Shown here: positions 1 through 62,414 of the stretch, piece after piece | Layout: every line of letters begins with the position of its first letter | Numbering within the stretch: the stretch's first letter is position 1 | Source: Candidatus Giovannonibacteria bacterium | Lineage (GTDB): Bacteria; Patescibacteriota; Minisyncoccia; JACPKW01; UBA11713 | Length of the DNA stretch: 62,414 bases | Direction: 5' to 3' | NCBI GenBank assembly: GCA_016176285.1 | Contig: JACOXM010000003.1 | Location: 1 to 62,414 of the forward strand | Program-made: the position numbers and the translations under genes | The notes under the pieces: generated by a model | The model's database searches: none | Told to the model about the DNA's origin: nothing | What the model saw: the letters and a program-made list of their open reading frames with translations, nothing else

Positions 1-121
1 GGCAATTGTAATATCAGCTCGCGCCATCTTTTTTCGGCTGGTGTTCCGCCGAAGCGGAACTAGGCCTTCAAAAAGAAGGCGCTCGCTTTAGCTTATAATT
101 AAATCAGGTGTTAAATCAGGT

Positions 122-193
122 GCGCCCATAGCTCAATGGATAGAGTACTAGTCTTCGGAACTAGTGATGGGGGTTCGAATCCCTCTGGGCGCG
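122..193 (+). tRNA. tRNA-Arg (anticodon TCG)
   Basis: Hand-folded cloverleaf: acceptor GCGCCCA/TGGGCGC, anticodon stem CTAGT/ACTAG with loop CTTCGGA, T arm GGGGG-TTCGAAT-CCCTC. No encoded CCA. Confidence 0.85.
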
Positions 194-203
194 CACCGAA
201 TTT

Positions 204-1664
204 ATGCGCAAAATACCTAAAGAAGTCCTCGGGGTTGTAAAAAAGCTCCAGGAGAATAATTTTGAGGCTTACCTTGTCGGCGGGTGCGTCAGGGATTTTG
301 TGCTTGGGAAAAAACCAAAGGATTGGGATGTGACAACAAACGCAAAGCCCGAAGAAATCCAAGAGATATTTCCCGACAATTTCTATGAAAACCAATATGG
401 AACCGTGGGCGTGAAGACTTCAGCAAAGGATCAATCCCTCGCAGTTATAGAGGTTACCCCCTATCGCATAGAAGCCAAATATTCCGATAAGCGGCATCCC
501 GATAAAATCGAATTTGCTAAAGAGTTGGCCCAAGATCTTGGCCGCAGGGATTTTACGGTAAACGCGCTAGCTATGGATCTATCGAGATCCGATCTCGATA
601 TTATTGATTTAGTTGGGGGTGAGGAAGATCTAAAAAATAAAGTTATTCGGGCCGTTGGTGACCCCGACGAGCGTTTTAAAGAGGATGCTTTGCGTCTAAT
701 TCGGGCTATTCGTTTTTCGGCGGAATTAGGTTTTGAAATTGAAGATCGAACAAGGAAGGCTATTTGGGATAATTCAGGTCTCTTAAAGTTTATTTCCAAA
801 GAGAGAATCCGCGACGAACTTAACAAGCTTTTAATGTCCGCAAGGCCGTCCGAAGGGATAGAGCTTTTGCGCGAATCCGGATTGTTAAAGGAGTTTATGC
901 CGGAACTTCTTGAGGGGTATGGCGTAGACCAGAATTTGCACCATATTTATACGGTTTGGGAGCATAATTTGAGGGCACTTGCCCACTCAGCTAAAGAAGA
1001 ATGGCCGCTCGATGTCCGGATGGCGGCTTTACTGCATGATGTCGGAAAGCCAAGAACAAAGCGCGGCGAGGGGAAATTTTCGACTTTTTACGGACACGAT
1101 GTCGTCGGCGCGAAGATGGCGACGCAAATTCTCTCGAGGCTACATTATTCAAAGGACTTTATTGATAAAGTTGCAAAACTTATTCGCTATCACCTCTTTT
1201 ATTACAACGTGGATGAGGTTACGGAATCATCCGTAAGGCGCCTTATCGCGAAAGTCGGCATAGAAGATATGCAGGATTTGATCCGGGTACGAATCGCAGA
1301 TAGAATCGGCTCCGGCGTCCCCAAGGCCGAGCCCTATAAATTAAGGCATTTTAGGTTTATGGTTGAAAAACTTCAGCGCGACCCTATTTCCGCAGGAATG
1401 CTCAAGGTCAGGGGCGATGACGTGATGAAGATTTGTAAAATTGAGCCGGGACCGCGCGTTGGCTGGATTTTAGCGATATTGCTGGACGAAGTCCTCGATG
1501 ATCCGAAGAAAAATACAAAAAAACACCTTGAAGAAAAAATTCAGCGCTTGTGTCCCCTGCCCGATAAAGAACTTGCATTACTTTCAAAGAAATCGCAGGA
1601 AAAGAAGCTTGCGCTAGAGTCCGGGGAGATTGAAGAAATCAAAAAAAAGCACTATGTTAAATAG
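204..1664 (+). CDS. cca: CCA-adding enzyme / poly(A) polymerase family tRNA nucleotidyltransferase with HD domain
   Basis: 486-aa ORF. N-terminal nucleotidyltransferase pattern (LVGGCVRD, RRDFTVNA) and C-terminal HD pattern (LLHDVGKP). Confidence 0.8.
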   Translation: MRKIPKEVLGVVKKLQENNFEAYLVGGCVRDFVLGKKPKDWDVTTNAKPEEIQEIFPDNFYENQYGTVGVKTSAKDQSLAVIEVTPYRIEAKYSDKRHPDKIEFAKELAQDLGRRDFTVNALAMDLSRSDLDIIDLVGGEEDLKNKVIRAVGDPDERFKEDALRLIRAIRFSAELGFEIEDRTRKAIWDNSGLLKFISKERIRDELNKLLMSARPSEGIELLRESGLLKEFMPELLEGYGVDQNLHHIYTVWEHNLRALAHSAKEEWPLDVRMAALLHDVGKPRTKRGEGKFSTFYGHDVVGAKMATQILSRLHYSKDFIDKVAKLIRYHLFYYNVDEVTESSVRRLIAKVGIEDMQDLIRVRIADRIGSGVPKAEPYKLRHFRFMVEKLQRDPISAGMLKVRGDDVMKICKIEPGPRVGWILAILLDEVLDDPKKNTKKHLEEKIQRLCPLPDKELALLSKKSQEKKLALESGEIEEIKKKHYVK

Positions 1665-1678
1665 TGCTTAGCTAGTTT

Positions 1679-1752
1679 CGGGGTGTAGTATATCGGTAGT
1701 ACGCACGCTTCGGGTGCGTGAAGGCCGAGTTCGATTCTCGGCACCCCGACCA
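1679..1752 (+). tRNA. tRNA-Pro (anticodon CGG), CCA encoded
   Basis: Acceptor CGGGGTG/CACCCCG, anticodon stem CACGC/GCGTG with loop TTCGGGT, T loop TTCGATT, A73 followed by CCA. Confidence 0.85.
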
Positions 1753-1791
1753 ATCAGGGCCCATAGTAAATGGCATTACGCGGCATTTTCA

Positions 1792-1905
1792 CCCCGTCAC
1801 TTAATTCTCGCTTTCGGGCCTGTAGTTAAGTGGCATAACGGCGCATTCGCATTGCGCAAGCGGGGGTTCGATTCCCCCCAGGTCCACCATATATAAGTGA
1901 CGGGG
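1792..1905 (+). repeat. Perfect 12-bp inverted repeat (helix) enclosing the nested tRNA
   Basis: CCCCGTCACTTA (1792-1803) is the exact reverse complement of TAAGTGACGGGG (1894-1905). The arms enclose a 12-nt spacer, tRNA-Ala(CGC) and 4 nt. Confidence 0.9.
1816..1889 (+). tRNA. tRNA-Ala (anticodon CGC), CCA encoded, nested inside the interrupted tRNA-like gene
   Basis: GGGCCTG-TA-GTTA-AGTGGCA-TAAC-G-GCGCA-TTCGCAT-TGCGC-AAGC-GGGGG-TTCGATT-CCCCC-CAGGTCC-A-CCA. G3:U70 is present. Confidence 0.9.
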
Positions 1906-1938
1906 CAAGTTGCCGAGGCTGGAGTTCGATTCTCCATG

Positions 1939-2003
1939 GGTCCACCACTTCGCTCCCTATGGAGCTTCGAAGTGCAGAGCACAATAAAATAAAAAGAAGT
2001 AGT
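1939..2003 (+). repeat. 65-nt repeat copy A (tRNA 3' end plus downstream flank); partner at 50641-50705
   Basis: GGTCCAC[C/T]ACTTCGCTCC[C/T]TATGGAGCTTCGAAGTGCAGAGCACAATAAAATAAAAAGAAGTAGT is shared with 2 mismatches. It contains an imperfect hairpin CACTTCG..CGAAGTG. Confidence 0.85.
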
Positions 2004-2004
2004 T

Positions 2005-2544
2005 ATGAAAGGAAAAGATTTTGATACAAAAATTGCGCCAATTTCGTTTATAGATCTGGAGATGACCGGGCTTGAGAGTTCCAAGCACGAGATAATCGAA
2101 ATCGGACTTGTTAAAACTTCCCAGCCAGGTCTGGAAGTTATAGAAACGTGGGAAATAAAGGTCAAGCCTCTGCACTTGGGGACGGCTGACCCTGAAGCGC
2201 TAAAAATAAGCGGATATGACGAAAATGCGTGGAAAAATGCCATAAGCTTGAAAGAAATGATGAATTTACTTGCTCCTAAGATAAAGGGCTCGATTTTAGC
2301 TGGTTTTAACGTATCATGCGATTATGCATTTTTAGATGTTGCCACGACACAAACAGGTATTCCACTAGATTTCCACAGGCGCATTCTAGATGTAAATGCT
2401 TTTATTTGCGGTAAGTTGGGTTGTATTTTTGGCGAGAAAGGATTAAGTTCTTTTTCAAAGGAATTTAATATCAATCTCGATAAGCACCACACCGCACTGG
2501 CAGACGCTATGGCTGCCTATGAGCTGTATAAAAAAATTAAATAG
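2005..2544 (+). CDS. DEDDh 3'-5' exonuclease (DnaQ / Pol III epsilon-like)
   Basis: 179-aa ORF with ExoI DLEMTG, ExoII NVSCDYAFL and ExoIII HTALADA motifs. Confidence 0.75.
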   Translation: MKGKDFDTKIAPISFIDLEMTGLESSKHEIIEIGLVKTSQPGLEVIETWEIKVKPLHLGTADPEALKISGYDENAWKNAISLKEMMNLLAPKIKGSILAGFNVSCDYAFLDVATTQTGIPLDFHRRILDVNAFICGKLGCIFGEKGLSSFSKEFNINLDKHHTALADAMAAYELYKKIK

Positions 2545-2647
2545 TTTCTCGTGAAACACTGCATTTACACAAAACTTTTGAGAAACGTTTCACAGATTAA
2601 GAATTTCTTTGTGAAACACGTGTGAAACATAGTTTCACGTGAAACAC
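2544..2647. promoter_or_regulatory. Array of GTGAAAC / GTTTCAC half-sites (putative operator array) upstream of yraN
   Basis: Forward GTGAAACA at 2551, 2611, 2622 and 2639. Reverse GTTTCAC at 2587 and 2632, plus a degenerate GTTTCTC at 2544. Perfect 14-bp palindrome GTTTCACGTGAAAC at 2632-2645. Confidence 0.4.
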
Positions 2648-2654
2648 ATGTAAT

Positions 2655-3038
2655 ATGCCATCTGATAAACGTAAATTTGGGGATATTTGTGAAAATTTGG
2701 CAATAAAGCACTTAAAGGGCAAATCATTTTCAATATTAGAAAGGAATTATCTTAAAAAATGGGGCGAAATTGACATAATCGCCGAAGAACGTGTTTCACG
2801 TGAAACGCATAACATCCATTTTATTGAAGTCAAAGGTCATATTGGCTCTGCGGATGTCCGGCCGGAATCTAATGTGCATTACTGGAAAACGAAGCGTTTA
2901 TGGAGGGCAATTCAGACTTGGTTCTTAGAACATCCGGATTATGAAGATACGGACTGGCAGGTTGATGTAATGGCTGTTATGGTAGATTTACAGAATAGGA
3001 AAGCAAAAATTCGGTGGACCAAAAATATTATGTTATAA
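2655..3038 (+). CDS. yraN: YraN family (UPF0102) endonuclease-like protein
   Basis: 127-aa ORF with the family pattern GEIDIIAEE...IHFIEVKG. It carries an in-frame copy of the upstream palindrome. Confidence 0.65.
   Translation: MPSDKRKFGDICENLAIKHLKGKSFSILERNYLKKWGEIDIIAEERVSRETHNIHFIEVKGHIGSADVRPESNVHYWKTKRLWRAIQTWFLEHPDYEDTDWQVDVMAVMVDLQNRKAKIRWTKNIML
2793..2806. repeat. Second perfect copy of the palindrome GTTTCACGTGAAAC, inside the yraN coding sequence
   Basis: Exact 14-bp palindrome identical to 2632-2645. It encodes part of the segment ERVSRETHN. Confidence 0.9.
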
Positions 3039-3056
3039 CGGGGCTTTCCAGTAATA

Positions 3057-3128
3057 CGGGCTGTAGTGTAACGGCTAGCACGAGTCCTTTGGGAGGATTT
3101 AGTCTGGGTTCAAATCCCAGCAGCCCGA
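3057..3128 (+). tRNA. tRNA-Pro (anticodon TGG)
   Basis: Acceptor CGGGCTG/CAGCCCG, anticodon stem AGTCC/GGATT with loop TTTGGGA, T arm CTGGG-TTCAAAT-CCCAG. Confidence 0.85.
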
Positions 3129-3202
3129 CACCATTTAACCACTAAAATTTATAGTTTCAAGGTCATAAAACCTTTATTTTAACGTCTTATAAGTAAAGCT
3201 CG

Positions 3203-3709
3203 ATGAAAGAGAAAGATTTCCTTGCCGCATACGAGATGTATTCAGATGCCCTTTATAGGCATTGCTATTTTCGTTTGTTTGACAATGAAAAATCAAAGGA
3301 TATAGTACAGGAGACTTTTGTTCGCACATGGAACTATACCCTGGCTGGCAAGGAGATATCTAATATTCGGGCTTTTCTTTATAGGGTATTAAATAACCTG
3401 ATCGTTGACGAGATTAGGAAAAAAAAGTCTTATTCCCTAGAAGATCTGGCTGAAAATGGCTTTCAACCCACAGACAACAAGGCCGGAAAACAGAGGCTCG
3501 AAGTTGTTTCAGAGGTAAGGCATTTAATGAAATTCATAAACAAGCTTGGCGAAGAGAAGCGCCAGCTCTTGATGATGAGATATATGGATGGGTTGGGGCC
3601 AAAGGAAATTTCCCGTATATTGGGGAAGGGGGAAAATATAATTTCTGTCAGGTTGAACAGGGCAATAAAGGAATTAAGGCAAATCTACGATAATGGACAT
3701 AATGGATGA
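3203..3709 (+). CDS. ECF-type sigma-70 family RNA polymerase sigma factor
   Basis: 168-aa ORF with region 2 and region 4 sigma-70 patterns. It overlaps the downstream membrane-protein ORF. Confidence 0.75.
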   Translation: MKEKDFLAAYEMYSDALYRHCYFRLFDNEKSKDIVQETFVRTWNYTLAGKEISNIRAFLYRVLNNLIVDEIRKKKSYSLEDLAENGFQPTDNKAGKQRLEVVSEVRHLMKFINKLGEEKRQLLMMRYMDGLGPKEISRILGKGENIISVRLNRAIKELRQIYDNGHNG

Positions 3710-4799
3710 CTTAAAAAAAATTCAAGAAAAAATAAAAAAAATTGAGCTAACTCCGGAAGAAAAGAAGGAAATGAGGGATAATATCATTGCTGTTTTAAAG
3801 TCGCGGCCAAATCCGAGGGAAAATGAAGGAGGGGAGAACACTTTTCCCGTAAAATCTCCGTACGTTTTTAAATTTAAAAAGGCGCTTGCCTTTGCGGCTA
3901 TAATTTTGGTAATAGCCGGCGGAATGAGCGTTTCTTTAGCGGCGGAAAACGCTCTTCCCGGCGACCTTCTTTATTCGGTGAAAATAAAAGTTAACGAGGG
4001 GCTCAGCGGACTTATGGCAAGATCAGACGAAGCCCAAGTGCGCTGGCTTGTTAAAACTGCTGAGAGGCGAATAGAAGAAGCAGAAAAAATGGCGGCCAGT
4101 GGAAAGCTGGATGTAAATTCGGCCAATAATATCGAAGACAATTTAGAGTCAAAAACTAAGAGACTTAAGGATAAGCTGAATTCCCTTGATGACAAGGAGA
4201 GCTTAGGAATAGGTGCGGACGTAGTCTCGAAGCTCGAAAATTCTTTGAGCGCACATGAGGAGGTTATAAAAAAACTCTCGCTTGATAAGGGGGAAGCCAA
4301 AAAAGATTTGGATTCAATTTTAAGCGACGTGAAGTCCGTAGCCGAATCAGTCAGGGAGAGTAGGAAAAATTTTGATCGGAACGCTTTTAAAAATAAAGAC
4401 AATAAATTTATGGCCGCCCAAGTGCGTTTGAAGTTAGCGCAGGATTCTATAAAGGATGCGGAGAAAGCCCTTCAGGATTCGGGAAAAGCAGATGACGAAA
4501 CGAAGAAAAAGGCCGCAGAGTCTATTTCTAGAGCTAAGGAAGTAATTTTGGAGGCCGAGGCAAAATTAAGAGACTCTGCCGATTCGGATACTCTGGAGAA
4601 ACTCCACAGGGCGGTGGGTTTGTCGAATGAGGCAAGAGTTATGCTCGATGCGAATGTAAATTTGAATATTACGGGTTTGAATTTTTCTTCAAATGCCACA
4701 AATACCGAGAATGCCACGAGCAGCAATGATGAAAATAAGGGCGAGGGAAATCAGGATTCTGATAATAATGGAGGGGATAACGAAGGAGAGGGGAATTGA
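3693..4799 (+). CDS. DUF5667-like membrane-anchored coiled-coil protein (possible anti-sigma partner)
   Basis: 368-aa ORF with one TM segment (ALAFAAIILVIAGGMSV), the motif PGDLLYSVK, a long charged coiled-coil and an Asn/Asp/Gly-rich tail. It is translationally coupled to the sigma gene. Confidence 0.5.
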   Translation: MDIMDDLKKIQEKIKKIELTPEEKKEMRDNIIAVLKSRPNPRENEGGENTFPVKSPYVFKFKKALAFAAIILVIAGGMSVSLAAENALPGDLLYSVKIKVNEGLSGLMARSDEAQVRWLVKTAERRIEEAEKMAASGKLDVNSANNIEDNLESKTKRLKDKLNSLDDKESLGIGADVVSKLENSLSAHEEVIKKLSLDKGEAKKDLDSILSDVKSVAESVRESRKNFDRNAFKNKDNKFMAAQVRLKLAQDSIKDAEKALQDSGKADDETKKKAAESISRAKEVILEAEAKLRDSADSDTLEKLHRAVGLSNEARVMLDANVNLNITGLNFSSNATNTENATSSNDENKGEGNQDSDNNGGDNEGEGN

Positions 4800-5539
4800 T
4801 CATGCCGCCCGCGCTGGAAGTAAAAAATCTCGTTAAAAAATATTCAAATAAAACTGCGGTTGATAATATATCATTTTCAGTAAAACGCGGGGAGTTCTTC
4901 GGTTTTTTGGGGCCGAACGGAGCGGGAAAGACATCAACCATAAGCATGATTACGGGGACCGCGAAAATAACTTCCGGCGAGATAAAAGTTTTTGGGCATG
5001 ATGTAGTTGCCAGTTACCGCGAAGCTAGAAAAAAAATCGGCATTTCGCCGCAGGAATTTAATGTTGATATTTTCGCCTGCCCACGCGATATTTTATATTT
5101 CGTTGCCGGATATTTTGGAATTCCCAAAAAAGAGCGGCTGGATAGGATTGACGTCGTTATAAATGAACTCGGCCTCAAAGATTATGCAGATAAAAAATTT
5201 CAGCATCTTTCCGGCGGCTATAAGCGCCGCGTTATGCTGGCGCGCGCCATGATTCACGATCCAGATTTACTTATATTAGACGAACCAACTTCGGGGGTTG
5301 ATGTGGAACTTCGCCACGATCTCTGGCGAATTTTGACGGATCTCAATAAAAAAGGAAAAACAATTTTTTTAACAACGCACTATCTTGAAGAAGCCCAGCG
5401 CCTCTGCGATCGAATCGGAATTATTTTCAACGGCAAAATAGTCTCGCTCGAATCTAAAGATGAATTAATTAAAGACGGGAAATCGATAGAGGATCATTAT
5501 CTGGCCCAAGTATCTGGGCAGCGAAACGGCGGAATATAA
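4796..5539 (+). CDS. ABC transporter ATP-binding protein (ABC-2 type exporter ATPase)
   Basis: Walker A GPNGAGKT, signature LSGGYKRR, Walker B LLILDEPT. Confidence 0.85.
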   Translation: MIMPPALEVKNLVKKYSNKTAVDNISFSVKRGEFFGFLGPNGAGKTSTISMITGTAKITSGEIKVFGHDVVASYREARKKIGISPQEFNVDIFACPRDILYFVAGYFGIPKKERLDRIDVVINELGLKDYADKKFQHLSGGYKRRVMLARAMIHDPDLLILDEPTSGVDVELRHDLWRILTDLNKKGKTIFLTTHYLEEAQRLCDRIGIIFNGKIVSLESKDELIKDGKSIEDHYLAQVSGQRNGGI

Positions 5540-5620
5540 AAATGTTGAATTGTTGCATGGTACATTGTTTACGCTATCGCGCAAATAGTGTACCGGATGT
5601 ATATGCTTTACCAAACAAAA

Positions 5621-5660
5621 AAGCCCTTTGGTATTTCTACCTCAGGGCTTTTGGTTTTTA
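5621..5660. terminator. Bidirectional intrinsic terminator between convergent genes
   Basis: Stem AAGCCCT (5621-5627) / AGGGCTT (5644-5650), flanked by an A-run upstream and a T-run downstream. Confidence 0.55.
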
Positions 5661-5676
5661 TTGAGTGATCTCCTTT

Positions 5677-7146
5677 TTATTCAATCATTGTTTGTGGTAT
5701 TACTAACGCATCTCCACTTACGAAGGGTTCAAAATTTTTTCTAATGAACCACTCGTCAAGCAAGGCATTTGGCAACACTACAATCTTGGTGAACTGCGGT
5801 TTGACTCTCGGTGCTTGAGCTAAAATCGTAAGGGAGAGAGCCAATGTGAGAGCGATTCCTACCTCCTTAAGGTGCCGCCTGATATCCCAAGTATCTCGGA
5901 ACAAATACCACTCGCCACGGAAGCTTCTACAGATAATTCTATTTGTGAATGGGATTGAAAGCATCCATCTTCCGCTTGGAGTGATTGGCATTTTCCCAAC
6001 CAGCGTTGGGGCGTTTGCCTGAGGCACTGATGTTCCCGGCAGGAATTGATGAAGGGTGGACAGAAGTTTTCGGAATCTTCTCATTGGAATACGAAGGTGT
6101 TCCGTTCCAGCAACCGGCATCGCATGGAATAGTTTATGATTTCTAATTCCGAGACGATCCAGAGTCATAAGTAGTCTGCTAAGAATTTCTGGTTTGTCAT
6201 TCACGCCTCGCAAAACCACTGTCTGATCCATAATATCAACACCACTCGATTGGATGTTCTTTATAGCTCGGATTGCCTCACTGGCCAGTTCACAAGGATG
6301 ATTTACATGAGTCACGATGCGAAATGATGCATTCCGCGATTTCATGCGTGAAGCAAATTCTCTGAACATTTCGAGAAGCTCGGTATCATAGAATCGCATC
6401 GGCAGATCCACTACAAGCCGCGTTGCCAACCGGAGAACTTGGACCGTTTCACTTTTTACGAGAGGTTCAAGTATTTCTCTCAGCTGTTTATTGTTGCGCG
6501 TAAGAGGATCCCCACCAGTAACAAGGATGTGCGGCGTTTTTCTTTCGATAGCTTCTTTTACAGCCATCTGGACTTCTTCCAAATCCCCAGTGATTTGAGA
6601 AGCTTCGCCGTGCGCATCTCCCACTTCCCTGAAACAAAATGAGCAGTGGCGCGCGCATGTCGCGGTTGCTATGATGATGTCCGTATTTGGATACATGTTT
6701 TCGAGTGCCTGCGTTTCGGTATCAGACCCCTTTCCAGTAAACAAGATTTTAAGAAACGCTGGAATTGGTAAGCGCTCCCAAATTTTCGAAGAAGCCAAAT
6801 CATGCCGTTTTGCCCAGACCCACTGATGTTCGCTATCTTTCGATGAGGTCGGCAGAATGGATTGCAAGCTTTCCGCCCGGTATCCTTCGGGATCAGAATC
6901 TTTCAAACTTAGCAGCAACTTAACATTATAAGGCGTTAATCCGATGCGTCGGCGCCTTGGCTCAAAATTAGAGTCTAAAAGCCCGATTGCTACCAGTTGG
7001 TCTGTGTTACTGCAGATCGCCTTATATTGCATTTGCCATTTCCAGTTATTCCAATCACTAGACCCTGCTTTCAAGACATCAACGATATTTGTAGTTTTCA
7101 TGATTTTCCCCTTCTGTATGTTTTCAACGATCTTTATTTTCTGCAA
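5677..7146 (-). CDS. KamA family radical SAM aminomutase-like protein (lysine 2,3-aminomutase family)
   Basis: 489-aa ORF with CARHCSFCFRE (CxxxCxxC), GGDPL and a candidate PLP lysine in LVGKMP. An extra C-terminal tail contains the hydrophobic segment IALTLALSLTILA. Confidence 0.7.
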   Translation of the reverse strand: MQKIKIVENIQKGKIMKTTNIVDVLKAGSSDWNNWKWQMQYKAICSNTDQLVAIGLLDSNFEPRRRRIGLTPYNVKLLLSLKDSDPEGYRAESLQSILPTSSKDSEHQWVWAKRHDLASSKIWERLPIPAFLKILFTGKGSDTETQALENMYPNTDIIIATATCARHCSFCFREVGDAHGEASQITGDLEEVQMAVKEAIERKTPHILVTGGDPLTRNNKQLREILEPLVKSETVQVLRLATRLVVDLPMRFYDTELLEMFREFASRMKSRNASFRIVTHVNHPCELASEAIRAIKNIQSSGVDIMDQTVVLRGVNDKPEILSRLLMTLDRLGIRNHKLFHAMPVAGTEHLRIPMRRFRKLLSTLHQFLPGTSVPQANAPTLVGKMPITPSGRWMLSIPFTNRIICRSFRGEWYLFRDTWDIRRHLKEVGIALTLALSLTILAQAPRVKPQFTKIVVLPNALLDEWFIRKNFEPFVSGDALVIPQTMIE

Positions 7147-7282
7147 TCATTATAGCTTAATATTTTAGATATGTCAATATAATAAGACAAGTATATCAAT
7201 ATAGATTGGCTATGTTCTAAAATTTGCTTTATTTAAAGGTTTTTTGATATGATAAAAATATGTCTAAAATAGTAGACATTAT

Positions 7283-8029
7283 ATGAAAACATTAGAAAAT
7301 TCGCTTGGATATATTGGTTTTAAACCGAAAGAAGCAGAGATTTATTTGGCGCTTTTGGAGCTGGGGGAAGCTTCGATTATTCAGATTGCCAAAAAAGCGG
7401 GAATAAAGAGGACAACGGTTTATAACATCATCCCGGATTTTGTTAATCGAGGGCTTATTACTGCGGCGGTCAGAAAAAAGCGAAAAGTTTATTTCATTGA
7501 AGACCCGCGCTACCTCGCCACGGATTTGAAAGAAAAGGAAAGTGCAATAGATAAACTTATGCCGGAACTTTTGGCGATCCAGAATATTTTGCCGTCAAAG
7601 CCCCGAATTACATTTTACGAAGGGATTGGCGGGATGAAAGAGCTTTACCAAGACACGCTCAACAGCTTAAAAGTAGGGGATAAAATTTTAAGCTATACCG
7701 GCCTTTCAGATTTTTCCAAATTGATGCCGCAAGAATATAACGAATACTATATAAAAGAGAGAGTTAAGAAAAAAATTCGCATAAAAATTATCGCGTCCCC
7801 GTCGCCTACGGCGGAAGAATGGCAAAAAACAGCTGCCCCGGAGCTTCGCGAGATTAGGATTGTCCACGATATGCCATTTCGGTTTGATGCAGATACAGAG
7901 ATATATGCCAATAAAGTCGCATTGATTTCTTATCGGGAGAATTTTCTAGGCGTTATTATAGAGAGTAAAGAAATCAGCCAAATGCAAAGATCGGCGTTTG
8001 AATTGATGTGGAATTTGCTTTCGAAATAG
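7283..8029 (+). CDS. TrmB family transcriptional regulator
   Basis: 248-aa ORF with an N-terminal winged-HTH pattern (EAEIYLALLELGEASIIQIAKKAGIKRTTVYNI). It is divergent from the radical SAM gene. Confidence 0.7.
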   Translation: MKTLENSLGYIGFKPKEAEIYLALLELGEASIIQIAKKAGIKRTTVYNIIPDFVNRGLITAAVRKKRKVYFIEDPRYLATDLKEKESAIDKLMPELLAIQNILPSKPRITFYEGIGGMKELYQDTLNSLKVGDKILSYTGLSDFSKLMPQEYNEYYIKERVKKKIRIKIIASPSPTAEEWQKTAAPELREIRIVHDMPFRFDADTEIYANKVALISYRENFLGVIIESKEISQMQRSAFELMWNLLSK

Positions 8030-8054
8030 AGTATATTTTATAAATTATATGGAA

Positions 8055-8344
8055 TGAATCCCGTTAGAGATTAAAAAAGTTTATGTTTTATACTTACATT
8101 TTACAAAGCGCGAAAAGTGATTATTGGTATACGGGGAGTACAAAGGATCTACGGAAACGCTTTAATCAACATAATTCTGGAAAATCCTCCTATACAAAAA
8201 CCCGAGGACCATATAAACTTATTTATTACGAAGCTTGTTTAAATGAACAAGACGCAAGGTCGCGAGAATTATATTTAAAAAGTGGCATGGGCAAGCGCTA
8301 TCTTAAAAATAGATTAAAGCGTTTCCTATCTCTAACGGGATGAA
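8055..8344 (+). mobile_element. GIY-YIG mini-cassette: 13-bp terminal inverted repeats plus a putative TGAA target duplication
   Basis: TCCCGTTAGAGAT (8059-8071) is the reverse complement of ATCTCTAACGGGA (8328-8340). TGAA occurs at 8055-8058 and 8341-8344. Removing 8059-8344 restores GGAATGAACTGG, the permease start. Confidence 0.5.
8083..8343 (+). CDS. GIY-YIG nuclease family protein (UPF0213/YhbQ-like)
   Basis: 86-aa ORF with YTYILQS...YTGSTKDL..R...HN and a downstream E/R pattern typical of small GIY-YIG proteins. Confidence 0.75.
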   Translation: MFYTYILQSAKSDYWYTGSTKDLRKRFNQHNSGKSSYTKTRGPYKLIYYEACLNEQDARSRELYLKSGMGKRYLKNRLKRFLSLTG

Positions 8345-9104
8345 CTGGATAGGGCTACAAACTTTTATTACGCAGGAACTTTTGCGGATTAAGCGCGTCT
8401 GGGTACAGACGCTTATTGCGCCGTGGATTTCGGCACTTCTTTATATTTTGATTTTTGGGCAGGTGGTAGGGAGGAGGATTGGCATGATTGTGCCGGGGGT
8501 TTCGTATATTGATTTTGTCGTGCCGGGGCTTTTGATGTTGAACGTAATGCAGTCCGCGTTCGGACACACTTCGTCTTCGTTATACTTCCAAAGGTTCGTG
8601 CGGCACATCGAGGAATTATTGACGGCGCCCTTGTCGTACATGGAAATGATCGCGGGATATGTAACGTCCGGGATAACGCGGGGCGTAATCGTCGCGGCGG
8701 GTGTTTACACGATCGCGCTATTTTTTACGATAACGTCCGTAAGCCATCTTTTTCTTTTTATTTTTTACGCGGTATCGGTCGCGCTGATTTTCTCTTTGCT
8801 CGGGCTCTTGGTCGGATTATGGGCGGAGAGTTTCGAGCAGTTAATGATTCCGCAGACCTTTTTAATTATGCCGCTCACTTTTCTCGGGGGACTTTTTAAT
8901 TCGATTCATATGTTGCCGGAAAAATTCCAGTGGTTTGTGCGGATTAATCCGTTCTTTTATTTTGTCGACGGGCTTCGGTATTCTATGGTTGGCGTTTCCG
9001 AATCGAACAGGAATTTTGGAATTTTTCTAATTCTTGCTTTGGTAATCGGGCTTAGCACTTGGGTCTGGATATTATTCAAAAGGGGATATAAAATAAGGGC
9101 TTAA
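8340..9104 (+). CDS. ABC-2 type transporter permease
   Basis: 254-aa ORF with about six hydrophobic segments. It is the likely partner of the ATPase at 4796-5539. Confidence 0.75.
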   Translation: MNWIGLQTFITQELLRIKRVWVQTLIAPWISALLYILIFGQVVGRRIGMIVPGVSYIDFVVPGLLMLNVMQSAFGHTSSSLYFQRFVRHIEELLTAPLSYMEMIAGYVTSGITRGVIVAAGVYTIALFFTITSVSHLFLFIFYAVSVALIFSLLGLLVGLWAESFEQLMIPQTFLIMPLTFLGGLFNSIHMLPEKFQWFVRINPFFYFVDGLRYSMVGVSESNRNFGIFLILALVIGLSTWVWILFKRGYKIRA

Positions 9105-9119
9105 GAAAATTTAAACAAT

Positions 9120-9191
9120 GCGGCTGTAGTATAGTGGCCATTATGGCTGCCTTCCAAGCAGCAGATGCGGGTTCGACTCCCGCCAGCCGCA
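9120..9191 (+). tRNA. tRNA-Gly (anticodon TCC)
   Basis: Acceptor GCGGCTG/CAGCCGC, anticodon stem GCTGC/GCAGC with loop CTTCCAA, T arm GCGGG-TTCGACT-CCCGC. Confidence 0.85.
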
Positions 9192-9216
9192 CACAGTAAA
9201 TCATAAAACGAAAAAT

Positions 9217-9237
9217 GCCCGGAGAGCCGGGCTTTTT
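9217..9237. terminator. Intrinsic terminator (bidirectional)
   Basis: GCCCGG-AGAG-CCGGGC hairpin, with an A-run before and TTTTT after. Confidence 0.65.
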
Positions 9238-9255
9238 CGAATGATAAGTTTATAT

Positions 9256-9501
9256 TTATCTTCCGCGCCTGCGGTGGTTGTGTATTCCTTCGTTGTGTTC
9301 GTGTTCAACTTCAAGGCCTGCGGCTACTTCCGCGTCGCGGCCACGGACTTCCACTGATTCCGTGCCCCTGCCCCGTAGTTCCGCCTCGTGCCTGACTTCG
9401 TTTTCCACCTCTTTCGCAGAGGCAATGCCTATTAAACCCGCAGAGGCTAAAAGGGCAATGGTGGCTATGGATAAGGATTCACGGATAAATTTGTTTTTCA
9501 T
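9256..9501 (-). CDS. Small secreted hypothetical protein
   Basis: 81-aa ORF with a signal-peptide-like N-terminus (IATIALLASAGLIGIASA) and a charged His/Arg-rich C-terminus. It is the last gene of the sigma / anti-sigma-like operon. Confidence 0.45.
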   Translation of the reverse strand: MKNKFIRESLSIATIALLASAGLIGIASAKEVENEVRHEAELRGRGTESVEVRGRDAEVAAGLEVEHEHNEGIHNHRRRGR

Positions 9502-9575
9502 AATATACTCTAAATATTATTTCTTCTTGCGACCTTTCTGTTATTGAAGCCGCAACTTTTTAGAATCTATTACAC

Positions 9576-10175
9576 TCAATACATATTCAACTTTTGGTCG
9601 GCTATTTTTTCGTATTCTTCAATTTGACGCAAAAATGCTTGAGCATTTTCTTTTTTAGCCAAGTCAGCTAATTCGTGCAGCATCGTATCAAATTTTAAAT
9701 AAAGCTTTTTACATTCTTCCGTTGTATATTTACCGGCCTCTCCAGTGAGGTTCAATTTTCCGAGCTCTTCATTAGTGATCGCCGTCGCTTTCTCGAGTTC
9801 TCCGGAACCGACTCTCGAGGGATTCTTACTAAATCTTTCAAACTCGCCTTCTGCGAAATTTAAGGCAAGCTCTGCCTTTCTATACTGATTCCCTGCTGCC
9901 ATTATACGGATTTGGTTTACGGAGTATCTTACTTGCGTATTTAGCGGTTCGTAAAAAGCCGCGCTAAGCGCGAAGAGAAGAAGCGCCGCTATAGCGCCGG
10001 ATAAAATTAAATGGCTGAATGGCCAGTAAATAAAATAAGGCGACTGCTGCGGTTTTTCTTTTTTGGCGGCTTCGATGCGCGCAAAAACTTCTTTTTTTAA
10101 AAGCGAAAGCTCTGGCTGTTTGGGGCCGAGTTTTTTAAGTTTTTTTATTTGTTCAATTATTTCTTCTTCGTTCAT
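9576..10175 (-). CDS. Membrane-anchored hypothetical protein (possible anti-sigma factor)
   Basis: 199-aa ORF with a single TM segment. It overlaps the upstream sigma gene by 4 nt. Confidence 0.45.
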   Translation of the reverse strand: MNEEEIIEQIKKLKKLGPKQPELSLLKKEVFARIEAAKKEKPQQSPYFIYWPFSHLILSGAIAALLLFALSAAFYEPLNTQVRYSVNQIRIMAAGNQYRKAELALNFAEGEFERFSKNPSRVGSGELEKATAITNEELGKLNLTGEAGKYTTEECKKLYLKFDTMLHELADLAKKENAQAFLRQIEEYEKIADQKLNMY

Positions 10176-10693
10176 ACGTATTCCCTAAGCTTTTTTAATG
10201 CCCGGTGGATTACAACCCGCGTGGCGTTTTCGCTTTTATTTAAAATTGCTGAAATTTCCGGAATTGAAAGCTCGTCTATGTAGTACATATTAAGCGCGTC
10301 GCGATCTTCATCGCGTAGTTTCGACATAGCCTGCAAAATATGCTCCGATTGATACTTTGTTTCGGCGATTTCTTGCAGATTTTCTCCTGAGGGCAGCATA
10401 GATTCCGGTATCTGGTCGAGCGACATGTTTTTATTTTGCGATTTTCGGTAATGATCGACTACGAGCCCCCTCGCGATCGTATACAAGAGGGCGCGTTCGT
10501 TTCGTATTTCTTCGCCCCGGGACATTTTTTGCCAAAGTTTCACGAAAGCCTGCGCAGTAATATCTTCCGCGGCGGCGTAATCTGAAACCTTGAAAAATAT
10601 GAAGCGCAATATCGTTCCCGAGTAAAGCTCATAGGCTTTTTCAAGCGCTATTTTATTGTCGGTTTCTTCCATACCCGAAGCCGTTATATGCAC
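10172..10693 (-). CDS. ECF-type sigma-70 family RNA polymerase sigma factor
   Basis: 173-aa ORF with sigma-70 region 2 and region 4 patterns (ISAILNKSENATRVVIHRALKKLR). Confidence 0.75.
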   Translation of the reverse strand: MHITASGMEETDNKIALEKAYELYSGTILRFIFFKVSDYAAAEDITAQAFVKLWQKMSRGEEIRNERALLYTIARGLVVDHYRKSQNKNMSLDQIPESMLPSGENLQEIAETKYQSEHILQAMSKLRDEDRDALNMYYIDELSIPEISAILNKSENATRVVIHRALKKLREYV

Positions 10694-10798
10694 GAGTTTA
10701 TTACACTAATTTAACACGGAGTAAGAGAAAAACAATAATATGCGTCTTCTAAGAAAAGGCCGATTTTTTATTAATGAATAATAATTAATTTATTTTTT

Positions 10799-11179
10799 AT
10801 GCTTGGAGATTATGAAGTGATGGCCAATTTGCCTGCGGTGGACTTAGGGCGCGCGAAGGAATTCTATGAAGATAAGCTTGGATTAAAATGCATAAAAGAA
10901 GACGAGTATCAGATTACCCTTGAAGCCGCAAATGACACAAAAATCAATCTTTATAAGCGCGCTCCCACCAAAGCAGACCACACTGCGGCGGCATTTTTTG
11001 GGATCGAGGATTTGGAAGATCTAGTTTCTGATTTAAGGAATAGCGGAGTGGTGTTTGAGGAATATGATATGCCTGGGCTCAAGACCGTAAACGGCATTGC
11101 GACCATGGGGGATATAAAAGCGGCGTGGTTCAAGGATTCGGAAGGAAATATCATCTGCATCGGCACGGAGATGTTTTGA
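10799..11179 (+). CDS. VOC (glyoxalase/bleomycin resistance) family protein
   Basis: 126-aa ORF with a pattern typical of the vicinal oxygen chelate fold (FYEDKLGL ... WFKDSEGNI). Confidence 0.6.
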   Translation: MLGDYEVMANLPAVDLGRAKEFYEDKLGLKCIKEDEYQITLEAANDTKINLYKRAPTKADHTAAAFFGIEDLEDLVSDLRNSGVVFEEYDMPGLKTVNGIATMGDIKAAWFKDSEGNIICIGTEMF

Positions 11180-11203
11180 AAATTTTCATCGAACGCTCAA
11201 AAA

Positions 11204-11230
11204 ATCCCCCTGTTGCAGGGGGATTTTTTA
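11204..11230. terminator. Intrinsic terminator
   Basis: ATCCCCCTG-TTG-CAGGGGGAT 9-bp stem followed by TTTTTT, with an A-run upstream. Confidence 0.75.
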
Positions 11231-11279
11231 TATTTTATTGTTTAGTAAAGTACTAAAACTAACCAGGAGGTAAGAAAAA

Positions 11280-11933
11280 ATGAGCCAAGCTTTAAAAATT
11301 TTAGAGAGGGTCGGTGCAATCTTGCGAAACGACCATTTCGTTTATACGAACTGGCTACACGGATCTGAATACGTGCTGAAGGACGCGCTCTTGCCGCACG
11401 TGGAGGACACGTCGAAAATCTGCAGCTATATTGCAAGCCACTTCACCCGAAATTACCGTTTTCTCGGGGACGAGCAAAAGATTCAAGTCGTTGCGGCTCC
11501 AGCTGTAGGTGCGGTAGCGCTCGGGTCATGGGTGGCGTACTGGCTTTCCATGTATTCCGGGAAAAAAACTCTTTTCGTATATGCTGATAAGACCCCCGAT
11601 GGTTCGTTTATCTTCAAACGGGGGTATGGAAAATATCTCTACGGAAAAAACGTTCTCGTGGTTGAGGACGTCTTAACCACCGGAGGATCCGCAAAAAAAG
11701 TTGTCGAGGCCGTAAAGCTTGCGTCAGGCACAGTTCTCGGCGTCGGAGCTCTTTGTAATCGGGGAGATATTACGGCGAAGGACGTCGGGGATGTTCCCGA
11801 ACTACATTCGCTGACGGAAATTCGGATGCAAGCTTGGCTAGGGACGGATTGCCCGCTGTGTAAAAAGGGAGTCCCAGTTAACGAAGAAATTGGCCATGGA
11901 TCCGAATTTGTGAAGCGGAGAGCCGCCGCGTAA
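11280..11933 (+). CDS. Phosphoribosyltransferase (PyrE/orotate PRTase-like)
   Basis: 217-aa ORF with the PRPP-binding motif VLVVEDVLTTGGSA, preceded by the AGGAGG RBS. Confidence 0.6.
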   Translation: MSQALKILERVGAILRNDHFVYTNWLHGSEYVLKDALLPHVEDTSKICSYIASHFTRNYRFLGDEQKIQVVAAPAVGAVALGSWVAYWLSMYSGKKTLFVYADKTPDGSFIFKRGYGKYLYGKNVLVVEDVLTTGGSAKKVVEAVKLASGTVLGVGALCNRGDITAKDVGDVPELHSLTEIRMQAWLGTDCPLCKKGVPVNEEIGHGSEFVKRRAAA

Positions 11934-11942
11934 TCAAATCAA

Positions 11943-11969
11943 AAGGGCACCCTTTCGGGCGCCCTTTTA
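11943..11969. terminator. Intrinsic terminator between convergent genes
   Basis: AAGGGCACCC-TTTC-GGGCGCCCTT hairpin (one mismatch), flanked by A and T runs. Confidence 0.55.
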
Positions 11970-11992
11970 AAATTTCCGTATTCTCCGATTTA

Positions 11993-12280
11993 TTATTTTA
12001 CCGCGTCCTTGAGACCTTTGCCTGCTTTGAATTTCGGGACTTTCATAGCCGGTACGTTTACAGTCGCGCCGGTTTTCGGGTTGCGGGCTGTTCTTGCTTT
12101 GCGGTTTTTCACGACAAAGGATCCAAATCCCGCGATCGAAACCTCGTCGCCCTTTTTCAGGCAGTCCGCAATCGAGTCAAAAACAAAATCGACGACTTCT
12201 TCTGCGTGCTTTTTGGAAACTTCGACTCCTTTTTTGGAGTGAAGGTCCCATAATTTCTGTGCTAGTTCAGCTTTATTCAT
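11993..12280 (-). CDS. hup: HU family DNA-binding protein
   Basis: 95-aa ORF, MNKAELAQKL... with the GFGSF..K.R.AR.ARNP.TG pattern. Confidence 0.9.
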   Translation of the reverse strand: MNKAELAQKLWDLHSKKGVEVSKKHAEEVVDFVFDSIADCLKKGDEVSIAGFGSFVVKNRKARTARNPKTGATVNVPAMKVPKFKAGKGLKDAVK

Positions 12281-12354
12281 TTAACTTAAATAAATTCTAT
12301 CAAACGACCTTTATCATTGTCTAAAAACCATTATAACACAAAGCAAATTAGGCA

Positions 12355-13884
12355 CTACCTCGCGTATTCCACAACCCTGTTTTCGCGGATTACCTGGACT
12401 TTAATCTCTCCCGGGTATTTAAGCTCCTGTTCGATGCGGTTTGCGATATCCCTTGCAAGCGTTTTCATTTCAAGATCGGAAATTCTCTCTGGAGTCACGA
12501 ATACCCTGATTTCCCTTCCGGCCTGAATTGCGTAAGATTTTTCAACGGTATCGAAAGATAAGGCAATTCTCTCCAAATCTTCAAGCCTCTTGATGTAATT
12601 TTCAATTGAATCTCTTCTTGCCCCTGGACGCGAAGCCGAAATAGCGTCCGCAGTTTGGACGATTATCGATTCAAGCGTTTCGTAGGGATATTCTTCGTGG
12701 TGGGATTGCATAGCAATGATAACTTTTTGGTCCACATTGAATTTTTGGAGGATTCTCCTTCCTATTTCCACGTGTGTTCCCTGGATTTCATGGTCCACGG
12801 CTTTTCCTATGTCGTGCAGAAGCGCGCCTTTTTTCGCGATTGCGACATCGCCGCCGAGTTCGGAGGCGAGCATGCCTGCCACGTGCGTCATTTCAATGGA
12901 ATGTTGCAAAACATTTTGCCCATAGGATGTCCGGAATTTTAATCTGCCGAGAAGCATCAAGAGGCGCGGATCAATGTCGAAAATCCCAACTTCGAACGAG
13001 GCTTTTTCTCCCGCGTCCTTAATCATTTTTTCAACGTCGTTTTTGGCTTTTTCAACCATCTCCTCGATTTTTGCGGGCTGAATTCGCCCGTCCAAAATTA
13101 GGTTTTCCAAAGCAATTCTGGCGACTTGCCTGCGCACGGGGTCAAAGCTCGAAATAACAACTGATCCGGGCGTGTCGTCCACGATTATTTCAACTCCCGC
13201 AGCGCGTTCGAGCGCTCTGATGTTTCTGCCTTCTTTGCCGATAATTTTTCCCTTGATGTCGTCAGATGGAATATTTACCGCGGTAGTTGTAACTTCGGAC
13301 GCGGTGGAGGACGCGATTCTCTGGATAACTGAAGCTAAAATGTCCCGGGCTTTTTGCTCGAGCTTATCCTGCCCGAATAATTCAACTTTCTGAATCCTGG
13401 CGAGAATATCAGTTTCAAATTTTTTCTCGACCGCGTCCAGGAGTTCCTTTTTGGCCTCGTCTTCCGAAAGGTTGGCTATTTTTTGAAGTTCTTCCTGTTT
13501 TCTTTTATCTAAATTTTCCGCCTCCTCCCTGATTTTTCTTACCTCTTCCACTTTCTTTTTTAGGCTCTCTACGTCCTGCTCAAAAACGGCCCTCCTTTTT
13601 TCGAGTGCTTCGTCTTTTTCCAGAACCTTTTCTTCTAATTTTCTTAGCTGGCTTTCACGCTCTTTTGTCTCCTGCTTCGATTTATCAAGTATTTCCTCTG
13701 CGCGATTTTTTGCATCTTCAACTGTTTTGACTGACTGGTTTTTCGCATCCAGCAGTATAGATTTTACCTCTACTTCGAGAGAATTTTTTCGATATTGCGC
13801 TATTATTTGGCGCAGGAAATAGCCGAGAACCGTTCCCCCGGCCACAGACATGAGCGCCACCAGCCACGGTGACGATAAGATCAT
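12355..13884 (-). CDS. rny: Ribonuclease Y
   Basis: 509-aa ORF with an N-terminal TM, coiled-coil, KH domain (GKIIGKEGRNIRALE) and HD domain (LLHDIGKA). Confidence 0.9.
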   Translation of the reverse strand: MILSSPWLVALMSVAGGTVLGYFLRQIIAQYRKNSLEVEVKSILLDAKNQSVKTVEDAKNRAEEILDKSKQETKERESQLRKLEEKVLEKDEALEKRRAVFEQDVESLKKKVEEVRKIREEAENLDKRKQEELQKIANLSEDEAKKELLDAVEKKFETDILARIQKVELFGQDKLEQKARDILASVIQRIASSTASEVTTTAVNIPSDDIKGKIIGKEGRNIRALERAAGVEIIVDDTPGSVVISSFDPVRRQVARIALENLILDGRIQPAKIEEMVEKAKNDVEKMIKDAGEKASFEVGIFDIDPRLLMLLGRLKFRTSYGQNVLQHSIEMTHVAGMLASELGGDVAIAKKGALLHDIGKAVDHEIQGTHVEIGRRILQKFNVDQKVIIAMQSHHEEYPYETLESIIVQTADAISASRPGARRDSIENYIKRLEDLERIALSFDTVEKSYAIQAGREIRVFVTPERISDLEMKTLARDIANRIEQELKYPGEIKVQVIRENRVVEYAR

Positions 13885-13991
13885 AGTGTTTTTTGGGATT
13901 TAAAATGATTTCCAAAAATAAATCAAAAAGAAATAATACCCGAATAATATCAGAAGTTTTCGAATTAGGCAACAGATGATAAAATAGCGAA

Positions 13992-15554
13992 ATGATAGTG
14001 CTTGTAATTATGGATGGCCTTGGTATGACGCAAGATTCGGAGTCTACCCTCTGGCTCGCTAAAAGAGATAATTTTGACCGTTTCGAAAAATACTTTCCCT
14101 TCACGACACTTCAGGCCTCCGGCATAGCGGTTGGTCTTTCCTGGGGTGAGGCTGGCAACTCGGAGGTGGGGCACCTGACCTTGGGCGCCGGAAAAACCAT
14201 TTACCATCATCTCCCGAGGATTTCTATATCAATCCAAGACGGCAGTTTTTTTGAAAATGAAACCCTTAAAAAAGCATCCCAAAAAGTCAAAAATAGCGGG
14301 GGCGCCTTGCATTTAATCGGACTTTTCTCTTCCGGGTCAGTCCACGCCTACCCGGACCACCTTTACGCGCTCTTGGAGTTCGCGAAGAGGGAGGGGCTTC
14401 CTAAAGTAAAACTCCATCTTTTTACGGACGGTCGAGATGCGCCGCCCAAGGAATCTGGAAAATTTATTGAATCGCTGGATTTTAGGATTTCAAAACTTTA
14501 TCCGTTTGCTAAAATAAGTTCCTTGATTGGGAGGGAATACGCGATGGACAGAGATGGGGATTGGCTTAAAATTGAAAAAACTTACAACCTATTAGCGAGG
14601 GGCGAGGGCAATGTTTTTGAAAACGCCTCGCAATATATCAACAGCCAATATGATAAAGGGCTTACGGATGAATTTATCGAAGCGGGTTTTTCCGGGGGAG
14701 ATGATTCGCGGATAAGAAAGGGCGACGCCGCGATATTTTTTAATTTCCGCGAGGATTCCGCCAGGGAATTGACATCTGCGTTCGTGGATACGAGTTTTGA
14801 TAAATTTCCGCGCCAAAAAGTAGAGGAACTTTTTTTCGTAACAATGACGGAATATCAGGAAAGGTCCCAGGCGCTTGCCGCTTTCGGGCCGCTCGATATA
14901 ACGTCGCCTCTTGCGAAAATTCTTTCTGAAAATAAATTAAGGCAGTTTCATATTGCCGAAACGGATAAGTACGCGCACGTTACATATTTTTTTAACGGCG
15001 GAAATGAAAATCCGTATCCCGGGGAAGACCGGCTCCTGATTCCTTCCTTGCCTAGCTCGCAGTACGAAAGAAATCCGGAAATGTCCGCGAGGAAAATAAC
15101 CGAAGAAGTCCTCTCTCGAATGGTAAATTTTGATTTCATTCTTGTTAATTATGCAAACGCTGACATGGTCGGGCATACTGGAGATTTTGAGGCAACCGTT
15201 AAAGCTTTGGAGGTTTTGAATGGAGAGATCGCAAAAATTGCGGAAAAGGTTCTTTCAAGAGACGACATTCTTATAATTACCGGGGACCATGGGAATGCGG
15301 AAGAAAAAAGATACCGGGTTTCTGGGGAAAAAAGAACCAAGCACAGTACGAATCCAGTCCCATTCTATTTGATAAGTAAAAAATTTGAACGCGAAGAGCC
15401 TAGATCAAGCGCGGAAATTACACAGCTCCATAACAAAGTCGGCGGGGTTATCTCTGACGTCGCCCCGACGATCCTCGAACTTTTGGGAATTCCCAAACCC
15501 CCCGACATGGCCGGCGTCTCCCTTCTCGAAGAACTACAAGTAAAAATAAAATAA
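13992..15554 (+). CDS. gpmI: 2,3-bisphosphoglycerate-independent phosphoglycerate mutase
   Basis: 520-aa ORF with iPGM patterns (NSEVGHLTLGAG, ADMVGHTG, TGDHGNAE). Confidence 0.85.
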   Translation: MIVLVIMDGLGMTQDSESTLWLAKRDNFDRFEKYFPFTTLQASGIAVGLSWGEAGNSEVGHLTLGAGKTIYHHLPRISISIQDGSFFENETLKKASQKVKNSGGALHLIGLFSSGSVHAYPDHLYALLEFAKREGLPKVKLHLFTDGRDAPPKESGKFIESLDFRISKLYPFAKISSLIGREYAMDRDGDWLKIEKTYNLLARGEGNVFENASQYINSQYDKGLTDEFIEAGFSGGDDSRIRKGDAAIFFNFREDSARELTSAFVDTSFDKFPRQKVEELFFVTMTEYQERSQALAAFGPLDITSPLAKILSENKLRQFHIAETDKYAHVTYFFNGGNENPYPGEDRLLIPSLPSSQYERNPEMSARKITEEVLSRMVNFDFILVNYANADMVGHTGDFEATVKALEVLNGEIAKIAEKVLSRDDILIITGDHGNAEEKRYRVSGEKRTKHSTNPVPFYLISKKFEREEPRSSAEITQLHNKVGGVISDVAPTILELLGIPKPPDMAGVSLLEELQVKIK

Positions 15555-15656
15555 AAAACCGGAAGTAAGAGGGGTCTTGGGCACAGGGCCATTATCCCCG
15601 TGAGGGGCCCCCAGAAGGAGGGACTAGGGAGACTCCTCCTACTTCCGGTTTTTTAT
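15554..15656. terminator. About 100-nt compound GC-rich hairpin between convergent gpmI and clpP (probable bidirectional terminator)
   Basis: Outer stem AACCGGAAGTA.GAGG / CCTC.TACTTCCGGTT, flanked by an A-run and a T-run. The interior contains further GC-rich pairings, including GGGGCCCC. Confidence 0.5.
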
Positions 15657-15665
15657 AATTTCTGT

Positions 15666-16301
15666 TTATTTTTTGCTTTTGCTTTCCGCGGCCCCCGACC
15701 CGTTTTTTGTTTTTATTATTTGATCTACAATTCCGTACACTTTTGCTTCGGGCGCGTCCATATAAAAATCTCTGTCCGTATCTTTTTCTATTTTACTAAG
15801 AGGCTGGCCGGTGTGGCGAGAAATGATTTTATTTACTTTGTCCCTGATTCTTATGATGTGGTCAGCGGTAATTTTTATATCCGTGGCCTGCCCTTCCGCA
15901 GCGCCAAACACCTGGTGTATCATAATTTCGGAATTGGGGAGGGCATAGCGTTTGCCGCTCTCTCCGGCTGCCAATAAAACTGCTGCTGCGGACGCGGCAA
16001 AGCCGACGCATATCGTGGAAACGTTTGGCTTTATATGCTGCATTGCGTCGTATATTGCAAGAGCAGCGGAGACGGAGCCACCAGGTGAATTAATGTATAA
16101 GTTTATGTCTTTTTTTGGGTCTTCGTGCTGAAGGAAAAGAAGTTGTGCTATAACGGTGTTAGCAACAGCGTCATTAATCGGGCCGCCGAGAAAAATAATA
16201 CGTTCCTTAAGCAGCCGCGAGTAAATATCGTAAGCCCGCTCGCCGAAATTTGTTTTTTCAATAACTGTCGGGATTAAAATTTGATTGTATTCTTCGTTCA
16301 T
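15666..16301 (-). CDS. clpP: ATP-dependent Clp protease proteolytic subunit
   Basis: ClpP pattern (IINSPGGSV, catalytic-type GFAASAA, MIHQ). I chose the ATG at 16301; the longer ORF to 16337 starts with TTG. Confidence 0.85.
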
Positions 16302-16403
16302 AAAAGTAAAGTTACTATTAGAAAAAACAAAAGTCAAATTAGATCCTCGACAAATTTGTTATTTGGTGCTAGCATTCACGCGAATAAATTCGGAGGTGCG
16401 CAC

Positions 16404-16733
16404 ATGAAAAAAACAGCCGTTTTTCTTTTTGTTTTGGTTTGGGTTCTGACATCCTGCGTTGAGAATAATACTCTCAAGGGTAGGGCGAAGCGTCTGGCCC
16501 AGACCGGCGAGTGGGTCGTGACGAGGATCGAGAGGAGGACGGATTCACTTGTGGTCATTTTCGAGACTGGAAACCAGAGAGAAGTGGTTATTGCCGAGCC
16601 GGGGCTCCCGCATTTCGAGGACTATCTGCGGCTCAAAGCCGGCGATAAAATAATTTTCACTTTCGATCCCGGCGGCAAGGATAATTACCTGCAGGCCTTT
16701 CTCTGGCCTGCAAAAAAGGATAGGTTCTTCTGA
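16404..16733 (+). CDS. Putative lipoprotein
   Basis: MKKTAVFLFVLVWVLTSC lipobox-like signal, GGAGGTG RBS upstream. The longer ORF from 16281 overlaps the clpP start region. Confidence 0.5.
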   Translation: MKKTAVFLFVLVWVLTSCVENNTLKGRAKRLAQTGEWVVTRIERRTDSLVVIFETGNQREVVIAEPGLPHFEDYLRLKAGDKIIFTFDPGGKDNYLQAFLWPAKKDRFF

Positions 16734-16753
16734 AACTTAGCGAGGAGACAAGG

Positions 16754-17359
16754 ATGAAAAAAATTTCAGTTGAGACGGAGCTCGCCTTTTTTAAGAGAAT
16801 TAAACGCAATAAATGGGCAAGATATATCAGCGTCTTGAAGCGATCTTGGAGAAGAGCCTGTCTTCGATATAATGCACGAAAAAAAGTTTTCGTTCTGGGC
16901 AGTTTGACGCACAGCCGGTTGGCGCAGCCCTATATTAGGTTTGTGAACGAATTTCTAAAAGAAAGGGGCTATGAAGTTCTTTCCGACCATAATGGCGCGG
17001 ATCAGCCGGTAAAAAATTTTCTAGAGACTATCGGCAGTTCCGAAAGGCACGATGTGGAAACGCTCCACAATCTCTTTCGGGATAACGACAACAGATGGAT
17101 TCGCGAATGCGGCTTTCTTGTTGCGGAGTTGAGTCAGCCAAGCTTGGGCGTTGGAGGCGAATGGGAAAATTGCCGCCTAAAACCAGAACTCGGCTCATTC
17201 GTAACCCCGATGCTCGGGATTTATCAGGATGGCTCGAAAGTGTCGCCATATATTACCGGCATCGCAGAGTATGAACGGGAATACATTTGGTTCCGTCCAT
17301 ATAAAACAAAAGATGATTTAGTTCGAATTCTCACACAATTTCTCAAAGAGTTCACATAA
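16754..17359 (+). CDS. Hypothetical protein, possibly nucleoside 2-deoxyribosyltransferase-like
   Basis: 201-aa ORF. Weak resemblance only (VFVLGS..., AELSQPSLGVGGEWENC). Confidence 0.3.
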   Translation: MKKISVETELAFFKRIKRNKWARYISVLKRSWRRACLRYNARKKVFVLGSLTHSRLAQPYIRFVNEFLKERGYEVLSDHNGADQPVKNFLETIGSSERHDVETLHNLFRDNDNRWIRECGFLVAELSQPSLGVGGEWENCRLKPELGSFVTPMLGIYQDGSKVSPYITGIAEYEREYIWFRPYKTKDDLVRILTQFLKEFT

Positions 17360-17363
17360 ACCA

Positions 17364-17394
17364 AAAGAGGCCCCGCATATGCAAGGCCTCTTTT
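17364..17394. terminator. Intrinsic terminator between convergent genes
   Basis: AAAGAGGCC ... GGCCTCTTT 9-bp stem followed by a T-run. Confidence 0.65.
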
Positions 17395-17410
17395 AAAATT
17401 GAGTTTATTT

Positions 17411-19438
17411 CTAAAGGAATCTAACGAGCATTAGCGCCACAATATTTACGATTTTTATCATCGGGTTTATTGCGGGACCTGCGGTGTCTTTGTAGGGATC
17501 GCCGACGGTGTCGCCTGTAACCGCGGCTTGATGCGCGGGGGATTTTTTGCCGCCGTAATTTCCTTCCTCGATATATTTCTTCGCGTTATCCCATGCCGCA
17601 CCCCCCGAAGTCATTGCTATAGCCTGGAAAAGACCCGTGATGATTACTCCGATCAGGAGACCACCCAATGCCTTTGGGCCGAAAATGAATGCAAATAAAA
17701 TTGTAACAACCAATGGAAGAAGGGCGGGCAAAACCATTTCTCTTAGTGAAGCTTTAGTAACAATATCTACAGCTCTTGCGTAATCCGGCTTATCTATCCC
17801 TTCCATAATTTTTTTCTCGCGAAACTGCCTTCGGACTTCTTCAACTATGCTTCCGGCCGCTTTGCCTACCGCGAGCATGGAGAGTGATGCGAAAATATAC
17901 GGCAAAATTCCGCCTATAAATAATCCCAAGATAACCAAAGGGTCTTGCAAGGGGAATGTGGTTCCCTTACCAAAATTTTCAAGCTCCGAAGCATAGGCGC
18001 CGAAAAGAACCAGTGCCGCAAGCCCAGCCGAACCAATGGCATACCCTTTTGTAATGGCTTTTGTTGTATTTCCAACTGCATCTAGCGCGTCCGTTACTTC
18101 CCGGACCTCCGAGCTAAGGCCGGACATTTCGGAAATGCCTCCGGCGTTGTCAGTTATCGGCCCGAAAGAATCAATTGCTACAATTATTCCCGCGAGCGAG
18201 AGCATGCTTGTCGCGGCGATTGCGATTCCGTAAAGGCCGAAAAGATAAAATGCGAAATAACTTCCGAGCGCGATTGCGGCAATCGGGAGCGCTACGGATT
18301 CCATCGAAACCGCGAGGCCCATTATTATATTTGTCCCGTGTCCGGAATTTGATGCCTTCGCAATATTTTTAACCGGCCTGAATTTTTTTGAAGTGTAATA
18401 TTCTGTGAAAATAACAATAAAAACCGTTACAAGGATTCCGATGACTGCCGTTAAATAAACTTTTAGCGGATCTCCTGATAAGGTTTTAATTTGCTCGCCT
18501 AATAAATCTGCGCTTATTCCATCCGGATGTACGAACATATTTGTTATCGGCCAGAAAAGAATCAATGAGAGAACAGCGCTCGCGATAAGCCCTTTATATA
18601 AACCCGCCATGATATTTTCTTTTTTCTTCGCGCCGACAAATAAAGAGCCGATAATGGAAGCTATTATAGCGCCGGCCCCGATTGTTAATGGATAGAGTAT
18701 TGCGGAATTAGTATCCGGAAAAAGCAGAGTTCCAAGTAATATGGTGGAAATAAGGGTAACCGCGTAAGTTTCGAAGAGATCTGCCGCCATTCCGGCGCAG
18801 TCCCCGACATTATCCCCGACGTTATCGGCTATTACGGCGGGGTTTCGCGGGTCGTCTTCGGGAATTCCCGCTTCAACCTTTCCAACTAAATCCGCGCCGA
18901 CATCCGCGCCCTTCGTGTAAATTCCGCCGCCCAATCGCGCGAAAACTGAAATTAGGGATCCTCCAAAACCCAGGCTTAAAAGAGCGGAGATATCTTTTGT
19001 AAATATCCAAAAGCCGCAAATTACAATTAGGCCTAAGGAAACAACAAGAAAGCCTGTCACAGAACCGCCAATATATGCGAGAGAAAAAGCTTCTGAAAGG
19101 CCTTTTTTGGCGGCTTCGGCCACTTTAACGTTTGATTTAACGGCTGTCATCATTCCGAGATACCCTGCGAGTGCGGATGCGGCGCCCCCGATCAAGAATC
19201 CAACGGAGCTTTTTAATCCAAAAAAATATAAAAGAGTGAGAGCAACGATAATTGCTACGATGCCCACGACTTTATATTGTCTTTTGATGAATGCCCTTGA
19301 TCCTTCTTCGATTGCGCCCGAGACTTCTTCCATTTTTTCGTTGCCCTTTGGCGCGTTTTTAATTTTGAGACTGGCCCAGACTGAAAAGATAATCCCCAAT
19401 ACCCCAATGCCAGCCAGATATATTAAAAAATTGTTCAT
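17411..19438 (-). CDS. hppA: Membrane-bound proton/sodium-translocating pyrophosphatase
   Basis: 675-aa polytopic ORF with diagnostic motifs ([30 protein letters not shown]). Confidence 0.9.
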
Positions 19439-19444
19439 ACAATT

Positions 19445-20662
19445 TTATTGTTTTTCCTGCACCTCTTCGCCTTCTTCGTTTACCGAAGTAACGGTTTCTC
19501 CTGTTCGCGAACGAATATCTATTTTATACCCGGTCAATTTAGCTGCGAGCCTTACGTTTTGCCCGGCTTTTCCGATTGCCAAAGAGAGCTGGTCTTCCGC
19601 CACTTTTACTTCCGCTTCTTTTCTATCTGCTTTTACTTCAACTTCCAAAACTTTAGCAGGCGAGAGGCTTTTCGCGATAAACTCTTCAGGATTTTCCCTC
19701 CATTCAATTATGTCTATTTTTTCCCCGCCGAGCTCTGAGATAACTGTTCCGACGCGAATTCCTTTCTGTCCAACGAGCGAACCTACCGGGTCCACTCCGT
19801 CTTCATGGGAAGAAACTGCTATTTTTGTTCTTAGTCCCGCTTCCCTGGCGATGGATTTTACCTCAACTACGCCGTTTTGTATTTCAGGCACTTCTGTTTC
19901 GAAGAGTTTTGCGACAAAACGAGGGTGCGAGCGCGAAAGATACAGCCCAGGGCCCTTAGGATTTTTTTCAGCCAATATTAAATATGCTTTGATTCTCTCG
20001 CCGATTCGGTAGCGTTCGCCGCGAACTTGCTCTTCTTTGGGAAGGAGAGCGGTGGCGCGTCCAAGGTCCAAGAAAACATTTTTTCCTTCGATTCTTTGGA
20101 CTATCCCGGATACGATTTCACCTTCCTTTGAGGCATATTCGGTGTAAATTGATTCTCTTTCCGCTTCGCGTATTCTCTGAATAATGACCTGCTTTGCGGT
20201 TTGCGCCGCAATTCTGCCATACTCATCTTTGGTTTCAAGGGGAAATACTAATTCATCGCCAAGTTTTGCGTCCGGCTTTGTTTTTTTGGCCTCCTCGAGC
20301 ATTATGTGGCGCTCTGGATTGAAACGCACCTTTTTGGGCTCGCCCTCAACTTCTGCCTCGGCTATTTCGGCTTCCCGCCCAGAAGCTTCTTCGGGGCGAG
20401 GTTCGCCCTCTTCAATGGCGGCGCCCTCTTCCTCGTTCTTAAGCATAGACTCGTCCACGACGATTTTAACCTGAAAAAATTGGGCTTTTCCCATTTTTGG
20501 GTCGAATTTCGCTCTTATAATTTGGCCCCTCTTGCCATAATCCTTTTTGTAGGCGGCGGACAAAGCCATTTCTATCGTTTCAAGTATTTTTTCCCTGGGG
20601 ATGCCGCGTTCAACAAGAACCTCCTCAAGCGCGTTTTGAAAATTTTTTAGATCTAGTGTCAT
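19445..20662 (-). CDS. nusA: Transcription termination/antitermination factor NusA
   Basis: 405-aa ORF with the NusA N-terminal domain, S1 and two KH-like segments (GQKGIRV, GKAGQNVRLAAKLTG). Confidence 0.9.
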   Translation of the reverse strand: MTLDLKNFQNALEEVLVERGIPREKILETIEMALSAAYKKDYGKRGQIIRAKFDPKMGKAQFFQVKIVVDESMLKNEEEGAAIEEGEPRPEEASGREAEIAEAEVEGEPKKVRFNPERHIMLEEAKKTKPDAKLGDELVFPLETKDEYGRIAAQTAKQVIIQRIREAERESIYTEYASKEGEIVSGIVQRIEGKNVFLDLGRATALLPKEEQVRGERYRIGERIKAYLILAEKNPKGPGLYLSRSHPRFVAKLFETEVPEIQNGVVEVKSIAREAGLRTKIAVSSHEDGVDPVGSLVGQKGIRVGTVISELGGEKIDIIEWRENPEEFIAKSLSPAKVLEVEVKADRKEAEVKVAEDQLSLAIGKAGQNVRLAAKLTGYKIDIRSRTGETVTSVNEEGEEVQEKQ

Positions 20663-20766
20663 GAGATTAAATTAGCCCGTTCAGAGAACGGACATTATTA
20701 ATAGTTTATCAGATTAAATAAAAATACACAATAGAGTTCGGGTTTTTGCTCTATAATGAAAAGAAC

Positions 20767-21717
20767 ATGGAGAAGGAACATTCTAGTAGCCTAAATGTAG
20801 TTGAGAGGTGTAGGGAATTGCACGTGCCTCTGTGGCAGTGCCCCCATTTTCTTTTTATTATGATGGGGGTCATTATTTCCCTCTCAATAATTACAACGCA
20901 TTTGGTGGCGACGAGTTACGCGGACGTGGAACCGGAAACGGTAGTTTCTATTATTTCCGCGCTCACTATTTTTCTTTTTGTCTTAGGAAATGCAATTGTA
21001 AAAGCGTTTGAAAAAGTTACTGAGGCTTCCCATCTTAAATCCGAATTTATCGCGATTATTTCCCATGAGTTGAGAAATCCACTCGCTTCCATAAAATGGC
21101 GGATTGATACTCTTTTTGAAAAAGATCAAGTTCCTGCGGACGAGTATACTAGCTCGTTAAGGATCATAAATAATTCAAACGAGAAGATGATCGGCTTAAT
21201 TAATGATCTTTTGGATATAAACAGAATTGAGGACAGAAGATTCAGCCTCTCGCCTGCGATTTTTTCCTTAAATGAGCTTACGGAAGAGATAATAAAATCT
21301 TTTGAACCAATTGCGGCGGCTTCAAATCTGAAATTTTTAGTGTTAACGCCAAAAACCCCGAACTGGGTAAAGGCCGATAAAACCAGGATAAAGTCTGTTA
21401 TCACGCGCTTTGTTGATAATGCCGTGCGCTATTCTACTTTGCCCGGAGAAATAACTTTAACGCTTGAGGATTTAGGGGGATATGTAAGGTGGTCCATAAC
21501 TGATCAGGGTGCGGGGATTCCTATGGATGAGGCCAGGAATATATTTTCAAATTTTTTCAGAGCTTCAAATATCCTCCGCTACCAGACGGAGGGGCTTGGT
21601 GTTGGTCTTTATCTGTCCAAATACATTATTGAAGCGTCCGGTGGAACGGTCGGGTTCAGGACGCTGGAAGGGCACGGCTCCACTTTTTACTTTTCCCTTC
21701 CTAAAACAACAGTCTGA
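20767..21717 (+). CDS. Sensor histidine kinase
   Basis: HisKA H-box SHELRNPL and HATPase G-boxes (DQGAGIP, GLGVGLYL). ATG at 20767; the ORF-track start at 20746 is TTG. Confidence 0.8.
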   Translation: MEKEHSSSLNVVERCRELHVPLWQCPHFLFIMMGVIISLSIITTHLVATSYADVEPETVVSIISALTIFLFVLGNAIVKAFEKVTEASHLKSEFIAIISHELRNPLASIKWRIDTLFEKDQVPADEYTSSLRIINNSNEKMIGLINDLLDINRIEDRRFSLSPAIFSLNELTEEIIKSFEPIAAASNLKFLVLTPKTPNWVKADKTRIKSVITRFVDNAVRYSTLPGEITLTLEDLGGYVRWSITDQGAGIPMDEARNIFSNFFRASNILRYQTEGLGVGLYLSKYIIEASGGTVGFRTLEGHGSTFYFSLPKTTV

Positions 21718-21718
21718 A

Positions 21719-22090
21719 ATGGCGAAAAAAATCTTAATAATTGAAGATGACGCGTCGTTGGCCGAAAATCTCGAGAAAACCATAAAGGCCGCCGGTTTCG
21801 AAGTCTATGTCTGTCACGATGGCGAAACTGGCTTTAAATTTATCCAGGAAAAAATACCTGACCTGATTCTGCTGGATTTGGTACTTCCGAAAAAGCACGG
21901 GTTCAAGATAATGGAAGAAATGGCAAAAAGTCCGGAATTGAAAAATATTCAGGTTATTGTTTTGACAAATCTCGAAAGTCCGAACGATATTGAACAGGCT
22001 TCCTCGCTTGGCATAAAAGCCTATCTGGTTAAAGCCAACTATACGCCTTCGGAGATTCTGAAAAAAGTTCAGGAAGCGCTTCAAGGTTAA
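21719..22090 (+). CDS. Response regulator (receiver domain only)
   Basis: MAKKILIIEDD..., phospho-acceptor context LILLDLVLP, conserved K in AYLVK. The start is 2 nt after the kinase stop. Confidence 0.8.
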   Translation: MAKKILIIEDDASLAENLEKTIKAAGFEVYVCHDGETGFKFIQEKIPDLILLDLVLPKKHGFKIMEEMAKSPELKNIQVIVLTNLESPNDIEQASSLGIKAYLVKANYTPSEILKKVQEALQG

Positions 22091-22100
22091 ATGAAATCTT

Positions 22101-23861
22101 ATGAAAATTGAAACCAAAAGACTCAAGTCGTTTTTGCTTGATTCGGGTTTATTGGATGCGAAGTCTTTGGAGGCGGCGGAAAAAAAGACTGATAAAAACG
22201 GCAAAAATTTACAGGATGAATTATTGGGAGAGGGAAAGCTGACGGAAGAGGATTTGTCGCGCTTGCAGGCCTACATATTGGGAATTCCTTATGTTGACCT
22301 AGAACACCAAAAAATTCCCGAAGAAATATTAAGGATTATTCCTGAGCCAATAGCCAGGACGCACAATATCATTGCTTATAAAAAAGACAAAAGCGACTTG
22401 GAGGTTGCCATGCTTGACCCTGAAGACCTGGAAACTATTGAGTTTATAAAAAAAACGTCGAACCTTAAAATTTTGCCGAGGTTGACGAACAGAGCGTCAA
22501 TAAAGAACGCGATTTCGCAATACAGAAGGTCCCTGGAAGCGGAATTCGGCGACATAATAAAAAAGGAAGCAAAAGACGTGATAATGGCAGCTCCAGTTAT
22601 TGAAGATAATAAGGAGAGCGAATTACTGGAAGATTTAAAAAAATCCGCAGAAGAAATTCCTATAGTAAAAATACTTGATACCTTGCTTCAGCACGCGATT
22701 GTGGAAAGGGCTTCCGATATTCATATTGAGCCGGGAGAAAAAGAAGTCGTGGTTAGATACCGCATAGACGGAATTCTTCGGGACGCAATGGTTTTGCCGA
22801 AACAAGTGGCGCCGGGGATTATTGCAAGGATAAAAGTTCTTTCAAGCCTGAAGCTCGACGAGCACCGCCTGCCGCAGGATGGGAGATTTAAAATCGAAAC
22901 AAATGAAGAAAGAATTTCTTTCAGGGTTTCCATTTTGCCGGTCGCGGAAGGAGAAAAAGCCGTTATGAGGATTTTAATTGAGAATTCAAAAAGTTTCACT
23001 CTCGAAACGCTTGGATTTTTTGCAGATAATCTTGAGAAAATTCACAAGGCCATTAAAAAGCCGGTCGGAATGGTATTAGCTACGGGGCCTACGGGCTCCG
23101 GGAAAACCACGACACTTTATACGGTGATAGATATTTTAAATACGCCGGAAGTAAACATTTCCACAATAGAAGATCCGGTTGAATACAGGATGCCGAGGGT
23201 TAATCAGACGCAGGTTAAGCCGGATATTGGTTTTACTTTTGCGAATGGGCTTCGTTCTCTTGTTCGGCAGGACCCGGACATAATAATGGTTGGCGAGATA
23301 CGCGACAATGAAACCGCCTCCCTCGCGGTTAATGCCGCGCTTACGGGACATTTAGTGCTTTCAACTTTACATACCAACTCTGCTGCGGGGGCTCTTCCAA
23401 GGCTCCTAGACATGAAAGTAGAACCATTTTTAATCGCTTCTACGGTCACTGCGATAATAGGCCAAAGGCTTGTCCGGAAATTATATAAATCGCGTAAACC
23501 CTTTAAACTTTCAAAAAGCGAATTAAATGAGCTCGGAAAAAATATTGACTTGGATCGAGTTCTCGAGTTTTTAAGAAAATATAACGTCGTAAAAGCCAAA
23601 GACGATTGGACGACGATAGATTTTTATAAACCGGAGCCGACAGTGGAATCTCCCGATGGATATAAGGATAGGATAGGCATCCATGAAGTTCTGGAAGTTA
23701 CGGAAACGATCAAGCAGCTGATTATGTCCGGCGCGACTTCGGACGATATCGAAAAACAGGCAAAAAAAGAAGGAATGACGACGATGTTTGAAGAAGGAAT
23801 CATAAAGGCTGTTCAGGGAATTACAACAATCGAAGAAGTATTAAGAGTTACGAGCGAATAA
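22101..23861 (+). CDS. pilB: Type IV pilus / type II secretion assembly ATPase (GspE/PilB family)
   Basis: 586-aa ORF with Walker A GPTGSGKTTT plus Asp and His boxes (VGEIRD, TGHLVLSTLHTN). Confidence 0.85.
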   Translation: MKIETKRLKSFLLDSGLLDAKSLEAAEKKTDKNGKNLQDELLGEGKLTEEDLSRLQAYILGIPYVDLEHQKIPEEILRIIPEPIARTHNIIAYKKDKSDLEVAMLDPEDLETIEFIKKTSNLKILPRLTNRASIKNAISQYRRSLEAEFGDIIKKEAKDVIMAAPVIEDNKESELLEDLKKSAEEIPIVKILDTLLQHAIVERASDIHIEPGEKEVVVRYRIDGILRDAMVLPKQVAPGIIARIKVLSSLKLDEHRLPQDGRFKIETNEERISFRVSILPVAEGEKAVMRILIENSKSFTLETLGFFADNLEKIHKAIKKPVGMVLATGPTGSGKTTTLYTVIDILNTPEVNISTIEDPVEYRMPRVNQTQVKPDIGFTFANGLRSLVRQDPDIIMVGEIRDNETASLAVNAALTGHLVLSTLHTNSAAGALPRLLDMKVEPFLIASTVTAIIGQRLVRKLYKSRKPFKLSKSELNELGKNIDLDRVLEFLRKYNVVKAKDDWTTIDFYKPEPTVESPDGYKDRIGIHEVLEVTETIKQLIMSGATSDDIEKQAKKEGMTTMFEEGIIKAVQGITTIEEVLRVTSE

Positions 23862-23864
23862 AAA

Positions 23865-25073
23865 ATGGCGGTCTATAGCTATTTGGCAAAAAATTTAGAA
23901 GGAGAGGAAAGGAAAGGCTCGAAAGAGGCCAAGGATAAGTATGATCTTTCGAAGTCGCTGCGCGAGGAAGGGTTTACGCTAATATCCGCGGAGACGGAGG
24001 GTTCAAAAAAAATTTCCATCTCGATCCCTATTTTCTCACGCATTTCCGTCGCTGAAAAAATGCTTTTCGCGAGAAATTTGTCCGTGATGATTTCCGCTGG
24101 GCTCGCCCTTTCGAGAAGTATCGAAATTTTATCCGAGGAAACAAAAAATCAAAGATTTAAGAAAACACTTCTGAACGTCGCCGCCTCCGTCAGCAAGGGG
24201 TCAAATTTTTCGGAATCCCTCAGGAACTTTCCTAAAATTTTTTCTAAGCTTTTTGTTGCTATGGTTTCCGCGGGAGAAAAAACAGGAAATATGGATGGTT
24301 CTTTGAAATTGATTTCCCATCAGCTGAAGCGGGAGTATGATCTAAGGCGCAAAGTGAGGGGTGCCATGATTTATCCAGTCGTTATACTTATTGCCATGTT
24401 TATTGTCGGAATTCTGATGATGATTTTCATCGTGCCGACTCTTGTCAGCACTTTTCAGGAATTGAATATGGAGCTCCCCACACTAACGAAAGTAGTAATT
24501 TTTATCAGCAATTTTCTTATACATAATCTCGTAATCGCTCTTTTAGGTTTCTTTATAGTAATTTTTTCAATTTATTCGGCCTTTCAAACTGAACGAGGGA
24601 AGAAAATTTTAGACGCAGTCTTGCTTAAAATTCCGGTCATATCGAGGCTTGTAAAACAGAATAATGCCGCGAGAACTTCGAGAACGCTCGGCTCCTTGAT
24701 AGGCTCAGGGGTTGCTATTCTTGAAGCCCTCGACATTACAGGCGACGTGATTCAAAACCACTATTTTAAAGAAGTAATCAAAGAAGCCAGGGAAAAAGTT
24801 GAAAAAGGCGGTGCGGTTTCTTCGGCATTTGTCGAAAATGCCGGACTTTATCCTTCGCTTGTGGGGGAAATGATGGCAATAGGCGAGGAGACCGGGAAAC
24901 TTTCAGAGATGCTCTTCAGGCTTGCGGTTTTTTATGAAGGAGAAGTCGGGCAAGCAACCAAAGACATGTCTACGATAATAGAGCCCGTGCTAATGATAAT
25001 AATTGGCGCGGTTGTGGGTCTCTTTGCCCTTTCAATGATTCAGCCGCTTTATGGGATAGTTGGAAACTTTTGA
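23865..25073 (+). CDS. pilC: Type IV pilus platform protein (GspF/PilC family)
   Basis: 402-aa ORF with two T2SS-F repeats and three TM regions. Confidence 0.85.
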   Translation: MAVYSYLAKNLEGEERKGSKEAKDKYDLSKSLREEGFTLISAETEGSKKISISIPIFSRISVAEKMLFARNLSVMISAGLALSRSIEILSEETKNQRFKKTLLNVAASVSKGSNFSESLRNFPKIFSKLFVAMVSAGEKTGNMDGSLKLISHQLKREYDLRRKVRGAMIYPVVILIAMFIVGILMMIFIVPTLVSTFQELNMELPTLTKVVIFISNFLIHNLVIALLGFFIVIFSIYSAFQTERGKKILDAVLLKIPVISRLVKQNNAARTSRTLGSLIGSGVAILEALDITGDVIQNHYFKEVIKEAREKVEKGGAVSSAFVENAGLYPSLVGEMMAIGEETGKLSEMLFRLAVFYEGEVGQATKDMSTIIEPVLMIIIGAVVGLFALSMIQPLYGIVGNF

Positions 25074-25075
25074 TC

Positions 25076-25522
25076 ATGAAAAAAGGGTTTACTTTGATGG
25101 AGTTTCTGATAGTGGCCGCAATAATATTACTTTTAGGAACTTTTGCGATAATTGCCTTTTCTAATTTTAATAAAAAATATATTCTCGAGGACGCAAGAAC
25201 AAAAGTAATAGAAGAGCTGAATTATGCGCGTTCCCAAACGCTCGGTTCCGAGGATAGGTCTTCATGGGGAGTAAGATTTGAAGCCAACCGAGTAATAAAA
25301 TTTAAGGGAACTTCTTATAATCCCGCGGATCCGTCAAATTTAGCGGTTACGCTGCCGAGCGACACTTCAATCAGTTCAATTAACCTCGGCGGATCTATCG
25401 ATGTTGTTTTTGAGCGTCTTACGGGGAGAACAATAAATACGGGTTCAATAACAATTCAACTTCTTTCAAATCCAATGTCCAGCACAACAATAAAAATTTA
25501 TGCTTCGGGAATTGCGGAATAA
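25076..25522 (+). CDS. Prepilin-type N-terminal cleavage/methylation domain protein (pilin-like)
   Basis: MKKGFTLMEFLIVAAIILLL class III signal (G|FTLxE). Confidence 0.75.
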   Translation: MKKGFTLMEFLIVAAIILLLGTFAIIAFSNFNKKYILEDARTKVIEELNYARSQTLGSEDRSSWGVRFEANRVIKFKGTSYNPADPSNLAVTLPSDTSISSINLGGSIDVVFERLTGRTINTGSITIQLLSNPMSSTTIKIYASGIAE

Positions 25523-26003
25523 AAAAGCTTTCGGAATTTTGGAAGTGATTATCGCGTCTGCCATTATTGGGGCATCTGTTTTGGCTCTCGTTACGGTTTT
25601 TCTCCTTGCCTCCGCCACCGTAGAGGCTTCGAGGAAAAAAATTCAAGCAATTTTTATTATTGATGAGGGGATTGAAGTTCTGAGATTTTTAAGGGATGGC
25701 AGTTGGAGTGGCACTTTTGCGGCGCTATCCCCGGGAACGGATTATTATCTTTCATTTTCAACAACGACTTCGAAATGGTCAATGTCTACTTCCCCTTCGG
25801 CGGCTATAGACGGAATATTTAATAGAAGTTTTAGAATTGAAAATGTGTCGAGGAACGCATCTTCAAATATCGAGTCTATTTATGATCCGGTCAATAATGA
25901 CCCCGGAACAAAAAAAGTTATTATGAGGGTAGAATGGCTTTTCAGGGGAGAAAATAAATCAATGACTTTGGAAAATTATTTCGTTAATCTCTTTGGGAAT
26001 TAA
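25500..26003 (+). CDS. Pilin-like protein (minor pilin candidate)
   Basis: N-terminus KAFGILEVIIASAIIGASVL resembles a degenerate prepilin signal. Located within the pilus cluster. Confidence 0.55.
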   Translation: MLRELRNKKAFGILEVIIASAIIGASVLALVTVFLLASATVEASRKKIQAIFIIDEGIEVLRFLRDGSWSGTFAALSPGTDYYLSFSTTTSKWSMSTSPSAAIDGIFNRSFRIENVSRNASSNIESIYDPVNNDPGTKKVIMRVEWLFRGENKSMTLENYFVNLFGN

Positions 26004-26004
26004 G

Positions 26005-26487
26005 ATGAAAAGGGGTTTCACATTGGTCGAGGCAATATTGTATATCGCGATATTGGGTATACTGGGAGTCTCAGTTGTTAATTTGATCTTGACTTCCAGT
26101 GCGACAGTCAGACAAATCAGATCCGAAAGAAGAATTGCGTCAGTAGGCGAGGCAGCGATGGAAAATTTAGTCAGGGAAATAAGGCAAGCTTCGGATGTCC
26201 TTGATGCGTCGAGCGTTTTCTCATCCAACCCCGGAATTCTTTCGTTGAGAACCGTTTCATTCCCGGGGAGCTCCACTGTGATCACTCGGACTTTTTCGCT
26301 TGGCTCGGGACGGCTTCAAAAACAGGACGATTTGGGCTCCCCGGAATATATCACGCCGCCGGAGGCGAGTATTTCCCAGCTTGTTTTTTGGCACTCGGCG
26401 ACTTCCACATCTGACCTCATCTCATTTCAATTAACGGTTGATTCAAAAAATTTTTATGGTTCAGCGGTCTTACGTTCAAAATACTGA
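26005..26487 (+). CDS. Prepilin-type N-terminal cleavage/methylation domain protein (pilin-like)
   Basis: MKRGFTLVEAILYIAILGIL class III signal. ATG at 26005. Confidence 0.7.
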   Translation: MKRGFTLVEAILYIAILGILGVSVVNLILTSSATVRQIRSERRIASVGEAAMENLVREIRQASDVLDASSVFSSNPGILSLRTVSFPGSSTVITRTFSLGSGRLQKQDDLGSPEYITPPEASISQLVFWHSATSTSDLISFQLTVDSKNFYGSAVLRSKY

Positions 26488-27868
26488 ATTGGGCCCAGGC
26501 AGGCAGTCTGGGCAAGCATTTATGATAATGATCTTGCTCGTAATTTTTTCGATGCTTGTTTTGATTTCAATCGCTTCCGCGGCGGCGCTAAGAGAGGCAA
26601 GAATTTCGGAGCTGGATTATAAATCAACCCGTTCATTTTTTCTTTCGGAATCGGGAATAGAAGATGCGGTATATCGCGCAAACACGGGAAAATTTTTAGC
26701 TCCTTCGTATTCACTGTCTCTTTATGGGGCAAGTACCGCTATAAATGTTATAAATGTTCCGGGAGGCAAGGAAATTACAAGCTATTCAAATTTCGGAAAT
26801 GCGCATAGAACGATTAAAGCTACGCTTGCACAAGGCTCCGGCGTAGGTTTTGCATATGCGGTGCAGGTAGGGGAAGGAGGAATAGAGCTTGAAAATTCTT
26901 CAAAAATTATCGGGAGTGTTTATTCAAATGGAAATATTTCCGGAAAAAATACTGCGGAAATAACTTTAGACGCATTTGCCGCATCCAGCTCCTCAGTAAC
27001 CGGCACAAATAGTTTCCTGATAAGCGGCAACGCCCGAGGCCATAGCATATCGGGGCTTACTGTCGGGAAAAGCGCAACTTCCACAACTTCAATTTCAAAT
27101 AGCACAATCGGACAAAATGCTTATGCAAATAATATCACATCAAGCACGATTACGAGGGACGCTTACTATAGTACATCCATTTCCGGAAGTTCTGTCGGCG
27201 GCTCTTCGTTCCCAGGAACTCCCGCGCCCGCAGATCTGCCGAAAATTAATCTCCCTATTTCCGATGCGCAAATAAGCGATTGGGAGGCGCAGGCTTTGTC
27301 AGGAGGCGTACACAGCTCGCCATGTCCATATGTTTTATCTGGCGGAACAACAAATCTTGGCCCGATTAAAATCAATTGCGACTTCACGATTACCGGGGAT
27401 GCCATTGTCGTTATGCACGGAACAATTTGGGTAGCTGGAAATTTTAATATGAGCAATACATCGCAACTAAAGCTAGATTCTTCTTACGGTTCCTTATCGG
27501 ACGCATTAATAGTAGATAATCCATCTAATCGCCTAACTTCGAGTAAAATTATTATTTCAAATAGCGCCAAAGTGCTGGGATCAGGCACGGCGGGAAGCTA
27601 TATCGCGCTAATTTCCCAAAATAATTCCGCAGAGTCCGGAGGAGGGGAAATTGCCATATTGCCAAAAAATACTGTGGACGCGTCCATTTATTATGCTCCC
27701 CACGGAAAAATGGAAATTAATAATTCCACCAGCCTAAAAGAAGCGAGCGCTTATGAGATAGAAATAAAAAATAGCGCTACGGTAACGTATGAGAGCGGAC
27801 TCGCGTCAGTTATGATCTCCGGCCCGACAGGTGGGTATGATATAACAGGCTGGCTAGAAGTACCTTGA
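26438..27868 (+). CDS. Large pilus-associated protein (PilX-like N-terminus, Ser/Thr/Gly/Asn-rich repetitive body)
   Basis: 476-aa ORF with a hydrophobic N-terminus GQAFMIMILLVIFSMLVLISIASAAAL and short degenerate repeats suggesting a beta-helix-like fold. The start is uncertain because it overlaps the upstream gene. Confidence 0.5.
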   Translation: MIQKIFMVQRSYVQNTELGPGRQSGQAFMIMILLVIFSMLVLISIASAAALREARISELDYKSTRSFFLSESGIEDAVYRANTGKFLAPSYSLSLYGASTAINVINVPGGKEITSYSNFGNAHRTIKATLAQGSGVGFAYAVQVGEGGIELENSSKIIGSVYSNGNISGKNTAEITLDAFAASSSSVTGTNSFLISGNARGHSISGLTVGKSATSTTSISNSTIGQNAYANNITSSTITRDAYYSTSISGSSVGGSSFPGTPAPADLPKINLPISDAQISDWEAQALSGGVHSSPCPYVLSGGTTNLGPIKINCDFTITGDAIVVMHGTIWVAGNFNMSNTSQLKLDSSYGSLSDALIVDNPSNRLTSSKIIISNSAKVLGSGTAGSYIALISQNNSAESGGGEIAILPKNTVDASIYYAPHGKMEINNSTSLKEASAYEIEIKNSATVTYESGLASVMISGPTGGYDITGWLEVP

Positions 27869-27893
27869 AATTTCTTATACTCTTAAATTAGGC

Positions 27894-28982
27894 ATGGTAC
27901 TACCAAATCTTTCAAAAATTTTTCCACTCCCTGAATATGTCGAATCGTTATCGATGGGCCTTGATATATCGGACCGCTCTTTGAAATTCGTGGAACTCAA
28001 GGGAAGAAAAAAACATTTGGAGCTTGGAATGTTTGGATCGAGGGTTTTGCCGGAGGGATTGGTGGTCTCGGGCGAGATAAAAAATAAGCCAGGCCTTATA
28101 GATTTTTTAAAAAAAGATTTTGCGGAATTTTTCGGCAAAGAAGTTTCGCTTTCTCTTCCGGAAGAGAAAGCGCTTGTTGGGCTGGTTACGCTTCCCGTTA
28201 TGCCGCTTTCGAATATACGGGAAACTCTCGAATTGCAATTAGACGAGCACATTCCTCTTTCTCCATCGGAAACAATTTTTGATTTTGAATTGCTGCGTCC
28301 GGCGGTTAAGGACCATTTGGATGTGGTTTTAGCGGCCTTTCCCAGAAAATTAGTTGAAGATTACAGAGATGTCCTTGTTGCCTCCGGCCTAAAGCCCCGG
28401 GTTTTTGAAATGGAAACGCAAGCCCTAGTCCGGTCAATTTTGCCCGAAAATGAAAAGGATACGGTAATGATTATAGATTTTGGGCGCACGCGCACAAGCT
28501 TTGCCATAGTTACGGATGGAATTATTAGATTCACGTCCACGGTCGTGCTTGCGGGCGAGTCTATAAACCAGATATTGGCTAAAGTTTTTAATATAGATGT
28601 GTATGGGGCCGAACGAATAAAAAAGGAAAATGGATTTGTGCGTACGAAAGAAAACCAGGAGGTGTTCAACTCTATTTTGCCGATAATTTCCGCTATCCGC
28701 GATGAAATTTCCCGCCACCTGCTTTACTGGCAAAACCATGCGAGTCACGTTCATTATCCAAATCCCGAAGTTTCGAAAATTTATCTTTGCGGAGGAGATT
28801 CCAACTTAACCGGGTTAACGGAATACTTTTCATATGAATTGAAAATTCCGGTATTACTCGCGAACCCCTGGGTAAATATAACTTCATTCGACGATTACAT
28901 ACCCGAAATAACTTTAACGGAATCGCTAACTTACGCGACTGCATTGGGCTTGGCCCTGCGCTCTGCTAAACACAATGATTAA
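27894..28982 (+). CDS. pilM: Type IV pilus assembly protein PilM (actin-like ATPase fold)
   Basis: 362-aa ORF with GLDISDRSLKFVEL and IIDFGRTRTSF phosphate-binding-like motifs. An alternative start is at the internal MGLDIS. Confidence 0.7.
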   Translation: MVLPNLSKIFPLPEYVESLSMGLDISDRSLKFVELKGRKKHLELGMFGSRVLPEGLVVSGEIKNKPGLIDFLKKDFAEFFGKEVSLSLPEEKALVGLVTLPVMPLSNIRETLELQLDEHIPLSPSETIFDFELLRPAVKDHLDVVLAAFPRKLVEDYRDVLVASGLKPRVFEMETQALVRSILPENEKDTVMIIDFGRTRTSFAIVTDGIIRFTSTVVLAGESINQILAKVFNIDVYGAERIKKENGFVRTKENQEVFNSILPIISAIRDEISRHLLYWQNHASHVHYPNPEVSKIYLCGGDSNLTGLTEYFSYELKIPVLLANPWVNITSFDDYIPEITLTESLTYATALGLALRSAKHND

Positions 28983-29517
28983 CCTTCTTCCGTACGACGA
29001 AAAAAAGAAAATGGAACAGGAGCGTTTGCTGCGTTTTTTGATTGTTGCCTCCCTCTCTTTAAGCTCAGTTTTGTTTTTGGGGATTGTACTAATGTCCCCT
29101 TCTTATTTTAATCTTCGCCAGCAGAAAATTGACTTAGAAAAAGAGGAAGAAATAATGCGAAAAAATGCTCCGGCCGAAACTATGGATCAAGTTAATACGG
29201 AAATTAAAAAAAATCTCGGGAGAGTAAAACTTATTGAATTTTCTAGTGGGAGCGGAGATATTTATGAAATACTAGAGAAAATACTAGATTCAAGGTCGCA
29301 CGGAATAAGCCTCATAAAAGTTTCTTTTGATAAAGGAGATGCCGAAGTGAGGGGAAAAATTATTATTGGGGGAAGGGCAAATGCGCGGGACGACCTTCTT
29401 TTGTTTACAAAAAACCTCGAGGAGCTTGGAATTTTCAACAAAATCGACTCGCCCATATCAAATATATTAAGGAAAAAGGATATAGATTTTTCCCTGACTC
29501 TCGATTTAATCAAATGA
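28975..29517 (+). CDS. pilN: PilN-like pilus assembly protein
   Basis: MINLLPYDEKKK N-terminus plus a single TM. Gene order pilM-pilN. Confidence 0.6.
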   Translation: MINLLPYDEKKKMEQERLLRFLIVASLSLSSVLFLGIVLMSPSYFNLRQQKIDLEKEEEIMRKNAPAETMDQVNTEIKKNLGRVKLIEFSSGSGDIYEILEKILDSRSHGISLIKVSFDKGDAEVRGKIIIGGRANARDDLLLFTKNLEELGIFNKIDSPISNILRKKDIDFSLTLDLIK

Positions 29518-30023
29518 AATTAAATTCAAAAATTTTGTTTTTACTTTCGGTTGTGCTCTGTTTATCTATGTTTTTTTTCGGATGGTTTTTGTTTAATAAG
29601 ATTGCTTATCTGGATAAGTCGATAGCCGAGACAAATGATAAAATTTTTAACTTCCGCGCTGAACTAATAAATTTGAAGTCTTGGGAACGCTTCTTGGACG
29701 AAACGGGTAACGAAAGAAAAATTTTAAGCTCGGCATTTGTTAATGAAAAAAGCTTAGTGCATTTTATAGAAGATTTGGAAAAGAGCGGCAGGGAGAATGG
29801 AGTGGAGGTAGAAGTTCATGCGGTTAATTTGGCCGAGGGCCAAAATGAACCGCCTTCTTTTCGGCTCGAGTCTGCGGGGAATTTTTCTTCGGTTTATAAA
29901 TATTTAATTTCCCTTGAAACTCTTCCGTATGAAATTGTTTTCAGGCGGGTTTTTTGGGATGCTGAAAGCGAAGGCAAGTGGAGGGGAGTTTATGAAATCA
30001 ATCTGGTGAGTTATGAATATTAA
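29514..30023 (+). CDS. PilO-like pilus assembly protein (by position and topology)
   Basis: 169-aa ORF with a single N-terminal TM then a coiled-coil. It follows pilN with a 4-nt overlap. Confidence 0.4.
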   Translation: MKLNSKILFLLSVVLCLSMFFFGWFLFNKIAYLDKSIAETNDKIFNFRAELINLKSWERFLDETGNERKILSSAFVNEKSLVHFIEDLEKSGRENGVEVEVHAVNLAEGQNEPPSFRLESAGNFSSVYKYLISLETLPYEIVFRRVFWDAESEGKWRGVYEINLVSYEY

Positions 30024-30324
30024 ATTCCTCAAATTTAATATTTCTTTTTCGGGATGGGTTAAGGTGCTTATTTCAGATGTGAGAAAATTATGGAATAGTT
30101 TTCTCTGGTTTTTGTTCCTTTTTTCCCTCGTAATTTTGGCTTTTGACGCGTACATCTCTTTTAATTATTTAGGAAATGGCGACATTAATAACGCATCCGA
30201 AGAGAATCGCATATTGAAAAAACAGGATCTAAGAAGAGCGGTTGAAAGGATTAACGAGAAAAAATTCCGGCTTGAAAATTACGTTAGAGAATTAAATATT
30301 GAAGATCCATCGAAATTCCGGTAA
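30013..30324 (+). CDS. Small membrane protein, last gene of the pilus cluster
   Basis: 103-aa ORF with one TM (FLWFLFLFSLVILAFDAYI). Confidence 0.4.
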   Translation: MNIKFLKFNISFSGWVKVLISDVRKLWNSFLWFLFLFSLVILAFDAYISFNYLGNGDINNASEENRILKKQDLRRAVERINEKKFRLENYVRELNIEDPSKFR

Positions 30325-30336
30325 TATAATTCCTAC

Positions 30337-30408
30337 GCCCCCGTAGTTCAATGGATAGAATAGCTCCCTTCTAAGGAGTAGATCGAGGTTCGATTCCTCG
30401 CGAGGGCA
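30337..30408 (+). tRNA. tRNA-Arg (anticodon TCT)
   Basis: Acceptor GCCCCCG/CGAGGGC (one C:A mismatch at 5:68), anticodon stem GCTCC/GGAGT with loop CTTCTAA, T arm CGAGG-TTCGATT-CCTCG. Confidence 0.8.
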
Positions 30409-30418
30409 CCCCAGAGTT

Positions 30419-30490
30419 GCGCGCTTAGCTCAGTGGCAGAGCGACCCGTTTACACCGGGTAGGTCCGAGGTTCAATCCCTCGAGCGCGCA
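30419..30490 (+). tRNA. tRNA-Val (anticodon TAC)
   Basis: Acceptor GCGCGCT/AGCGCGC, anticodon stem ACCCG/CGGGT with loop TTTACAC, T loop TTCAATC. Confidence 0.85.
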
Positions 30491-30491
30491 C

Positions 30492-31550
30492 ATGAAAAAT
30501 ATTATTAAAATTTTCTTGATATTGATTATTTTAGCGGCGCTTTTTTTTGCTGCAAAGCCGTATTTTTTAAAAAAGGATGCGGCGAATAACACAAATAATA
30601 ACAATCAAAGAGAAACCGGCGTTAGGCTCGAGTGGAAGGAGCTTACAAATTCCGCTGCGTGGAAGCCAAGAGATTCTCACGCGACTTTTGTTTTTCGGGA
30701 TAAGATATGGGTGGTTGGCGGGCTAAACGGGAATGGGCTTGTAAATGAGAATCACCAGATAAGGTATGACCGAGCGCCGCATTATAACGATGTATGGAAT
30801 TCCGAAGACGGAGTCAATTGGACAAAAGTATCGGAAGAAATTTGGCCGCCCCGAAGATCAATGTCCGTAGTATTTTTTAAAAATAAACTTTTTTCTTATG
30901 GCGGATGGAGCCCGATATCGGGATACTATAACAGGATTTGGTCATCCGATGACGGCATTAAATGGTCAATGCTGGACTCGAAGGTGCCCTGGGAATCTCG
31001 GGAGGGCCAAATTGTTGAAGAATATAATGGGAAGCTTTGGCTGATGGGCGGAGTCAATTACGATAAAAGAAAAGTTTTTAACGACGTTTGGGTTTCCGAT
31101 GACGGGGTAAGCTGGGGCCAAGCAACTGCGCAGGCAGGCTGGTCGGGAAGATGGGATCACGCGGTCGCGGTTTTTAAAGGAAAAATATATCTAACCGCGG
31201 GAATGGATTTATCTTCCCATACTTTTAAGGATGTCTGGTCTTCGGAGGATGGTATAAATTGGAATATGGTTACGGACAATGCTCCTTGGCCGGAACGGCA
31301 GGGGCATAGCCTTGTAGATTTTAAGGGGAAATTAATTTTGCTTGGGCGGCTTAATGACGAGGGCGGAGTTAATGACGCTTGGTATTCTGATGATGGGATG
31401 AATTGGACATCTTTCGGAAATCTTCCCTGGGATGGGAGAGAAGACTCCGGAGCAATAGTTTTTAAAGATAAAATATTTATCGCGGGCGGAATGGCGAGGG
31501 ACTGGACGTGGCGAAATGATGTCTGGTCGGCGGATTTGAACTCGGATTAG
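30492..31550 (+). CDS. Kelch-repeat (beta-propeller) protein with an N-terminal membrane anchor
   Basis: 352-aa ORF with repeated W.S.DG..W / GG units about every 50 aa. It starts 1 nt after tRNA-Val. Confidence 0.65.
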   Translation: MKNIIKIFLILIILAALFFAAKPYFLKKDAANNTNNNNQRETGVRLEWKELTNSAAWKPRDSHATFVFRDKIWVVGGLNGNGLVNENHQIRYDRAPHYNDVWNSEDGVNWTKVSEEIWPPRRSMSVVFFKNKLFSYGGWSPISGYYNRIWSSDDGIKWSMLDSKVPWESREGQIVEEYNGKLWLMGGVNYDKRKVFNDVWVSDDGVSWGQATAQAGWSGRWDHAVAVFKGKIYLTAGMDLSSHTFKDVWSSEDGINWNMVTDNAPWPERQGHSLVDFKGKLILLGRLNDEGGVNDAWYSDDGMNWTSFGNLPWDGREDSGAIVFKDKIFIAGGMARDWTWRNDVWSADLNSD

Positions 31551-31921
31551 AATTCAAGCTTACGGCCCTTGTAGTTCAGGGCTTCTGCAAGAAATTTTTT
31601 CCCGTCTTTTGTGCTGTGCTCAATTGTATGACAATTAGCACATAATAAAATACATTTTTGCATTTCTGCTTTAATTGAACCCCAGCTTTTATTTGCAACA
31701 TTCCCGATAGTAAAATCCTTTTCAGTAGGAACTTTGTGGTGAAATTGCAAGGCTGCTTGATTCCCAAACCATCCGCATTTAATACATTTCCCCCCTAAAA
31801 ATTTAATAGCTGCTGCTTTTGCTCTAAACCGTCGTATTTTTGTATTACAAGATCCGCATCTTTTTCTGTTCTTTTTTTGATAATCCTTAAATTGATTTTG
31901 ACAAAGTCTGCATGTCTGCAT
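31547..31921 (-). CDS. HNH endonuclease / zinc-ribbon protein
   Basis: 124-aa ORF with several CxxC pairs, HH in LQFHHKVP and CANCHTIEH. Confidence 0.7.
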   Translation of the reverse strand: MQTCRLCQNQFKDYQKKNRKRCGSCNTKIRRFRAKAAAIKFLGGKCIKCGWFGNQAALQFHHKVPTEKDFTIGNVANKSWGSIKAEMQKCILLCANCHTIEHSTKDGKKFLAEALNYKGRKLEF

Positions 31922-32010
31922 AATTTAAGTATATCATTCTGGGTTCTACCAAAATGTGTACAATTGCAAAAAAATTTATTTTTAGTACCCTGAATAGATA
32001 ATTAAGAAAT

Positions 32011-32292
32011 GCCGCGGTAGCTCAGTGGTAGAGCGCTACCCTGAAAAAATTCGGGGCCTTCTGCAGTAATGCAGATTGAATAACTGGGTGAAATCGGGGG
32101 AACTCTTTTTAAAGACAATCCCGAGCCAAGGTCGCCTAAGGCGACAAGGTGTAGAGACTATCTCGCAAGAGAGTACTCCTCAATTTTATTGAGGCGGAAG
32201 CGCCCAGGATCCAAAAATATTTTGGATCATGATATAGTCCAAGTTACCTTTGGAAGAGGTAGGCGTCGGGTGTTCGATTCACCCCCGCGGCA
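32011..32292 (+). tRNA. tRNA-Phe (anticodon GAA) interrupted by a group I intron after U33
   Basis: Exon 1 (32011-32042): GCCGCGG-TA-GCTC-AGTGGTA-GAGC-G-CTACC-CT. Exon 2 (32253-32292): GAAGA-GGTAG-GCGTC-GGGTG-TTCGATT-CACCC-CCGCGGC-A. The joined loop is CUGAAGA. Confidence 0.85.
32043..32252 (+). ncRNA. Group I intron (IC3-like, ORF-less, 210 nt)
   Basis: Exon 1 ends in U and the intron ends in G. P1 is CCCU / GGGG around a GAAAAAAUUC loop. Blocks CCGAGCCAAG and AAGGUGUAGAGACUA match my recollection of the Azoarcus tRNA-Ile intron core. GNRA-capped hairpins CTGCA-GTAA-TGCAG and TCTC-GCAA-GAGA are present. Confidence 0.85.
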
Positions 32293-32311
32293 CATTTCTA
32301 GGAGCTACAAC

Positions 32312-32785
32312 TTATTCCATTTTTACCTTGAGTCTCTGGGTTTTTGATTTGTCGAGTTTTGGTAGGCGGATTGTTATAAGGCCGTTTTTGATCGTTGCCT
32401 GCGCGGCATCGGAATCAACTTCCTGGGGTAGGAGAATGGATCTCGAAAACGAACCCCAGTAAAGCTCTTTATAAAAAAAGTCTTTTTCTGAAACTTCATG
32501 CACCCGTTGGCGCTTCCCTTTAATGGTGACCATGTCTTGGGTTATAGAAACGTCCAAATCGTCCGGCTTTACTCCGGCAACTGTGGATTGAATGATTATT
32601 TCATCCTCATTTTGAAAAACGTCGACTGTTAATTCGCCTTCTTCGTTTGTCTCGATCCAGCTGGATGATTGCGGCAGTTTGGTGCTTTTAGCAAGTGCCG
32701 GGGTTGGCTCGAGATCTTCATTTTCTTTATCTACCCGGACTGATCCGGTAAGTTTTTCAAAAAAAGAACGGCTGTCTTTTGGCAT
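32312..32785 (-). CDS. Hsp20/alpha-crystallin family small heat-shock protein
   Basis: 157-aa ORF with an alpha-crystallin domain pattern (VDVFQNEDEIIIQSTVAGVKPDDLDVSI ... F.RSI.LP ... A...NG.L.I.LPK). Confidence 0.8.
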   Translation of the reverse strand: MPKDSRSFFEKLTGSVRVDKENEDLEPTPALAKSTKLPQSSSWIETNEEGELTVDVFQNEDEIIIQSTVAGVKPDDLDVSITQDMVTIKGKRQRVHEVSEKDFFYKELYWGSFSRSILLPQEVDSDAAQATIKNGLITIRLPKLDKSKTQRLKVKME

Positions 32786-32791
32786 AATTTT

Positions 32792-33514
32792 TTATGGATT
32801 TAATCTTTTTACTCTTTCGAAAAAGAAAATTAATACTAAAGCGAGAGTCCAGACGGCAAACATGGTCCTGAATATGCTCGCTGAACTTTCTGCATTAATT
32901 ATAAATATATTGAACGCCGTATGCAATACCGTAGCCAGTATAATCCCACCGATTATGTTTCTTCTGTGGTGTTCGGGATGGAAAAAGGTGAAAGCAATGG
33001 AAACCCCGACTATTCCTGCGGTAACGGTGTGGAGGAGCGTCGCGCCCATAAAGCGGTAGTCGGCAGTCGCAAGTATGTCAAAAAGTTTCCCGTTTTGACC
33101 CATAATTTTAAGCAAAAACAGGAAATTTTCCATCGCGGCGAACCCGAGAGCTACCGTGATGAGGTAAATTATGGCGTCCACGGGCTCGTCGTAAACCGAA
33201 CGCCTTAGGTCAGCCCACCAGGCCGCGCCGAATTTTGCAATTTCTTCCGCGAATGCCCACGGGATGAGAAGCCACCATGAATATTCATTCTGCAAATCCA
33301 CAAGGCCAAGGCTCATTGCTAAATATTTCCAAAGAGATTGTACCAGAATTACAAACGGCACTGCGGCTACGCCAAGAATGAAACTTTTAAAAAGGGCATT
33401 TTTGGGCTCGGGGTGCGGATCTTCCTTTAGCCAAAACCACAACCATAAAAGCGGAGGAATGAAGCCGGTCAAGAAAACCAACGAAACTCCTTCCGCTGTC
33501 AAGGTTGGGGCCAT
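32792..33514 (-). CDS. PrsW family intramembrane metalloprotease
   Basis: 240-aa polytopic ORF with AFAEEIAKF and HTAFN motifs. Confidence 0.7.
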   Translation of the reverse strand: MAPTLTAEGVSLVFLTGFIPPLLWLWFWLKEDPHPEPKNALFKSFILGVAAVPFVILVQSLWKYLAMSLGLVDLQNEYSWWLLIPWAFAEEIAKFGAAWWADLRRSVYDEPVDAIIYLITVALGFAAMENFLFLLKIMGQNGKLFDILATADYRFMGATLLHTVTAGIVGVSIAFTFFHPEHHRRNIIGGIILATVLHTAFNIFIINAESSASIFRTMFAVWTLALVLIFFFERVKRLNP

Positions 33515-35664
33515 GTCTCAATCATTAGCAATGTTCGGTTATTTAAATTCAATTCCTGCCAAACCCTCTCCGTAATAAAAGGCATAAATGGATGTAAAAG
33601 TTTCATCAGCGTAAAATGAAATTCTAGCAAAAGAGCTTTGGCTGTTTCCTTTTCCGCAGTGCCGTCTTCGAAAGTTAGACGTTCCTTCATCTCTTCTATT
33701 ACTTTGTCAGCGTAAAAATGCCAGAAAAAGTGATAGAGTGTTTCCGCCGCTTGGTAAAAACGGCATTGTTCCATGTGTTTGGTGACATCTTTTGAAGTAT
33801 TGGAAAGTTTTTTTAGCATTTCTTTGTCCTTACTCGCATATTTTACCTTATTTTTCTCTGGAGGCGTCTTCGTATGGGTTATCACGAACCTCGAAGCGTT
33901 CCAAATTTTATTCGCAAAATTTCTGTAGCCCCGGATTTTTTCTTCCGAAATTACGACATCGTTCCCCGGCGTATTCCCGATTATTAATGCCATGCGCACG
34001 GCATCTGTCCCGTATAATTCAGAAACTCCCAAGGGATCAATGACATTTCCTTTCGATTTTGACATTTTCTGCCTATCTTTATCGCGGACGAGGCCATGCA
34101 AGTAAATGGTTCTAAAGGGCATTTTTCCGGTTCTATATTTTCCGAGCATTACCATGCGTGCCACCCAGAAAAAAAGAATATCCCAGCCGGTTTCCATGAC
34201 ATCCGTGGGATAAAAATTTTTGAAATCTTTTGAACCGGGATATCCGAGCGCGGCGAATGGCCATTGGCCTGATGAAAACCAAGTATCAAAAACATCGCGA
34301 TCTTGTTCCCAGCCTTCTCCGGATGGGTTCTCTTTGCCTACATAGATTTCCTTTCCGCGGTACCACGCGGGGATTCTTATACCCCAGACAATTTGCCGCG
34401 AGATATTCCAATCGCGAAGATTTTTCATCCAATGCATATATATTTTTTCCATGCGGGAAGGCAGGAATTTTATTTCCCCTTTTTTAACTGTTTCAACGCC
34501 AAGATCACGAAGAGATTTTTTTGTTTTTCCGATTGGCTTAGTCATCGCGATAAACCATTGGGGGAGAATTCTTGGCTCCAGTATCGCCCCGCACTTATAG
34601 CAAGTTGCGACAGTGTGTGTGTACTCCTGGTCGATTTTTTCCATCAATCCTTCTTTTTGCATATCTTCCTCTATTAGTTTTCTCGCCTCCATGACTTTGA
34701 GCCCGTGGTATTTTTTTGCGTTTTCACGATCTATGAATGCACTTAAATCCATTCGGCCGTATTGATCGATTACGGAACGCGGTCCGGGTATTTCGTCTTT
34801 ATGTTTTTTCCATATTTCGAAGTCGTTCGGGTCGTGCGCGGGCGTTACCTTGACCACTCCCGTGCCAAATTCCGGATCAACGATTTCATCCCCAATTACT
34901 TTTATTTTTGTAGGGCCGAGTAGAGTTTTTATTTCGATTTCTTTCCCGATTAAATTTTTATATCTTTTGTCTTTTGGGTGAACGGCAACGGCCGTGTCCC
35001 CGAATTTTGTCTCAAGCCGAACAGTCGCTAAGGTTACCGGGCCATATTTGATATAGTAAAGCGGATCTTTTTTCTCGATATATTTTACTTCGACGTCAGA
35101 TAGCGTCGTCTGGTGTTTCGTGCACCAGTTTACGATACGATTATCGCGGTAGGCGAGTCCGTCATCATAAAGTTTTTTGAAAGTATCGTAGACAGTTTCG
35201 ATAATGTCGGGATTGAGCGTGAATTTTTCTCGCGACCAATCGCAGGATGCGCCCAATTTTCTTAGTTGGTTTTCCATAACTTTTTTATTTTCCTCGGTGA
35301 AATCCCACATTTCTTTCCATAATTCATCGCGCGGAATTTTGAATCTGCTCCGGCCCTCTTTTTCCAACTTTTTGTCATAGACAACTTGCGTTTCAAAACC
35401 TGCGTGATCCGCGCCGGGAAGCCAAAGCGCTTTTTTGCCGCGCATTCTTTGGTAGCGGGTCATTATATCCTGCAAAGTTACAAAAACAGCGTGTCCTATA
35501 TGGAGCGCGCCATTCGCGTTTGGGGGAGGCATTATAATAGTAAACGGCTTTGATTTTTTTGAAGATAATTTATCCGGATTAAAAAAACCGGATTCTTCCC
35601 ATTTTTTGTAAATCTCGGGCTCAACTGTTTTAGGATCGTAGGGCTTCTCAAACTCGCTTGGCAT
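33499..35664 (-). CDS. valS: Valine--tRNA ligase (short form)
   Basis: 721-aa ORF with HIGH-type PPPNANGALHIGHA, KMSKS, and CP1 editing-domain patterns. It is shorter than typical bacterial ValRS and lacks a long C-terminal coiled-coil. Confidence 0.9.
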   Translation of the reverse strand: MPSEFEKPYDPKTVEPEIYKKWEESGFFNPDKLSSKKSKPFTIIMPPPNANGALHIGHAVFVTLQDIMTRYQRMRGKKALWLPGADHAGFETQVVYDKKLEKEGRSRFKIPRDELWKEMWDFTEENKKVMENQLRKLGASCDWSREKFTLNPDIIETVYDTFKKLYDDGLAYRDNRIVNWCTKHQTTLSDVEVKYIEKKDPLYYIKYGPVTLATVRLETKFGDTAVAVHPKDKRYKNLIGKEIEIKTLLGPTKIKVIGDEIVDPEFGTGVVKVTPAHDPNDFEIWKKHKDEIPGPRSVIDQYGRMDLSAFIDRENAKKYHGLKVMEARKLIEEDMQKEGLMEKIDQEYTHTVATCYKCGAILEPRILPQWFIAMTKPIGKTKKSLRDLGVETVKKGEIKFLPSRMEKIYMHWMKNLRDWNISRQIVWGIRIPAWYRGKEIYVGKENPSGEGWEQDRDVFDTWFSSGQWPFAALGYPGSKDFKNFYPTDVMETGWDILFFWVARMVMLGKYRTGKMPFRTIYLHGLVRDKDRQKMSKSKGNVIDPLGVSELYGTDAVRMALIIGNTPGNDVVISEEKIRGYRNFANKIWNASRFVITHTKTPPEKNKVKYASKDKEMLKKLSNTSKDVTKHMEQCRFYQAAETLYHFFWHFYADKVIEEMKERLTFEDGTAEKETAKALLLEFHFTLMKLLHPFMPFITERVWQELNLNNRTLLMIETWPQP

Positions 35665-35685
35665 TTTTGAATTATGCCAATTTTT

Positions 35686-36753
35686 CTAGCTTTTTGAAAG
35701 CCTCAAATTTCCTGTCGCTTTTGGATTTTTGTTGAATTTCTTTTTTGTGAAACGGTAATATCCCGCGACTGCAATCATCGCGGCGTTGTCGCCGGTGAAA
35801 CGTTTTTGCGGCAAAAGAATATTTGGAAAATTTTTTTTGAGTTCTTCCCGCAATTTATCATTCGCTCCCACTCCTCCGCCTAGACCCATGCTTGTTATTT
35901 TTTGCTGTTTCACGGCCTTAACGGTTTTATGCACGAGAACGTCAACTACTGCTTTTTCGAAAGACGCGGCTATATTTGCCAAAATCCTCGCGGAGAAAAA
36001 TTCCTTATCCCTTCGCCGCCCACGCCTAGAATTTTTCTCCGCGAGGATTTCTCTGATTTTATATAATACCGCTGTTTTTAATCCAGAAAATGAGAAGTTT
36101 AGGTCTTTGGAATAGATCATCGGACGCGGAAAATTAATCGCTTTTGGATTTCCCTTTTTCGCGAGTTTAGAAATTTCCGGACCCCCAGGGTAGCCGAGCT
36201 TTAGCATCCGCCCAACTTTATCAAACGCCTCTCCCGCCGCATCGTCTAAAGTTTCTCCGAGAATTTTATAATTCAAGTGATTTTTTGAAAGCACCAATTC
36301 CGTATGCCCCCCGGAAACAATCAAAGCGAGCATCGGAAAAATTCCCTTATTTTGAATTTTAAATTTTGAATTTTGCATTAAGGCGGAGTATATGTGCCCT
36401 TCGAGATGGTTAACCGGCACCAGGGGAACGCGCCATTTTTTTGAAAGATTCTGTGCGAAATTTATTCCGGTCCAAAGCGCTGGTTCGAGCCCCGGGCCAT
36501 GTGTAACAGCGACTGCGTCGGGCTTTTTAATTTTTGATTCCTTGATTGCTCGTTTTAATAAAATAGGCAAGTTTTTTATGTGTTCGCGTTTCGCGAGATT
36601 AGGCACAACACCTCCGTAGAGCGCATGGATTTTTATTTGCGAAGAAATTTGATTCGATAAAATCGAAAACTCCGTCCCTTCTGGGGATTTTTCCGCCTGA
36701 AGAATTGCGATTGCGGTTTCATCGCACGATGTTTCGATCGCAAGTATTTTCAT
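35686..36753 (-). CDS. tsaD: tRNA N6-adenosine threonylcarbamoyltransferase TsaD
   Basis: MKILAIETSCDETA..., HLEGHI, GGV.AN patterns. The start is set at 36753 because the longer ORF runs into tRNA-Glu. Confidence 0.85.
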   Translation of the reverse strand: MKILAIETSCDETAIAILQAEKSPEGTEFSILSNQISSQIKIHALYGGVVPNLAKREHIKNLPILLKRAIKESKIKKPDAVAVTHGPGLEPALWTGINFAQNLSKKWRVPLVPVNHLEGHIYSALMQNSKFKIQNKGIFPMLALIVSGGHTELVLSKNHLNYKILGETLDDAAGEAFDKVGRMLKLGYPGGPEISKLAKKGNPKAINFPRPMIYSKDLNFSFSGLKTAVLYKIREILAEKNSRRGRRRDKEFFSARILANIAASFEKAVVDVLVHKTVKAVKQQKITSMGLGGGVGANDKLREELKKNFPNILLPQKRFTGDNAAMIAVAGYYRFTKKKFNKNPKATGNLRLSKS

Positions 36754-36757
36754 TTTG

Positions 36758-36829
36758 TGACCCCACCGGGAATCGAACCCGGATTTACACATTGAAAGCG
36801 TGCCGTCCTAACCATTAGACGATGGGGCC
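36758..36829 (-). tRNA. tRNA-Glu (anticodon TTC)
   Basis: The reverse complement reads GGCCCCA-TC-GTCTAATGGTTAGGAC-G-GCACG-CTTTCAA-TGTGT-AAAT-CCGGG-TTCGATT-CCCGG-TGGGGTC-A. Confidence 0.85.
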
Positions 36830-36891
36830 ATTATTATCGTGAATTACTATATTATATTGAAAAATGTCCGGTTAGCAATAATAATGGAAGT

Positions 36892-37458
36892 ATGGCTTAT
36901 ACAATTCTTATAGTAGATGACAGCGAGGAGGAAAGGCAGCGTTTTAGGCGTACGTATGAAGCAAATGGTTTTAATGTGATGGAAGCAGGGGATGGCGCGG
37001 AGGGGCTTAGTAAAGCTATCGATAAAAAACCAGACCTCATTTTTACGGGCATTGTAATGCCCAAGATGAGCGGTTTCGATATGATAGACCAGCTTAGGAA
37101 AAATGTAGAGACCGAGAAAATTCCAATAATGATCCTTTCCCACATGGGAAGAAAGGAGGACCAAATAAAAGCGCAGGAAATGGGAATAAAAGATTTTCTT
37201 ACTTCGGGATTTATTACTCCCAAGGAATTAGTAAGTTTAACTCTTTTAAGGATAGAAGGGAAAAAAGGTCTAATGAAGTATATACTGAATGTTGACGAAA
37301 CTTCCCTAGATGCCGCGAAACTTACAAAAGATTTCGGCTTGCTTCCTTACTTCCGGTGCGAAGACCATCCCGATGAGAAAAAGGTTATAGAAATCATTCC
37401 TGATGAAAATAAGGTTGGGGAGTTTCGTGCCAAATTCATCTGTCCTGGGAAAAAATAA
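36892..37458 (+). CDS. Response regulator receiver protein with a short uncharacterised C-terminal domain
   Basis: 188-aa ORF starting MAYTILIVDDSEEE, with phospho-acceptor context LIFTGIVMP. Confidence 0.7.
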   Translation: MAYTILIVDDSEEERQRFRRTYEANGFNVMEAGDGAEGLSKAIDKKPDLIFTGIVMPKMSGFDMIDQLRKNVETEKIPIMILSHMGRKEDQIKAQEMGIKDFLTSGFITPKELVSLTLLRIEGKKGLMKYILNVDETSLDAAKLTKDFGLLPYFRCEDHPDEKKVIEIIPDENKVGEFRAKFICPGKK

Positions 37459-37461
37459 AAA

Positions 37462-37791
37462 ATGGATTTATCTCAAAAAAAATGCGTTGCCTGCGAGGGC
37501 GGCATGCCGCCGATGGCCGCGGAACAAATAAAATCTTATTTGGACGAGCTTGACGGCTGGGCGCTCGTTGGTATACAAAAAATATTCAAAGAATATAAAT
37601 TCAAAAATTTTATTGATGCCTTGGCTTGCGTTAATAAAGTCGGGGAATTAGCGGAGTCGGAAGGGCACCATCCCGATTTTGCGATTTTATATAATCGCGT
37701 AATAATAAATCTCACAACGCATGCGATTGGTGGCCTTTCGGAAAACGACTTTATTATGGCCGCAAAAATTGATAAGATGTTATCTAATTAA
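37462..37791 (+). CDS. 4a-hydroxytetrahydrobiopterin (pterin-4a-carbinolamine) dehydratase
   Basis: 109-aa ORF with the EGHHPD motif and family-typical length. Confidence 0.75.
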   Translation: MDLSQKKCVACEGGMPPMAAEQIKSYLDELDGWALVGIQKIFKEYKFKNFIDALACVNKVGELAESEGHHPDFAILYNRVIINLTTHAIGGLSENDFIMAAKIDKMLSN

Positions 37792-37793
37792 TT

Positions 37794-37868
37794 GCGCCCT
37801 TAGCTCAGTGGTAGAGCGTTCCCTTGACATGGGAAAGGCCAGAAGTTCAATCCTTCTAGGGCGCACCA
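37794..37868 (+). tRNA. tRNA-Val (anticodon GAC), CCA encoded
   Basis: Acceptor GCGCCCT/AGGGCGC, anticodon stem TTCCC/GGGAA with loop TTGACAT, T loop TTCAATC, A73 followed by CCA. Confidence 0.85.
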
Positions 37869-37876
37869 ACAAAATT

Positions 37877-38449
37877 ATGGCAGAAAAAATTTCAATTCTT
37901 GGCATCAACGGCTCGCCACACAAGGACGGATCAACATTTGGGATGTTGGGCGAGGTTCTAGATTCCGCAAAAAGGGCAGGTGCGGAAACTGAAGTTGCCC
38001 ATCTTGCTGATTTGGGTATGGAAATTTATCACGGGGATTACGAAAAGGAACCGGGCGCAAACACGCTTAAATTTTTTGAGCATATGCGGAAATTCGACGG
38101 ATATGTATTTGCGAGCCCCGTACACTGGCTTGCGCCGAGTTCTTTGATGAAAATTTTAATTGATAATCTAACTTATTTCGAAGCTCCTGATTTTCCATTG
38201 CAGGGAAAAGTTTTCGGCGTTGTGACACATTGTTGCGAAGACGGCGGATTTCAGGCAGGTGCGCATATTTTATCGGTTCTGAATAATATCGGGCTTGTCT
38301 CGCCTCCTTACGGACTTGTTTTGAGAAACAGGAATATTGAGCGAAACGAAGATACCGAATGGATGTGGCAGGATACGGCACTTTTGGGGAAAAATATCGT
38401 GAAGCAAATAAAAATTTCTAAAAATATAAAGGACGACTGGGGATATTAA
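37877..38449 (+). CDS. NADPH-dependent FMN reductase / flavodoxin-like fold protein
   Basis: MAEKISILGINGSPHKDGST N-terminus typical of FMN reductase-like proteins. The ORF-track N-extension overlaps tRNA-Val. Confidence 0.6.
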   Translation: MAEKISILGINGSPHKDGSTFGMLGEVLDSAKRAGAETEVAHLADLGMEIYHGDYEKEPGANTLKFFEHMRKFDGYVFASPVHWLAPSSLMKILIDNLTYFEAPDFPLQGKVFGVVTHCCEDGGFQAGAHILSVLNNIGLVSPPYGLVLRNRNIERNEDTEWMWQDTALLGKNIVKQIKISKNIKDDWGY

Positions 38450-38450
38450 A

Positions 38451-38777
38451 ATGATTTCGTACGAAGATTTTAAAAAACTCGATATCCGCATCGGAAGAAT
38501 AACGACGGCGGAAAAAATAGAAGGTTCTGATAAGTTATTGCGACTGGAAGTAGATCTTGGCGCGGAAATTGGAATGCGGCAGATCGTCGCTGGGATTGCT
38601 CTTAAATATACGCCGGAAAATTTGATTAGGCGAGAAATTATCGTTGTCACAAATCTTGAGCCGCGAATGCTTCGCGGTTTTGAATCGCAGGGTATGCTTC
38701 TCGCGGCGGATGGAGGCGAGGACCCGGTTTTAATTTTTCCCGAAAAAGAAATCCCACCCGGAAGCATAGTAAAGTGA
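38451..38777 (+). CDS. tRNA-binding domain protein (CsaA / MetRS C-terminal-like)
   Basis: 108-aa ORF with KLDIRIGRI..AEKIEGSDKLLRLEVDLG...IVAGIA...VVTNLEPR...G.ESQGMLLAA. Confidence 0.75.
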   Translation: MISYEDFKKLDIRIGRITTAEKIEGSDKLLRLEVDLGAEIGMRQIVAGIALKYTPENLIRREIIVVTNLEPRMLRGFESQGMLLAADGGEDPVLIFPEKEIPPGSIVK

Positions 38778-38789
38778 TATAATAATTTT

Positions 38790-39302
38790 ATGAAAACAAT
38801 GCTCAAATTTACAATTATTAATTTCATTATTGGAGCGGCGATCACCTTGATTCTTAGTACGCTTTTGATATTGGGGCTTAGAGTTTTTATTCCCTCGCTC
38901 GATGCGCCGCAGTGCTTTAATGATTATGAAAAATGCGCAATCGGGGATCAGGCGTGCTATGACCGCCAGCGCCAGGAATGCCAGAAAAAACAGGATGAGT
39001 ATTTTGAAGCGCACAAAGAATACGCGGGAAAAATTTTCATTGCCGCGAATATCTCCGGGTTAGTAATCCTTTTAGTTGGAATTGCTATTTTTGCGTTCGG
39101 GCTTGGGACGAATATTGCCGCGGGAATTATTTTGGCGGGAGCGTTTGGGATTGTCTACGGATATATTTGGGGGTGGCAGGGGCCCGACGATGTTTTAAAA
39201 TTCGGCGTTGGAGCAGTTGTGGCATTGGTTGTTATAGGCGGGGGAGTTTTGGTTAACCGCATGCATGCGAAAGCCGTTCGTGAGCTTCCTGAAACAAAAT
39301 AA
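38790..39302 (+). CDS. Hypothetical membrane protein
   Basis: 170-aa ORF with several hydrophobic segments and a Cys-containing loop. Confidence 0.4.
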   Translation: MKTMLKFTIINFIIGAAITLILSTLLILGLRVFIPSLDAPQCFNDYEKCAIGDQACYDRQRQECQKKQDEYFEAHKEYAGKIFIAANISGLVILLVGIAIFAFGLGTNIAAGIILAGAFGIVYGYIWGWQGPDDVLKFGVGAVVALVVIGGGVLVNRMHAKAVRELPETK

Positions 39303-39979
39303 TGCAAATAATTTACGAAGATAATGATATCGCGGCGGTTAATAAGCCCGCTGGGGTTGATTTTGACTGGGCTTTAAAGGAGCGGCAGGATTTCTTTGTT
39401 GTGCATCGTTTGGATAAAGACACCTCCGGAATAATTCTTTTTGCGAAGAACGAAGACGCCCAAGATTATTTACGCGAACTTTTTAAATCACGCCAAATTA
39501 AAAAAAGTTATTTGGTGCTTGTCGTCGGGAAAGTTAAAAATTCCTCGGGGAAAATAGAACTTTCAATTGGCAGATCCAAGAAAACTCCCTTAAAGCGTGT
39601 TGCAATCGGGGAGAAGAGAGGAAAAATTAGGGAGGCCGTGACGGAATACAAAGTTTTAAAAAAATTTGAAGATTATACTTTTCTCGAAGCCTTTCCGAAG
39701 ACCGGGCGCACCCACCAAATCCGCTCCCATTTCGCGGCAATCGGGCATCCCGTCGCGTGCGATAAGCTTTATTCGGGAAAGCGCTATTATTGCCCGGGAG
39801 GAATTTCGCGCCAATTTTTGCACGCATACTCAATTGAATTTAAAACTCAACCTCCCTTTGATCCCCTCCTTGCTAAGGAGGGGAAGGGGGCGGTGCTTCG
39901 CCTTGAGGCCGCTCTCCCCCCGGAATTGGAGAAGGTGTTGCAAGAAATTAAAGAAAATGATAAAAATGATAAATCATGA
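39302..39979 (+). CDS. RluA family pseudouridine synthase
   Basis: 225-aa ORF with the catalytic motif HRLDKDTSG and GRTHQIR. Confidence 0.8.
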
Positions 39980-40383
39980 ATCCAGCTTTAAATAAAAATT
40001 TTTCACCGATTGATATCGAGGGGCGAAAAAATTTGGACATGCGTCCCGGGGATACCGTTCGCGTTTGGCAGAAAATCAAAGAAGGCGACAAAATGAGGCT
40101 TCAGGCATTCGAGGGTTTGATATTGGCAAGGAAGCACGGAAACGAGCCGGGGGCGACTTTTACGGTACGAAAGGTTGCCGACGGAATCGGCGTGGAAAGA
40201 GTTTTTCCGGTATATTCTCCTGCTATTGATAAAATTGAAATTTTAAAAAGAGGCCGCGTCAGAAGAGCGAAGCTTTACTATATTAGGGAAAAAGCGCAAT
40301 CCGAAACGCGCCGAAAAATGAAGCAGGTTTTGTATTCTGCGCCTAAAGAAGAAAAGCCTCTTGAAGCTCCGGCAACTGAATAA
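39976..40383 (+). CDS. rplS: 50S ribosomal protein L19
   Basis: 135-aa ORF with [11 protein letters not shown]...[22 protein letters not shown]...[10 protein letters not shown]. Confidence 0.9.
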
Positions 40384-40400
40384 ATTTGCTGGGCTAATTT

Positions 40401-40487
40401 GCGCGGGTGGCGAAACCGGCAGACGCACTACCTTGAGGTGGTAGCGGGGGCAACCCCATGGAGGTTCGAATCCTCTCCCGCGCACCA
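40401..40487 (+). tRNA. tRNA-Leu (anticodon GAG), long variable arm, CCA encoded
   Basis: Acceptor GCGCGGG/CCCGCGC, anticodon stem CTACC/GGTAG with loop TTGAGGT, variable arm CGGGGGCAACCCCATG, T loop TTCGAAT. Confidence 0.85.
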
Positions 40488-40564
40488 GAATCTTTCGAGT
40501 TCGTGGCCATTTATTTTAATTCAAAAACTCAATATTAAATAATATTGTGGTATCATGGCTGTAT

Positions 40565-41170
40565 ATGGAAAATAATAAACCCAGGAAATTTTCGATAAAT
40601 ATTAAAACCGCTGTTATTATTGTGGCGATCGTATTTGCGGGTGGACTACTTTATTACTATAAGGGTATGTTTGTTGCCGCGATGGTTAACGGCTCACCGA
40701 TTACCCGCTTGGAACTTATGCACGAGCTCGAAGCGCAGTCGGGAAAAGCCGCCCTGGAGTCACTAATAACCGAGAAGCTTATAAATAATGAGGCTGCAAA
40801 AAAGGGAATTTCAGTATCTAATGGCGAAATAGATGAAATAATAAAGAATATTGAAGAACAGCTAAAGCCTCAAAATATAACTTTCGAGCAGGCCTTAGAG
40901 CAGAGAAATTTGACTCTCGATAAATTTAAGAGTCAGGTGACGGTGCAAAAAAAACTGGAAAAGCTCGTAGGAGATAAAATCCAAGTGACGGATGAAGATG
41001 TCGAAAAATATATTGCGGAAAATAAAATTTCAATTCCCAAAGGGCAAGAGGCCGATTTTGCAACACAGATAAAAGAGCAACTCAAAGGCCAGAAAATGAA
41101 TGACGCAATAGGTGCGCTCATAGATTCTTTGCGGAATCAGACCACCGTTCGCTATTTTGTTAAATTCTAG
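40565..41170 (+). CDS. SurA N-terminal domain-like membrane-anchored chaperone
   Basis: About 200-aa ORF with an N-terminal TM then a pattern typical of the SurA_N / PpiD N-domain (VNGSPITR.EL...). ATG at 40565; the ORF-track start is GTG at 40547. Confidence 0.5.
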   Translation: MENNKPRKFSINIKTAVIIVAIVFAGGLLYYYKGMFVAAMVNGSPITRLELMHELEAQSGKAALESLITEKLINNEAAKKGISVSNGEIDEIIKNIEEQLKPQNITFEQALEQRNLTLDKFKSQVTVQKKLEKLVGDKIQVTDEDVEKYIAENKISIPKGQEADFATQIKEQLKGQKMNDAIGALIDSLRNQTTVRYFVKF

Positions 41171-41206
41171 TATAAAGGTCCTTTTATTGGGCTAAATTTT
41201 CAAAAC

Positions 41207-41461
41207 ATGGCCGAAAAACAAATTGGCAAAGTTACCCATTTTTTTGATAAGGCCGGTGTCGCGGTGATAAAACTTTCAGAAACGCTCAACAGCGGAGATA
41301 TGATAAAGGTTGTGAAGGGGGACGCGGAATTTGAAGATGCCGTGAGCTCCATGCAGATAGATCACAAACCCGTGAGTTCCGCAAAAGCAGGGGATGAAGT
41401 TGCGGTGAAGCTTTCAAAAGAAACAAAGGAGGGTGCCGTCGTTTTTAAGGTTGAAGGTTAG
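41207..41461 (+). CDS. Small hypothetical protein resembling a translation-factor domain II beta-barrel
   Basis: 84-aa ORF, IGKVTHFFDKAGVAVIKL...GD.I......F...V.SMQIDHKPV..A.AGDEVAVKL. Confidence 0.4.
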   Translation: MAEKQIGKVTHFFDKAGVAVIKLSETLNSGDMIKVVKGDAEFEDAVSSMQIDHKPVSSAKAGDEVAVKLSKETKEGAVVFKVEG

Positions 41462-41494
41462 CTAATTTCGCAGTACAGTAGCTAGAACTAGGGT

Positions 41495-41980
41495 TTGTGG
41501 ATAAGTCAGAAACTCTTGTATTTACCATTTATATTTCATGGCATATGCTTCAAGCCCTTTTGGATTAAAAATGGAGGCGGAAAGTACTGCTCAAGAGCAT
41601 GTCATTATATAGGTTTAAAAACAGGCAAGACAGTCCCCTGTTTTATTTGCAAAAAAGCGACATACAAATCTATTAAAGGGCTTTTAAGGTCAAAAAGTAA
41701 AAAATATTTTTGCAACAAATCGTGCCAAACTATTTGGAGGAACTCCATGGTTTATACTGGCGAAAATCACCCAAATTGGAGAGGCGGAGAGAGTACTTAC
41801 AAATATATCTTATTGAGAACAAAAATTTTGCAAATTTGTAGAGAATGCGGTACTAAAGACAAGAGAGTTTTAGCCGTACACCATCTTGATAGAAATAGAA
41901 AAAATAATAAGGTAGAAAATTTGATATGGCTATGTCATAATTGCCATCATCTGACCCACCATTATTCGCAAGAAAAGTGA
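41495..41980 (+). CDS. HNH endonuclease (N-terminus uncertain; no in-frame ATG near the start)
   Basis: 161-aa ORF with AVHHLDRNRKNN..ENLIWLCHNCHHLTHH and several Cys pairs. The only start candidate is TTG. Confidence 0.6.
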   Translation: MWISQKLLYLPFIFHGICFKPFWIKNGGGKYCSRACHYIGLKTGKTVPCFICKKATYKSIKGLLRSKSKKYFCNKSCQTIWRNSMVYTGENHPNWRGGESTYKYILLRTKILQICRECGTKDKRVLAVHHLDRNRKNNKVENLIWLCHNCHHLTHHYSQEK

Positions 41981-41987
41981 AATTCAT

Positions 41988-42059
41988 GGTGCTCATAGCT
42001 TAACGGCAAAGCGCTGCTCTGTGGCAGCAGATATGAGGGTTCGATTCCCTCTGAGCACC
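41988..42059 (+). tRNA. tRNA-His (anticodon GTG) with encoded G-1
   Basis: G-1 then GTGCTCA/TGAGCAC, C73, anticodon stem CTGCT/AGCAG with loop CTGTGGC, T arm GAGGG-TTCGATT-CCCTC. Confidence 0.85.
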
Positions 42060-42111
42060 CACTTTGTTTGCAAACAAAATAGCCCGCCCTCGTCTTATAT
42101 AAGTAAAATAT

Positions 42112-42969
42112 ATGAGATTTTATTTTGGGCTGGATTTACTTATTTTTAGCTTAATTGCCTTTACATCCGGGGTGTTTTCGGGGGTTTTTCTTGATAAAAG
42201 CTTGTCTGCCGAGAAGATTTCAAATATAGAACGAAACCCTATTTTTTACGGGTATAGCGTGGACGATTTTACGCTTGAGGAATCCGCTAACGCTTTTTCG
42301 AGCGCTCATCCCTTCCTTTGGCTAAACTCTGGCGCCCAATTGATTGTAGCAGGCGGTATTGCTAAAACCGTTCAAGGGGAGCTCCCGGAAAATTCCAAGT
42401 GGCGCGATTATTATTTGAATTCGAATCCAAGAGATACGGATTTAGGCAGGCATCCGCAAAATATTTTCAGGCTCCTCACTAAAACCAAGTTTAAAGATTT
42501 CAGCGAAGAGGCGCACTTCAGAATAATAAGAGACAATTTATCCGAAAGTAAAAACCGCAATGAATCAAATGGCGTATTTTTATACGCTCGTTTTATAGAT
42601 GAAAACAATTCATATTATTTGGGGATTCGCGTAGATGGTATGGCGATTATTAAGAAAAAAATCAATGGAGAGTATTTTACCCTTGCCGAGAAAGCTTATA
42701 TTTCCGGTACTGCTTATGACCGGAAAAAAAATCCTTCGCTCCTTCCAAGAAATGAATTGATCGGCATTCGCGCCCAAACCGTAAACAAGGAAAGTGGAGT
42801 TAATTTGAGACTTTTTTTACGAAGGCCTGATGAAAAAGACTGGAATTTATTTCTTGAATTTACGGATACTGGCAGCCATGGCAAGCCTTTCGAAGATATG
42901 GGTCAGGCCGGGATCAGGACGGATTTTATGGATGTCCAATTCGACGATTATAAAATTGAAGGCAGGTAA
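42112..42969 (+). CDS. Membrane-anchored hypothetical protein with a concanavalin/LamG-like domain (paralog of 46138-46989)
   Basis: 285-aa ORF. It shares HPQN(I/L)FRL, SNG..L..R, YY.GIRVDG.A(I/V)IKKK and AGIRTDFMDV.F(D/E)DYK blocks with the ORF at 46138. Confidence 0.5.
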   Translation: MRFYFGLDLLIFSLIAFTSGVFSGVFLDKSLSAEKISNIERNPIFYGYSVDDFTLEESANAFSSAHPFLWLNSGAQLIVAGGIAKTVQGELPENSKWRDYYLNSNPRDTDLGRHPQNIFRLLTKTKFKDFSEEAHFRIIRDNLSESKNRNESNGVFLYARFIDENNSYYLGIRVDGMAIIKKKINGEYFTLAEKAYISGTAYDRKKNPSLLPRNELIGIRAQTVNKESGVNLRLFLRRPDEKDWNLFLEFTDTGSHGKPFEDMGQAGIRTDFMDVQFDDYKIEGR

Positions 42970-43029
42970 TATTTTCTTTCCGTTAGCGTCTCTGTAAGTT
43001 TGCTATGCCCTTGGCGTCTAGGACATAGC

Positions 43030-44298
43030 ATGAATAGAACGATATGGCGCGCTAATTCATGGGCTATTTTCTTCCTTTTGATATATGTAGTCCTCGCGCT
43101 TAAAATAATTACTTTTCGGGAACTTGATCATAATATTTTCTTTGGAATTTATAGCGTTTTAGTTTCCTTTTATCTTTTGTCGAGATTTGCTTTATCGTTT
43201 TTTTATGAGCCGCCCACAGTGAAATTTGACCGCGGGTACGAGCCCACAGTTACTTTTGGCGTTCCAGCAAAGAATGAGGGAGAAAATATCCGCGAGACAA
43301 TTTTAAGAATCGCCCGCTCCGATTACCCGAAAAATAAGTTTGATATAGTGGCCGTAAATGATGGTTCTACGGATAGCACGCTTGCGGAGATGCTTGAAGC
43401 GCAGAAGATAGCCAGAAGTGAAGGCGTTTCAGTGCGGGTGATGGATTGGAAGGAAAATAAAGGCAAGCGCGAAGGTATGGCCGAATGCGTCAAGCAATCT
43501 AGCAACGAAATAGTTATTTTTATAGATTCCGACAGTTTTGTGGAGGAGAAAACGACAAGAGAATTCGTAAAATATTTTTCTGATCCGAGCATCGCGGCTG
43601 TCGCGGGACACGCATATGTGGCAAATGCCGAAAAAAATATGCTCACGAAAATGCAGGCGGTCCGTTACTATATTTCTTTCACCGTAAACAAAGCTGCCGA
43701 AGCTCTCTTCGGCTCTGTTACTTGCTGTTCAGGGTGTTGCTCGGCATATCGAAGATCTTACGTTGTGAAGATAATTAACGCTTGGCTCCACCAAAGATTT
43801 TTGGGCGTACGCTGTACATACGGGGACGATCGAAGCCTTACAAATTTTCTTTTATTCAGGGGATATAATTGCATTTTTGGTCCGGACGCGATCGCGTACA
43901 CGTTTGTGCCGGAAAATTTCCGCCAGTTTTTGCGCCAACAGCTTCGCTGGAAAAAATCATGGTTCAGGGAAAGTATTCTTGCCTGTACTTTTATGTGGCG
44001 GAGAAACCCCATAATGAGCGCTTCATTTTATTTGGGTGTTTTTCTGCCGTTGTTGGCGCCGATCGTGTTCATCCGCGCTGTTTTATGGATGCCGTTTTTT
44101 CAGGGAAGGAGTCCAACATTCTATGTTATAGGTTTCATATTAATGGCGGTCTTGTCCGGAGTTTATTATTACGCGCGCACTGGCGACAAAAAATGGGCAT
44201 ACGGCGTTTTATTTTCAACTTTATACGCGCTTGTTTTAATTTGGCAGCTGCCCTACGCGATTGTGAACATCCGCGACTCCAGATGGGGCACAAGATGA
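43030..44298 (+). CDS. Processive family-2 glycosyltransferase, class I hyaluronan synthase / chitin synthase (HasA/NodC)-like
   Basis: Motifs NKGKR, IDSDSF, CSGCCSAYRR, YGDDRSLTNF and QQLRWKKSWFRES line up with my recollection of streptococcal HasA. Multiple TM segments. ATG at 43030. Confidence 0.75.
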   Translation: MNRTIWRANSWAIFFLLIYVVLALKIITFRELDHNIFFGIYSVLVSFYLLSRFALSFFYEPPTVKFDRGYEPTVTFGVPAKNEGENIRETILRIARSDYPKNKFDIVAVNDGSTDSTLAEMLEAQKIARSEGVSVRVMDWKENKGKREGMAECVKQSSNEIVIFIDSDSFVEEKTTREFVKYFSDPSIAAVAGHAYVANAEKNMLTKMQAVRYYISFTVNKAAEALFGSVTCCSGCCSAYRRSYVVKIINAWLHQRFLGVRCTYGDDRSLTNFLLFRGYNCIFGPDAIAYTFVPENFRQFLRQQLRWKKSWFRESILACTFMWRRNPIMSASFYLGVFLPLLAPIVFIRAVLWMPFFQGRSPTFYVIGFILMAVLSGVYYYARTGDKKWAYGVLFSTLYALVLIWQLPYAIVNIRDSRWGTR

Positions 44299-44302
44299 GA
44301 AT

Positions 44303-45901
44303 ATGATTTATTTAAAACAAAGCGCCGCATTTAAAAAAACTTTTTTGATTATCCCTATTTTCCTAATTTTGGGCATAGGTCTCAGTTATTTTTATGCTAA
44401 TCAGAATTTCTTTTATAATTTTAAGCCGTATTACCTTAAAGCATATGCGGCTTACTTTGAGTATGCCTCGGATAATATAATGTCAGTTTTCCGTCGCGGA
44501 GAATTTTATGCCGGAGGCGCAGGATTGAATGAAAAAGCCCAATCCGTGCCGGTACTTGTTTATCATGGAATTTTGCCCAAAATTGATGAATCAAATTCCG
44601 AAGCGTCAGAAGGCACAAATGTATCAATTGATCAATTTAAAGACCATATGTTCACGCTAAAAAGGGCGGGTTGGAATGCCGTTTCAATAGAAGATTTTTA
44701 CCTTTTTATGCAAGGGAAGAAGGATCTTCCGAAAAAATCCTTTCTTCTAACTTTTGATGATGGCCGGAAAGAAAGTTATTATCCTGCGGACCCGATATTA
44801 AGCGCGCTTAACTTTAGGGCGGTCATGTTTGCGATAACTAAATTTTCACTTCTTCCTAAGAGCTATTATTATTTGACGACTCCGGAGTTAAAACAAATGA
44901 TATCGTCAGGAAGATGGGAGATCGAAGCCCATGCCGAAGGTGCGCATGAATTCATACCAATCAATGAGAATGGAGACAGAAGCTTTTTTTTGCCGAATCG
45001 CATGTGGCTCTTTGACCAGGGACGGCTTGAAACAATGGATGAATATAAGTCACGCATAAAGGGAGATTTGGCCGCTGTAAAAGAAGGTCTTAAAAACACT
45101 CTCGGAGTTGATGCAATCGCTTTTGCATTTCCTTCCGGAGAATTCGGGGAGAATAGTGAAAACATTCCTGGCGGGCCGGAGGATGTAATTTTAAATTTCT
45201 CGAAAGAAAATTTTAAAATGACTTTTCACCAGTTTGGATTGGGGGAGCGTTTTAGGGCAAACTATCCGGATCCCGGAAAAGACTTCTTCACAATAAAAAG
45301 AATGGGCGTGCGCTTTGAGTGGTCTGGAGAAGAACTGGTTAAATTATTAGAACAGGGAAACGCCAAAAAACTTCCATTTAAGGACCAAGATTTTGCGGAT
45401 TCGGGATGGGTGTCGACTGGATGGGGAATAATCGATTTTATGAACAATACATTATATATGCATCCTAAGAATGATGGTACTGGAGTTGCCGCGGTGCTTG
45501 ATGGAACGCGACATTGGAAAAATTATATTTTTTCAGCGCGGGTTAATTGGCCGAAAGGCAAAAATGTTTATTTATGGGCAAGATACCAGGACGATGATAA
45601 TTACGTTGCCTGCAACTTTTCCAATAAATTGATACATATTGAACAAACTGTCGATGGAGAGCTCGGTGTAATTAAGGGAGAGTCCGGTAATTATACATTT
45701 CCCGAAGGAGATTTTACTTTGGGAATTCTTGTTGATGGCAGAAGGGCCGAATGCATGATTGATGGAAAGACGGTTTTAGCGACTGATTTCCTTGACTCGT
45801 CACTTTCTACGGGAGGGATTGGGGTGAAGGCCTGGGACCCCATTCTCGACAACAGTGAAATCATTATAAAAGAAGTCAACGTTGACGCGTTGGCTGATTA
45901 A
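44303..45901 (+). CDS. Polysaccharide deacetylase (NodB homology domain) fused to a C-terminal lectin/LamG-like domain
   Basis: 532-aa ORF with an N-terminal TM, VLVYHGI, LLTFDDGRKESY, and a C-terminal jelly-roll-like region. Confidence 0.7.
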   Translation: MIYLKQSAAFKKTFLIIPIFLILGIGLSYFYANQNFFYNFKPYYLKAYAAYFEYASDNIMSVFRRGEFYAGGAGLNEKAQSVPVLVYHGILPKIDESNSEASEGTNVSIDQFKDHMFTLKRAGWNAVSIEDFYLFMQGKKDLPKKSFLLTFDDGRKESYYPADPILSALNFRAVMFAITKFSLLPKSYYYLTTPELKQMISSGRWEIEAHAEGAHEFIPINENGDRSFFLPNRMWLFDQGRLETMDEYKSRIKGDLAAVKEGLKNTLGVDAIAFAFPSGEFGENSENIPGGPEDVILNFSKENFKMTFHQFGLGERFRANYPDPGKDFFTIKRMGVRFEWSGEELVKLLEQGNAKKLPFKDQDFADSGWVSTGWGIIDFMNNTLYMHPKNDGTGVAAVLDGTRHWKNYIFSARVNWPKGKNVYLWARYQDDDNYVACNFSNKLIHIEQTVDGELGVIKGESGNYTFPEGDFTLGILVDGRRAECMIDGKTVLATDFLDSSLSTGGIGVKAWDPILDNSEIIIKEVNVDALAD

Positions 45902-46137
45902 AAGTGCAGGACAAAATTGCTTTTGTAATTTTTCCCATGTAAATGGGGAGTTTTTTTTATTTGTCCACAGTATTAACGTTTAAAAGATTATTTACATTCT
46001 GAAAAGCCTTTTTAAAAATGAGAGAGTAGTCGAGTTCTTTTTCATTACAGGATTAATAGTCGCGATCGCGGATGGACCGAAACCTGGATTGACTAGTCTC
46101 TTTGGTGACGGAAAAAAAGCGAAGCGACGGAAGCGAA

Positions 46138-46989
46138 ATGAAATCATCTAGAAAGCTGATGACGGTAGCAATGCTTATGCTGCTTAGTTTATTGGCAGAA
46201 AACGGAAACGTAGTTAATAAAGCGCTGGCTTCAACCGCGGCGGCAGTTTCTTCTCCTTACTTCTACAATTTCAACGTGGCAGGTACGCTGGAGGAAGCTT
46301 CGCCCATGAATTCAAGCACATCTCCTTATTGGTGGTTAAATTCAGGAGGATTAATGTACTTAAAAGACGGCGTCGGGCAAACTGTCCAGGGGAATCTCGC
46401 CTCTACAAATAAATGGCGGCTCCTTTATGCCTCGTCGAACCCCGTGGATACTGATAATGGCTACCACCCGCAAAACCTTTTTCGGCTGGTAACGAGAAAC
46501 AAATGGCAGAATTTTTCCCAGCAGGCTTACTTCAAGATTACGAGAAATAACTTGAGCGCGAGTTCGAATCGCAATCAATCAAATGGGTTTCTCCTAATGA
46601 ACAGGTATGCGGCTGATGGGCAGACCCTCTATTATGCGGGAATAAGGGTAGACGGGTACGCGGTTATAAAGAAAAAGTATTTCGGAAGTTACACGACATT
46701 GAAGCTTAATAAAATTTTTCCGGGAACGTGGGATCGAAATACTCACCCGAACCTAATTACGGAAAACGACGGATATAATAAATGGTACGGCCTCAAAACT
46801 GTCGTACAGAATATGCATGATGGCAGGGTGCACATTCAGCTCTACCTTGATAGCGGAAGGACGGGGACGTGGAAGCTTGTTGCGGATGCGTATGATACTT
46901 CTTCGGTTATTTCCGGTTCGAATTATGCCGGAATCAGGACGGACTTCATGGATGTAATATTCGAAGACTACAAAATGGTGAATCTATAG
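46138..46989 (+). CDS. Secreted hypothetical protein with a concanavalin/LamG-like domain (paralog of 42112-42969)
   Basis: Signal-like N-terminus MKSSRKLMTVAMLMLLSLLA and shared blocks with the ORF at 42112. ATG at 46138. Confidence 0.5.
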   Translation: MKSSRKLMTVAMLMLLSLLAENGNVVNKALASTAAAVSSPYFYNFNVAGTLEEASPMNSSTSPYWWLNSGGLMYLKDGVGQTVQGNLASTNKWRLLYASSNPVDTDNGYHPQNLFRLVTRNKWQNFSQQAYFKITRNNLSASSNRNQSNGFLLMNRYAADGQTLYYAGIRVDGYAVIKKKYFGSYTTLKLNKIFPGTWDRNTHPNLITENDGYNKWYGLKTVVQNMHDGRVHIQLYLDSGRTGTWKLVADAYDTSSVISGSNYAGIRTDFMDVIFEDYKMVNL

Positions 46990-47007
46990 AATAGAACTCT
47001 ATACAAC

Positions 47008-47046
47008 AAAACAAGGCGGACTTTCCCCGCCTTGTTTTGTTTTTTT
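47008..47046 (+). terminator. Intrinsic terminator
   Basis: ACAAGGCGG (47011-47019) / CCGCCTTGT (47027-47035), followed by a long T-run. Confidence 0.75.
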
Positions 47047-47072
47047 GGGCGATCTATTACAATTATTTTACT

Positions 47073-47804
47073 ATGGCCAAATATAAATTTACTCTAAAGG
47101 AGCGCCGTGATGTTGCCGAAGGGACCATGGCTTTTGTTTTTGATACATCTGGGGCGCCTGATTTTTCTTTCAGAGCTGGGCAATACGTGGAGGTAGGGCT
47201 CGAAAACCCGCCATATACGGACGAGAAAAAAAACCATAGAGAATTTTCGATTACATCGAGCCCGGAGGAAAAGGGAATTATAATGATCGCAAGCCGTATG
47301 AGGGATTCCGCGTTTAAGCGCTCGATGCGCGAAGTCCCGATGGGAACGGAATTCGCGATAGAGGGGCCTTATGGTGATTTTTCTCTGCATGAAAATATTC
47401 AAAGGCAAGCGGTTTTTATTGCGGGTGGAATCGGCATCACGCCGGTAAGAAGCATTTTAAAAGATGCGGCAGAAAGAAAACTTCCCCATAAAATTATTCT
47501 GATTTACTCAAATAGAACTCCTGAAAGCGCGGCTTTTATGGAAGACCTCGAAAAATTCGAAAAAATGAATCCTAATTTAACGGTGCTGGCGACAATGACC
47601 GATATGGAGAATGCAAAAAACCCATGGGAGGGGCTAAGGGGAAGAGTTGACGCCGATTTTATTAAAAATAATATTGGCGATCTTTCAAATTCGACATATT
47701 ATATAGTTGGTCCAGCTCAAATGGTTTCCGGCGTAGGCGCGGCGCTTGAGTCCGCGGGCGTTTCCAGGGATGATATGCGATTTGAGGAATTTTCAGGTTA
47801 TTGA
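47073..47804 (+). CDS. FAD/NAD(P)-binding oxidoreductase (ferredoxin-NADP reductase-like fold)
   Basis: REFSITSSP (RxYS-type FAD motif) and GGIGITP (NAD(P) motif). ATG at 47073. Confidence 0.65.
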   Translation: MAKYKFTLKERRDVAEGTMAFVFDTSGAPDFSFRAGQYVEVGLENPPYTDEKKNHREFSITSSPEEKGIIMIASRMRDSAFKRSMREVPMGTEFAIEGPYGDFSLHENIQRQAVFIAGGIGITPVRSILKDAAERKLPHKIILIYSNRTPESAAFMEDLEKFEKMNPNLTVLATMTDMENAKNPWEGLRGRVDADFIKNNIGDLSNSTYYIVGPAQMVSGVGAALESAGVSRDDMRFEEFSGY

Positions 47805-47840
47805 TTATTTAAAATTTGACACATTTGCTAAAATATAAAT

Positions 47841-48077
47841 ATGGCTAAAGATGTAAAAATTTATTCAACTCCAACCTGCGTCTATTGCAAAATGGCGAAG
47901 GAGCTTTTTGCCAAGAATAACGTCCAATACAAAGACATGAATGTCGCCCAAGACCTTCAGGCAAGGGAAGATATGGTAGAAAAATCCGGACAGATGGGCG
48001 TACCGGTAATAGATATAGACGGCTCTATCGTTGTTGGTTTTGACGAAGTAAAGCTTAAGGAGCTTTTGGGGATTTAG
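47841..48077 (+). CDS. Glutaredoxin-like (NrdH/YruB-type) thioredoxin-fold protein
   Basis: 78-aa ORF with the CVYC active site and GVP motif. Confidence 0.75.
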   Translation: MAKDVKIYSTPTCVYCKMAKELFAKNNVQYKDMNVAQDLQAREDMVEKSGQMGVPVIDIDGSIVVGFDEVKLKELLGI

Positions 48078-49141
48078 ATATCTTTATGATATTCCTCCAG
48101 GGATATTTTAACGGTTTCTTCTTTTCCTTTTCTAAAAATAATTAAATCAACTTGGTCGCCTATTTCATGTTGGGAGAGAAGATCCTCGAGCGTTTCTTTT
48201 TCCGATATTTCCCTGTCGTTGCATTTTATTATCACGTCAAATTCCTCTAGTCCAGCTTTTGCGGCTGGGGAATTAGGAATGACGGGGAGATCTCCGGGGA
48301 TGCCTTCGTTTACAATCAGCGCTCCATGGTCAATCGGAAGATTAAATCTGTCTCTAAGGAATTTATTTAAAAGAAGATACCTCACGCCGAGAAATGGACG
48401 CCGTATGCGGCCGAATTTTTTAACTTCTTCGAGGTCTCTCCTGGCTTTTTCTATCGGAATCGCGAAACCGATATTTTGTGCGCCAAAAACAACCGCAACA
48501 TTGATGCCTATCGCGTCTCCGTCCAAATTTACCAAAGGTCCGCCGGAGTTTCCCGGATTGATCGCGGCGTCAGTTTGAATGAGTCCGCGTAACCGCTCTT
48601 GGTGGCCCATCATATCCGCGGCCGCGGATATGAAGCGAGCTAATCCAGAAACGACTCCCGTAGAAACGGTATTTTGAAATTCCCCAAGCGCGTTTCCGAC
48701 GGCTATAACGCTTTGCCCCAAAATTATCCCGTCCGTTGATCCGATATTAATAAAGGGGACTTTATCTTGTGAGGTGATTTTAAGTATTGCGACGTCGTTA
48801 ATAGGATCCCTTGCGACCACTTCCGCTTCGTAGGCTTTTCCGTTTGATGTACCGATATCATATGTCGCGTGCTTGTCCATAACAACGTGGCGGTTTGTTA
48901 AAATTATCCCATCCTCCGAAACAAAAAAACCCGACCCTCCTCCGATTTTTATTCTGCCCTTCTCGTCCTTTGGGGCGTGTTCAATCTCGTGCTCCAGGAA
49001 TTCCTGGTAATGGGGCAGCCTGAAAAATTGGAGCGGCAGATCTTTTGTGATGTCCTTAATTTCCTTAGCTATTGTTATTGAAATTACCGCGGGCAGAACT
49101 TTTCCAACCGCAGAGGTAATCTTTTTTTCGTGTTCTGTCAT
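48074..49141 (-). CDS. HtrA/DegP family serine protease with a PDZ domain
   Basis: 355-aa ORF with the His context TNRHVV, Asp DVAILK, Ser GNSGGPLVN and a C-terminal PDZ-like region. Confidence 0.8.
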   Translation of the reverse strand: MTEHEKKITSAVGKVLPAVISITIAKEIKDITKDLPLQFFRLPHYQEFLEHEIEHAPKDEKGRIKIGGGSGFFVSEDGIILTNRHVVMDKHATYDIGTSNGKAYEAEVVARDPINDVAILKITSQDKVPFINIGSTDGIILGQSVIAVGNALGEFQNTVSTGVVSGLARFISAAADMMGHQERLRGLIQTDAAINPGNSGGPLVNLDGDAIGINVAVVFGAQNIGFAIPIEKARRDLEEVKKFGRIRRPFLGVRYLLLNKFLRDRFNLPIDHGALIVNEGIPGDLPVIPNSPAAKAGLEEFDVIIKCNDREISEKETLEDLLSQHEIGDQVDLIIFRKGKEETVKISLEEYHKDI

Positions 49142-49196
49142 AATTTAAATAATAACCCTTTTTGTGTTATAAGTTAATGGTAAAAGTAAAAATTCG

Positions 49197-49269
49197 CCCC
49201 TCGTAGTTCAACGGATGAGAATAGCCCCGTCCTAAGGGGTTGATGCAGGTTCGATTCCTGCCGAGGGGA
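49197..49269 (+). tRNA. tRNA-Arg (anticodon CCT)
   Basis: Acceptor CCCCTCG/CGAGGGG (C1:G72), anticodon stem GCCCC/GGGGT with loop GTCCTAA, T arm GCAGG-TTCGATT-CCTGC. Confidence 0.75.
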
Positions 49270-49292
49270 CAATTTAGTAAAAGTCAAAGAGA

Positions 49293-49730
49293 TTGCACAT
49301 GAAAGTTCGTATAAAAAGAATTGATAAAAATTTACCACTCCCGGAATATAAGACGAAGGGGGCGGTTGGTTTTGATTTTATGGCGAGGATTTCTATGACC
49401 ATTTTACCGAAGGGCGTGGCAAGGGTGCCCCTTAATATCGCGCTTGAACCGCCGGATGGATATTTTCTTTTGGTCGCGGCAAGGGGATCTCTGCCGAAAA
49501 AAGGATTGATGCTCGCGAACAGCGTTGGCATCGGTGACCAGGATTTCTCCGGAAATAAGGACGAGTATTGGGCTACTTTATATAATTTCACGGATTATGA
49601 AGTTTCTGTCGCGCGCGGCGAGCGGTTGGTACAGGGTATTTTCAAGAAGTACGGCAAGGCGGATTGGGAGGAAGTTGACGATTTGGAAAACGAAAACCGA
49701 GGGGGTTTTGGCACTACCGGGCTTATTTAG
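49293..49730 (+). CDS. dut: dUTP diphosphatase (dCTP deaminase/dUTPase superfamily)
   Basis: 145-aa ORF with GAVGFDF, ANSVGIGDQDF.G and RGGFGTTG. Confidence 0.75.
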   Translation: MHMKVRIKRIDKNLPLPEYKTKGAVGFDFMARISMTILPKGVARVPLNIALEPPDGYFLLVAARGSLPKKGLMLANSVGIGDQDFSGNKDEYWATLYNFTDYEVSVARGERLVQGIFKKYGKADWEEVDDLENENRGGFGTTGLI

Positions 49731-49762
49731 ACGCTTCTTCCGGATTATTGTATAATCCAAAC

Positions 49763-50242
49763 ATGCCACACAACATCGAAAAAGCAATTATCGGTGTACT
49801 TATTGTAATCATCCTCGCCATGGGCGGATATTTTATTTATGTTAACCGAGCCCAAGCCCCGGCAGATGAAAATAATTCAGCGCAAAATGCTCCAACGCCG
49901 ACGCCTAGTGTCAACGAAACCGCGGGGTGGAAGACATATCAAAATAAAGAATTCGGATTTGAGTTTAAATATCCTGATGATTGGAAAGTAGAGGATATGA
50001 CTTATTGTACGGCCGCGAATGTATGCGGGAGTGTTGGAACAATTCTAAAACCAAACGCTGTAAATTTAGATCCCGTAAAAGATAGAATTGAATGGGGAGG
50101 AAGACAATTTACGTGCGAATTAGCAGGAAAAGTAACTCGATGTCTTTCCGACGAAAAAGAGTATATGCATACTTATAGCAAAAATTCTGAGGTATTGAAA
50201 ATATTCGATAAAATTGCAGAAACGGTAAAAGTAACAAATTAA
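49763..50242 (+). CDS. Membrane-anchored hypothetical protein
   Basis: N-terminal TM, then the GWKTYQNKEFGFEFKYPDDW motif, which is also seen in the ORF at 61618. ATG at 49763, with TATAAT at 49751-49756. Confidence 0.45.
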   Translation: MPHNIEKAIIGVLIVIILAMGGYFIYVNRAQAPADENNSAQNAPTPTPSVNETAGWKTYQNKEFGFEFKYPDDWKVEDMTYCTAANVCGSVGTILKPNAVNLDPVKDRIEWGGRQFTCELAGKVTRCLSDEKEYMHTYSKNSEVLKIFDKIAETVKVTN

Positions 50243-50280
50243 TACTCGACTTTCAAATTTATTAATTAATCTTAAAAAAT

Positions 50281-50547
50281 ATGATGCAAAATGTTTTGAT
50301 TGATAATTGGGTAGGGTGGACGGGACCAATGGGCGGATATTTTGCCGTTCGGCCGGGAACATTTTTCGCCGTTTTTTTAGTGCTAGTTATTTGGAGTTTG
50401 ATTTGGAAGGGGATGGCTTTATGGAAAGCCGCGCGTTTGGGAGAGAGAGGATGGTTTGTAGCGCTTTTGATTATTAACACGCTCGGAATTTTGGAAATTC
50501 TGTATCTCTACGTATTTTCGAAATCGGAAGAGCCGGTTGCGAAATAA
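50281..50547 (+). CDS. Small membrane protein (DUF5652-like)
   Basis: 88-aa ORF with two TM segments and the WKGMALWKAAR motif. Confidence 0.5.
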   Translation: MMQNVLIDNWVGWTGPMGGYFAVRPGTFFAVFLVLVIWSLIWKGMALWKAARLGERGWFVALLIINTLGILEILYLYVFSKSEEPVAK

Positions 50548-50575
50548 GAACTTACCCGCTAAAATTCTTTAGCGG

Positions 50576-50646
50576 GGGCCTATAGTTCAGTGGTAGAACG
50601 GATCCATGGCATGGATCAGGTTGGGGTTCGATTCCCCATAGGTCCA
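50576..50646 (+). tRNA. tRNA-Ala (anticodon GGC)
   Basis: Acceptor GGGCCTA/TAGGTCC with G3:U70, anticodon stem GATCC/GGATC with loop ATGGCAT, T arm TGGGG-TTCGATT-CCCCA, A73. No CCA. Confidence 0.85.
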
Positions 50647-50705
50647 CTACTTCGCTCCTTATGGAGCTTCGAAGTGCAGAGCACAATAAAATAAAAAGAA
50701 GTAGT
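50641..50705 (+). repeat. 65-nt repeat copy B (partner of 1939-2003)
   Basis: Identical to copy A except for 2 mismatches. It starts within the 3' acceptor strand of tRNA-Ala(GGC). Confidence 0.85.
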
Positions 50706-50744
50706 GTCCTTCGTAGCCTTGGCGAAGAAGGGCTAAATGTAATT

Positions 50745-50957
50745 ATGTATTACATATATATTTTACAAAGCCAAAAAGATAGGAGTTATTACACAGGTAT
50801 TACAGAAGATTTAAAGCAAAGATTGCGAGAGCATAATGCTGGCCCCTTTAAGATAGCCTTTTATTGTGCTTTTAAAGATAAAAAGAAGGCATTAGATTTT
50901 GAAAAATATTTAAAATCTAGCTCCGGGTTTGCCTTCGCTCGCAAAAGATTTATTTAA
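50745..50957 (+). CDS. GIY-YIG nuclease family protein, shortened variant (possibly decaying)
   Basis: MYYIYILQSQKDRSYYTGITEDLKQRLREHNAG followed by a shortened C-terminal half relative to the 86-aa paralog at 8083. Confidence 0.55.
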   Translation: MYYIYILQSQKDRSYYTGITEDLKQRLREHNAGPFKIAFYCAFKDKKKALDFEKYLKSSSGFAFARKRFI

Positions 50958-51029
50958 TTTTCTAACGCCCTATGCATAGTCTACCCGACTGGCTCGAAAT
51001 AAGGAGGAGGTGAATCCGTCTATATTCAT

Positions 51030-51788
51030 ATGAAAAGAAGCGTAATTTTAACGAGTTTAGGGTTGATAGTCTTGCTTTTTTTGGCAGGGCTTATTTTTGC
51101 TAATAGGCAGGAAAAAAATGACGGCGCGGATGTTGCCACTTCGGAATATTTTGCAGATCAAATTCAGAAAATAGGCATCAATAATCTTGGGGCAATGCCG
51201 ATCGAGGGTTTTGACGCAGGAATCTTAATGCAGGCGTTCGAGGGACTTAAAGAAGAAGATTTCAACAACGTCGAAACTTTTGAAGGAAAATATTTATTGA
51301 GAAATGGCGAGCTTGTGTTTGAAAGGACGCAAAGCCAGCCAATATCTTCTGCCGAGAAAACTCTTTCGGAAAAAGGATATAAAACTCTTATAGCAAATCT
51401 GTCTTCGCGCCTGAATTTACAAGTAGCCGACAAGGCAGACGTTGATAAAATAATTTCGAAAATAAATTCAGGTCCAACTAAAGCTTTCGTCCAAGCGGGG
51501 ATTGGCCAGGCGGCAAGCGCACTTGGAGTTACGATCACGCCTGCGAAAATTCTGGAAGACAGCCGCTGTCCGGTTGATGTCCAATGCATCTGGGCCGGAC
51601 AAGTCCGCTTGGAAGCGCAGGTGAAAAATCAGTCCGTGGAGAAAAAAGTTGAATTCAAATCGGGTTCACCCGTCGCTTTTGAAAATTTTGAAATAACATT
51701 AACAGAGGTGCGGCCCGAACCGCGTTCGCAGAAAAAAATCGAAACCGCGGACTACATTTTCACTTTCGAATTGAAAAAAATTAATTGA
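51030..51788 (+). CDS. Secreted/membrane-anchored hypothetical protein
   Basis: 252-aa ORF with a signal/anchor sequence VILTSLGLIVLLFLAGLIFA. Confidence 0.45.
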   Translation: MKRSVILTSLGLIVLLFLAGLIFANRQEKNDGADVATSEYFADQIQKIGINNLGAMPIEGFDAGILMQAFEGLKEEDFNNVETFEGKYLLRNGELVFERTQSQPISSAEKTLSEKGYKTLIANLSSRLNLQVADKADVDKIISKINSGPTKAFVQAGIGQAASALGVTITPAKILEDSRCPVDVQCIWAGQVRLEAQVKNQSVEKKVEFKSGSPVAFENFEITLTEVRPEPRSQKKIETADYIFTFELKKIN

Positions 51789-51804
51789 TTTCAAATATCC
51801 ACTT

Positions 51805-51834
51805 GCAATAATACCCCCTAGGGGGTATTATTGC
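51805..51834. promoter_or_regulatory. CsoR-type operator: perfect 30-bp palindrome
   Basis: GCAATAATACCCCCTAGGGGGTATTATTGC ends 3 nt before the csoR ATG. The C-tract/G-tract core flanked by AT-rich arms matches the known CsoR operator architecture. Confidence 0.7.
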
Positions 51835-51837
51835 TTT

Positions 51838-52098
51838 ATGAACGCAAAAAATAAATTAAAACAGAGGCTTCGCATAATTGAAGGCCAGGTGCGGGGACTC
51901 AGGGAGATGATTGAAAAAGGAGCTTATTGTATTGATATTATTACGCAGAGCTCAGCGGTGAAGCAGGGCTTATCCAATGTGGAAGATCTCCTTTTAGAAG
52001 GCCATCTTTCCGGTTGTGTTGTTAAGCAAATAAGGAATGGAAGCACTAATAAAGCTGTGAGCGAGGTACTCAAGGTTTATAAACTAAAAAGAAAATAA
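51838..52098 (+). CDS. csoR: CsoR/RcnR family metal-sensing transcriptional repressor
   Basis: 86-aa ORF with [16 protein letters not shown], the C-x-D motif (YCIDI) and an H...C pair (HLSGC). Confidence 0.85.
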
Positions 52099-54389
52099 TG
52101 GCTGCCGAAACACTTAAAATCAAGGGTATGCATTGCGCTTCATGCGCGGCTATCATAGAGAAGGCGCTCATAAAAACCGAGGGGGTCAGGTCGGCAGAAG
52201 TTAATTTTGGAACAGAAACAGCCAAGGTAGATTTCGATTCCGCTAAAACGAGCGCAAAAGAACTTTCGAAGAAAATAGAGCCGTTGGGTTACTCGTTTTA
52301 TGTATCTACAGCCGAGGAAATGGGAATGACCGAAGAAGAACACGCGGCGCATTTGGGTTTGAGCCAATCGAAAGACGAAAAGCTTCGCGAACTTGCCGAG
52401 ATGAAAAAGAAAATATCGATTGCGATTCCGCTTTCCGTTGTAAGTATTTTCTCGATGAGCTGGGAAATCTTATCCAGTTTTGATATTCTCCCCGGATTAC
52501 CTCTTCTTTTGTCAGAACTTCTCCGTTATACAATACCGGTTATTGCCGCGTATATGCTTGTGGTTGTTGGCAGGCCTTATCTCAAGGGTGTTTATCGCTT
52601 TATCCGATATGGAAATGCAAACATGGATACTTTGATCGGCATCGGGACTTCGGTTGCGTTCCTTTACAGTGTTATTGTCACAGTTTTCGCTGAAACGCTT
52701 TCCCGCTTCATTGATGTATCAAGCACTTATTACGATGTAACGATTGTCGTGGTCGCTTTCATAACTTTAGGTAAATATTTGGAGGCGCGGTCAAAAATAA
52801 AAACCGGCGATGCAATTGAAAAATTACTGAATCTGCAGGCGAAAACCGCGCTTGTAAAACGAGACGGGAAAGAAATTGAAATTCCCGCGGACCAAGTTCG
52901 CATAGGGGACTTAATTATCGTAAAACCGGCCGGAAGGATTCCCGTTGACGGAGTTTTGGTTGAGGGGTCCTCGTTTGTTGATGAGTCCATGGTGACGGGC
53001 GAGCCGATTCCCGTTGAGAAAAAAAGGGGAGACTCCGTCGTGGCGGGCACGATGAACACTTCGGGTTCGTTTATTTTTCAAGCGGCAAAAGTTGGTTCCG
53101 AAACGCTTCTCTCGCACATAATAAAAATGGTGGAAGAAGCCCAGGGATCAAAAGCGCCGATACAGGCGCTTGCTGATAAAATTTCCTCGGTTTTCGTCCC
53201 GGTAGTTCTAGTCATTTCTTTCTTGGCATTAGCGCTTTGGCTTTTAATCGGATCAAGCATATTGGGATTTTCGTCCGCTCTGTCGCTCGGACTCGTTTCG
53301 TTTGTGGGTATTCTTGTGATTGCCTGTCCATGCGCGCTTGGGCTCGCGACACCTACTGCGATTATTGTCGGCGTCGGGAAAGGGGCAAAAGAGGGGATCT
53401 TAGTAAAAGACGCGGCAACTCTCGAAAAATTTTATAAGGTTGATACGGTTGTAATGGATAAAACGGGAACAATCACAAAGGGAAGGCCCGAACTTGCGGG
53501 GATGAAAAATTTTTCAAAAGAAAGCGATGAAAAAATAACTTCAATTCTTGCCTCTCTTGAAAATAAATCAGAGCACCCGATTTCAAGGGCCATTGTAGAA
53601 TATGCCCGTGAAAAAAATATAAAAATAGAAGATGTAATAAATTTCGAAATAATTAAAGGCAAGGGTGTGCGCGGAAAAATAGGGAAAGATGAATATTTTG
53701 CCGGCAACTCCAAACTGATGGAAGATTTAAAATTATCGTTTGATAAAAAGTCGATGGAGGAAAATACCAAAAAAGGGAAAACGCCGGTTATTCTCGCGTC
53801 AGCGAAGGGAGTAATCGGAGTTTTTATGGTTGAGGATAGTTTGAAGCCTGAAGCGGCCGAAGCCATAAGGAAATTGCATAATTTAGGAATCAAAACGATA
53901 ATGCTGACTGGTGACGATAGAAATACTGCGTTTTATATCGCAAGCCAAGTTGGAATTGATGAAGTATTTGCCGAAGTATTGCCGGAAGACAAGCAAAATA
54001 AAATAAAGGAGCTCCAGGAAAAAAATCACATTGTGGCGATGGCTGGGGACGGCGTAAACGACGCGCCTTCGCTTGCCCAGGCGGATGTGGGTATCGCAAT
54101 GGCGACCGGAACGGATGTGGCAATCGAGTCCGCGGGAATAACTCTTCTCCATGGCGATATCTCTAAATTAGTTAAGGCCGTCCATCTTTCGAGAATCACT
54201 ATGCGCGGAATCAAGCAAAATCTTTTCTGGGCTTTCATTTATAATATAGTGGGGATACCGCTTGCGGGAGGGATTTTTTATCCGATCTTCGGCTGGACAA
54301 TCTCGCCGATTTTCGCGGGACTCGCGATGGCGTTTTCTAGCGTTTCGGTTGTTTCAAATTCCTTACGCCTAAAAGCAATAAAACTATAA
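52098..54389 (+). CDS. copA: Copper-translocating P1B-type ATPase
   Basis: 763-aa ORF with N-terminal [28 protein letters not shown] and HP (SEHP). Confidence 0.9.
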
Positions 54390-54396
54390 TCAAATC

Positions 54397-55428
54397 GTGA
54401 ATTTAGAGTCAAAAAAATATATATTTCAGGTCAAGGGCATGCATTGCAAATCATGCGAAATTTTGACGGAGGGCGAGCTTAAAGATTTGCCGCAGATAAA
54501 AAAAGTGGAGGCGAATTTTAAATACCGCTCCGTCGAAATAGTTGGAGATTTTGGAGATATGTCGGAGGAATCGCTAGCCGTAGAATTATCAAAGCCGCTC
54601 TTAAAGCACGGATATTCGCTGACGCTTGAAAGAGAAGATAAAAAAATCAATTGGTCGGATTTCAAGATTGCTCTGCCGTTAGCATTGGCGTTTGGCGTGT
54701 TTTTTATAGCGCTCCAAAAATTAGGGATCGTAAATTTAATAAACTCCGGCAACGTTTCATATGGCGCGGCGTTTACAATAGGTTTTGTAGCTTCTCTTTC
54801 CACGTGCATGGCCGTGGTGGGCGGGCTTGTTTTATCCATGTCCGCGAATTTTGCCAAAGAGGGCGACAAAATAAAACCGCAGATTTATTTTCATTCAGGA
54901 AGGATAATTTCCTTTTTTATTTTAGGTGGCGTGGTTGGGGCGCTTGGTTCGGCTTTTCAGTTGGGGGCCATGGGGACCTTCGTTTTAGGTTTGCTTGTAG
55001 CGTTAGTGCTTTTAATACTCGGAATAAATCTTCTCGATATTTTTCATTTTACAAGAAAACTTCAGCCGACTTTGCCGAAATTTATTTCTAATCATTTGCT
55101 CGAACTTAAAAAAGCCAACCATTCTCTGACGCCGTTAGCGCTTGGAGCGATAACTTTTTTCCTTCCGTGCGGATTTACGCAGTCCATGCAGATTTACTCC
55201 CTCTCCACTGGAAGTTTTACGGCAGGAGCGCTCACGATGCTAAGTTTCGCGCTCGGAACTTTGCCGGTTCTATTGCTTTTAAGTTTCAGCTCGCTTGGAA
55301 TTCATGACAAGGCAAAGTCTGGAATATTTTTCAAAACCGCCGGGCTCGTCGTAATTTTCTTCGCTATTTTTAATCTTTTAAATAGCTTGGCGGCTATGGG
55401 CATTATCCCTCCAATTATTAATATTTAA
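54397..55428 (+). CDS. HMA domain fused to a polytopic TauE/SafE- or CcdA-like membrane protein
   Basis: 343-aa ORF with the N-terminal GMHCKSC metal-binding fold followed by about 6 TM segments. GTG start. Confidence 0.6.
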   Translation: MNLESKKYIFQVKGMHCKSCEILTEGELKDLPQIKKVEANFKYRSVEIVGDFGDMSEESLAVELSKPLLKHGYSLTLEREDKKINWSDFKIALPLALAFGVFFIALQKLGIVNLINSGNVSYGAAFTIGFVASLSTCMAVVGGLVLSMSANFAKEGDKIKPQIYFHSGRIISFFILGGVVGALGSAFQLGAMGTFVLGLLVALVLLILGINLLDIFHFTRKLQPTLPKFISNHLLELKKANHSLTPLALGAITFFLPCGFTQSMQIYSLSTGSFTAGALTMLSFALGTLPVLLLLSFSSLGIHDKAKSGIFFKTAGLVVIFFAIFNLLNSLAAMGIIPPIINI

Positions 55429-55431
55429 ATT

Positions 55432-55818
55432 ATGAAAGGAATTATAATATCTATTGTTATATCCGCGGTTGTAATCGTGGGAGTAATCGTGCTCGTGAAC
55501 AACGGAAACGGAGGAAATATTAAAGAGGGGGAGAATGTAAGTATGGTTGATGGAAAACAGATTATTGAGATTGATGCGAAGGGCGGATATTTTCCACGCA
55601 AAACAATCGCGACGGCAGAGGCGCCGACAGTTATCCGCATGAATACGAAGGGTACGTTTGATTGCTCGTCCGCCTTAGTGATACCAAAAATAGGATATCG
55701 CTCATATCTCCCTTCCCAAGGACAAACCGACATAGAGCTCGGCCCGCAAAAATCTGGAACAAAAATCCAGGGGCTTTGCAGTATGGGAATGTATAACTTT
55801 GAAATAGAATTCCAGTAA
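55432..55818 (+). CDS. Membrane-anchored cupredoxin-like domain protein
   Basis: 128-aa ORF with an N-terminal TM and a beta-rich domain with Cys/Met residues (CSSAL, CSMGMY). It is the last gene of the copper operon. Confidence 0.45.
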   Translation: MKGIIISIVISAVVIVGVIVLVNNGNGGNIKEGENVSMVDGKQIIEIDAKGGYFPRKTIATAEAPTVIRMNTKGTFDCSSALVIPKIGYRSYLPSQGQTDIELGPQKSGTKIQGLCSMGMYNFEIEFQ

Positions 55819-55822
55819 GTCG

Positions 55823-56254
55823 CTACTGTTTGTTTTGTTCGAGGTCTTGGATTGTTTTTTCAAGCGAATCGAAAAATTTCTGGCGGTCTCCGTCAATTTG
55901 TTTTTGGAGATTTTCTAACTGCTTGTCTATTCCTGCCCAGAACTCTTTTGCCTGTGTTTCAGAGTCCGCGAATATCTGCTGGAGATCTTGGCGGGTTTTT
56001 TCAAGTTCTGGCTTTAATTCCGTGGGAGTTCTGCCCAAGCGGAGGTACGCCCAAATTGCCAAAAGACGGGCGCGCGCCTCGGCTGTTCTATACTGGCGCT
56101 GGGCTTCGGATAGGCGCTTTTCCGAGTCTTCGGAAAGTTTGTTAAAGTTGTTGCTTAAATTAGCAACGTAATACAGCGTGATTGCCAATAAAATAAGCGT
56201 GATTATGGAAATCACGATCCCAATTTTTGTCCACTTAGTAGCGTTTCCATTCAT
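55823..56254 (-). CDS. Membrane-anchored coiled-coil hypothetical protein
   Basis: 143-aa ORF with an N-terminal TM (IGIVISIITLILLAITLYYVA). Confidence 0.45.
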   Translation of the reverse strand: MNGNATKWTKIGIVISIITLILLAITLYYVANLSNNFNKLSEDSEKRLSEAQRQYRTAEARARLLAIWAYLRLGRTPTELKPELEKTRQDLQQIFADSETQAKEFWAGIDKQLENLQKQIDGDRQKFFDSLEKTIQDLEQNKQ

Positions 56255-56359
56255 ATACTATAGTGACGTAAAACATTAAATAACTTACTTTGCTTTATTA
56301 TTTTGAAATTGCTAGGATATAGTATAATTTTTATTCTTAGGCGGGGACCGAGGCTTTCT

Positions 56360-56446
56360 GGAGGCGTGCCGGAGCGGTTGAACGGGCCGGTCTCGAAAAC
56401 CGGTATACTCGAAAGGGTATCGGAGGTTCGAATCCTCCCGCCTCCG
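56360..56446 (+). tRNA. tRNA-Ser (anticodon CGA), long variable arm
   Basis: Acceptor GGAGGCG/CGCCTCC, anticodon stem CCGGT/ACCGG with loop CTCGAAA, variable arm TATACTCGAAAGGGTATC, T arm GGAGG-TTCGAAT-CCTCC, G73. Confidence 0.85.
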
Positions 56447-56457
56447 CAGACAATAAT

Positions 56458-56907
56458 ATGACAGATAAAATAATTATTTATTCAGCAGGATTAATTACCC
56501 TCGTATCTGTTATTTGGGTAATTTTTCTGGAAATTCGATTGAGAAAAGTTTTTGGCGGGAAAAAGCCTGATGGTTTGGAAGAAATTTTAAAAACAATCGC
56601 GGCGGAGTTGAAAGACGGAAACGAATTCAGGGAAGAAATGGAAAAATATTTGGAGAATGTGGAGAAAAGGCTTCGCAGGTCTGCACAGCATGTCGGAATA
56701 GTGCGTTTTAACCCGTTTCCGGACGCGGGAGGAGACCAGAGTTTTGCCATTGCCATAATGGATGAAAAAAAATCAGGAGTTGTGCTATCGTCTCTATACG
56801 GGCGGGATACCTCGCGCATATACGCAAAGCCTCTCGAAAACGCGTCTTCGCACTATCAGCTTTCTAATGAAGAGCTTAAGGCGATAGAAGAAGCGCTGAA
56901 GAAGTAA
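56458..56907 (+). CDS. DUF4446-like protein
   Basis: 149-aa ORF with an N-terminal TM and the VRFNPF.D.GGDQSFAIA..D....G.V.SSLY.R block. Confidence 0.55.
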   Translation: MTDKIIIYSAGLITLVSVIWVIFLEIRLRKVFGGKKPDGLEEILKTIAAELKDGNEFREEMEKYLENVEKRLRRSAQHVGIVRFNPFPDAGGDQSFAIAIMDEKKSGVVLSSLYGRDTSRIYAKPLENASSHYQLSNEELKAIEEALKK

Positions 56908-56934
56908 TTTTTAGGAATTAGTTATATATTGATT

Positions 56935-58437
56935 ATGAATTCCAAATCAGAAATTGGAGCAGAAACACGTCCGCCGATAATCGTGGTTATGGGGCATATT
57001 GATCATGGAAAGACTACGCTTTTGGATAAGATAAGGAATTCCAATGTCGCAGAAAAAGAAACGGGCGGGATTACCCAGCATATAGGCGCGTACAAAATTC
57101 AGACGGAGCGCGGCGGAATAACTTTTATTGACACTCCGGGACACGAGGCATTTTCCAAAATGCGCTCGCGCGGAGCAAGGGTTGCGGACATAGCCCTCTT
57201 GGTGGTTGCCGGGGATGATGGCGTGAAGCCGCAGACAGAGGAGGCGTTAAAAGTTATTAATGAGGCCAATCTGCCTTTTATAGTTGTAATTAATAAAATT
57301 GACCGTGAAAATTCCGATCCCGAAAAGGCAAAAAAAGAACTTGGTGATAAGGGAGTCATTTTTGAAGAATGGGGAGGGAAAGTTCCGGTGGTAAAAGTTT
57401 CCGCGAAGACGGGACAGGGAATTCCGGAACTTTTAGAAATGATATTACTTCTCGCAGAGATTGACGGTTTAACTTATGATTCTTCGAAGAGCGCCGAGGG
57501 TGTTGTCATAGAAGCGCACCTCGATTCACAGCGCGGGCAGTCCGCGACGCTTCTTCTTCGCGATGGCCAATTAAAAAAGGGAGATTGGATACTCGCCGGA
57601 GACGCAAAGGTAAAAACGAAAATTTTGGAAGATTATCGAGGAGAGCCGGTTAATAATGCGCTCGCCTCCGATCCGGTGCGGGTTGTCGGTTTTGATAAAT
57701 CTGTAAAAGCGGGAGCGGTTTTTAAATCCTTTAATTCGAAGGAAGAGTTGGATGATTTACTTAAATCCAGCCAAGCCCAGGCATCCTTAAGGACTCCGTA
57801 CCAGGAGGGAGAAAAAGTTGTTCCAATTATTTTAAAGGCAGATGTTTCCGGATCGCTCGAGGCGATTGAGGGCCAAATTGCCAGGATTGATTTGAGTGAT
57901 TATTCGCTTGCTATCCTAAGATCAGAGGTGGGCACTATAACGGAAGATGATATTAAACTTGCCTCCGGCAATAAGAATTCTTTAGTTATCGGTTTTCGCG
58001 TAAAAATAGATAAAGCCGCGATAGCCACCGCTGAACGCTTCGGAGTGACGGTAATGAATTTTAATATTATTTACGAGCTTGAGGATTGGATAAAAAAAGA
58101 ACTAGAAAGAATAATCGGGGAGGAAAAAGTCAGGAAGATTCTCGGTGTCGTGCGTATAATAAAAATTTTTAAGGAAACTGGATCTAAGAAAATTGTCGGC
58201 GGGGTTGTTGAATCCGGAGGTATTTATTCCCAGAAGCGCTTCACTCTTCTTAGAAGGAATTTTCCGTTGGGAGAGGGAAAAATTTCCGAATTGCAGGCGG
58301 GTAAAATTAAAGTCAATGAAATTCTTTCAGGAAATGAGTTCGGGGCGCTTGTAGAAATTGCTATTGAGGTTGTTCAGGGAGACAGGCTTGAAATTTTCGA
58401 TGAAGAAAGTGTGTGGAGAAATCTCACAAAAATATGA
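56935..58437 (+). CDS. infB: Translation initiation factor IF-2 (short form without the long N-terminal region)
   Basis: GTPase motifs GHIDHGKT, DTPGH and NKID, plus IF-2 C-terminal domains. ATG at 56935. Confidence 0.9.
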   Translation: MNSKSEIGAETRPPIIVVMGHIDHGKTTLLDKIRNSNVAEKETGGITQHIGAYKIQTERGGITFIDTPGHEAFSKMRSRGARVADIALLVVAGDDGVKPQTEEALKVINEANLPFIVVINKIDRENSDPEKAKKELGDKGVIFEEWGGKVPVVKVSAKTGQGIPELLEMILLLAEIDGLTYDSSKSAEGVVIEAHLDSQRGQSATLLLRDGQLKKGDWILAGDAKVKTKILEDYRGEPVNNALASDPVRVVGFDKSVKAGAVFKSFNSKEELDDLLKSSQAQASLRTPYQEGEKVVPIILKADVSGSLEAIEGQIARIDLSDYSLAILRSEVGTITEDDIKLASGNKNSLVIGFRVKIDKAAIATAERFGVTVMNFNIIYELEDWIKKELERIIGEEKVRKILGVVRIIKIFKETGSKKIVGGVVESGGIYSQKRFTLLRRNFPLGEGKISELQAGKIKVNEILSGNEFGALVEIAIEVVQGDRLEIFDEESVWRNLTKI

Positions 58438-58766
58438 GCGCCAGGAGAATAGATAAACTTAAGGAGCTTTATAAAAGAGCTTCAACGGAATTCATTCAAA
58501 AACATACCGAGGCGGAAGGATTTATTTTGAGCATCACAAATGCGGAGCTTTCTGATAAATTAAACCGCCTTAAGATATTTTTTTCGGTATGGCCTGACCA
58601 AAAAGAAAAGGATGTGCTAAAATCTTTAGAGAGTTTAAAAGGGGGGCTAAGAAAGGAGCTTGGGGAGCGCGTAAAAACGAAATTCGTCCCGCAGATAGAA
58701 TTCGTGCCGGATGATTCGGAAAAAAAGCGACTCCGCATTGAGGAGCTCTTGAATAAGGATAAATAA
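58434..58766 (+). CDS. rbfA: Ribosome-binding factor A
   Basis: About 110-aa ORF overlapping the infB stop (ATGA), in the conserved infB-rbfA order, with an RbfA-like pattern. Confidence 0.7.
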   Translation: MSARRIDKLKELYKRASTEFIQKHTEAEGFILSITNAELSDKLNRLKIFFSVWPDQKEKDVLKSLESLKGGLRKELGERVKTKFVPQIEFVPDDSEKKRLRIEELLNKDK

Positions 58767-58786
58767 AAAGATAATTTATTATTTCG

Positions 58787-58861
58787 GGCCGAGTAGCCAA
58801 GTGGTAAGGCAAGGGACTGCAAATCCCTTACACGGGGGTTCAATTCCCCCCTCGGCCTCCA
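58787..58861 (+). tRNA. tRNA-Cys (anticodon GCA), CCA encoded
   Basis: Acceptor GGCCGAG/CTCGGCC, anticodon stem AGGGA/TCCCT with loop CTGCAAA, T loop TTCAATT, U73 followed by CCA. Confidence 0.85.
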
Positions 58862-58863
58862 AT

Positions 58864-58948
58864 GCCCGGGTGGCGGAATGGTATACGCGAAGGACTTAAA
58901 ATCCTTTGCCCACAAGGCTTGAGGGTTCGAGTCCCTCCCCGGGCACCA
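58864..58948 (+). tRNA. tRNA-Leu (anticodon TAA), long variable arm, CCA encoded
   Basis: Acceptor GCCCGGG/CCCGGGC, anticodon stem AAGGA/TCCTT with loop CTTAAAA, T arm GAGGG-TTCGAGT-CCCTC, A73 followed by CCA. Confidence 0.85.
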
Positions 58949-59026
58949 GAAAGGAAATATGATATAATTGTTGATACTAGCCGCACCGCTCAAAACCGCA
59001 AAGGAACCCGTAGAAAAACATCGGCT
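58944..59026 (+). repeat. 83-bp direct repeat, left copy (starts in the last 5 nt of tRNA-Leu(TAA)); putative attL
   Basis: CACCAGAAAGGAAATATGATATAATTGTTGATACTAGCCGCACCGCTCAAAACCGCAAAGGAACCCGTAGAAAAACATCGGCT is identical to 61514-61596. A second 13-nt block ATTTTGGGGGAAG follows at 59060-59072. Confidence 0.85.
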
Positions 59027-59103
59027 CGCCTGCCCGCCTCTGGAGGGAACCATATTTTAATTTTGGGGGAAGAAAAATTTTTAATCCTTAATCCAAAAAC
59101 AAT

Positions 59104-59220
59104 ATGAAATATATACTTTACGCAAGAAAATCTACAGAAGAAGATGACCGACAAGTGCTTTCGATTGAAGCGCAACTCGTAGAGTTTTCAAGTGCATGTT
59201 TCTTGAATTCATACGTGTAA
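59104..59220 (+). pseudogene. Serine recombinase N-terminal fragment (truncated)
   Basis: MKYILYARKSTEEDDRQVLSIEAQ matches the catalytic-serine N-terminus of resolvase/large serine recombinases. The similarity stops after about 28 aa and the frame ends at 59220. Confidence 0.5.
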
Positions 59221-59303
59221 TTGATTGACCGTTCCGTACAGCTAAAGACATTCGGATTTTGCTTTAATACAGCAACTTCCTCAATTGAAAATGTTGTTCT
59301 CAT
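59187..59303 (-). pseudogene. Fragment of an IS-associated HTH protein (tentative)
   Basis: MRTTFSIEEVAVLKQNPNVFSCTERSINYTYEFKKHALE resembles N-termini of transposase-associated HTH proteins. It abuts the recombinase fragment. Confidence 0.3.
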
Positions 59304-59408
59304 GTTCTTTTGTTAATTGTTCATTCTAACAAAAGAAAACATTGGTACCCCCACAAAGTGTCCACTTTATGGGGTACAGATCATTTGTGCCCTTTGTTTG
59401 AAAATGCG

Positions 59409-59540
59409 CGAACCTTTTTTGAGCAGAACTGATGGCGCGCTTCGCGCGCCAAACTGAACGCTCGGGCGGGGCGGGAAGGAAAGGGGTTGAAGGGGAAGGG
59501 AATTCCCGCCCCGCCCTCGCTGGCGAACCATTTTCTATTT
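59409..59540. repeat. GC-rich imperfect inverted repeat, left arm (partner 61237-61370)
   Basis: The terminal 26 nt CCTCGCTGGCGAACCATTTTCTATTT (59515-59540) is the exact reverse complement of 61237-61262. It contains the hairpins GGCGCGC-TTC-GCGCGCC (59434-59450) and GGGCGGGGCGGG...CCCGCCCCGCCC (59464-59516). Confidence 0.75.
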
Positions 59541-61185
59541 ATTGATTGAAAAGCATTATCTCGCCAGTATCTTGATTGAACGAAAATTCGTTATTAGTGA
59601 GCGGGTTTAGTATCGGTTTTGTTAAATACTTGGGTACCAATTCCGATTGGGAAACAGGATGTTTGTTATTGTCGTATTTGTAGGCTTCTAGAGCCATCTG
59701 AAACCTAGTTTGCTCAACTAATAAATCAGCTTCGCATCTTTTCGTTTGTGTTGTAGATAAATCTGCCATCACAACGCTTTTTAACACCTCAAAAACAGCA
59801 TTTCTTGTAAGTGGTAATTTCCACACCACAATTTTGGGAAGTTTTTCCTCAAAACTTTTTTGATGTTCTTTTATGGCTTGATTTAACCGATGACACGGAA
59901 CATCGGCAAGTGCTATATTTTGTCGAGTATCTTCAGCCATTTCTGTAAAAAATCTATTTGGCTGAATATAAAAATTGGAGTCGATCTTATTTACAAACGC
60001 CAGTCCATTTTTCCCAGCTAGGTATTCTAATTTGAAAGCATTTTTGAGCCCACCCTCGTTTTGGTTATATTTTTCCATTTCAGAAATTTGTGGTATCAAC
60101 ATTTTTGAAGGAACGTCTTGTTTCGTCAATATTATTTGGAGAGTTTTCAACCCAATACGTTTCATTGCATCACCAACTAAATAATCAATCAAAGTTATGC
60201 GGGGCTCCTGCATCAATAATTGGCCGATATGAATAGGCGCTAAAGCATCTTCAATAGCACCTTGAAAATCATCCTTGTATGCTCTCGAAAGAGCGGATAG
60301 GCTCGTTAATCTTGCACTAACTCTCAAATAATTTAATGGGCATAGCTCCGTGGTGAACGAAATATTTTCAGCGGTCGTGGGGCATTGATAATAAGAGAGG
60401 GCTGCGGATTTTCTTACCTCTGTCAGTACATTTTCATTCTTGCTCAAAATTAAATCGGCCGCTGCTTTGTCCCACGCCTTACCCTCCAAAAACTCCATAT
60501 ACTTTTTATTAGCATCACCAGCTGGTTCATATATTTGTTCGCTAATTTTTACCAGCGAAAAATATGCGTTTTCTTCTTTGGGTGGCAGGACTATATTACT
60601 TGCTATTAAATCTGAATCGGAAATTTCTGGTAAATCAGGAAAAAGTAAAGTGAGAGACCCGACAGCCAAAGCTGGGATTGCGAAGATAAAAAATATTACT
60701 TGAAGAACTAATTTTCTAAACGTTCCGGTAAAATTATGCCTAAAGATAAAGGCAAGGAATGTGAGAATAATTATCGCCGCGTTCCATAAAAACGAAGAAA
60801 CGAATTCAACTGAAAATTGGAGATGTTCCCTAAATAGAATTGCTAAGATATTTATTACGGAGAGAAATGATAGAACAAAAAGAATTGGCAATATCCACCT
60901 GCGTAACTTAAAAGCGCCCCAAAATAGAATCAGAAAAACTAAAACCAATACAAATGCGCCAGCATACAGGCCGTACGGCACTAAAGAATATGAGATAGAA
61001 ATTTCTGTTAATTCCCCGAGGACTTTTACCGAGGATAATAACGACGATGTGATTGCTATAACCATTATTCCCAATGCTAGAAAACCTATGACCGCCCATG
61101 TTTTAAACACCATTCGCAACCACCGGGGAGGTGTTGAGATTTGGTCGTTATTTTCTTGAGGAGTAAGATTGTTTGACTCATTCAT
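59539..61185 (-). CDS. Hypothetical polytopic membrane protein with a large soluble C-terminal domain
   Basis: 548-aa ORF with about 6 N-terminal TM segments. I recognise no family motif. It is flanked by long inverted repeats. Confidence 0.5.
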   Translation of the reverse strand: MNESNNLTPQENNDQISTPPRWLRMVFKTWAVIGFLALGIMVIAITSSLLSSVKVLGELTEISISYSLVPYGLYAGAFVLVLVFLILFWGAFKLRRWILPILFVLSFLSVINILAILFREHLQFSVEFVSSFLWNAAIIILTFLAFIFRHNFTGTFRKLVLQVIFFIFAIPALAVGSLTLLFPDLPEISDSDLIASNIVLPPKEENAYFSLVKISEQIYEPAGDANKKYMEFLEGKAWDKAAADLILSKNENVLTEVRKSAALSYYQCPTTAENISFTTELCPLNYLRVSARLTSLSALSRAYKDDFQGAIEDALAPIHIGQLLMQEPRITLIDYLVGDAMKRIGLKTLQIILTKQDVPSKMLIPQISEMEKYNQNEGGLKNAFKLEYLAGKNGLAFVNKIDSNFYIQPNRFFTEMAEDTRQNIALADVPCHRLNQAIKEHQKSFEEKLPKIVVWKLPLTRNAVFEVLKSVVMADLSTTQTKRCEADLLVEQTRFQMALEAYKYDNNKHPVSQSELVPKYLTKPILNPLTNNEFSFNQDTGEIMLFNQ

Positions 61186-61236
61186 GTTTTTATTTTATCA
61201 CTTATCAATAAAAAGCTCCAATAGTTCCCGCTTTAA

Positions 61237-61370
61237 AAATAGAAAATGGTTCGCCAGCGAGGACGGCGCGGGATTCCTCCCCTTGAACCCCTCCTCCCGC
61301 GCCGTCTGAGCCGAAGCGTAGCCCCAGCCGCCCCGCGCGTAAGCGCGGAGCCGAGCTGAAAAATGTTCTC
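61237..61370. repeat. GC-rich imperfect inverted repeat, right arm (partner 59409-59540)
   Basis: Exact 26-nt terminal match, then the hairpins GACGGCGCGGG...CCCGCGCCGTC (61262-61316) and CCGCGC-GTAA-GCGCGG (61333-61348), in mirror order to the left arm. Confidence 0.75.
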
Positions 61371-61513
61371 ACCCTTTTAGAAGAAAAAATCCGGTGCGCG
61401 CAAATTCAGAAATCAAAAGAGAACATTTTTCTGCGAGGCAAATCCCGCCGTAGGCGGGATGGTGGCAGTTACGAATTTCTGATAAAGTGAGTTCGAGCTG
61501 AATTGTAAACGGC

Positions 61514-61596
61514 CACCAGAAAGGAAATATGATATAATTGTTGATACTAGCCGCACCGCTCAAAACCGCAAAGGAACCCGTAGAAAAACATCGGCT
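61514..61596 (+). repeat. 83-bp direct repeat, right copy; putative attR
   Basis: Identical to 58944-59026. Followed by ATTTTGGGGGAAG (61599-61611) and the start codon of the ORF at 61618. Confidence 0.85.
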
Positions 61597-61617
61597 TGAT
61601 TTTGGGGGAAGGTTGTC

Positions 61618-62292
61618 ATGCTTGGTATTGCAGGGTATTTTATATTCACTAAAGAAGCTACAAAAATTAAAGTTTTTACCAATAAAGAACAATGTGAGAA
61701 AGAAGCTGGCTCTAATTGTATTTATTACTTGTGCGATATTCCGCTTGGAGACTTGTACCAAAAGTTGTGTATAAATGGTCTTGGCTCTGGATGGTATAGT
61801 TCTGCAGAGATTGGAGATAACGAAACTACACAATCCGAAACCGCTCAATGGAAAATATTTACAAATACTGAATATAAATATCGGGTTAGCTATCCTGCCG
61901 ACTGGGAACTTGGGCAAATTACCGTAAAACAATCTCCTGCGGCAGTCCGGTTTACGAAAATAGCCAAACAAGGTGATAAATATCTTAACGATGCTGTTGT
62001 TGATATTATTGTTGAACTTAACCCACTTAGAAAAACACCTACCGAAGAATGGTATCGAGAGTGGGTAAAACAAATTCCGGCTGGAATCAATCTTGAAGGG
62101 GTCAAGATTGAAGAAACGACATTCAGGAATATGAAAGCGCTCAAAATCAACAATGATACGATTTTCTTCGTTAAAGGATTTAATATGTTTAGAATTACAT
62201 GGCATGTTGCTGGTGATTATGATCAGTCGCTAGTCAGGTCAACTGAAAAGATTTTTGAACAAATGTTGGACACTTTTGCATTTTTTGATTAA
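61618..62292 (+). CDS. Membrane-anchored/secreted hypothetical protein
   Basis: 224-aa ORF with an N-terminal hydrophobic segment, a Cys-rich stretch and the W.IFTNTEYKYRVSYPADW motif shared with the ORF at 49763. Preferred over the overlapping antisense ORF 61369-62205. Confidence 0.5.
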   Translation: MLGIAGYFIFTKEATKIKVFTNKEQCEKEAGSNCIYYLCDIPLGDLYQKLCINGLGSGWYSSAEIGDNETTQSETAQWKIFTNTEYKYRVSYPADWELGQITVKQSPAAVRFTKIAKQGDKYLNDAVVDIIVELNPLRKTPTEEWYREWVKQIPAGINLEGVKIEETTFRNMKALKINNDTIFFVKGFNMFRITWHVAGDYDQSLVRSTEKIFEQMLDTFAFFD

Positions 62293-62341
62293 TTTTTGCC
62301 GCCAAAGAAAAACTTGAAACCCGCCTGCAACGCTTTGCGTA

Positions 62342-62414
62342 GAAATGCGGGCAGGTTGTCAGCGGTGCGGCTCCCCGCCTGCGCCGAGGCTTCGGCAGGC
62401 AGGCGCCGCATTTC
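62342..62414. other. GC-rich compound hairpin running to the window edge
   Basis: GAAATGCGG (62342-62350) pairs with CCGCATTTC (62406-62414). Inner helices are GCCTGC/GCAGGC and GCCGA-GGCT-TCGGC. Confidence 0.45.

Follow-up and report, generated by a model that had tools for sequence, protein, structure and literature searches.

Group I introns have a conserved P3–P9 core and are typically about 200 nt or longer. Those found in tRNA genes sit in the anticodon loop near positions 33/34, are mobile, and spare the host harm through self-splicing (PMC3984707). Integrase elements of the phage, ICE, and pNOB8 types, and the one in the tRNA-Thr of Caldiarchaeum (PMC3293823), also insert into tRNA genes, with the anticodon loop and the T loop as frequent sites. 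They are kilobases in size, rely on a tyrosine or serine recombinase, carry only the tRNA part downstream of the crossover, and leave one direct-repeat fragment. Archaeal disrupted tRNAs (those with bulge-helix-bulge introns and the split tRNAs of Nanoarchaeum) are made into functional tRNAs by a dedicated endonuclease and a ligase, and mobile elements have been proposed as the origin of such disruptions (PMC4390854, PMC3978253). In phage T4, the gene of the GIY-YIG nuclease SegB is physically tied to tRNA genes and promotes their preferential inheritance (PMC2330249). Small GIY-YIG proteins in other bacteria were recently shown to be hairpin-specific ssDNA nucleases; the Ssn nucleases are single-domain GIY-YIG enzymes that are bordered by their own hairpin repeats and cut ssDNA beside the hairpin (PMC11893778).

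Here, we report a previously undescribed nested replacement-tRNA arrangement in ultra-small bacteria, which recurs widely among relatives. The DNA analysed, which we refer to as the window, is a 62,414-nt stretch of contig JACOXM010000003.1 from Candidatus Giovannonibacteria (CPR) and covers about 62 kb of this genome. It is highly probable that a 122-bp, non-autonomous, MITE-like element carrying a tRNA gene has inserted into the anticodon loop of a resident tRNA gene and replaced that gene's function.

Layout and folding of the nested locus

The sequence-only reading described a tRNA nested within a tRNA at 1757–1947, and all of its coordinates and sequences were confirmed (Table 1). The region forms a cloverleaf within a cloverleaf, shut by a 12-bp inverted repeat that is the sole perfect repeat of that length in 1600–2100. 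The minimum free energy RNA fold of 1757–1950 is exactly this nested double cloverleaf (−75.9 kcal/mol, z = −4.1), 0 of 200 shuffled sequences folded as well, and shuffles of the window put the expected number of junction-plus-tRNA patterns at 0. The outer 5′ half with the first tag (1757–1791) reads GGGCCCA TA GTAA ATGGCA TTAC G CGGCA TTTTCA, and the outer 3′ half (1910–1944) is followed by an encoded CCA (1945–1947). Both tRNAs carry G3:U70. The inner tRNA is only 77% identical to the outer one. The inner tRNA has 21 stem pairs with 0 mismatches and is probably the sole working tRNA-Ala(CGC) here; no ORF lies inside 1788–1909. The neighbouring tRNA-Pro(CGG) is probably co-transcribed with the outer tRNA, and the Pro–Ala gene order is the same in relatives.

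Table 1. Coordinates of the nested tRNA locus and of a related element in the window.
Feature	Position	Strand	Evidence
tRNA-Pro(CGG), upstream neighbour, 4 nt ahead of outer tRNA	1679–1752	+	ARAGORN; Rfam 56.6 bits
Outer resident tRNA-Ala(CGC), 5′ part, positions 1–33: acceptor strand, D arm, CGGCA strand, U32 U33	1757–1787	+	
Left 4-nt tag TTCA of element	1788–1791	+	Empty versus filled site; same tag at non-tRNA sites
Left terminal inverted repeat (clamp) CCCCGTCACTTA	1792–1803	+	12/12 complementary to 1894–1905
Spacer, left repeat to inner tRNA	1804–1815	+	Length and sequence differ among loci
Inner tRNA-Ala(CGC) with encoded CCA, element cargo	1816–1889	+	ARAGORN; Rfam tRNA 66.8 bits
Spacer TATA	1890–1893	+	
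Right terminal inverted repeat TAAGTGACGGGG	1894–1905	+	Complementary to CCCCGTCACTTA
Right 4-nt tag CAAG of element	1906–1909	+	CAAG/CGAG also after right repeat of Pro(CGG) elements
Outer tRNA-Ala(CGC), 3′ part: U38, TGCCG, variable AGGC, T arm, acceptor strand, A73, CCA	1910–1947	+	
Conserved 3′ flank of resident Ala locus	1948–2003	+	Alignment with L001, L004
Related element of the same repeat family: TGAA, TCCCGTTAGAGAT (8059–8071), ORF, ATCTCTAACGGGA (8328–8340), TGAA	8055–8344	+	
GIY-YIG nuclease ORF, 86 aa, single-domain	8083–8343	+	Pfam PF01541

The sequence-only reading offered as one option that the intervening segment is removed, leaving the anticodon UUC on an Ala-identity body. 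As a functional intron, a segment of 118–122 nt would be excised, and ligation of the halves would give an AlaRS-charged tRNA with the anticodon UUC or another, which would recode or mistranslate Glu codons. The nested fold is stable, the window's outer cloverleaf is intact, and recognisable outer genes lack stem mismatches, all of which suits excision. The insert also obeys the group I end rule, with U before it and G as its last base (...UU/UUCA...CAAG/U), although the same tags stand beside the repeats at non-tRNA sites, so that the rule counts for little. A true group I intron does interrupt the tRNA-Phe gene of the same window (32012–32297), at 33/34, where Rfam reports RF00028 with 72 bits at 32033–32262. 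At the nested locus, a search of 1650–2050 with Rfam (E ≤ 10) returned the two tRNAs and chance matches, with no RF00028 and no ribozyme core, and the insert, with 122 nt of which a tRNA takes up 74, is too short for such an intron. A "permuted tmRNA" match of 22.6 bits in this search was merely the inner T arm plus CCA. The predicted fold runs from the anticodon stem through a small asymmetric internal loop with a 3-bp helix into the 12-bp helix. A bulge-helix-bulge motif (two 3-nt bulges with a 4-bp helix between them) is absent from this fold, in agreement with the sequence-only reading, which had failed to fit one.

Run in intron mode, as that reading had proposed, ARAGORN left the outer gene uncalled as it stands. 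It calls the outer gene after in-silico excision of the intervening segment, a result that is uninformative about splicing because the anticodon depends wholly on the chosen junction. The outer gene keeps its stems, but 122 nt take the place of its 7-nt loop and anticodon, and it does not qualify as a functional tRNA. The presumed UUC anticodon at 1788–1791 is the terminal tag of the element; intergenic copies have the same TTCA, which was therefore not selected as an anticodon. At this locus, relatives show an ordinary CGC anticodon, the outer gene is destroyed in 16 of 52 lineages while the insert persists, and further insertions lie in the T loop or D region, where splicing could yield no decoding tRNA. 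With UUC-A being a tag and neither a group I core nor a bulge-helix-bulge present, an Ala-charged UUC tRNA made by splicing is unsupported, and we regard it as scarcely credible.

The resident gene, its empty sites, and related loci

Sequence comparison identifies the outer tRNA as the resident chromosomal tRNA-Ala(CGC) gene of a Giovannonibacteria lineage. In L002, L003, L004, L005, and L006, whose adjoining CCA-adding enzymes are 78–80% identical, the locus is occupied by an uninterrupted tRNA-Ala(CGC), which agrees with the outer halves and the 3′ flank seen in the window. Compared with the intact orthologue of L002, L004, and L006, the outer 5′ part has two differences, an indel and a substitution that each fall in the D loop, and the outer 3′ part (U38–A73) is identical at 35 of 35 positions. 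The flank at 1948–2003 ties the locus to the uninterrupted genes of L001 and L004 as orthologous; a copy of this flank also follows the tRNA-Ala(GGC) of the window (50648–50705). The locus of L023 is likewise uninterrupted, but the gene there is of a different sequence type.

Alignment of the empty site (TTCGCAT) with the filled one (TTTTCA...CAAGT) demonstrates that the resident gene was disrupted: its loop bases CGCA (34–37) are replaced by 122 nt made up of TTCA, repeat, spacer, tRNA-Ala(CGC), spacer, repeat, and CAAG. The same element type is present at the same locus in L007, with an inner tRNA 96% identical to the window's, and the outer acceptor, D, and T arms are lost there. In L001, the Pro gene of the Pro–Ala pair contains a nested Pro tRNA and the Ala site is empty; the flanks of this empty site are about 93% identical to those of the filled site in L116, and the 5′ tRNA half is identical. 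The sequence-only reading had also considered a tRNA-carrying miniature insertion with CA as a 2-bp target duplication. The insertion itself is supported by the empty sites, the mobility of the unit, the 16 of 52 outer losses, and L007, whereas the duplication was a misreading, as the empty sites show CGCA turned into TTCA...CAAG.

The Ala-in-Ala architecture was found in 62 metagenome contigs or loci; because the search pattern itself prescribed the junction, this set cannot show that the junction is conserved. Viral contigs scanned for the Ala pattern gave 0 matches and hence no sign of phage carriage. Among the tRNAs of 80 GTDB species loci, approximately 17 of 305 (about 5%) are nested, including 5 of 41 Ala(CGC), 7 of 69 Pro(CGG), and 3 of 13 Pro(UGG), as well as Arg. 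Nested Ala, Pro, Arg, and Lys tRNAs were found, inserted in the anticodon loop or the T loop (the latter in L048 and L102), and insertions elsewhere are also in the D region. The inner tRNA always has the same amino acid as the outer tRNA, and orphan 3′ halves always match the inner identity. Several loci (L064, L139, L142, and L144) show multi-level nesting, up to three levels deep. Other candidates were discarded: an "orphan" half in L008 is an assembly gap, Lys and Gly repeats in L030 are tandem degenerate copies of another kind, and L123 is a chance pattern match without a tRNA.

The unit is mobile. Inner and outer identities are uncorrelated (r = 0.03), and among pairs of loci with inner tRNAs at least 95% identical, the outer genes are less than 85% identical in 10 of 13; L118 and L138 have inner tRNAs that are 100% identical and outer genes that are 70% identical. 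The anticodon stems that flank the unit are host-specific, mutually complementary, and uncorrelated with element type. Presence/absence polymorphism is seen between the window and L002/L004/L006, between L116 and L001, and for the GIY-YIG element described below between the window and L023/L007/L025.

The two tRNAs are also under unequal constraint, with the inner tRNAs intact in 52 of 52 loci and the outer genes unrecoverable or broken in 16 of them. In outer genes that are still recognisable, stem mismatches are not in excess, with 20.8 of 21 pairs kept, and decay by point mutation was not found among them. Decay of the outer gene is all-or-none and proceeds via indels and further insertions. 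The intact outer stems mean either that the insertions are young and decay is by indels, or that the outer structure is under some constraint. The sequence-only reading had tied the pseudogene view to an uninterrupted locus in relatives and to non-compensatory substitutions in the outer stems of this copy. Relatives do have the uninterrupted locus, and the window's outer 3′ half is identical to its functional orthologue.

Terminal repeats, tags, and a GIY-YIG element

Exactly the CCCCGTCACTTA repeat is present in L100 and L108, and another 50 loci have variants of it, CCCCGTTAGAAAT among them. Repeats of 12–13 bp mark 52 distinct Ala loci and are also found at the loci of Pro, Arg, and Lys tRNAs and at intergenic copies. 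In the 52 Ala loci, the clamp helices have a mean length of 12.8 bp and 641 of 665 positions are Watson–Crick; the others are 5 G·U pairs and 19 other mismatches, which give a clear signal specific to neither RNA nor DNA. The clamp is maintained by paired changes between lineages, with one compensatory change in L007.

This maintenance would also suit the proposal, made in the sequence-only reading, that RNase P and RNase Z leave two clamped outer halves. If functional, these would act as an Ala-accepting molecule that lacks an anticodon, with a role that might be non-ribosomal or resemble that of tmRNA. The clamp, anticodon, and acceptor helices would keep such halves joined, G3:U70 and the encoded CCA are present, and intact outer genes are free of point mutations. 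The outer halves are nevertheless dispensable, being broken in 16 of 52 loci and mostly deleted at the orthologous locus of L007, and no Ala-specific role fits, as Pro, Arg, and Lys tRNAs and T loops show the same arrangement. The same repeats also bound protein genes and cargo-less copies, so that paired changes are equally expected for transposon ends. Clamped halves may occur physically, but there is no sign of a product maintained by selection, and we consider a function for them very unlikely. We therefore read the arrangement as neither an intron, nor a recoding tRNA, nor a split tRNA with a function.

Intergenic sites also have the repeat motif YCCCGT... with TGAA/TTCA tags, either in short copies without cargo or around GIY-YIG ORFs. 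The tag TTCA (reverse complement TGAA) stands beside the same repeats at non-tRNA sites, and CAAG or CGAG follows the right repeat in the Pro(CGG) elements of L026, L052, L126, and L020. Intergenic copies have TGAA...TGAA flanks; tRNA sites show no duplication, and there the loop bases are swapped for the tags TTCA/CAAG or CCCG/TGAA. The junctions fall into the classes TTCA..CAAG, TTCG..CAAG, CCCG..TGAA, and TTCG..none. A tyrosine-recombinase att model and an integron attC model were both rejected, as no crossover core is directly repeated and the repeats stand on either side of the cargo instead of side by side. The two outer halves complement each other as pieces of a single gene and are not a repeat, which sets the locus apart from integrase elements. 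When spacers were inspected by eye for guide-like complementarity to the anticodon arm of the target, L110 alone looked suggestive, no general pattern emerged, and the idea was rejected.

Homologous recombination could also have spread the units, through natural transformation or homing with the tRNA halves as homology arms, in which case the GIY-YIG gene would simply ride along or encode a homing nuclease directed at alleles without the insert. Such spread would explain the strict cognate rule and the junction tags that travel with the unit; the window and L007 have the same anticodon stem beside the element, and in phage T4 the free-standing GIY-YIG homing nuclease SegB favours the inheritance of neighbouring tRNA genes (PMC2330249). 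The boundaries are sharp, however, and the flanking anticodon stems are host-specific, which leaves just 1–2 nt shared for crossover. Near-identical units sit in outer genes that differ by 20–40% between hosts, and the apparent TGAA duplication at intergenic copies is typical of insertion. We judge recombination an unlikely route.

The window also contains an element in which the repeats TCCCGTTAGAGAT and ATCTCTAACGGGA border a GIY-YIG gene on both sides (Table 1). Pfam places the GIY-YIG domain over residues 1–68 of the 86-aa protein (E = 1.9e-17), its best solved relative is UPF0213 BH0048 (PDB 1ZG2, E = 6e-9), and the sole NCBIfam match, to a model for group I intron endonucleases, stayed below the threshold. 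In L023, L007, and L025, the downstream gene starts with ATGAAC and the GIY-YIG element is missing. GIY-YIG ORFs bounded by the same repeat types are also present in L093, L139, L069, L077, and L117, and repeat-bounded GIY-YIG ORFs encode 83–94 aa. In L064, a GIY-YIG ORF and a tRNA-Ala(CGC) lie together inside a tRNA-Ala, at TTCG/CAT. The element at 8055–8344 is a candidate source of the mobilising enzyme, linked to the tRNA-carrying unit only through shared repeats and co-occurrence.

Proposed mechanism and comparison with known systems

In the explanation we favour, the inserted element consists of 12–13-bp terminal inverted repeats, the 4-nt tags TTCA/CAAG, short spacers, and a complete cognate tRNA-Ala(CGC). 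Its insertion destroys the resident anticodon, and on this explanation the cargo tRNA restores the lost function, which is why the insertion is tolerated. Transcription of the locus probably starts at the resident promoter, the inner tRNA would be freed by RNase P and 3′ processing, and the outer halves would remain as by-products that are finally lost through deletion or further insertions. As the cargo tRNA bears the same target, a TTCG-type hairpin loop, it would be open to new insertion, which could account for multi-level nesting. The cognate-only pattern may arise because a non-cognate insertion in a single-copy tRNA gene is lethal, or through homology-guided targeting. By analogy with the Ssn family and its ssDNA hairpins, the small single-domain GIY-YIG protein is the most likely mobilising enzyme. 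We infer transposition as the mode of movement; to our knowledge, no known transposition chemistry simply explains the swap of at least four loop bases for element-borne tags.

More tentatively, and with somewhat less than even confidence, we suggest that these are a new class of hairpin-ended units, moved by an Ssn-like GIY-YIG nuclease on ssDNA into TTCG tRNA loops together with a replacement gene. If so, repeated rounds would bring about fast turnover of tRNA genes and multi-level nested loci in CPR bacteria, and the system would be a living model for the birth of split and intron-bearing tRNA genes. Small GIY-YIG nucleases would gain a natural context, with testable mobile-element behaviour and a defined target (TTCG hairpin loops).

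Besides self-splicing (introns and inteins) and restoration of part of a gene, as in integrase elements, a whole substitute gene would be a third route by which mobile DNA can reside in an essential gene. It would account for the orphan tRNA halves and the unusually divergent tRNA alleles at syntenic CPR loci, and it carries a warning for annotation, as such loci should be counted as one working tRNA, not two, and not as recoding. The nested loci also show in actual genomes a process by which disrupted tRNA genes have long been supposed to originate.

The unit resembles MITEs such as the Correia elements of Neisseria in being short and non-autonomous, with terminal inverted repeats, many copies, presence/absence polymorphism, and a short specific target. 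We know of no bacterial MITE that carries a functional tRNA gene or is inserted in a cognate tRNA gene, and full-text literature searches yielded no account of cognate tRNAs nested in this way or of bacterial MITEs with a tRNA as cargo. As in integrase elements, a tRNA gene is the insertion site, the carried tRNA sequence preserves a working gene, and orphan tRNA fragments remain; unlike them, the unit is about 120 bp long, has terminal inverted repeats and no recombinase, carries a complete, independently folding, and divergent tRNA, and orphans both halves. With group I introns it shares the mobile insert in the anticodon loop and the avoidance of harm to the host, but it has no ribozyme, destroys the anticodon, and brings the replacement gene inside the insert. 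The halves are joined by a long helix beside the anticodon stem, as in archaeal disrupted tRNAs; in contrast to these, the host is a bacterium, there is no bulge-helix-bulge, no anticodon is left, and the outer halves undergo decay.

The tie between a GIY-YIG gene and tRNA genes recalls SegB, although SegB is a phage enzyme, a homing nuclease with several domains that acts on dsDNA, and its tRNA cluster shows no nesting, inverted repeats, or disrupted tRNA gene. The Ssn repeats are self-contained 20–50-nt hairpins for which no link to cargo or tRNAs is reported (PMC11893778), whereas here two arms enclose a cargo that is a tRNA, a GIY-YIG ORF, or nothing. The likeness to Ssn, an analogy of size and layout, includes a single-domain GIY-YIG ORF with inverted repeat copies on both sides and a repeat scattered genome-wide, as in the Ssn/NTS system (PMC11893778). 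The repeat-gene-repeat layout is insertion-sequence-like, with a further analogy to REP/RAYT and IS200/IS605, and the CGTCA in the window's clamp is consistent with HGTCW, with which the Ssn-related motif begins as published.

The interrupted gene and its orthologues

The sequence-only reading of window positions 1757-1947, in which a complete tRNA-Ala(CGC) (the inner tRNA) lies between the halves of a second tRNA-Ala (the outer tRNA) inside a clamp of inverted repeats, proved exact in every part of its layout (Table). The nested double cloverleaf is the minimum-free-energy RNA fold of 1757-1950 (-75.9 kcal/mol, z = -4.1), and an Rfam scan of the nested region down to E <= 10 matched only tRNAs. 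The suggested ARAGORN check gave no call for the outer gene as it stands, intron mode included; the gene is called after in-silico removal of the middle segment.

Table. Features of the nested tRNA locus, its neighbours, the window's GIY-YIG element and the junction classes
Feature	Position	Description
CCA-adding enzyme	204-1664	flanking gene
Outer 5' half	1757-1791	GGGCCCA TA GTAA ATGGCA TTAC G CGGCA TTTTCA
Left inverted repeat	1792-1803	CCCCGTCACTTA; 12/12 complementary to right arm
Spacer		12 nt, between left arm and inner tRNA
Inner tRNA-Ala(CGC), complete	1816-1889	ARAGORN; Rfam 66.8 bits
Spacer		TATA, between inner tRNA and right arm
Right inverted repeat	1894-1905	TAAGTGACGGGG; 12/12 complementary to left arm
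Outer 3' half, 3' of right arm	to 1947	CAAGT, then 3' half to A73 (1944), then CCA (1945-1947)
RNase T-like exonuclease	2005-2544	flanking gene
UPF0102 protein		flanking gene
GIY-YIG element	8055-8344	TGAA, TCCCGTTAGAGAT (8059-8071), ORF 8083-8343, ATCTCTAACGGGA (8328-8340), TGAA; 13-bp inverted repeats
Junction TTCG/element		L064
Junction TTC[A/G]/element/CAAG		Ala; Pro CGG
Junction CCCG/element/TGAA		T-loop cases; L139
Junction TGAA/element/TGAA		intergenic

The top relatives of the flanking CCA-adding enzyme are from Candidatus Giovannonibacteria (74-83% identity), which are Parcubacteria within the CPR. We retrieved the syntenic loci of relatives for comparison (L-numbers denote relatives' and metagenome loci). 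L002/L003, L004/L005 and L006 have an uninterrupted tRNA-Ala(CGC) 3' of tRNA-Pro(CGG) (GGGCCCATAGTAAAGTGGTATTACGCGGCA-TTCGCAT-TGCCGAGGCTGGAGTTCGATTCTCCATGGGTCCA), with which the window's outer 3' half shares 35 identical nt; the outer 5' half departs from it at two points of the D loop, an indel and a substitution. L001 and L004 share the 3' flank of the window locus. The outer tRNA is thus a resident gene, and it is disrupted in the window. Compared with this empty site, loop bases CGCA (34-37) are swapped for 122 nt (1788-1909) in the order TTCA, repeat, spacer, inner tRNA, spacer, repeat, CAAG. This replacement by TTCA...CAAG contradicts the proposed 2-bp "CA" target duplication. The idea that splicing leaves a UUC anticodon is not supported either: TTCA is the TGAA tag, one of the 4-nt element ends, read on the opposite strand, and it belongs to the element rather than being an anticodon. 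Three very different tRNA-Ala(CGC) sequence types occur among relatives at this syntenic locus, the outcome expected from repeated replacement.

A sequence of ~58 nt (ACTTCGCTCCYTATGGAGCTTCGAAGTGCAGAGCACAATAAAATAAAAAGAAGTAGT) lies 3' of both window tRNA-Ala loci (1948-2003 and 50648-50705; about 56/58 identical), is kept 3' of tRNA-Ala in L001 and L004, and has a small two-hairpin fold (z = -2.75).

Inverted-repeat ends and target sites

The commonest clamp is CCCCGTTAGAAAT/ATTTCTAACGGGG, and the window's left arm is a variant common to L100 and L108. Across 52 clamps, we counted 641 Watson-Crick pairs, 5 G.U pairs and 19 mismatches. The motif YCCCGTTAGAR...YTCTAACGGGR is also found outside tRNAs, between TGAA...TGAA and often at a gene's ATGAA start, where copies are short and without cargo (an enclosed gene), nested, or placed around ORFs of 83-86 aa. 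The ORF at 8083-8343 encodes an 86-aa GIY-YIG nuclease of a single domain (Pfam E = 1.9e-17), whose closest relative of known structure is UPF0213 (1ZG2). The ORF's stop codon shares bases with the ATG of an ABC permease gene that follows it (8340); in relatives, the downstream permease gene begins ATGAAC and the element is absent. Other clamp types with Ala cargo also bound GIY-YIG ORFs (CCCCGCACC in L069, CCCCCACAC in L077), and in L064 the halves of a tRNA-Ala enclose both a GIY-YIG ORF and a tRNA-Ala(CGC), inserted exactly at TTCG/CAT. The GIY-YIG element of L077 (20620-20945; repeat CCCCCACACTAATTGAG) has entered a type II (Ser/Leu-like) tRNA gene, reported as tRNA-Ser, at its 5' end; the first ~9 nt of this tRNA (GGAGGCGTG) are duplicated, which restores the gene on one side. 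Judged by its sequence, the clamp is a transposon-like end common to tRNA-carrying and GIY-YIG elements.

A second small GIY-YIG ORF of the window (50745-50951; Pfam E = 1.9e-14), ~100 nt 3' of tRNA-Ala(GGC) (50576-50647), has what seem to be these inverted repeats in decayed form (AGGGC-TAAAT... / ...TTTTCTAACGCCCT). The close relatives L002/L003/L006, with tRNA-Ala(CGC) intact, have a small GIY-YIG ORF directly upstream of the tRNA (about 6713-6913), preceded by GGGACATTCGCAC, which may be a tRNA-Ala anticodon-arm remnant.

Reconstructable target sites have in common a 7-nt hairpin loop whose 5' side carries TTCG: the anticodon loop of Ala (TTCGCAT), Pro (TTCGGGT) or Arg (CTTCGAA) tRNAs, or the T loop TTCGATT. 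Within tRNA genes, loop bases give way to the tags and are not duplicated, and the adjoining anticodon stems stay host-specific, which argues for precise insertion of the unit with its tags and against recombination through tRNA halves.

Recurrence, mobility and fate of the outer genes

Screening 80 GTDB species loci and the first five loci for T arms outside any called tRNA, we found Pro(CGG) within Pro(CGG) (L001, L014, L016, L026, L028, L080, and also L020 and L052), Pro(UGG) within Pro(UGG) (L010, L011, L023), Ala within Ala (L053, L063, and also L032, L007 and L064), and an Arg(UCG) locus in L064 with apparently three nesting levels. Nested genes make up ~17/305 tRNA genes in the species sample (Ala(CGC) 5/41, Pro(CGG) 7/69, Pro(UGG) 3/13). 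L053 has the window's junctions (CGGCA TTTTCA CCCC... / ...GGGG CAAGT TGCCG) with a different clamp (CCCCCACACCA/TGGTGTGGGGG). A search pattern made of that junction and the Ala anticodon loop, with an expectation of 0 in window shuffles, matched 63 metagenome contigs, 62 of which have a full tRNA-Ala(CGC) in the same architecture. The cargo is cognate: an assembly gap and one decayed case aside, every orphan 3' half just 3' of a tRNA belongs to that tRNA's amino-acid family (35 Ala, 9 Pro, 5 Arg, 1 Lys). T-loop insertions (Arg(CCG) within Arg(CCG) in L048, Lys(CUU) within Lys(CUU) in L102) leave the outer anticodon arm intact, and L119 and L124 have D-region insertions.

tRNA-fragment repeats of a kind different from the nested elements occur on the minus strand of L030 (about 2605-2830 and 2241-2410). 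There, two tandem 74-nt repeats come after tRNA-Gly(GCC), and both terminate with its 3' end sequence; a degenerate second copy with a hairpin insertion comes after tRNA-Lys(CUU).

The inner unit is mobile. Across 52 distinct Ala loci, inner and outer identities are uncorrelated (r = 0.03); inner tRNAs are at least 95% identical in 13 pairs, in 10 of which the outer tRNAs are <85% identical (100% against 70% in L118/L138), and inner tRNA sequence goes with the type of clamp rather than with the host. The site is occupied in L116 and empty in L001, two loci with flanks ~93% identical and an identical 5' tRNA half. L007 (Giovannonibacteria) has the same element type at the window's orthologous locus, with an inner tRNA 96% identical to the window's, a clamp (CCCCGCCACTTA/TAAGTGGCGTGG) that includes one compensatory change, and an outer gene reduced to GCGGCA and CAAGT-TGCCGA.

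The outer halves are decaying. The inner tRNA is called in 52/52 Ala loci, whereas in-silico restoration of the loop makes the outer gene callable in no more than 36; in the remaining 16, a half or the T arm is missing or further small palindromic insertions are present. Recognisable outer genes equal inner ones in their number of intact stem pairs, so decay proceeds by indels and further insertions and not by visible point-mutation erosion. Either the window insertion is recent or some constraint acts on the outer structure. Functional halves held together by the clamp, as had been suggested, are not supported.

A 20-nt palindrome (CCTGCCTGCCGGCAGGCAGG or close variants) lies within the outer tRNA-Ala variable region in L100, L108 and L116, and the same family is found on the minus strand of L064 (about 11560-11585); the outer tRNAs concerned were disrupted already and are hit in their variable or D region, and these palindromes have the look of another, unrelated family of very small hairpin insertions. 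T loops TCCGATT, with C for the near-universal U55, occur in L001 (4167-4238 and 2535) and in several inner and outer tRNAs of L088, L089 and L100; these tRNAs are otherwise perfect, are called as genes, and account for ~10% of inner and 20-25% of outer Ala tRNAs.

Proposed mechanism and known systems

The empty sites, mobile unit and outer decay support the earlier suggestion of a tRNA gene disrupted by a tRNA-carrying insertion, apart from its target duplication, and we consider the nested locus very probably a mobile insertion of this kind within a resident gene. RNase P and 3' processing would cut the mature inner tRNA out of the transcript of the resident gene. The GIY-YIG protein may move the elements, by analogy with the Ssn family, single-domain GIY-YIG nucleases that lie between their own hairpin repeats and cut single-stranded DNA beside the hairpin (PMC11893778); we consider it about as likely as not that this protein is the mobilising enzyme. 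The cognate rule could arise because non-cognate hits are lethal in single-copy tRNA genes, or through homology guidance, and nesting would recur because every cargo tRNA offers TTCG loops anew.

Our literature search found no description of such tRNA-carrying, tRNA-loop-inserting elements, and the Ssn paper remarks on an insertion-sequence-like layout and reports no tRNA link (PMC11893778). In the window itself, a group I intron (Rfam RF00028, 72.2 bits, 32033-32262) splits a tRNA-Phe(GAA) (32012-32297) between U33 and G34, for which ARAGORN gives no call. The closest known systems are integrase elements that insert into a tRNA gene and regenerate it (PMC3293823), group I introns located in the anticodon loop of tRNAs (PMC3984707), Ssn/NTS, with REP/RAYT as an analogue, phage T4 SegB (PMC2330249), archaeal split or intron-bearing tRNAs, and MITEs. 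In none of these do inverted-repeat ends occur together with a complete cognate tRNA cargo and with insertion into hairpin loops of tRNAs. The element belongs to a known kind of mobile DNA, one that has tRNA genes as its targets and makes up for the damage done to them.

What the first reader, a model, noticed from the sequence alone, without database searches (positions are those of the whole stretch)
32011..32292. Group I intron in tRNA-Phe(GAA), inserted after U33, which is an unusual host tRNA and position
Seen: the exons 32011-32042 and 32253-32292 join into a canonical tRNA with the anticodon loop CUGAAGA. The 210-nt intervening sequence starts after a U that can wobble-pair with GGGG (P1: CCCU/GGGG) and ends in G. 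It contains CCGAGCCAAG and AAGGUGUAGAGACUA, which I recall as core blocks (J6/7-P7 and J8/7 region) of the Azoarcus tRNA-Ile group I intron. It also has GNRA-capped helices (GUAA, GCAA) and no ORF. Established knowledge: the bacterial tRNA group I introns I am aware of sit in tRNA-Leu(UAA), tRNA-fMet, tRNA-Arg(CCU) and tRNA-Ile(CAU), each after a U within or next to the anticodon. I am not aware of one in tRNA-Phe. Because GAA has no U, U33 is the only option, which fits the observed junction. This appears to be the only tRNA-Phe in the window, so splicing would be essential if no other copy exists. GAA is present on both sides of the junction, so the anticodon call does not depend on the exact splice site.
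Basis: partly seen in the sequence, partly recalled or inferred. Interest (0 to 1): 0.6.

Follow-up and report, generated by a model that had tools for sequence, protein, structure and literature searches.

The report
Group I intron splitting tRNA-Phe gene
The only phenylalanine tRNA gene of this very small bacterial genome is interrupted by a compact self-splicing-type intron; this is real but common in such ultra-small bacteria, and a mobile-looking nuclease gene sits right beside it.

Summary
Window 32043-32252 is a 210-nt group I intron (Rfam RF00028, 72.2 bits, E 2.3e-16). It lies between U33 and G34 of a tRNA-Phe(GAA) gene (exons 32011-32042 and 32253-32292). This is the only tRNA-Phe gene found in the 638-kb, 99.5%-complete genome.

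The same insertion site occurs in 11 of 151 related genomes and in at least 120 public species genomes, nearly all Patescibacteria/CPR. Across 72 distinct homologues, P1, P2, P3, P4, P6a and P8 covary strongly, and P10 covaries with tRNA position 37. Same-family genomes carry intron-less alleles with the same CUGAAGA loop.

The claim of novelty is not supported. The classical tRNA-fMet intron uses the same loop position, and a 2020 preprint (Williams) extends tRNA intron types from 4 to 21. Its table is an image I could not read. Earlier agents of this scan found the same intron type on other genomes.

The more interesting feature is a 124-aa HNH endonuclease gene (31547-31921, minus strand) 89 nt upstream. 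Its close relatives always flank tRNA-Phe genes, and its distant relatives lie inside or beside other tRNA genes. Self-splicing and nuclease activity are inferred, not shown.

The parts
32011..32042 (+). tRNA-Phe 5' exon (positions 1-33; ends in U33, the U-1 of the intron)
   Evidence: All 72 aligned homologues have U at this column, paired with G (pair 34-54: UG 72 of 72).
32043..32252 (+). Group I intron, 210 nt, no ORF; the last base is omega-G (32252)
   Evidence: RF00028 at 72.2 bits, E 2.3e-16. MFE fold -68 kcal/mol, z -3.8, recovers P2-P6 and P8. Covariation in 72 homologues.
32039..32056 (+). P1: exon CCCU plus intron GAA (32039-32045), loop AAAA, internal guide UUCGGGG (32050-32056). 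UUC (32050-32052) can alternatively pair with the 3' exon GAA (P10).
   Evidence: alignment. In one search helix 1 is 100% paired and 3 of 4 pairs show compensatory changes. In one search, P10 has at least 4 contiguous bp in 68 of 72 homologues, but only 3 bp in this window.
32060..32075 (+). P2 hairpin with GUAA tetraloop
   Evidence: In one search helix 2, 6 of 6 pairs show compensatory changes.
32084..32090 (+). P3 5' strand CUGGGUG (pairs with 32201-32207)
   Evidence: helix 3: 99.6% paired; UA 36 / CG 34 / GC 2 at the outer pair.
32094..32124 (+). P4 (UCGGGG / UCCCGA) enclosing the short P5 hairpin
   Evidence: helix 4: 99.5% paired, 4 of 6 pairs with changes on both sides. P5 is misaligned by MAFFT and was not scored.
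32125..32150 (+). P6/P6a hairpin (GCC...GGU with an inner 6-bp stem and UAA loop)
   Evidence: helices 5 and 6: in P6a, 6 of 6 pairs show compensatory changes.
32154..32160 (+). P7 5' strand (G-A-GACUA), pairs with 32235-32240 (UAGUCC); the presumed guanosine-binding helix
   Evidence: Invariant in 72 of 72 sequences (helix 7). This gives conservation but no covariation information.
32161..32194 (+). Two extra hairpins between P7 and P3' (UCUC-GCAA-GAGA; CCUCAAU-UUU-AUUGAGG). This is the 'type A' peripheral insert.
   Evidence: fold. alignment columns 266-282 show UCUC/GAGA, UCCC/GGGA and UCUU/AAGA variants. Type A introns form one clade of 27 sequences (98*), separate from type B with 45.
32201..32207 (+). 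P3 3' strand CGCCCAG
   Evidence: helix 3.
32208..32228 (+). P8 hairpin (9 bp)
   Evidence: In one search helix 8, 4 of 4 scored pairs show compensatory changes and 81.6% of cells are paired (the alignment is loose here).
32229..32252 (+). J8/7 plus P7 3' strand (AUGAUAUAGUCC) and a 12-nt tail ending in omega-G. This copy has no P9 hairpin.
   Evidence: Many homologues carry a P9 hairpin in alignment columns 395-415; the window's copy does not.
32253..32292 (+). tRNA-Phe 3' exon (G34 A35 A36 G37 ... A73)
   Evidence: Intron-less alleles of the same family have the same loop CUGAAGA.
31547..31921 (-). Free-standing HNH endonuclease gene (124 aa), divergent from the tRNA gene and 89 nt from its 5' end
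   Evidence: PF01844 E 2.1e-4, 21.8 bits against a cut-off of 21.4. PHROG 2255 'HNH endonuclease' E 1.8e-25. Relatives always flank tRNA-Phe. Empty sites occur in same-family genomes.

Best explanation
Window 32043-32252 is a functional, ORF-less group I intron in the anticodon loop of the genome's only tRNA-Phe(GAA) gene, between U33 and G34.

Inferred mechanism, by analogy with characterised group I introns:
- The precursor folds so that the last exon bases CCCU pair with the internal guide GGGG, placing U33 in a U.G wobble.
- An external guanosine bound in P7 attacks after U33.
- The guide's UUC then swaps from the intron's own GAA to the 3' exon GAA (P10).
- Omega-G 32252 enters the same site, and the exons are ligated to give a tRNA with anticodon loop CUGAAGA.

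The element is one member of a large, mostly vertically inherited lineage of tRNA-Phe introns in Patescibacteria-type bacteria. It is present in some genomes and absent from others of the same family.

Shown here: family membership, the exact boundaries, structural conservation and covariation, and single-copy status. Inferred: self-splicing itself.
For: - RF00028 scores 72.2 bits against a gathering score of 50, E 2.3e-16, and is the single such hit in the genome.
- The genome is 99.46% complete. It has 43 other tRNA genes covering 19 amino acids and no other tRNA-Phe. There is no second copy of either exon.
- Eleven of 151 genomes of the class carry an intron at the identical site. None of the other 10 matches the pattern for an uninterrupted tRNA-Phe.
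- Of 80 loci from a scan of all species genomes, 74 are complete split tRNA-Phe genes. All 74 have U-1 and omega-G, and their introns are 202-295 nt.
- On 72 distinct sequences, 97.2% of cells pair against 79.5% in shuffles. Twenty-six of 41 pairs have changes on both sides. Zero of 500 shuffles reach any measure, and slid controls give 31-48% paired.
- P10 covaries with tRNA position 37: G-C 49, A-U 19, mismatch 4 of 72. This fixes the 3' splice site.
- Introns that begin AAA instead of GAA (L003, L008, L039) leave no ambiguity about the anticodon.
- Same-family genomes G002, G004, G007 and G009 have intron-less genes with loop CUGAAGA in conserved synteny.
- DNA contigs in three metagenome runs join 32042 directly to 32253. 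These are intron-less alleles of other organisms with exactly these boundaries.
- The in-silico spliced product is called tRNA-Phe and is 69 of 72 identical to natural gene L177.
Against: - No splicing was observed. The one RNA-library run that holds related sequence (X15) gave a 222-nt contig spanning the 5' junction unspliced (32020-32243) and no spliced joint. DNA carry-over cannot be excluded.
- This copy is minimal. Its P10 is only 3 bp (one of 4 of 72 sequences with 3 bp or fewer of contiguous P10). It also lacks the P9 hairpin that many homologues have, so efficient 3' splice-site choice may need the tRNA fold or a protein.
- P7 never varies, so it adds conservation but no covariation.
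- The assembly has 16 contigs, so a second tRNA-Phe in a gap cannot be strictly excluded.
Confidence: 0.9

Rival explanations
1. The intron persists partly because it shields the tRNA-Phe gene from the neighbouring HNH endonuclease, an arrangement like collaborative homing. In this reading the free-standing nuclease cuts uninterrupted 'standard' tRNA-Phe genes of related genomes. The intron, or a diverged allele, makes the carrier immune, and nuclease gene and intron spread by repair. This adds to the best explanation rather than replacing it.
For: - HNH domain: PF01844 and PHROG 2255 at E 1.8e-25.
- Of 80 metagenome loci with 71-82% identical proteins, the 5' exon of a tRNA-Phe gene is seen 83-103 nt from the start codon, divergent, in 74 (the other 6 flanks were too short). 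44 genes are intron-less, 25 have the intron, 4 show the intron's 5' part only and 1 is unresolved.
- The intron is carried by 29 of 74 such genes against 11 of 151 genomes of the class.
- HNH-linked intron-bearing alleles have the standard variable loop G[CU]GU in 13 of 15. HNH-linked intron-less alleles have it in 2 of 30.
- Homologues at 35-50% identity lie inside other tRNA introns.
- Same-family genomes G009 and G007 show an empty site with neither HNH nor intron.
- Collaborative homing is described in passages of PMC3984707.
Against: - 44 of 74 HNH-linked genes have no intron.
- Only 9 of 65 intron-bearing loci with enough upstream flank have the HNH gene, and 3 of 11 in the class.
- HNH presence is scattered on the intron tree: 10 changes for 11 rows, no better than shuffles.
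- The allele difference follows one large clade of the HNH tree, so it may be a lineage effect. Similar 'variant' alleles occur without HNH in 6 of 38 genes.
- That control set was chosen with a pattern that fixes part of the D arm.
- No cleavage site is known.
Confidence: 0.3
2. The intron is removed only with help from a host protein, or from the folded tRNA body. It is not an autonomous self-splicer under physiological conditions.
For: - P10 is 3 bp and there is no P9 in this copy.
- The genome encodes no recognisable intron maturase inside the intron.
- The title of Zaug et al. 1993, seen only in the reference list of PMC3984707, says that the Anabaena pre-tRNA intron needs exon pairing in the anticodon stem.
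Against: - Every column that is invariant across the 72 homologues is kept in this copy.
- All core helices form in the unconstrained MFE fold.
- From recall, small bacterial tRNA introns such as Azoarcus self-splice well.
Confidence: 0.2
3. The split gene is a dead copy, and the working tRNA-Phe lies in an unassembled part of the genome.
For: The assembly is in 16 contigs. tRNA genes are sometimes lost from metagenome bins.
Against: - Completeness is 99.46%, and Phe is the only amino acid without another tRNA gene.
- Ten other intron-bearing genomes also lack an uninterrupted tRNA-Phe by pattern.
- Exons and core are intact and under covariation.
- Synteny with the intron-less genes of relatives is conserved.
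Confidence: 0.04
4. The splice sites lie 4 nt further 3', as ARAGORN places them, giving loop CUGAAAA with A37.
For: ARAGORN reports i(37,210). A37 is usual in bacterial tRNA-Phe (recalled), and it occurs in many relatives.
Against: - That placement has A, not U, before the 5' site and A, not G, as the last intron base.
- The U.G pair is present in 72 of 72 sequences.
- Same-family intron-less genes have G37.
- The DNA joints run 32042 to 32253.
Confidence: 0.02

Closest known systems
Classical bacterial tRNA group I introns: tRNA-Leu(UAA), tRNA-fMet(CAU), tRNA-Ile2(CAU) and tRNA-Arg(CCU). Williams 2020 lists them as Leu.3Ug, fMet.2Ug, Ile2.5Ug and Arg.5Ug, all subgroup IC3.
   Same: A small ORF-less ribozyme in the anticodon loop, with U-1 in a U.G wobble in P1 and an omega-G. 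The insertion is after loop nucleotide 2 (U33), exactly as in the fMet.2Ug class.
   Different: The host is tRNA-Phe(GAA). This copy carries two extra hairpins between P7 and P3' (type A) and no P9. By recall this is not the IC3 layout, and subgroup membership was not established here.
'Phe.2Ug' setting in the nomenclature of K.P. [quoted passage not shown]
   Same: By the preprint's naming rule (loop positions 0-7, then the -1 base, then the omega base), this intron would be written Phe.2Ug. The preprint reports 17 new settings and a high frequency in metagenomic assemblies of unnamed phyla.
   Different: I could not confirm that tRNA-Phe is among the 17. The name comes from earlier notes of this scan.
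[quoted passage not shown]
   Same: A free-standing HNH gene lies within about 120 nt of the insertion site of an ORF-less intron. Both elements are present or absent among close relatives. Homologous nucleases are intron-encoded elsewhere.
   Different: The host is a cellular chromosome and a tRNA gene, not a phage protein gene. Most relatives of the nuclease flank intron-less tRNA-Phe genes (44 of 74). No cleavage data exist.
Phage T4 SegB, a free-standing homing endonuclease in the tRNA gene cluster
   Same: A selfish nuclease gene parked beside tRNA genes, which are its presumed targets.
   Different: SegB is a GIY-YIG enzyme of a phage, whereas here it is an HNH enzyme in bacteria. The comparison rests on recall only.

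Membership tests
Group I intron (Rfam RF00028) | Covariance-model score at or above the curated gathering score | tested here: met
   72.2 bits against 50, E 2.3e-16, full model 1-253.
Group I intron (Rfam RF00028) | 5' splice site after a U held in a U.G wobble inside P1 | tested here: met
   U32042.G32053. UG in 72 of 72 homologues, and the three neighbouring P1 pairs covary.
Group I intron (Rfam RF00028) | Terminal guanosine (omega-G) before the 3' splice site | tested here: met
   G32252. G in all 11 class members and all 74 complete public loci.
Group I intron (Rfam RF00028) | Core helices P3-P8 with the P3/P7 pseudoknot, supported by covariation | tested here: met
   P3, P4, P6a and P8 have compensatory changes, 97.2% of cells are paired, and 0 of 500 shuffles reach this. 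P7 is invariant, so it is conserved but uninformative.
Group I intron (Rfam RF00028) | P10 between the internal guide and the 3' exon | tested here: met
   At least 4 contiguous bp in 68 of 72 sequences. Position 37 covaries with its partner (G-C 49, A-U 19). The window's copy has only 3 bp.
Group I intron (Rfam RF00028) | Guanosine-dependent self-splicing | not testable with these tools
   Needs an in-vitro assay or tRNA sequencing. The RNA run gave no spliced joint.
Subgroup IC3 (classical bacterial tRNA introns) | IC3 peripheral layout (P2, simple P5, P9/P9.0, nothing between P7 and P3'); this definition is recalled | tested here: inconclusive
   P2 and a simple P5 are present. There are two hairpins between P7 and P3' and no P9 in this copy. 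No reference IC3 sequence or subgroup model was available.
Williams 2020 'Phe.2Ug' setting | tRNA-Phe host, loop position 2, U at -1, G at omega | tested here: met
   with the naming rule.
Williams 2020 'Phe.2Ug' setting | Listed among the 21 settings of the preprint | not testable with these tools
   Table 1 and Fig. 3 are held as images, 'Phe' occurs 0 times in the text, and supplements are closed.
HNH homing endonuclease (neighbouring gene 31547-31921) | HNH nuclease motif | tested here: met
   PF01844 at 21.8 bits against 21.4, which is marginal. PHROG 2255 E 1.8e-25 and PHROG 3106 E 4.3e-20. CxxC...HH...N...CxxCH...H can be read in the translation.
HNH homing endonuclease (neighbouring gene 31547-31921) | Presence/absence polymorphism at a fixed site among close relatives | tested here: met
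   The synteny Kelch-[slot]-tRNA-Phe-HSP20 is conserved. G009 and G007 have a 35-nt empty slot, G000 has HNH, G001 has an HNH remnant, and G004 has a GIY-YIG ORF.
HNH homing endonuclease (neighbouring gene 31547-31921) | Site-specific cleavage of alleles that lack the element | not testable with these tools
   Needs a biochemical assay.

The most novel reading that the evidence does not exclude
Patescibacteria may carry a family of small HNH homing endonucleases whose lineages are each tied to one tRNA gene. Members are free-standing beside tRNA-Phe, Arg(UCU), Pro(UGG), Gln(CUG), Asn(GUU) and Thr(UGU), or are encoded inside tRNA introns. In this reading the tRNA-Phe intron in this window is one of two ways, the other being allele divergence, by which a carrier genome escapes cutting by its own tRNA-Phe-linked nuclease. 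That would be a chromosomal, tRNA-based version of collaborative homing, and the slot upstream of tRNA-Phe would be a hot spot that different nuclease families (HNH here, GIY-YIG in G004) invade in turn.
Probability: 0.3. Interest if true: 0.6.

Novelty: new member of a known kind. Interest (0 to 1): 0.3.

Why it matters
For annotation, standard tRNA finders miss this gene. The genome then looks as if it cannot decode Phe codons, and the same applies to at least 120 public species genomes. A remark in PMC8172020 (passages) shows that authors of closed CPR genomes met the same problem.

For biology, an organism with a 0.64-Mb genome depends on a ribozyme to make an essential tRNA. This 210-nt copy, without P9 and with a 3-bp P10, is a naturally minimised group I intron that could be a useful splicing model.

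The linked nuclease genes offer a testable system for how homing endonucleases and introns colonise tRNA genes in uncultured bacteria.

Tried and rejected
- **RNA evidence.** One search for sequencing runs and one lay of reads were made. Only one RNA run held related sequence. It gave two contigs and no spliced joint, so there is no verdict on splicing. The 'skips 210' joints are in DNA runs, so they are intron-less alleles of other organisms and not splicing.
- **Promoter and terminator scan, 31500-32850.** It found one promoter-like site inside the HNH ORF and one terminator-like site far downstream. This is fewer than in shuffles and is uninformative. Several HNH-linked loci share a TTGCAA...TAATAT-like spacer by eye, which I did not test.
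- **HNH protein.** Solved structures gave no credible match (best E 0.13). NCBIfam gave nothing meaningful.
- **ARAGORN calls.** Its splice placement (A37) is rejected on the U-1/omega-G rule. Its label 'tRNA-Thr(tgt)' for the ORF-bearing introns is probably wrong.
- **Immunity test by allele comparison.** The result is suggestive but confounded by lineage and by my pattern-biased control set.
- **P5 and the distal part of P8.** MAFFT misaligned them, so they were left out of the scored structure.
- **Literature.** No held text names a group I intron in a bacterial tRNA-Phe. 'Phe.2Ug' matched 0 papers. PMC5733544 (passages) describes 22-49-nt 'introns' in other tRNAs and is not relevant. The 2026 preprint 10.64898/2026.10.21.760802 (passages) is not relevant either.
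Full report
**What is there.** RF00028 (Intron_gpI) matches window 32033-32262 on the + strand over the whole model at 72.2 bits (gathering score 50), E 2.3e-16. The other 16 Rfam matches in the window are ordinary tRNAs. ARAGORN in default mode lists 16 tRNAs and no tRNA-Phe. With introns allowed it adds tRNA-Phe(gaa) at 32011-32293 with a 210-nt intron. Reading the sequence:
- Exon 1 is 32011-32042 and ends in U33.
- The intron is 32043-32252 and ends in G.
- Exon 2 is 32253-32292 and starts G34-A35-A36-G37-A38.
- P1 pairs CCCU|GAA (32039-32045) with UUCGGGG (32050-32056) around an AAAA loop, with U32042.G32053 as the wobble pair.
- The guide's UUC can instead pair with the GAA of exon 2 (P10). 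This explains why the intron itself starts with GAA.

The unconstrained MFE fold of the intron is -68 kcal/mol, z -3.8 against shuffles. It contains P2 (GUAA loop), P3, P4, P5, P6/P6a, P8 and two further hairpins between P7 and P3'. No frame of 40 aa or more lies inside the intron.

**Is it the only tRNA-Phe?** The window is contig C5 of a 638,120-base genome in 16 contigs, rated 99.46% complete and 0.02% contaminated. ARAGORN finds 43 tRNA genes for 19 amino acids there, with only Phe missing. RF00028 hits nothing else. BLAST of each exon finds no second copy; the other hits are 18-21-nt D-arm similarities to other tRNAs. A copy hidden in an assembly gap cannot be strictly excluded.

**Relatives.**
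- Among 151 genomes of the same class (all 0.5-1.3 Mb), 80 have an RF00028 match at E 0.001 or better, and 54 score over the cut-off.
- ARAGORN with introns on the 30 best loci calls split tRNA genes in 21 and none in 9. The 21 are Phe 6, CAU-type 4, Asn 3, 'Thr' 6, 'His' 1 and 'Leu' 1.
- A pattern for the 3' junction finds 10 of 151 genomes. Adding G037 (L011) gives 11 of 151 with the intron. All 11 have U before the intron, G as its last base and GAAGAG after it.
- A pattern for an uninterrupted tRNA-Phe anticodon arm matches 89 of 151 genomes. One of these is G000 itself, where the intron's first bases mimic the exon.
- None of the other 10 intron-bearing genomes matches that pattern.
- The uninterrupted genes have loop CUGAAGA or CUGAAAA. 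Same-family genomes G002, G004, G007 and G009 have CUGAAGA, so G37 is native to this lineage and ARAGORN's alternative placement (A37) is wrong.

**Wider distribution.** Their record titles are almost all Patescibacteria/CPR lineages. A few are labelled otherwise. My script found complete split tRNA-Phe genes in 74 of the 80. Five of the rest are cut by a locus end and one is unresolved. All 74 have U-1 and omega-G, and their introns are 202-295 nt. The pattern biases this sample towards standard variable and T loops.

**Structure and covariation.** I aligned 72 of 84 references (81 distinct) after thinning near-copies. I then scored a hand-drawn structure of P1, P2, P3, P4, P6, P6a, P7 as a pseudoknot, and four pairs of P8.

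| Measure | Observed | Control |
|---|---|---|
| Cells paired | 97.2% | 79.5% in shuffles |
| Pairs with changes on both sides | 26 of 41 | – |
| Covariation score | 0.507 | 0.154 in shuffles |
| Shuffles reaching any measure | 0 of 500 | – |
| Cells paired in slid controls | – | 31-48% |

- P7 is invariant, so it is conserved but uninformative. P5 and distal P8 were misaligned and left out.
- In ungapped coordinates, P10 has at least 4 contiguous pairs in 68 of 72 sequences.
- tRNA position 37 covaries with its guide partner: G-C 49, A-U 19, mismatch 4. The window is one of the mismatches, with a 3-bp P10.
- The related sequences share ancestry, so the shuffle control overstates significance. 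The slid controls and the compensatory changes do not depend on that.
- The intron tree has two well-supported groups (98*): 'type A' with two hairpins between P7 and P3' (27 sequences, including the window) and 'type B' with one long-range hairpin (45 sequences).
- The window's copy has no P9 hairpin, which many homologues have.

**Expression.** Four groundwater DNA runs of one study hold the stretch, and one RNA run holds 5% of its words. After laying reads:
- The RNA run gave a 222-nt contig over 32020-32243. It is unspliced across the 5' junction and could be precursor or DNA.
- The RNA run gave no spliced joint.
- Three DNA runs have contigs joining 32042 to 32253. These are intron-less tRNA-Phe genes of other community members, which confirms the boundaries but not splicing.

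**Prior knowledge.** Williams 2020 (bioRxiv 10.1101/2020.01.27.920355; held main text read in full) reports the following:
- It maps 5,292 split tRNA genes.
- It names the four classical settings Leu.3Ug, Arg.5Ug, fMet.2Ug and Ile2.5Ug, all IC3, and adds 17 new ones.
- It notes 0.49 split tRNA genes per genome in metagenomic assemblies of unnamed phyla.

By its numbering, this intron sits at position 2, the same as the classical fMet intron. The 17 new settings appear only in Table 1 and Fig. 3, which are held as images. 'Phe' does not occur in the held text, and supplements are closed. The label 'Phe.2Ug', and the statement that it is listed there, come from earlier notes of this scan on other genomes, and I could not verify them.

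PMC8172020 (passages) says that some tRNAs of closed CPR genomes had group I introns that made them hard to detect. tRNAscan-SE 2.0 (PMC8450103, passages) says it was not designed to detect them. No held text names a bacterial tRNA-Phe group I intron.

**The neighbouring nuclease.** The ORF at 31547-31921 on the minus strand (124 aa) starts 89 nt from the tRNA's 5' end and is divergent from it.
- It matches PF01844 HNH marginally (E 2.1e-4, 21.8 against 21.4 bits). It matches PHROG 2255 'HNH endonuclease' clearly (E 1.8e-25).
- It is single-copy in the genome.
- In the class, 32 of 151 genomes have a homologue. G079 has a 72% identical copy in the same position beside its tRNA-Phe intron. G001 (same family) has a remnant covering residues 81-124.
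- About 17 hits at 35-48% identity abut or overlap RF00028 hits.
- These lie inside introns of genes that ARAGORN labels tRNA-Thr(tgt) or tRNA-Asn(gtt), with open frames of 106-132 aa in the 5' part of the intron.
- By the U-1/P1 rule (exon CUGU pairing with GCAG), the 'Thr' calls are more likely tRNA-Asn(GUU) split after U35.
- Eleven hits were not next to a listed RF00028 hit. Eight lie directly beside uninterrupted tRNA genes: Arg(UCU) three times, Pro(UGG) twice, and Gln(CUG), Asn(GUU) and Thr(UGU) once each. One is inside an intron, one is on a 613-nt contig, and one gave no tblastn hit.

**Linkage to tRNA-Phe.** A metagenome scan with the protein kept 80 loci at 71-82% identity.

| State of the adjacent tRNA-Phe gene | Loci |
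|---|---|
| Intron-less | 44 |
| Intron-bearing | 25 |
| 5' exon plus start of the intron only | 4 |
| Unresolved | 1 |
| Upstream flank too short to see a tRNA | 6 |
| Total | 80 |

- In all 74 loci whose upstream flank was long enough to judge, the 5' exon of a tRNA-Phe(GAA) gene is seen 83-103 nt from the start codon, divergent from the HNH gene; for 73 of them the intron state could be assigned.
- Conversely, 9 of 65 intron-bearing public loci with at least 480 nt upstream carry the gene, plus one remnant.
- On a quick HNH tree the intron state needs 7 changes against 27 in shuffles. Most intron-less neighbours fall in one group of 42.
- On the intron tree, HNH presence is scattered: 10 changes for 11 rows.
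- HNH-linked intron-bearing alleles have the common variable loop G[CU]GU in 13 of 15 distinct alleles. HNH-linked intron-less alleles have it in 2 of 30, and 13 of those 30 have an odd T loop starting UGC.
- HNH-free intron-less alleles of the class have the common variable loop in 27 of 38.

This fits 'intron or divergence protects from the nuclease'. It fits lineage structure equally well, and the control set was chosen with a biased pattern.

**Empty sites.** In the window's family the order Kelch-repeat gene, tRNA-Phe, HSP20, PrsW, class I aminoacyl-tRNA synthetase is conserved.

| Genome | Slot between the Kelch gene and tRNA-Phe | Intron in tRNA-Phe |
|---|---|---|
| G009, G007 | 35 nt, no nuclease gene | no |
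| G000 (window) | HNH gene | yes |
| G001 | HNH remnant | yes |
| G004 | 91-aa GIY-YIG ORF (PF01541, E 5.2e-13), ending 1 nt before the tRNA | no |

The slot is therefore a site that different nuclease genes occupy. Both the nuclease and the intron are gains or losses among close relatives.

**Verdict.** The observation and the core interpretation are right, and the claimed rarity is not. The intron is one more member of a widespread and apparently already catalogued class. Self-splicing is a strong inference from family membership and from the gene's essential, single-copy status, but it has not been demonstrated. The linked tRNA-associated HNH family is the part worth following. Earlier agents of this scan had already raised it for tRNA-Phe on other genomes. 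Here I confirmed the strict linkage independently, extended it to other tRNA genes in a small sample, and found the empty-site polymorphism.

Noticed in passing
window 31547-31921 (-): A free-standing 124-aa HNH endonuclease gene lies 89 nt upstream of the split tRNA-Phe gene and is divergent from it. In 80 metagenome loci, all 74 close relatives with enough flank to judge sit in the same position beside a tRNA-Phe gene, with or without the intron.
   Followed up: yes
L303:2241-2516 (G004, same family): A 91-aa GIY-YIG nuclease ORF (PF01541, E 5.2e-13) fills the slot between the Kelch gene and an intron-less tRNA-Phe, the slot that holds the HNH gene in the window. G009 and G007 have an empty 35-nt slot.
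   Followed up: partly
L283-L302, L013, L016, L019, L027, L030, L007: HNH homologues at 30-50% identity lie inside group I introns of tRNA genes, or directly beside uninterrupted tRNA-Arg(UCU), Pro(UGG), Gln(CUG), Asn(GUU) and Thr(UGU) genes. Each sub-lineage seems tied to one tRNA.
   Followed up: partly
L009, L013, L016, L019, L027, L030 and L005, L017, L020; L004, L010, L014, L026, L021: Relatives hold other tRNA introns. One type is CAU-anticodon tRNAs split after U36. Another is genes that ARAGORN calls tRNA-Thr(tgt), which by the U-1/P1 rule (CUGU pairing with GCAG) look like tRNA-Asn(GUU) split after U35. The Thr/Asn assignment is unresolved.
   Followed up: partly
window 32256; G000:C9:12187-12900 and G000:C6:12330-12977: tRNA-Phe of this lineage has G37 (loop CUGAAGA), not the A37 usual in bacteria (recalled). 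Other members of the class have A37. The genome encodes both a MiaA-type (PF01715) and a TrmD-type (PF01746) enzyme. The TrmD match runs through one TAA stop.
   Followed up: no
L174, L179, L180, L185, L188, L200, L203, L208, L212, L220, L223, L232, L239: Thirteen of 30 distinct HNH-linked intron-less tRNA-Phe genes have T loops beginning UGC (G at position 55), where U55 is nearly universal (recalled). Several also have a D stem reading GUAGUAGC.
   Followed up: no
G000:C13:35586-35658 and G000:C1:22112-24624: The genome has a tRNA-Ile(UAU) and only two CAU-anticodon tRNAs. AUA may therefore be read by tRNA-Ile(UAU) rather than by a lysidine-modified CAU tRNA. No tRNA-Ile(GAU) was found in the 16 contigs.
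   Followed up: no
L227, about 90-170 nt upstream of its tRNA-Phe (orientation): A partial copy of the tRNA-Phe 5' end (acceptor plus a degenerate D arm) lies just upstream of the intact HNH-linked gene. It may be a recombination footprint.
   Followed up: no
window 1-62414: The window is dense in tRNA genes: 17 in 62 kb, out of 44 in the genome.
   Followed up: no
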